From the NCBI GenBank assembly GCA_049999805.1, contig JBNGIO010003079.1:53401-73400 (forward strand): DNA of 20,000 nt, given 5' to 3'. Shown piece after piece: positions 1 to 20,000 of this stretch. Under the pieces are notes generated by a model, which saw only the letters and a list, made by a program, of their open reading frames with translations, was not told the DNA's origin and ran no database searches. Position numbers and translations under genes: made by a program. Source of the DNA: Folioceros fuciformis (taxonomy: Eukaryota). The number at the start of each line of letters is the position of its first letter. Positions within the stretch are counted from its first letter, which is position 1.

Positions 1-211
1 ACGGCATGGTGAAGTAAATCGCGGACAATAAAACCGCGTAGGCCAGAAACAGTGAAGAGACTGCCATCATTTCCTTGCGAGTCAGAGGACTGCTGCTCCT
101 CTTCTGCTGCCGCCCACTGGCCTTCAAATCGGCCTCCAATTTCCTCTCTTCCTCCGTCTCATCTCTGCCCGATGTGGTTGCAGCTGCGGCCAATCTGCTC
201 CTTTCAGTCAT
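1..211 (-). CDS. 5' part (truncated by window edge) of a SNARE-associated Golgi / TMEM41-like (VTT domain) membrane protein
   Basis: Manual minus-strand translation from the ATG at 211 (in-frame TAA upstream at 233-235) is open to position 1: MTERSRLAAAATTSGRDETEEERKLEADLKASGRQQKRSSSPLTRKEMMAVSSLFLAYAVLLSAIYFTMP. The 'PL.R.E - hydrophobic TM - IY.TMP' pattern matches the N-terminus of plant At4g17790/At4g09580-type proteins as I recall them. It is absent from the ORF track because it has no stop in the window. Confidence 0.65.
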   Translation of the reverse strand, partial: MTERSRLAAAATTSGRDETEEERKLEADLKASGRQQKRSSSPLTRKEMMAVSSLFLAYAVLLSAIYFTMP

Positions 212-882
212 CTTGTGTCTGCCAGTCCCGCATTAACACACCACACTTGTTACGGAGAGGGCGACCTCCCTACTCAACCCCAACCCCGAACCTTGGTCAG
301 CAGGCATAGCGATGGGCTCGTTTCCGCTCCACGAAGCAAGAGCCCTTGCTCCTCCTGTCCTCCGAGTCAAGGTCACGGCAGAGACAATGCTCTCCATCCT
401 CTTGCATGCTACCAGATCTAAGACGGGAATCAAACTCCTACACACGATCATATTCCGTTTAACCACTTCATCTCCTGCAGGTAAATTTCATTTCATGTTT
501 CACGCCATCATAGGCAATGCTAATTTTGGCCGACAGTAACAGCTTCAAAGCTCCAAAGATGCTGTTCTTCAGGAACGCATACTCTGGGTCGCTCAGTGCA
601 GATGTGTTCATTACGTTCTACGGCTTTTAGTGCAGGTCTTTACAACGAGAAGCGGACATACTTCATTGGAAAGACGGAAACCAGCTACCCACCAAGAAGA
701 AGAGGGATAATTTACTCAAGGGCACTTTTGTCAGGCCACTCAAAAGTATCAATCACCCAAAGAACTTAGAACCATTTTTGCCAATGCCTTCTACAGGGCA
801 ACGGATACCCTCTAGCCAAAGAAAGTAATAAGGAAGGGGACGGACTAGTTCTTGGTGAACCCTTTGCCCATGGTTTTCCCAG

Positions 883-927
883 GTCTCAATAGCAAAGGGG
901 GATGAGTCTCAATAGCAAAGGGGATGA
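883..927. repeat. Tandem duplication, 23/22-bp unit x2
   Basis: gtctcaatagcaaagggggatga (883-905) followed by gtctcaatagcaaaggggatga (906-927), which lacks one G. Confidence 0.9.
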
Positions 928-990
928 AGGTGTGCGGTCTTCGGCCCATCTTGGGGGCGTTAAGAATCACATGTTTGCAAACATCGTCCC

Positions 991-1051
991 AGATTAGGTC
1001 ACTAATAACCACATTTGCAAGAGATTAGGTCACTAATAACCACATTTGCAA
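991..1051. repeat. Tandem duplication, period 31 bp x2
   Basis: agattaggtcactaataaccacatttgcaa at 991-1020 and 1022-1051, identical, separated by one G. Confidence 0.95.
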
Positions 1052-1175
1052 CAATACAAATGGATTGATCTAAAGGGAAAACGTTAGTGAGCTGGGTGTA
1101 AAGGTGCCCACTACATGGGGGCATCTTTAGTGAAAAAACCTTCCTTCACTAATGATAGAAAACATGAGGTCCCAA

Positions 1176-1251
1176 AACATTGTGCACAGCTATAATATAG
1201 CTACCCACATGCCAACATTGTGCACAGCTATAATATAGCTACCCACATGCC
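1176..1251. repeat. Tandem duplication, 38-bp unit x2
   Basis: aacattgtgcacagctataatatagctacccacatgcc at 1176-1213 and 1214-1251, identical. Confidence 0.95.
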
Positions 1252-1358
1252 TAATATCAGGCCAAGTGTGTTCCTGTGTCAACAAGAGGGGCCCTATAAC
1301 TACACGCAAAAGGAGAGCAAGCAAAGCATGGACTACTTGCAAGCCCCATTGAAAATGC

Positions 1359-1466
1359 AGTACAAAGGAAAATGTTGTTGTTGCGGGCGTGCAACACTTA
1401 GATACTAAGATGAGTACAAAGGAAAATGTTGTTGTTGCGGGCGTGCAACACTTAGATACTAAGATG
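1359..1466. repeat. Tandem duplication, 54-bp unit x2
   Basis: agtacaaaggaaaatgttgttgttgcgggcgtgcaacacttagatactaagatg at 1359-1412 and 1413-1466, identical. Confidence 0.95.
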
Positions 1467-1476
1467 ACGTAGAAGC

Positions 1477-1561
1477 CACTAACCAGCTCTCTTTCCTAAG
1501 GAAGTATGGAGATTTATGTCACTAACCAGCTCTCTTTCCTAAGGAAGTATGGAGATTTATG
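1477..1561. repeat. Tandem duplication, period 43 bp x2
   Basis: cactaaccagctctctttcctaaggaagtatggagatttatg starting at 1477 and again at 1520, identical. Confidence 0.95.
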
Positions 1562-1751
1562 ATTCTCAGTGAGCTTAGAAATGGGGGAGTGCCAATTGTA
1601 AATGCAAACAATGTTTCTCTTATATACATGAGTCAAGCCTTTAAAGGCCATCCTTGGTAAGAGAGGAAAGGATTTGCAGGATATGCAAATTGAGGAGAAG
1701 AATTGGCCAGACTTAAGGAGGCTTGCAAAGGAGAAACTCCCCCTTCAATGC

Positions 1752-2011
1752 TTGTGATGCACTTCGAAGAGGATGCAATCAAAAGAATGCAACATCATCA
1801 TGTAGTGATTAATGTGGTATGGTGTGCTTGTTATGCATTTCTAAGAGGATGCACCCCAGAGAATGCACTCCAGAGAATGCAACACCATTAGTGAATGCAC
1901 TCCAGTGAATGAACCATGTGATGTGTTGTGATTGTGATGCACTTCCAACGGGATGCACTCAAGAGTATAGTACCATCACGCAATGATTGATGTGTAATGT
2001 AGTGTGGTGTG
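1752..2011. repeat. Degenerate internal repeats (gtgatgcacttc..ggatgcac/aatc..gaatgcaac..; short gaatgcactccag units)
   Basis: Three diverged copies of an atgca(c/t)tt..ggatgca..aga..atgca block near 1755, 1832 and 1935, plus gaatgcactccag at 1861 and 1893. Confidence 0.6.
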
Positions 2012-2743
2012 AATAGTTATTAACTATTGAACCATGTATAAGTACGATGTTTAGTGGCACAACAAGTCAGAGAACAAGATGTGGGTAAAGAGAGCCTAGT
2101 GATGCTAAATCACTAATTACACAATCAAAGGGGCCTAAGCATATGTTGTTTCTCCAAAAGCTGTGCAGATATTGCTTCTCCAAAAGTTGTACAAGGCTCT
2201 TGTACAAATCTCTTAGCTTAGACAACAAAAACTAGAGACTGAACAATTGTATGAAAAAGGTACCCCAATAGAAGGAGGGGATAGGTGAGATGCACACCAA
2301 ATCCCCCACCAAAATATTTCTAAATGAATGTGGAGCCCAACTACGACCGCAACCACGTTGGAGACCGACCATGACACAATGTAATCCCTCCATGAAGAAA
2401 GATAACACCTTTTGCACTTAAGGGGAAGAGGTAAAGAGGAACAACAATCCAAAGTGGTTATGCGGAATAATAAATTGGAGAGGAAATGTAACCTGGTGAG
2501 CGATAGAAGCTGAGTCGGGCGCCTATGTGGATCACAACAAACAGCATACTGTACGTACGTACGCATATATATGTTGGTAGTGGGCCAACGTCGAACACTA
2601 AACGCTAGCCTAGGGTTGATGTTATTGCTTCGTTTGCCGGCACTAGGCCGAGGGTGCGATGACGACGACGGGCTGGAGGGGCAGGAAGGACGAGGCCTGT
2701 AGGATCTGAGCGGCGCGGTGGATCGGGGACAGCGCCAGCCGCC

Positions 2744-5700
2744 ATGGCGTCGGTGCGAGAGCAGGCGGTTGCTCTGCTCAACGACGCCAAGCTCCAGGCG
2801 GACTCGTCGTCCAGGGTGGATCACCTGAAGCAGTTGATGGAGCTGGTGCTGTACCGGGATCCCGACCTGCTGGGGGAGTTCGTGCCGCACTTGCTGGAAT
2901 TCCAGTGTGAGCGGGGCTGGTTCCTGCGGAAGTACCTGGCGGAGGTGGTGGAGCTGGTAGGCATGAAGTTCTTGAAGCACGTCCCGGTGATGGTGCCGGC
3001 TCTGCTGACGCTACTGAGGGATTCGGCGGCTGCGGTTGTGCAGCGGGCCATCATCACCGCCACGCATCTCTTCGGCTACACCTTCGAGCAGCTGGTTTTG
3101 CAGGGGATCTACTCACGGCAGGTGGAGAAGTGGCTGGTTGATGCCTGGGCGGGCATGCTGAAGGTGAAGGAGGTGGTGCTCACCACCGTGGTGTTTGACG
3201 GCAACGACGTGATCCGGCTGCATGCCATCAAGTTCGTGGAGAGCGCCATTCTGCTGTTCACGCCGGATCCTAACAGCTCGGCCCGGCCCTCGCTGCAGGC
3301 GGAGGGCGCGTCCAAGGAGTGCAACGTGGCGTGGATCTCGGGAGGTCATCCCATCCTCGGCGCCAGTGAATTAGGTCAAGAAGCCAGCCGGAGCCTGGGG
3401 TTGCTTCTGGGCCAATTGAGGGCTCCAGATGTGTCGTCTCTTCCCGGCCCTGTCGCCATTGTCTTGTTGAACAGCTTAGGTAATATTGCAAAGAAAAGGC
3501 CCACCCTTTTCGGAAGAATTCTGCCTGTCTTGATTGCTTTAGGTCCCAATTGCGACGCCATCAAGGGATCTCAGGTCACCAGCGTCATCCACACTCTTAG
3601 AACCAATTTGCTAGGGTTGCTCAAGTGCACGCATCCCGGAGCTGCTCCCTGGCGAGAGCGCCTGGTCGACGCGCTGCGGGCGATGAACGCCGGGGACTCT
3701 GCGGAAGCCGCCCTTCGCCAGGTCGGACGGGTGCTGCGTGGGGCTGACAGGGAACCGGGAGGGGTTGTGGATCGACGACCTGCCGCTCCTGCTGCCAAGG
3801 ATGAGCGGTTGCAGGTTTCCTCGTCTCTCTTCATCAACTCCACGGACGCTGGGCGCAAGAGAGCCATGGTGCACGAGAATGGGAGTCAGGCAGGGGATGT
3901 GGAGGATTTGGTCAAAAGGTTGAGGCCGAATCCTTCGGCTGCTGCTGGTGCTGCGATGGCTTCCTATCTCTCGCATATGCAATCGGAGGGGCAGCGTAGG
4001 GTTCTGGGATTGAACGGGAAGGGAGCGGGAGCGGTCTCCCTGCAGCAGCAGATCAATTCCATGATCGCAAATGTGGTGTCGCAGGGGGGGCCGTATGAGG
4101 CGACCGTCGATGTGCTCATCGGCAGCATCCCGCCGGAAGTGCTTGTGGACATTGTCGTCGGTAATATGATTTACTTGCCCACGCGCCCGCCTGCGCAATC
4201 TTTAAATCCCGCGGCCGATTCCGCATATTCTGTGGACGGACCAGCCGCGACGGCTGGCCTGCGATTCCAGCAGTCTTCGTCGCATTTTGTTGTCGACGGT
4301 CGGCCGCAGCATCTGGAATCCCGTTTGCAACCTGATCTTCGGCGGGATCCAAGACGTGGGCTGGTTGCGGGGACCAGTCCATCTTTAGAGATAGACGCGG
4401 GAGTAGGAGGAGTTGCGGGCGTAGGGGCAGTAGTAGCGAAAATCGAGAGAGCGGATCTGGTGAAGATAGAGGAGTCGACATACCCTGGCAGCAGAGATCC
4501 CAGGGGAGCGGGTCGGGGTCAGGCATCTCATTTGCCTACGGCTAAATTCAGGCCTATGCCCATCAAAGTGGAGTCAGTTGACAATGCCCCTCAAGCTCAA
4601 GGAAGTGAGGATGGAGCATCTTCAGCAATGGGTTTATACGGAGATCTTTTAAGGCCCCCTTTAGTCATATCTGCTCACTCCGTTCCCCCTTCACATATCC
4701 TCAGGCTTGAGGATCTCACCACTGCGCTCAGTGCTGCTAAAGAGGGACAGCGTAGTGTTGCGACGTCCGTACCAGGGCCTATACCTGTTCTCCCTCTCCA
4801 CGTTGAGCAGCAGTCTGCCCTTTGCAAGAGGGCTGTCATGCGAATTTTGGAGAGTTACAAGGCTGTTGAAGCTGCGGGGAGAGGTGACTTGCGCATGGCA
4901 ACGCTTGCTCGATTGGTGTCTCAGTCTCGAGAGGATGGTGTGCTGGATGTGTTCCGGAAGTATTTGTTGGCAGATTATCATGGCCACAAGGGTCATGAAC
5001 TTGCTTTACATGTGCTCTATCAGCTCTATGTGGGGCAAGCTTTCGATTCGGACAGCCCTCCAAACCTTTCGGAGATACATCCTGCTTATGAGAGTTTCCT
5101 TCTCTCACTGGCTGAAGGTCTCAAAGACACACTGCCTCCTTCTGACAAGTCTTTGAGTAGATTATTTGCAGAGTCACCAGTGCTACCTGGATCAGGTCTC
5201 AGGTTGCTCGAAGGTCTTTGCATTCCCTCCTCTCAGGTAAGGGATGAGAAGGAAGTTTTGAGTGCCGAACGCATAACCCAGGGGCTAAGTATTATTTGGA
5301 GTCTCATTCTGCAGAGGCCTCCAGTCAGGGAGACCTGTTTAAGAATTGCACTGCAGTGTGCAGTACACGAGCATGAGGCTGTAAGAACTAAGGCTATCCG
5401 ACTTGTTGCAAACAAGTTGTTTCCTCTTAGCTATGTTGCACCCAAGATAGAGACCTTTGCAACAGACATGTTGCTTTCTGTTGTTGATCCGAGAGAAGTG
5501 CCTGGTAAGGTACAGGACAGCATGGATGTAGATGCATCGACCATAGTACAGGATATGGAAACCAAGATGATGAGTGACCAGGTGAATGGCGTGGAAGCGA
5601 AACAGAGTGACGTTTTGGGTTCTGTTGTTGCTGATGAGATGACTGGTGGGGATGATGGTCAGAGGAGCAAGAGCAACCCAGCTGTGACAACGGCAGAGGC

Positions 5701-6694
5701 ACAACGTTGCATGTCTCTCTTTTTTGCCTTGTGCACCAAGAAGCATGCCCTACTAGGGCAGCTGTTCAGCGTATACGGCCGTGCCTCCAAGGAGTTCAAG
5801 CAGGCTGTGAAGCAGAGGATGCCACTTGTTGTGCGATCCATAGGGGCCTCATCTCCTGAGCTACTGACCTTAATAGCCAATCCTCTGCCTGGCAGCTCAA
5901 ATCTGCTGCTGGGCGTGTTGCATAGCATTTCGGAAGGCGGTACAATGTCCCAGGAGTTGATCTCCACAGTTAAACAACTGTATGAAAAGCTCCATGATGC
6001 TAGTTTTCTTATCCCAATTCTGTCCTCTTTTTCTAAAGAGGAGGTCTTGCCCATCTTTCCCCGCCTGGTGGAGTTGCCGCCAGAAACTTTCCAAAGCTCT
6101 CTCGATCGCATTCTGCAGGGTTCTGCTCATTCTGGTCCTGCAATGACACCAGCAGAGGTTCTACTTGCCCTCCATGATATTGATCCTCGTCGAGACGCAT
6201 TGCCATTGAAGAAGATAACAGATGCTTGCTCAGCCTGCCTTCAGCAGCGAACGGTGTTTACGCAACAGGTTCTGGCAAGAGTGTTGAATCAGATGGTTGA
6301 ACAGACTCCACTTCCTTTGCTTTTTATGCGGACTGTGATTCAGGCGGTAGGTGCTTTTCCTTCTCTTGTGGACTTTGTCATGGAAATACTCTCAAGACTT
6401 GTTAGTAAGCAGATCTGGAAAACTCCAAAGTTGTGGGTCGGTTTTCTCAAATGTGCAAATCAGACTATGCCACGCTCATTTCATGTATTACTGCAACTTC
6501 CAGCGCTTCAGTTGGAGGATGCTTTAAACAAACAGCCCACCTTGAGAGCTCCTTTGGCTGCCCATGCGATGAAACCAAACATCAGGGCAAATGTTCCTCG
6601 ATCATCTTTAGTTTTGTTGGGGATTGTCCAGGATGGTCCAGCTCCTGATTCTGTTGCCCCAAGTGCTACAGCACAGGCAGAAATTCCAACATGA
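2744..6694 (+). CDS. Symplekin / ESP4-like pre-mRNA cleavage and polyadenylation scaffold protein, single-exon CDS, 1316 aa
   Basis: Uninterrupted ORF with gccATGg context. It has a HEAT-like symplekin N-terminal domain (AIKFVESAILLFTPDP, IAKKRP.LFGRILPVL, LLKCTHPGAAPWRERL), RDPR motifs in the middle linker, and a Symplekin_C region (SLFFALCTKKH, QGSAHSGPAMTPAEVL, EQTPLPLLFMRTVIQA, WKTPKLWVGFLKCA). Confidence 0.93.
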   Translation: MASVREQAVALLNDAKLQADSSSRVDHLKQLMELVLYRDPDLLGEFVPHLLEFQCERGWFLRKYLAEVVELVGMKFLKHVPVMVPALLTLLRDSAAAVVQRAIITATHLFGYTFEQLVLQGIYSRQVEKWLVDAWAGMLKVKEVVLTTVVFDGNDVIRLHAIKFVESAILLFTPDPNSSARPSLQAEGASKECNVAWISGGHPILGASELGQEASRSLGLLLGQLRAPDVSSLPGPVAIVLLNSLGNIAKKRPTLFGRILPVLIALGPNCDAIKGSQVTSVIHTLRTNLLGLLKCTHPGAAPWRERLVDALRAMNAGDSAEAALRQVGRVLRGADREPGGVVDRRPAAPAAKDERLQVSSSLFINSTDAGRKRAMVHENGSQAGDVEDLVKRLRPNPSAAAGAAMASYLSHMQSEGQRRVLGLNGKGAGAVSLQQQINSMIANVVSQGGPYEATVDVLIGSIPPEVLVDIVVGNMIYLPTRPPAQSLNPAADSAYSVDGPAATAGLRFQQSSSHFVVDGRPQHLESRLQPDLRRDPRRGLVAGTSPSLEIDAGVGGVAGVGAVVAKIERADLVKIEESTYPGSRDPRGAGRGQASHLPTAKFRPMPIKVESVDNAPQAQGSEDGASSAMGLYGDLLRPPLVISAHSVPPSHILRLEDLTTALSAAKEGQRSVATSVPGPIPVLPLHVEQQSALCKRAVMRILESYKAVEAAGRGDLRMATLARLVSQSREDGVLDVFRKYLLADYHGHKGHELALHVLYQLYVGQAFDSDSPPNLSEIHPAYESFLLSLAEGLKDTLPPSDKSLSRLFAESPVLPGSGLRLLEGLCIPSSQVRDEKEVLSAERITQGLSIIWSLILQRPPVRETCLRIALQCAVHEHEAVRTKAIRLVANKLFPLSYVAPKIETFATDMLLSVVDPREVPGKVQDSMDVDASTIVQDMETKMMSDQVNGVEAKQSDVLGSVVADEMTGGDDGQRSKSNPAVTTAEAQRCMSLFFALCTKKHALLGQLFSVYGRASKEFKQAVKQRMPLVVRSIGASSPELLTLIANPLPGSSNLLLGVLHSISEGGTMSQELISTVKQLYEKLHDASFLIPILSSFSKEEVLPIFPRLVELPPETFQSSLDRILQGSAHSGPAMTPAEVLLALHDIDPRRDALPLKKITDACSACLQQRTVFTQQVLARVLNQMVEQTPLPLLFMRTVIQAVGAFPSLVDFVMEILSRLVSKQIWKTPKLWVGFLKCANQTMPRSFHVLLQLPALQLEDALNKQPTLRAPLAAHAMKPNIRANVPRSSLVLLGIVQDGPAPDSVAPSATAQAEIPT

Positions 6695-7476
6695 TCATTA
6701 GTGTGGATGTTAATGATCTGGATCTGGCCTCATGTTAAGCACGTTACCTTCTTAAAGGACCAGAGCACCAACATGGGGAGATGTCTGGAAGTATGCAGGA
6801 TCCCCAGTTTAAGTCTCTGGCCATGAAACTGTTCAAGGGGGAGACTTCCAGGACAAGCTGCAGGTGGAAGCTTGGAATGTAGAAATTGCTCGCTGTCTTG
6901 ATGTGGGCGGGACATTCCGGGTGAGGTGATTTTTGCTAAGGCTGGCAATGATTGGACTCCAAAACTAGCTGTGCAAGTTTCTTGGCTGATTTTGTAGAGA
7001 AACGTCAGCCCTGTAAGCTTGACAAGCAATGAAGCAGTCTAGATTCCACGAGCCCCTGTCGAGGCAGATTCGAGGCAGACAAGTTTGAAGAATGTCAACC
7101 AAGCAGGTACCTTCTCTTCCCACCTCTTGTCAGTGTCAACGTGGCTCATTTTATTTGATGCTTGATCCCTGTGTGCTGGTCAGTCAATCATCCCAAGTCT
7201 TTTAAGGATTTCTTGGGAAGTTGGTTGCCTTGTATGTTTGTCATTCTAGACCGCTTTCAGGTCCCCTGTTCTAATGTATACGTTCAAAACGTATGTTCTG
7301 CAGGTCCATGACGTTCATCCTCTCCGATAGTCTAAGATGAGGACTGCACTACCTATTTTGCAGCTAGCCTGGGTATCGCTCCCTTGGCACTGCTGCGCCC
7401 CCCGCATCATGCGGGCATTTTTGTTGTGAACCGACTCTAATTGCCCGCTCTCTCGGCTCGTTGTAATTGTATCACG

Positions 7477-7482
7477 AATAAA
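7477..7482 (+). terminator. Candidate polyadenylation signal AATAAA for the symplekin transcript
   Basis: AATAAA followed by a U/GU-rich stretch (ttcgtttcttgtgttgt), lying between the convergent symplekin and Der genes. Confidence 0.35.
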
Positions 7483-7818
7483 ATGGGAATAATGCTCGTA
7501 ATTCGTTTCTTGTGTTGTAGACGTTTACATATTCCCTATCGACTGACAAACTCAAGACTCAATTAACGAATCTGTTCTGCGAGTTAAACGCGGCTCTCGC
7601 AGAACATTTTGTCTCATCCATGCACAGATATCTGTCACAGTTCTCCAAAACACGTACACATTTGCGAAATGCACTGCATCAAAGTTTGGCAGATTCCACA
7701 CTGCTGCGTTCGGCTCAATGTGATCAAAGCATGTGGGTTACTGTATCTGATTTGGTTCTATTAATTTAATCGTGAAATTTATCCTTTCCCGATTATGGGA
7801 CGTGTGAACAAGATATCT

Positions 7819-10281
7819 TCAGAACGTTCTGCCCCTGCTACTGTTCCTCTGCAACACGCGCACAGGAATGCCACCAAGATTGAAGTCTTCCTGAAGAGCA
7901 GAGACCAGAAACCGCAGGTCCGTGGCCTGAAGCTTCCCAACCCCACTCACAAAGACAACAAATGTTGGCGGCCTCGATTTCACTTGTGTCATATATCGTA
8001 CCTTTGGACCATGCCCTCCACCGACTTTCGGATGTCGGCTGATAACCTGTCAGCGAGGAGACTCAACCGAATCGTAAGGCCTTGGCTCAACCACTCAAGT
8101 GCGGACAGGAAAGCTATACTACTAGTACCTTCTGCAGCCACCTGTTGAGTTGTGCAGTTGACAGCCTGCGACACCACCTCTCGTAGCAACCAAATACATT
8201 GTTCATGATTTCTGTCCGCCCTTGCCCATCTTTGGCCGATGCGAAACAGACTGGTAATTCGTCAATCTGTAAGACAACGCACCACTTGCTCAAAACATGG
8301 CCTATTGGAGGGAAGTCTGCAGAACGATCTGCTCGAGTTTAGAAGGACTGCCTGAGGAAGGAGTAGTTTCAACTCCTTTGGCACTGCATGCAGAACCTTT
8401 TTGCGCAGCTTAGCGTTTTCATGACCCTCAAGCAGATCCATTTTGTTCACCACCACAACAAGACCCCGACCTTCCTTAACCACCCACTGTGCCAGAGCAG
8501 CTTCTGCATGAAGCAGGGTCTTCCTTGCAATTGCAATCTGAGGAATTGCCACCACAGAAGTACACAAGTAAACCAACGTCTAACTACAGGAGCTCGCATG
8601 GCCTAAGATGATAAACCGAACCAGTGATGACAAGAAAGGGATTGCAAAGAAATAGACCTCTTCAGCATCTAGCACGAGGGCTACAATGTGTGCCCTCATA
8701 ATACTTTCCCTTGCATGCATAGCACTCAAAGCGGCAGGTCCTTCCTCAAGGCGAGATCGTTGCATCCATCCAGCTGTATCAACCTGAAGGCAAACGATAA
8801 AGCTTTCCAGATCATGTCCACGTCCAAACGAGGCCATGCACCAAATGAAAATAGATCACTAACAAGGTAAACCGTCTCTCCTCCATACTCAAACTTAACA
8901 CGGACAGCATCCCGCGTGAGACCCGGCTCAGAGCCTGTGAGAACACGCTCCTGCTGGAGCAAAGCATTTAAGAGAGTAGACTTTCCAACGTTTGGCCGTC
9001 CTGCTATGGCCAGCTGCAGTGGGACCTTTTTCACAGTCTCTGTGCTGTCGAGATCGCCATTAACATCGTCAACTGCACAGCATGCAAAGGGAGGTAAACC
9101 AAACACTGTACTCAAACACCTTCAGATAAGACGACAACCAAGGAAACAGTTAAATAGCGGGGAGGCAACGAGAGTCCCATCACCTGCTCCTTCGTCAAAG
9201 GTTTCCTGCATGAAATCTTCGATCCAGGGTTGAAGAGCAGTGAACAGCTCACTCATGCCTTCCCCCGTCTCTGCCGAAACTGCAAGCGGATCACCAAAAC
9301 CAAGGCTGTGCGCTTCCGCTAAAGTTGCCAAAATCCCTCCACTTGCATCGTTGTGAATACCTTCTGCTTTATTCAGCAGAACGAGAACACGGATATGTGG
9401 AGAATGCCTCCGCAACCACTTGCCAATATCAGCATCCCCGGGTTGCAATCCGGCCCTGCCTGACAGTCATGCTACCCGCCGTAAACGTCTAGCAGGTATA
9501 ACAGGTTCTGACAAGTCCAGAGAGATTTAAAAATTATACAAAATCAACGGAAGCAAAGGAGAACAGCCAGGAACCTGCCATCGACGAGAAACAAAGCGAT
9601 TTGGCAGTTGCTCAGAGCTGCAGCTGTCAACCCAGCAGTTCTGGCCAAGAGGTTATTAGGTTCTGCCTCTGTCTCAAGGCCAGCTGTGTCAGCCACAATA
9701 AATCGCATGTCCCCCAGCCTCGCCATGCCCTCTCTCACATCGCGAGTGACATGAGCATCTGGTGTGTCGTACACCAAAGCCTCTCTTTTTCTTGTCAACC
9801 TGTAGGTCAAATCGTCAAGCCATTACATGAAGACACACACAAGCCAGGGAATTTTCGCTCGAAACAAGCTATCGCACCTGTTGAACAAAGCTGATTTGCC
9901 AACGTTCGGTCTCCCCACAATCATAACCTTCGGCAGCACCCTGACACGGGTTCTTCCACTTCCCTCTGCATCTAATCGAAAGGCCTGCCCCTCTCCAGCC
10001 ACCCATGACTTGTTGGCAGCATCGTCTACATGTCGAACTGGGGGGCCGGCCTCTGCAGCGAATGACAGTGCTTCTCGCTCGCATCTAAGCGCAGCTGTGC
10101 ACAATGAGGCACCATGTTTCCCCTCTGACCAAATCCAGCATTGCTTCACAACGTCTAAACCAACATTCCTAACACCAATCTTGCCTAACAAATGAAACCG
10201 ATCCAGCGGCTCATGCAGGCCAGGCTTGGAATGTCCAAGAGCAGCCAAGCTGGCATCCAACAGACTCCGCCATCGCCTCAT
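7819..10281 (-). CDS. der: Der/EngA double-era GTPase (organellar ribosome biogenesis; At5g39960-like clade), 8 exons, ~595 aa
   Basis: Exons on the minus strand: 10281-9878, 9799-9575, 9455-9184, 9072-8864, 8783-8658, 8537-8352 (or 8349), 8266-8129, 8046-7819, with consistent phases. Two G domains: [20 protein letters not shown] and [22 protein letters not shown]-like C-terminus [37 protein letters not shown]. The Arg-rich N-terminus MRRWRSLL suggests organelle (possibly mitochondrial) targeting. Confidence 0.92.
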
Positions 10282-11595
10282 CAGGGTTTCCCTCAGGTCT
10301 ACAAATTCTCCGCTCAAGCAGCCGACTAATCTGTTGATGATATCCCCATATAGCACCGATAACTGCTTGTCTTCGGCTATCCTAATGCCCTAGCCAGGCG
10401 CCAGCATTTAGTGGGATCCCAGTCGCACATGCACGTGCCAACAGCTCCTGCCTATCCCCTCAGGGAGCTTCAAGTGATTTCGGAGAATTGTTTCGTACTC
10501 TTTCGATTCCGTTCCTTGTCAACAGAGCCGTACAAGCAACTGTGGAGCTTCTGCTAAGGATCCAGCACCGGGCCAGGACCGTGCTCCGCAGGCCCTCCTC
10601 ATTTCTTCATTCGATAAATGCTAAGACAGTACACAGATTGAGGCTTCGACAAATTCTTTGTATTCTTGTGTGGTAGAGGACTACTAAAATGAAGGCAATT
10701 CTGAGCACAACAGTAGCTTTCTAGCATAGCACACAAGGCGTTGTCTGTGATAAACCCGAACCCCGAGCAACCTCAAGCTTGGTGGTCCTCTGGTTGGCCA
10801 AAGTACTCTACCGCGAGGAATGTACCGCGCCCTCCCTCCTGGCCACGCATTTTGAATAGGTCAAGTACAATTCGAACGTTGCTATAAGATACTAGCGGCA
10901 CACTTCTCTTGCGGGACCAGCTTCCCTCCCACGTCAAAGATTTCGTTGTTGTCTGAAGCTCCTCCAGAGTACCATGGCCGGGGTGGTCAACAAATCATCA
11001 GCAGGAATCGTAGGGTTTGTCGAAGCTATTCGCGAAGGTACTTAGGGCTTGTCTTATTGCCTTAACGAGGCTGCTACTTTCTCCACCCATAGATTATGAT
11101 CGCCTACTTCTTGAGGCTTCGGGGACAGGCCAAGCCTTGCGCGCAACGCCCTCTCTCCTTTCCATCCTCCCAGTAATTCATGCATGCCTCAGTATGGGGA
11201 AGGAGAGGAGAGAGGGTAGAAAGGAGCAGCTTGTAGCCCTTGCCACAGCCACCACGTCTCTTGCTGGATCCGGTGGGCAATAATTCGGACGTAGTCAACT
11301 CTCTTATCCTCTTGCATGGCGTGCTTCAAGAGCAGGACGCTGTATGGAACTTGGGATGGCCCTTGTGTTTTACCCGATGCTTAGCTGGGACATTCCCTGC
11401 ACCCTCTTGTCTGAAACATCATGTACTTCGTGGCCGTCACTCTGCAGCCTTGCTGCGACACTAGAAAGAAATGGACCTGAATCCTGATGACACCATAGCC
11501 GTTTCCTGCATCCGGCAACTTGGATGGGAGTTCTTCAGTTCTCCGAGAAGTTTAGTGTGTAAACCGTGCAGAACCGCTCTCTGCCGGAGCCTTCA

Positions 11596-12108
11596 ATGGC
11601 GGGATTAAGCTGCGTCAATCTACTTTTGCCTTTGCCGCTGCCAACGCCTTGTAACACGCGCCGGTGGCAATGCCGGCGCGGCGTACGAGCCTCCAACAAT
11701 AAGGATAGGTCGAATTACATAGAGATAGGCAGTGCGAGGAAAGACCTTGGGGACGCGGTGGAGATTCGGCTGAAGAGGCCCGTTGAGCCGCAAACAAGAA
11801 CCTCGGCCAGGGGCAAAGCTCCCCCGCCTACCGTAGTGGTCCTGCCAAAGGTGGATTCGCCTCCGGAGCAGCAGACGGTGATAGTGGAGGCCACCAGGAG
11901 GGGCCGTGGAGGGAAGACAGTGACCATAGTGAAGGGTTTGCAGCTGCGGCTGGAGTCCATGGAAGCTCTGTGTAAGCAGCTCAAGACCAAGCTAGGTACC
12001 GGCGGCTCTGTCAAGGACGGGCAAGTGGAGATCCAAGGCGACCACACGCAGAAGCTGGTGGACGAGCTCGGGCAGCTGGGATACAAGGCCAAGAAGTCTG
12101 GAAGGTGA
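11596..12108 (+). CDS. Bacterial (cyanobacterial)-type SUI1/YciH translation initiation factor-like protein with putative plastid transit peptide, intronless, 170 aa
   Basis: ATG at 11596 (tcaATGg). C-terminal SUI1 domain PPEQQTVIVEATRRGRGGKTVTIVKGL...LCKQLKTKLGTGGSVKDGQVEIQGDH...LGYKAKKSG. The first ~36 aa contain no acidic residues and end in RRGVRAS. Confidence 0.88.
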   Translation: MAGLSCVNLLLPLPLPTPCNTRRWQCRRGVRASNNKDRSNYIEIGSARKDLGDAVEIRLKRPVEPQTRTSARGKAPPPTVVVLPKVDSPPEQQTVIVEATRRGRGGKTVTIVKGLQLRLESMEALCKQLKTKLGTGGSVKDGQVEIQGDHTQKLVDELGQLGYKAKKSGR

Positions 12109-12801
12109 AGATAGTTTGCTTCATCTCCCCCCTCTGTGTATCGATCAAGGCTCTGTTGGGAACAGCACTAGTGTAGCACACTATTGTACCTGGATTCCCC
12201 ACGAAGCTTGGTAGAAGTACATCGTCCACTGAGAGACAGAGATCGTACATAGTCATCTTACAAAAGGAAGACATCGTCATCCTATACCAGAAACGGATTT
12301 TGCAAAAACATGCGGATACAGTCCAGAAACATGGATTCCGTTTGTGAAGGGGCGTTTTTGTCTGAAATTGCTGCGGAGAGGATGTGCTGGAAGGCCGGCG
12401 ATAAAGAAAACTGTAGACGGTTTACGGATTGTCGAAGAACAGGATCAGTTGCCACCTACTTGTCTTTTAGGGGAAAGACTTCGCTACGCTGTCGTCAGAC
12501 ATTGATTTTAGACTGTCTTGTTGTGCAACATTTGAAGTCCGGCTGTAAAGGTCCTGCTTGAAAATGGAGTTCCCTTTCATCAGCTGGTACCAAAAGAGTT
12601 TCCAGCACTGCATGATGCAGGCGTGATGGAGGGTACAAGAATGCAAGGAACATTGTTGATAATTTAGAGCTGATTTTCTCTCTCATAACTAGCGAGACTT
12701 ATCACGCTTCTAAGGAGACCTTGACGCTTGAATAGAGGAATTCAGGAATCGAGAAACCCAAAACCCTGCACTGGCCCGCTGGGGCTTGCTCGAATTTGGC
12801 C

Positions 12802-15800
12802 ATGGAGGCCGCAGTGGTAATGCCACTGGCGGGCTGCTGCCGCCCGGCACAGGCTCCTGACGACCTGGCTCCGCTCAGCTCCTCCAGGTCGCTCCTTCAG
12901 GATAGCCCTCTGCTTCGCAGACTCAGACTGTGCAACTTGGCGCCTGTCTGGAAATTCAGAGGACGAAGTCCAGGGAGGATTGTGACGGCTGCGAGGAAGC
13001 AGCTCTTCATTGATTGGTTGCAGGAAGATAATCAGCCTAACAAGGGCAATGAACCTGAAAAGAATGAGGTGGTGGAGATTCTTGAGGTGAGACAACCACG
13101 GTGTAGGCGTATGCATTGTGTGTGACTCGATTGCGGTTTTGGAATGCAATTTTGGAAAAGAAAAAAAATGCGTTTGTGACTCTGCTTGCCGTAATGGTGA
13201 TCCAACTGTTGGTGAACAGAGTGTGAGGCAAGCAGAAATACAGCGGGTGGGGGAGCTTGATGAAGCGAAACGAGTTCTGGACCTGCAACTGCACAGGGAG
13301 GCAGTGATGCTCTCTAGCTGGGAGACGTTTTTGCAAAAATTTCAGGGGAAGCTCAGAGGAACGGAACACGATCCTATCCCTTCCCATGATATTCCCTTCA
13401 GTGATTTCTTGAACCTTTTGGAAGACAGCAGGATTCAGTATCTGAATTACAAGGACCTTGGTCGTGAGACTTCAGGCAAGTCATTGATGCTTATGTTCAA
13501 TTCTTCAGGGTGAGCCCTTGTAGGTGCAGCTGTTGTCGCTGAAACTTTGCAATTGCAGTGGTGCTGCCGTACGTGGAAGAAAATGAGGAAGGGACATCTG
13601 CTGAAACCCAGAAGGAGAAGGATTTGACTGAGCCGCCTGTTGTGTACAAGCGCCATACAGTGGAACACATGCCAATTGATGCCTGGAATGATGTGTGGAG
13701 GAAGCTTCATGAACAGCTTGTTCATGTGGAGGTGGAACATCCAAACGTCTTTACGCAGCAAGTCTATCCAACCATTGAGACTGCACTAGTGTGGGCGCTG
13801 CGGCTCTTTGTAGCTGTGAAAGTGTACAATTGGATCGATAGCAAGCTTTATCCTATCTATAAGCTGAAGCCTCTAGACAGAAGGCCTGTCAAGCGGCGAC
13901 CAAAGCTTGGTTCAGGCGATTCAGATCTAGGCGCTCTAGGGCAAAGTCGGTATGTGATCTCTGTCTTTAGGGGTGATGGTAACCAGTGGATGACTGGAGG
14001 TAGGATAGCTTCGGGACCTGCTGACTTGAAATTGGGTGCCTTTCTACAGTGCAAGGTTCATATCAGCAGAGGAGAGCACTGGTGTGACTTTTGACGACTT
14101 TGCAGGGCAAGAATATGTTAAGCGAGAACTCCAAGAAGTTGTTAACATTCTGAAGGATGACAAAGAGTTTGAAGACCTTGGCATCTATTGTCCGAAAGGA
14201 GTGTTGTTGTATGGTCCGCCAGGGACTGGCAAAACCCTGCTTGCAAAAGCTATTGCTGGTGAAGCTGGGGTTCCATTCTTTTCTGCAAGTGGCTCAGAGT
14301 TTGTGGAGGTTATCTGTTTGATGGCTTTTCCACTTTGCTTGGTTGATTAGTCATTACAGTCAGTCTGCTGACATACCATCTCTGTTTGCCTTGTGGCAGA
14401 TGTTTGTTGGTGTGGCTGCAGCTCGTGTACGCGACCTCTTCAGTCGTGCTCGGCAGTTTGCGCCATCTATTGTTTTCATCGATGAGATAGATGCGATTGG
14501 TGCAAAACGTGGAGGGCCTGATCTTGGAGGGGTAACGGCTGATAGTCGTTAGATTGGCGTTTTGATTGCAGGGTGGTGTGGAAAGAGCATAGTTTTGGTT
14601 GCAGGGTGGTGTGGAAAGAACATAGTTTTGGTTGCAGGGTGGTGTGGAAAGACCATAGTTTTGGTTGCAGGGTGGTGTGGAAAGAACATAGTTTTGGTTG
14701 TAGGGTGGTATGGAAAGAACATAGTTTTGGTTGCAGGTTCCTGGAATTGAAGAAAGGAGTTGTTTTGACTTGCCCTTTTGCAGGGTGGTGTGGAAAGAGA
14801 ACAAGGTCTGGTGCAAATATTGACGGAGCTTGATGGTTTTCAAAGTCAGAGTACGAAGGTATATCATTTCTTCTAGTGCCCATTTAAGGAGAGTTGAGTG
14901 CTTGCAGCTTATGTGCAGCAGTATTATTTGTGCTCAATCCTCATGGTCTTGCTTTCAGGTTCTGGTTGTTGGGGCAACCAATAGGCTTGACATGCTGGAT
15001 CCTGCGCTATTGAGGAAAGGACGCTTTGACAAAACCATTGGAGTTGGTCTACCGACTGAAGAAGGGAGATTAGCCATCCTTAAGGTCCTTATCATTAACT
15101 TGTGAGGGGTGCATCTACGGTGTCTATCTCTTGGAGGACTGCTGGAATGATGTTTACTTGAACAGGTTCATGCAAGGAACAAGATGTTCCGATCAGATGC
15201 AGAGAGAGAGGAGTTGCTTCAAGAAATTTCGAAGCTTACCTACGATTTTAGTGGAGCAGAACTTCAAAATGTCCTGTGAGAACGGCACTTTTACGCTCCT
15301 GGAGTTGAGTAATACATGCGCATAGTGTGTTAACTGCTTTCTGTCTGGAAGCCTGGCAGAAATGAGGCCGCTATCTTAGCTGCTCGAAAGGATAAGGACC
15401 TTGTTGAAAGGGCGGAGCTTTTGGAGGCTTTGAAGAGAGTAAGCCGTTGTGTTGCTGTTGCATATTCTCAACTCGGGTGGAAAATGTTGTCTTGTCTGCA
15501 TCCAGAACAGCAGCCCTGTCATGTCGTGTCTTTTCTCTGTTCTTTCCCTTGGTGTTTCGAACAGTTCTTTCCATTCTGGCTGAAAGATACGTCCACCGTT
15601 GCAGCAAGAAGGCTCCTTTTCGACTGGAGAGGAAGATGTTGTCGATATAACAGGAGAAGCGAGGCTCAGAATTGCCTACAGAGAAGCAGCTATAGCTGTG
15701 CTAGAGTGCTGTGTTCCCAACCGCCACAGGCCATTCACAAAAGTGGGTACATCTAATCACCTGATTCTCGAGATTTCAGTCGTCTTCAGCGACACTGAAT

Positions 15801-17110
15801 TTTGATACCCGTCACATTGTTCTGTGTGTTTCTCTCTTGTCAGACACACATCAGAGACATCGACACCTTTCCAAACATCGAGTACACTGAGCCCAGATAT
15901 CGAGTGTTCGCCAAGAAATCGGACATAGTGGATTCCATAGTTCGATCATGTGCTCGTAAGTTCACAAAGCCTGAACTCAAAGCTCACGGATGCAATATTG
16001 AGTTGCATGTCGTTCCGAGTTTTTAGTTTGGGCTAAATTAATCGTACAGGGGATGGCTAATAAGCGGCATGACTCTCAGCCAGAATTGTTGAGGAGCAGA
16101 TCTTCGGGGCTCAGAATGTCTCTTGGAAGTCGGGAACTGCTCTGGGAGAAGCTGGTGTGCTTGCAGATTACTTGATTCTCAAGTCAGGCATGACGGCCTT
16201 GGGACCCATCCACCACCGTACTCAACAGGATGTTATGATCCATGTAGGTCTGCCCAGTGGCATATTTCAAGTCATCCAAACAACGTTCTCTTACGATTGG
16301 TCGATGATCTTGCATCTCGCTGACGATGTGGTTTCCGTGTTTCCCGTTCAGATGGGGCCGAAGGTGGTTGCTCTCAGAGACGAGTATATGAGATTTGCTG
16401 TTGAGACGTGCTCATCTATGCTGAGGGAGTACCGTTCTGCATTGGAAACGGTTGCAGGTATGGCATGTGGTTCATGTCGCATTTGCTTCTCTCGGGGGAC
16501 ATGGGAATAATGGTGGCATCTCCGATTTCACACAACATGAACTTGTTCCTTGCATCGCTCAGCACGGCTTTTGGAAAAGGAGGAGATTTCAGCTACAGAA
16601 GTTCAAGACATTTTTCAGAAGGCACCCCGCATACCTCAGGTGTGGACTTCTATCGGTTGAAACAGGCACTTGAACTATTCCATAACAGGGCTCGTTCCCG
16701 AATTTGAACTCAATCCAATTACCGCAATGTGCAAGGTGCAGCCTCCTGTACGACCGGTTGACGAACATGGAGCCCTTGTCTATGTTGGGCGATGGGGAAT
16801 ATATGGAGTCACCCTTCCTGGCAGAATCACCTTCAACCCTGGGAATTGCGGGTTCGCTACCTTTGGCGCTCCTCGACCACAGCAGGTCAATCACTTGGAA
16901 TCCCTCTTACGAACATCTTCTTTGGTCTCAATCTTGTCTGCATTGCTTCTAACACCGTTGCCCCTGTATCTGTGACAGGTGCAATTCATCAAGGACGAAA
17001 CTTGGAAAATGATGGATGAACTTGCTGCGCGAAATGTCGCTGATCTGGCGAAGAAATATGAAGATGTGGATGAAGTAGGAGACGTTTTCTTCTCGCGTCA
17101 ATTCTTATGA
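12802..17110 (+). CDS. FTSHI4: Inactive plastid FtsH-like AAA ATPase FtsHi4, 16 exons, ~861 aa
   Basis: Exons 12802-13086, 13220-13475, 13559-13949, 14050-14308, 14400-14531, 14784-14858, 14959-15084, 15166-15275, 15360-15438, 15605-15742, 15844-15955, 16080-16243, 16352-16457, 16563-16639, 16742-16885, 16979-17110; total 2586 nt, in frame. Walker A GPPGTGKT, Walker [30 protein letters not shown]. The zinc HExxH motif is replaced by AYREAA. FtsHi4-specific segments include [18 protein letters not shown] and [29 protein letters not shown]. Confidence 0.93.
13476..13558 (+). other. GC-AG intron (FtsHi4 intron 2)
   Basis: CAG|GCAAGT donor and aattgcag| acceptor restore ETS-VVLPY, matching the family alignment. 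The nearby GT at 13510 would cause a frameshift, and read-through hits TGA at 13511. Confidence 0.85.
14559..14736 (+). repeat. 33-bp tandem array (~5.4 copies) within FtsHi4 intron 5, derived from the acceptor and start of exon 6
   Basis: Unit ggtggtgtggaaagaacatagttttggttgcag, with AG ends at 14571, 14604, 14637, 14670, 14703 and 14736. The true acceptor ttttgcag|GGTGGTGTGGAAAGA ends at 14783. Confidence 0.97.
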
Positions 17111-17394
17111 CCGTGGCCCAAGAATTGTATCTTCGTCCATGCTGAAGGCCGGCTTACACTGTGCTCACCAGCCAGCCGTCGAAAATGAGATGTAATATAG
17201 GACAAAGAGTTTCGTATATTTTGCCTTCAGAACTTTGCCCTGCGCAGGAATTGGCTATTGTTTAACTAGCGGAAAGTGCTTGAAGTTTGAATCCAGAGCA
17301 AACCGCGTTGTAGACACCTCCGCTCCGCGGAAACCGAGGCTTTACGATCGCAAAACCATCCTCTGGGTCTAGCGTTCTGCGTCCAGCGAGAAGC

Positions 17395-18130
17395 ATGGCA
17401 AGCGCTGTGGTAAGACACGCTTTGGTAAAGGCTCTGGCGGGGCGCTGGGAATCTTCTTTCCTTCCCTTTCTTCCGCTTTCCTCTCCCTGCACTTGTGCTT
17501 GTGATTTCTGCACGGTGTTGCTTTGCCTGACGATTTCCAATTGGGGACGTTGCAGGATGGGAGGCAGGGAGCAGCTCATGACACTGCGGATCCAGCTCAG
17601 AGCACTGCCGATCTCACGGCCTTTGTAAGTCATTTCAGATCTTAGCTTGAAATTTGGGGTTTTAGGAGGATGCGGGTTGGGTGCAGCAGGTTGACACTGT
17701 CGCGGTCTTGGCACTTGTGCAGGTGCAAAACCTTTTGCAACAAATGGTGCGCCTCGTTCTCTTGAAACACCTGTGTTTGTCGGTGCATTGACTCTTTCCA
17801 AGGATTGTTGCAAGTAGGGGATTGCCGAGCTCATCTGGATTTGATGTTTTGCAGCAATTGAGGTTTCAAACTATGTCGGACAACATAATATCGAAAAATA
17901 TCCTTGTGAGCTGTTGTATTTGTGAGGGTAAATTACTTTGCTGGCAAATGGATATGAACAAGGTTTCTTTTGTACCTTGTTTTCTTAACGATTTTGCACT
18001 TGATGAGATGGGGACCCGCATTGATGACTTGGAGAAAAGCGTGGGTGATCTCTTGAAGGAGGCAACCCAGGATGCGGGCCAGAATCCAGCTTCTCAGCAG
18101 CAAGCACAAAGCGGCATTTCAGCTCAATGA
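17395..18130 (+). CDS. HSBP: Heat shock factor-binding protein (HSBP1 family), 5 exons, ~93 aa
   Basis: Exons 17395-17409, 17556-17624, 17723-17746, 17855-17897, 18000-18130 give MASAVDGRQGAAHDTADPAQSTADLTAFVQNLLQQMQLRFQTMSDNIISKIDEMGTRIDDLEKSVGDLLKEA..., the HSBP1 coiled-coil signature. The first exon is less certain. Confidence 0.92.
17898..17999 (+). other. U12-type (minor spliceosome) AT-AC intron in HSBP
   Basis: 5' splice site ATATCCTTG, branch site TTCTTAAC at 17982-17989, 3' end ttttgcAC. Splicing yields SK-I-DEMG, matching the family. Confidence 0.93.
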
Positions 18131-19922
18131 GCTCTTGAAGGCTGCCTTTTTCTAGCTTTACAGCATTCCTGGGATCTCGTCCAGGAGTTTCTTGCATCTC
18201 TGGCCTCGCAGCGAGGTTTCTTGCAGCAAGTCCGGAGAGCATGCGCATCTGAGGGCAGGTTGTCGAGCCCGGGTGGTCACTGGTCGCTTTAGGTTGTGCA
18301 TGTGTGCATTTCCTGCGAAGTAATTTTACAAATTTGTTCCCCATCGAGGGGCTACCAGTTTGTCCATGTGTCTGCAGTTCCTGGATCAGTACCTTTCCTA
18401 CATTTTCTGTTCTCCTTGGGAATCTGACTACGTGCAATTGCTCTTCATGTTTGTGGCCCAATTCCTGACTGGAGACGGCTTTTAGCAGCCTGAGAAATTC
18501 ACTCCTTCCAGGTCTTGTGAGGAAGCCAGGTACAGTAAGGAGCAGGACACGGTAGGGATATGGCCCGATGAACATTGTTGTCTGAAACGAAAATGACCAG
18601 CAAGGGACTCTTCTCTGTTGTTTACTGCCCCAGCGGAGGCTTCGTTTGCACACAGCGACGATCCCGTTAGGCTACCTTTTACTTCCTGGCTTTTTAACTT
18701 TTGGACACGTACCCATCTTGACAGAGAAGGTGGAGGGTTGGGAACGACAGCGGTGGGATTTTGGCAATGGTGAGTTGGTTCTACGTGGGTTGGGAATGAC
18801 GAACCTCGATAATCTATCTGTTCACAACCCTTGAGATCCAATGCCATATCAGTATTCCAATGTTCAGCCCAGACGTGGTGGGCGACGAGCATGTTATATG
18901 ACGCCCTGGATCCCCGACATGGCGTCAGGGTTTGTTCTCTTGAGCTGCAGCCACATCCATCCGGAGAGGAAAGAAGAATCGGATCGATTCAGAGGGAGAA
19001 CAAGAACCCTAGATTGTTGACAGCTAGAGTAGAGCACCAGGTTGCAATGGGACTGCATTAACAGAAAATGGCTGACAGTTCAATGGCACCTAAACCGCAA
19101 GGTTGCTTCCTTCAAGCCGGACGTGCGTTCCACATACAGCCACAACCTAGATAGAGGGATGTAGCTGACTGTTGATTGATTCTCTGACTGAGTTGTGATT
19201 CTGGGCATTTTCTGCAAGTGAAAACCGTCGTGCAGCAATTGGTGAGCCTCTTGCTCCTGAAATGCTTGTGATCTGAGCTCTGTGCTAGGATTGTGGCCGG
19301 ATTGTGCTGGGATCAGCTTGTGAATGAGACTCTGGAGGACATGCGAGCTCCTGTAGCCAGATATTTGTCAATTTGGGTTGTACGTCAACGTGGTGGTAAG
19401 GCTCAGATTGCAAATGCCAGGGTGACACTGCTTCATGCAGAAGCTACTCTAGAGTTGTGGGCGGTTGGAGATTGGGGGACTGTAGTGGTGGTGCCAAGAT
19501 GGCTCTCATTAATGAGGCTGAAAATTACAAACTGCAAAAGAACGTTCTGGTAGACCCTCAGTAAGACTCTCAGTAACGGTGGCTGATTTGACGGGTAGGA
19601 GCAGCATTGTTCTTGATAGGTAAAAGTGGTGCCACCTCTGTAATTGGAAGACAGATTTGTGCTTCATTTGGAGGAGTTGGAAAGTTGCACATCTTTTCTT
19701 CAATTAGGGGTGCTTGAACATTTTCCTCTTCAATGTCCGAAGCTTCATTCCAAATCAAAGGACCATCTTTAAACAAACTCTTTGTTTTATAATCAGGGGA
19801 CCCGACCATGGACCTTGTAGGCCTTGGAACTTTTGTGCTCGAAGAAAATTTTAGGAATGCTTTCAAACGATGCATTCTTGTATCATAATCAACCTACATA
19901 ACATTATTCTTAGTCAATATGA

Positions 19923-20000
19923 CAAACAAAGTTGCAAAACAAGAAAACCCTTATAGCATTCAAACAAAGTTGCAAAACAAGAAAAACCTTATAGCATTCA
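19923..20000. repeat. Tandem duplication, 38-bp unit x2 (may continue beyond window)
   Basis: caaacaaagttgcaaaacaagaaaa(c/a)ccttatagcatt at 19923-19960 and 19961-19998, with one mismatch. Confidence 0.9.

Follow-up and report, generated by a model that had tools for sequence, protein, structure and literature searches.

A leader-bearing protein of the cyanobacterial YciH/SUI1 type encoded in the nucleus of Folioceros fuciformis: a candidate plastid initiation-phase factor

Background

Translation initiation in plastids is described in terms of IF1, IF2 and IF3, mostly from angiosperms and Chlamydomonas. IF3 is the established fidelity factor and is described for plastids in general. Bacteria have a further small-subunit factor, the SUI1/eIF1-like protein YciH, whose role on the ribosome is a matter of dispute. 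Lomakin et al. 2006 refer in their title to 'reciprocal activities of eIF1, IF3 and YciH', and the title of Osterman 2015 doubts a role of YciH in fidelity.

The window analysed here is a stretch of 20,000 nucleotides from Folioceros fuciformis (assembly GCA_049999805.1, contig JBNGIO010003079.1, positions 53,401 to 73,400). It contains a reading frame for a SUI1-domain protein of bacterial appearance, and the locus raises the question of how such a gene came to lie there and in which compartment its product would work. An initial annotation, made from the sequence alone, proposed an uncharacterised plastid translation factor. The word uncharacterised stands, as full-text literature searches turned up no publication about YciH in plastids or plants. 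What is new here is a eukaryotic, leader-bearing member of the known YciH/SUI1 family.

Gene structure, genomic setting and transcription

The reading frame is intact, with 170 codons and a stop, and is exactly the one annotated initially; all strings quoted at that time were recovered in the translation. The protein carries RGVRA-S at residues 28-33, DRSNYIEIG at residues 37-45 and the C-terminal end QLGYKAKKSGR. PPEQQTVIVEATRRGRGGKTVT corresponds to residues 89-110 and GTGGSVKDGQVEIQGDH to residues 134-150. The features of the gene as a whole are as follows.

10937..12722, no strand assigned: transcribed region, the stretch under one collinear 1786-nt contig of the RNA-derived run X1 (record 2)
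11471..11608, forward strand: upstream ORF of 45 codons, out of frame and overlapping the main ATG, covered by RNA contigs
11596..12108, forward strand: complete single-exon CDS for the YciH/SUI1-like protein (170 aa and stop), delimited by the ORF, by the start MAGLSC common to the closest relative (P0002) and by the collinear RNA-derived contig

The gene is nuclear and intron-free, as had been claimed. The 1786-nt contig follows the window with 0 differences and without a joint. The ORF sits among ordinary eukaryotic nuclear genes: those for symplekin and HSBP1, an AAA/FtsH-like gene whose introns are GT..AG, and a multi-exon gene for a GTPase of the 50S-binding type. The 45-codon ORF is possibly a uORF, provided that the mRNA starts upstream of 11471. 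An Rfam scan of the whole window gave 0 matches.

The gene is transcribed. In organism A the ORF lies under collinear RNA-derived contigs, and organisms B and D have such contigs at roughly 90% identity. Runs X1, X4 and X7 were taken as RNA from the spliced joints in their contigs. In a neighbouring gene, the joints 13084 to 13218 (GT..AG) and 13472 to 13556 are present in contigs of X1 and absent in the DNA run X2. In a related organism, the 1215-nt contig of the orthologue (X4, record 6) maps to 11477-12266 and 12426-12600. Contigs of this kind report the presence of transcription; transcript ends, strand and level lie outside their reach.

The same data bear on contamination of the assembly by DNA of a cyanobiont, a reading that has virtually no chance of being right. 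One single DNA contig spans positions 10400-13600 and links the gene to intron-bearing eukaryotic genes, RNA-derived contigs exist in three organisms, and bacterial promoter and terminator patterns show no excess. The linkage and the RNA contigs led us to reject it.

Domain classification and predicted fold

By profile searches and predicted fold, the C-terminal half of the protein is a bacterial, YciH-type SUI1 domain, with the cyanobacterial model NF005669 as its nearest profile.

11866..12087, forward strand: SUI1 domain, residues 91-164, including the basic beta1-beta2 loop TRRGRGGK (residues 100-107), from Pfam PF01253, NF005669, TIGR01158 and the predicted fold

The Pfam model PF01253 matches residues 91-164 over its whole length (profile 1-77 of 77; E 1e-17; 64.8 bits against a cut-off of 25.5). 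Among NCBIfam models the best is NF005669, at 112.4 bits over profile positions 30-115 of 116, a score under the curated equivalog cut-off of 122 because the N-terminal third of the profile is unmatched. Named cyanobacterial proteins (Nostoc, Leptolyngbya, Lyngbya) reach 177-201 bits with this model, over its full length. Two orthologues score just above the cut-off, that of Coleochaete (122.4) and that of Chlorokybus (122.3), whereas those of Physcomitrium (110.4), Marchantia (96.6) and Tetraselmis (89.9) fall below it. The ranking NF005669, TIGR01158, NF005297, NF002096, NF006536, from best to worst, is the same for the window protein and all five plant and algal orthologues tested. Two further bacterial representatives, whose taxonomy is not labelled, have NF005297 as their best model instead. 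The cyanobacterial-type assignment made initially is thus upheld, since NF005669 is the model that named cyanobacterial proteins match at full length.

TIGR01158 gives 100.4 bits, under its curated cut-off of 111.65, and here too the N-terminal third of the profile has no match. That cut-off does not discriminate here, because two of three true cyanobacterial proteins also fall just under it (106.7 and 109.7; the third reaches 113.9). NF006536 gives 62.4 bits against a cut-off of 142.

Descent as a cytosolic eIF1/DENR paralogue has as slim a chance as contamination. The SUI1 fold is common to all of these proteins, and yet the DENR model DRP1 (TIGR01159) gives 22.5 bits against a cut-off of 118.15. 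In the PDB, three sequences matched the window protein at E <= 1, with aIF1 and YciH among them, whereas no eIF1 chain did. The distinction from eIF1 and DENR drawn in the initial annotation agrees with these profile scores and with the PDB search, on which the paralogue reading was rejected.

In the AlphaFold2 model, residues 91-170 have pLDDT values of 90-97 and the order beta-beta-alpha-beta-beta-alpha-beta. The best Foldseek matches are archaeal aIF1 (TM 0.81-0.82; PDB 4mo0, 5zcy, 5jbh) and E. coli YciH (TM 0.76, 38% identity; PDB 1d1r), ahead of eIF1 (TM 0.55-0.72), which is matched by structure only, at 18-28% identity. The aIF1 chains, which share the SUI1 alpha/beta fold and the basic beta1-beta2 loop with eIF1 and the window protein, were solved on the small subunit near the P site. 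They differ from the window protein in sequence (about 33% identity) and in that aIF1 and eIF1 act on archaeal or cytosolic ribosomes. E. coli YciH, the subject of TIGR01158 and NF006536 ('stress response translation initiation inhibitor YciH'), also matches in sequence (E 6.9e-9 over window residues 92-169). It is far more distant than the cyanobacterial proteins (39.5 against about 100 bits) and has no leader.

Cyanobacterial YciH (NF005669; PRK07451, 'translation initiation factor') is the nearest known system. Identity is 55-65% over the C-terminal 80-100 residues, and both share the signature PP.QQ...(E/Q)A(T/S)(R/K)(R/K)GR.GKTVT and the ending LGYKAK.SG. Ahead of the domain each also has a candidate aromatic-x-(E/D)-(I/F)-G motif, but the match between the two motifs is not significant. 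In contrast to its cyanobacterial counterparts, the window protein is nuclear-encoded, falls short of the model cut-off, and is extended by a leader of about 32 aa and by about 30 extra residues in the linker.

Distribution and origin of the gene

Among the best 120-150 matches listed, mosses and liverworts (Ceratodon, Physcomitrium, Sphagnum, Riccia, Marchantia), streptophyte algae (Coleochaete, Mesotaenium, Closterium, Chlorokybus) and chlorophytes (Tetraselmis, Prasinocladus, Pyramimonas) have full-length orthologues, whose N-terminal leaders vary. The gene is therefore kept in chlorophytes, streptophyte algae and bryophytes; vascular plants were not found among the organism-named rows of the matches listed. 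Nor were red algae, glaucophytes or secondary algae found among the organism-named eukaryotic rows listed. One further N-extended relative of 225 aa (P0016) had no close named relative in a search made with it as query.

After the N-extended eukaryotic rows, the best 120 matches hold about 30 prokaryotic rows with an organism name (counted by eye), and all are Cyanobacteriota. A search of 185,579 species genomes agrees: it gave 135 relatives, and 78 of the 80 best are titled as cyanobacteria. Within the cyanobacterial phylum, 74 of 201 sampled genomes have a match.

Two trees were built, for which only 85 alignment columns were usable. A quick tree of 148 rows left out every second unlabelled representative (50 of 101) and P0272, which equals the Pyramimonas row over the domain. 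A careful tree used 74 of these 148 rows, picked by hand; the dropped ones include the long or compositionally odd L126, L127 and L128. Support in the careful tree is 99/97 for the streptophyte clade, 98/95 for the window protein with P0002 and 99/89 for mosses with liverworts; the streptophyte clade roughly follows the species tree. Cyanobacteria and 18 of 19 eukaryotes form a clade in the quick tree (SH-aLRT 97 on 85 columns); in the careful tree the backbone between eukaryotes, cyanobacteria and a few unlabelled representatives reaches no more than 68/21. The eukaryotes fall outside the sampled cyanobacterial crown with support of 87 in the quick tree and 85/79 in the careful tree. Closterium, on a long branch, lies outside the group. 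In AU tests on the 74-row set, a clade of the window protein, P0002 and seven Nostocales was rejected (delta lnL 47.7, p 0.018), and a single clade of all 22 eukaryotic rows was not (delta lnL 0.52, p 0.475).

These results dispose of one of the two origins first suggested, a horizontal acquisition from a Nostoc symbiont. Recent transfer of this kind into the lineage of the window is highly improbable. Nostocales proteins are indeed 57-60% identical to the window protein over the domain, but proteins of other orders match it equally well or better (Lyngbya 65%, Coleofasciculus 63%), and leader-bearing orthologues occur in mosses, liverworts and green algae. GC3 also differs, at 0.71 in the window gene and 0.42 on average among 73 cyanobacterial homologues. 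The 99/97 streptophyte clade, in which the window protein lies, and the AU test decided its rejection.

The other suggestion, an endosymbiotic-transfer gene kept in some lineages and lost in others, fares better: the data speak for a gene long inherited within the green lineage and lost in some of its branches. The gene appears to be ancient in this lineage, because of the streptophyte clade, the position outside the cyanobacterial crown and the AU results, and its origin is most simply read as endosymbiotic transfer. Transfer at the primary endosymbiosis is not demonstrated, because no red-algal or glaucophyte member is among the matches listed. An early green-lineage ancestor might instead have taken the gene from a free-living cyanobacterium, with the leader gained later. 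We regard this as unlikely, although it would suit the low backbone support in the careful tree and the fact that the named eukaryotic holders among the matches listed are all Viridiplantae. A gene of the plastid ancestor would be expected outside the sampled cyanobacterial crown, as is seen here. Losses are common, given the match in only 74 of 201 cyanobacterial genomes, so that loss in red algae and glaucophytes is no heavy assumption, and weaker algal members may lie beyond the best 120-150 matches.

The N-terminal leader and the probable compartment

Upstream of the domain, three features are distinguished.

11596..11691, forward strand: transit-peptide-like presequence, residues 1-32, with a V-R-A end before S33, from its composition, the V-x-A junction and the lack of a counterpart in bacterial homologues
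11713..11730, forward strand: conserved N-terminal motif N40-Y-I-E-I-G45 of the predicted mature protein, from alignments
11731..11865, forward strand: low-complexity basic and Pro-rich linker, residues 46-90, from alignments and a pLDDT of 51-81 without secondary structure

The leader starts with MA. Its first 21 residues are uncharged and Pro-rich, and the leader as a whole has pLDDT values of 50-59 and no helix in the model. It holds 5 Lys or Arg; residues 1-36 hold 0 Asp or Glu, and the first acidic residue is at position 37. The acid-free leader and the cleavage-like VRA-S end described in the initial annotation are thus both present. Cyanobacterial homologues have no homologous leader ahead of their VY.EFG motif. 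The leader is short, at about 32 aa, and has only 4 Ser/Thr, which tells against the transit-peptide reading.

Leader length and sequence vary among orthologues, at about 31-52 residues in most bryophyte rows and longer in algae. The junction is conserved in the bryophyte rows as V-x-A followed by (G/S)(D/N)NK. It reads VRA-S in the window protein and CRA-S, VYA-G, IYA-G, VFA-G, VVA-G, VIA-G or VRA-G in bryophyte-type orthologues, each then followed by (D/N)NK. A V/I-x-A/C ahead of the mature N-terminus is a processing-site-like motif of plastid proteins. From these features we infer that the leader of about 32 residues is a transit peptide cleaved after V-R-A. The protein is probably plastid-directed, judging from the acid-free leader and its V-x-A site.

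Behind the junction, the N40-G45 motif takes the form N(F/Y)I(D/E)IG in bryophytes and F-I-G in streptophyte algae. An hhalign comparison pairs YIEIGS with the cyanobacterial YQEFGN over 6 columns, without significance (E 0.54, probability 0.1%).

Import into mitochondria, or dual targeting, of the same protein with the same origin is a rather improbable alternative, in which it would act on the small subunit of the mitoribosome. Mitochondrial ribosomes, too, are of the bacterial type; like mitochondrial presequences, the leader is short, lacks acidic residues and has an Arg-rich stretch close to its end, and the literature searches gave no localisation data. Against this, the nearest relatives among the matches listed are cyanobacterial and not alphaproteobacterial, and all named holders there are photosynthetic green organisms. 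The MA start, the uncharged Pro-rich N-terminus without a predicted helix and the V-x-A junction fit stromal processing better than an amphipathic mitochondrial helix. The main text of a Marchantia plastid proteome preprint makes no mention of a YciH-type protein (the Marchantia orthologue is Mp2g19900).

Proposed function

We consider it moderately probable that the window gene is a nuclear orthologue of cyanobacterial YciH that entered the green lineage early, has descended vertically since, and encodes a 30S-binding initiation-phase factor of the plastid with a cleaved leader. The gene would have come by endosymbiotic transfer from the plastid ancestor. Its leader would direct import into the plastid and be removed after V-R-A, and the mature protein of about 15 kDa, a disordered N-terminal region with the SUI1 domain, would work in the stroma. 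There the basic beta1-beta2 loop may bind the plastid 30S subunit in its platform and P-site region, where eIF1, aIF1 and the C-terminal domain of IF3 also sit. In this position the protein could select against non-canonical initiation complexes or reduce initiation during stress, roles that have been proposed for YciH in bacteria.

Binding of the window protein to the 30S subunit, with an effect on initiation complexes as in TIGR01158 proteins, is inferred from the fold and from the conservation of the basic loop and the core: G106, K107, G136, G137, Q147 and G148 show no variation among 55 sequences from eukaryotes and bacteria. The protein is proposed to share its small-subunit site with plastid IF3, from which it differs in its unrelated fold and family and in being found only in green algae and bryophytes among the matches listed.

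An organelle-imported protein acting off the ribosome, as a general stress-related regulator or RNA-binding protein, is an improbable reading on a par with mitochondrial import. The basic linker of the plant proteins is longer than the cyanobacterial one, and the doubt over fidelity in the title of Osterman 2015, as far as a title goes, points the same way. According to an excerpt of a paper that cites Osterman 2015 (PMC7818426), knock-out of E. coli yciH alters the expression of 86 genes. The SUI1 core and the basic loop residues are nevertheless invariant or nearly so across the 55 sequences, and the best fold matches are ribosome-bound aIF1 chains, both of which argue for the ribosomal role.

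More broadly, the plastids of green algae and bryophytes might use a fourth, YciH-type 30S initiation-phase factor beside IF1, IF2 and IF3, discarded at or after the origin of vascular plants; we hold this to be conceivable, somewhat short of probable. Flavodiiron proteins and plastid peptidoglycan are examples of other cyanobacterial features that non-vascular green organisms retained and that disappeared later. A conserved, expressed and leader-bearing YciH in chlorophytes, streptophyte algae and all bryophyte groups seen, but in no named vascular plant among the matches listed, would add a factor to the accepted picture. If so, the three-factor textbook scheme, drawn from angiosperms, would be a derived and reduced state, and the YciH-type factor could act on plastid translation as a brake that serves fidelity or the response to stress. 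Marchantia and Physcomitrium would offer a tractable eukaryotic setting for settling the disputed role of YciH. Were the protein mitochondrial or inert, the finding would reduce to an annotated but unstudied gene of endosymbiotic origin.

Chlamydomonas SUI1A, which we take to be the cytosolic eIF1, was set aside as a candidate plastid YciH. An excerpt of a Chlamydomonas proteomics paper tabulates it among the eIF2 and eIF3 subunits.

Coding sequence, family and fold

Within the window lies a transcribed nuclear gene whose product is a SUI1 protein of the YciH type, with cyanobacterial affinity and a conserved core. This gene and its neighbours are listed below.

Genes and open frames in the window
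2663-6694, plus strand: symplekin homologue (SYMPK_PTA1_N and Symplekin_C domains), one 1343-codon open frame
exons in the window, minus strand: 50S-ribosome-binding-type GTPase
11471-11608, plus strand: out-of-frame ORF of 45 codons with an ATG start, covered by RNA-derived contigs
11596-12108, plus strand: YciH/SUI1-like coding sequence, uninterrupted, 170 codons
joints 13084 to 13218 and 13472 to 13556: AAA/FtsH-like gene with introns
one exon in the window: HSBP1

Every sequence string cited in the initial annotation is found in the ORF at 11596-12108. Pfam recognises a single SUI1 domain (PF01253) at residues 91-164 (E 1e-17, 64.8 bits vs a cut-off of 25.5). Among the NCBI curated models the best is NF005669 (PRK07451, 112.4 bits), followed by the YciH model TIGR01158 (100.4 bits), and then by NF005297, NF002096 and NF006536 (88.9, 70.4 and 62.4 bits). 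Sequence matches in the PDB at E <= 1 are limited to two archaeal aIF1 proteins and E. coli YciH.

An AlphaFold2 model was built from a 55-sequence alignment. Residues 91-170 are modelled at pLDDT 90-97 in the order beta-beta-alpha-beta-beta-alpha-beta, and residues 1-70 at pLDDT 50-64 without secondary structure. Foldseek ranks aIF1 first (5jbh and 4mo0, TM 0.81-0.82) and E. coli YciH next (1d1r, TM 0.76, 38% identity). Invariant in all 55 aligned sequences are G106, K107, V109, L129, G136, G137, Q147, G148 and G162. Model scores, PDB matches and fold ranking therefore identify a bacterial/archaeal domain of the YciH-aIF1 type that is neither eIF1 nor DENR. Identity with eIF1 is rejected because eIF1 chains give no PDB sequence match at E <= 1 and rank lower in structure (TM 0.55-0.72, 18-28% identity). 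DENR is rejected on the score of the DENR/DRP1 model TIGR01159, 22.5 bits vs a cut-off of 118.15.

The curated equivalog cut-offs are missed (112.4 vs 122 for NF005669, 100.4 vs 111.65 for TIGR01158) because the N-terminal third of the protein has diverged. The protein is therefore classed as a eukaryotic offshoot of the cyanobacterial YciH family and not as a strict equivalog.

Nuclear setting and transcription

No long gene array of bacterial style occurs within the window. The symplekin frame is apparently a single exon of ~4 kb, and the first 2 kb of this gene have a GC content of ~0.60 vs 0.49 for the window. A tandem repeat (14559-14737; 33 bp x 5.4 copies, 95% matches) falls inside the AAA/FtsH-like gene, where it separates exon-like frames that end at ~14350 from those that start at ~14824.

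Contigs of four public sequencing runs were mapped to window positions 10400-13600. In the DNA run X2 (organism A) one piece spans the whole interval. Contigs of X1 (which has the same organism label), X4 (organism B) and X7 (organism D) have both joints of the AAA gene, the first being GT..AG, and leave its introns uncovered; they are therefore derived from spliced RNA. Contig coverage speaks to transcription only, transcript ends, strand and abundance lying outside its reach. One 1786-nt contig of X1 is identical to and collinear with 10937-12722, so the YciH-like ORF is transcribed without an intron, which bears out the intron-free gene of the initial annotation. A 1215-nt contig of organism B lies on 11477-12266 and 12426-12600 at ~90% identity and has no joint within the ORF. 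Organism D has several contig pieces, including two diverged versions of 11706-11926. One (X7 record 9) has 14 differences without gaps at depth 69.6, and the other (record 10) 28 differences and indels summing to -6 at depth 26.8. The two versions point to two gene copies, or to a mixed or polyploid sample.

The moss genes seem to differ from the window gene in having an intron within the SUI1 domain. In the moss-type fragments P0122, P0125, P0130 and P0131 the family sequence breaks off between EIE(I/L)Q and GDH and gives way to unrelated residues, as expected of an ORF read into an intron.

GC3 is 0.71 for the YciH-like ORF, 0.57 for the symplekin ORF and on average 0.42 for 73 cyanobacterial homologue stretches. 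Bacterial promoter and terminator patterns showed no excess. Contamination from a cyanobiont is excluded by the eukaryotic neighbours, the spliced-RNA contigs, the GC3 and the lack of a bacterial-signal excess.

Two X1 contigs, 10400-10943 and 10937-12722, overlap by only 7 bases (10937-10943), and their meeting point has the minus-strand GTPase gene on one side and the YciH-like gene on the other. Head-to-head transcripts sharing one promoter region could explain such a junction, and so could a 5' leader of great length (~660 nt). The 45-codon ORF stops 13 nt into the main coding sequence and overlaps its start codon; if the mRNA begins upstream of 11471, this ORF may serve as a regulatory uORF.

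Relatives and distribution

A word-indexed search of 5.8 billion proteins gave 3566 matches, the best 120 of which were examined. The first 14 are all N-extended proteins of 144-199 aa, with named members from Ceratodon, Physcomitrium, several species of Sphagnum, two of Riccia, and Marchantia. The best match, P0002 (169 aa, 64% identity), shares the start MAGLSC with the window protein. From rank 16 onward in these 120 the proteins are of 106-140 aa with 45-65% identity over the C-terminal half, and the organism-named rows (~30, counted by eye) are all Cyanobacteriota. Database labels of the orthologues go no further than 'SUI1 domain-containing' or 'hypothetical' protein. Exhaustive HMMER scanning of 1.84 billion cluster representatives yielded 2781 matches at E <= 1e-3, and 37 sequences of at least 150 aa were retrieved from the best 150. 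Exact look-ups and searches added N-extended members from Coleochaete scutata, Closterium, Mesotaenium endlicherianum, Chlorokybus atmophyticus, Tetraselmis, Prasinocladus and Pyramimonas. One more family member is P0016 (225 aa). Most other long HMMER matches retrieved are apparently bacterial and have an N-terminal domain of another, unrecognised kind. No named member from vascular plants, red algae or glaucophytes is among the matches listed, a scope that falls short of proof of absence.

The signature [EQ]A[TS][RK][RK]GR[GA]GK occurs in 180 stretches in 185,579 prokaryotic species genomes. Relatives are encoded by 135 of these, and 78 of the best 80 are cyanobacterial by title. In a sample of the cyanobacterial phylum, 74/201 genomes have a match. 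In a control scan, Nostoc, Leptolyngbya and Lyngbya proteins match NF005669 end to end (177-201 bits). It is also the best model for the Marchantia, Physcomitrium, Coleochaete, Chlorokybus and Tetraselmis proteins (90-122 bits), with the match restricted to the C-terminal two-thirds. Two bacterial representatives (taxonomy not given) have NF005297 as best model.

Phylogeny and origin

The domain alignment (85 usable columns) comprised eukaryotic, named cyanobacterial, cyanobacterial phylum-sample and unnamed representative sequences. A quick tree of 148 rows has a clade (SH-aLRT 97) with 37/37 named cyanobacterial, 24/30 phylum-sample and 18/19 eukaryotic rows; the long-branched Closterium falls outside. 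Within this clade a 66-row cyanobacterial crown (support 87) contains no eukaryotes, and the Nostocales lie deep inside it. A careful tree of 74 hand-picked rows recovers a streptophyte clade (99/97) of Coleochaete, the Mesotaenium group, window+P0002 (98/95), mosses and liverworts. The window sequence lies outside mosses+liverworts (99/89; liverworts 100/98), a position that a hornwort could have. This branching is the pattern expected under vertical descent, with the deeper backbone supported at only 68/21.

The initial annotation had proposed either endosymbiotic transfer or horizontal acquisition from a cyanobacterium, with Nostoc symbionts in mind, and had set a Nostocales clade hypothesis before any tree was made. 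The AU test rejects a clade of window+P0002 with seven Nostocales (delta lnL 47.7, p 0.018). With the window sequence in the 99/97 streptophyte clade, a Nostoc-symbiont origin is incompatible with these results. By trees and AU tests the gene is therefore ancient in the green lineage. Placing all 22 eukaryotic rows in one clade costs 0.52 lnL (p 0.475) and is not rejected, which is compatible with a single eukaryotic origin. Endosymbiotic transfer from the plastid ancestor and early horizontal transfer from another cyanobacterium are both compatible with these data.

Homologues at L121, L123, L124 and L128 (G144, G112, G188 and G178; cyanobacterial-phylum genomes of 1.7-2.7 Mb) form a separate group (100/98) that belongs neither to the cyanobacterial crown nor to the plant clade. 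In an alignment this short, the YciH of the cyanobacterial phylum thus does not come out as monophyletic.

N-terminal half and targeting

Cyanobacterial proteins have 10-35 residues, a conserved VY.EFG, ~15 residues, PP.QQ and the domain. In the plant proteins the domain is preceded by a leader of variable length and sequence, a junction, and a conserved N(F/Y)I(D/E)IG motif with a basic, Pro-rich linker, ~30 residues longer than in cyanobacteria. When the N-terminal profiles are aligned with each other, YIEIGS falls opposite YQEFGN over 6 columns (E 0.54), a positional resemblance only. The window leader begins with MA, has 5 Arg/Lys and 4 Pro in its first 34 residues, and has its first acidic residue at position 37. 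Bryophyte rows share a junction V-x-A followed by (G/S)(D/N)NK. The V-x-A junction motif and the usual properties of transit peptides are familiar from the literature, and leader and junction are consistent with a transit peptide for the stroma. The protein may instead be mitochondrial or have a dual location.

Proposed function

The protein would enter the plastid and lose its leader by cleavage at the predicted site, after Ala32. The mature form may use its basic beta1-beta2 loop (TRRGRGGK) to bind the platform of the plastid 30S subunit close to the P site. aIF1 occupies this position in the solved archaeal complexes that match the model best in structure. The protein probably descends from cyanobacterial YciH and would work like it. 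Bound there, the protein may discriminate against non-canonical initiation complexes. It may instead act as a stress-linked brake on initiation, an option raised by the NCBI family name 'stress response translation initiation inhibitor YciH'. The title of Lomakin et al. 2006 implies that eIF1, IF3 and YciH overlap in activity at the proposed binding site. A yciH knock-out in E. coli altered the expression of 86 genes (PMC7818426, citing Osterman 2015); the title of Osterman 2015 doubts a fidelity role of YciH and counsels caution on mechanism.

For a gene of endosymbiotic origin, neither the family nor the origin is unusual. The family occurs in green algae and bryophytes, with no named vascular plant among the matches listed, and a full-text literature search found no study of plant or plastid YciH. 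For these two reasons the protein is a reasonable and testable candidate for a plastid translation factor that has been overlooked.

YciH fusion proteins

In many apparently bacterial cluster representatives (172-268 aa) a linker resembling L(I/V)(V/A)RL(I/L)L.GGKR joins the YciH/SUI1 domain to another conserved domain, N-terminal and ~100-150 residues long. They are P0156, P0166, P0170, P0176, P0177, P0180, P0183, P0184, P0188, P0197, P0210, P0211, P0213-P0215, P0222, P0228, P0238, P0254, P0257, P0260, P0264, P0265 and P0268. Pfam recognised the SUI1 part alone in 5/5 tested. The N-terminal domain appears to be a YciH domain partner that has not been described.
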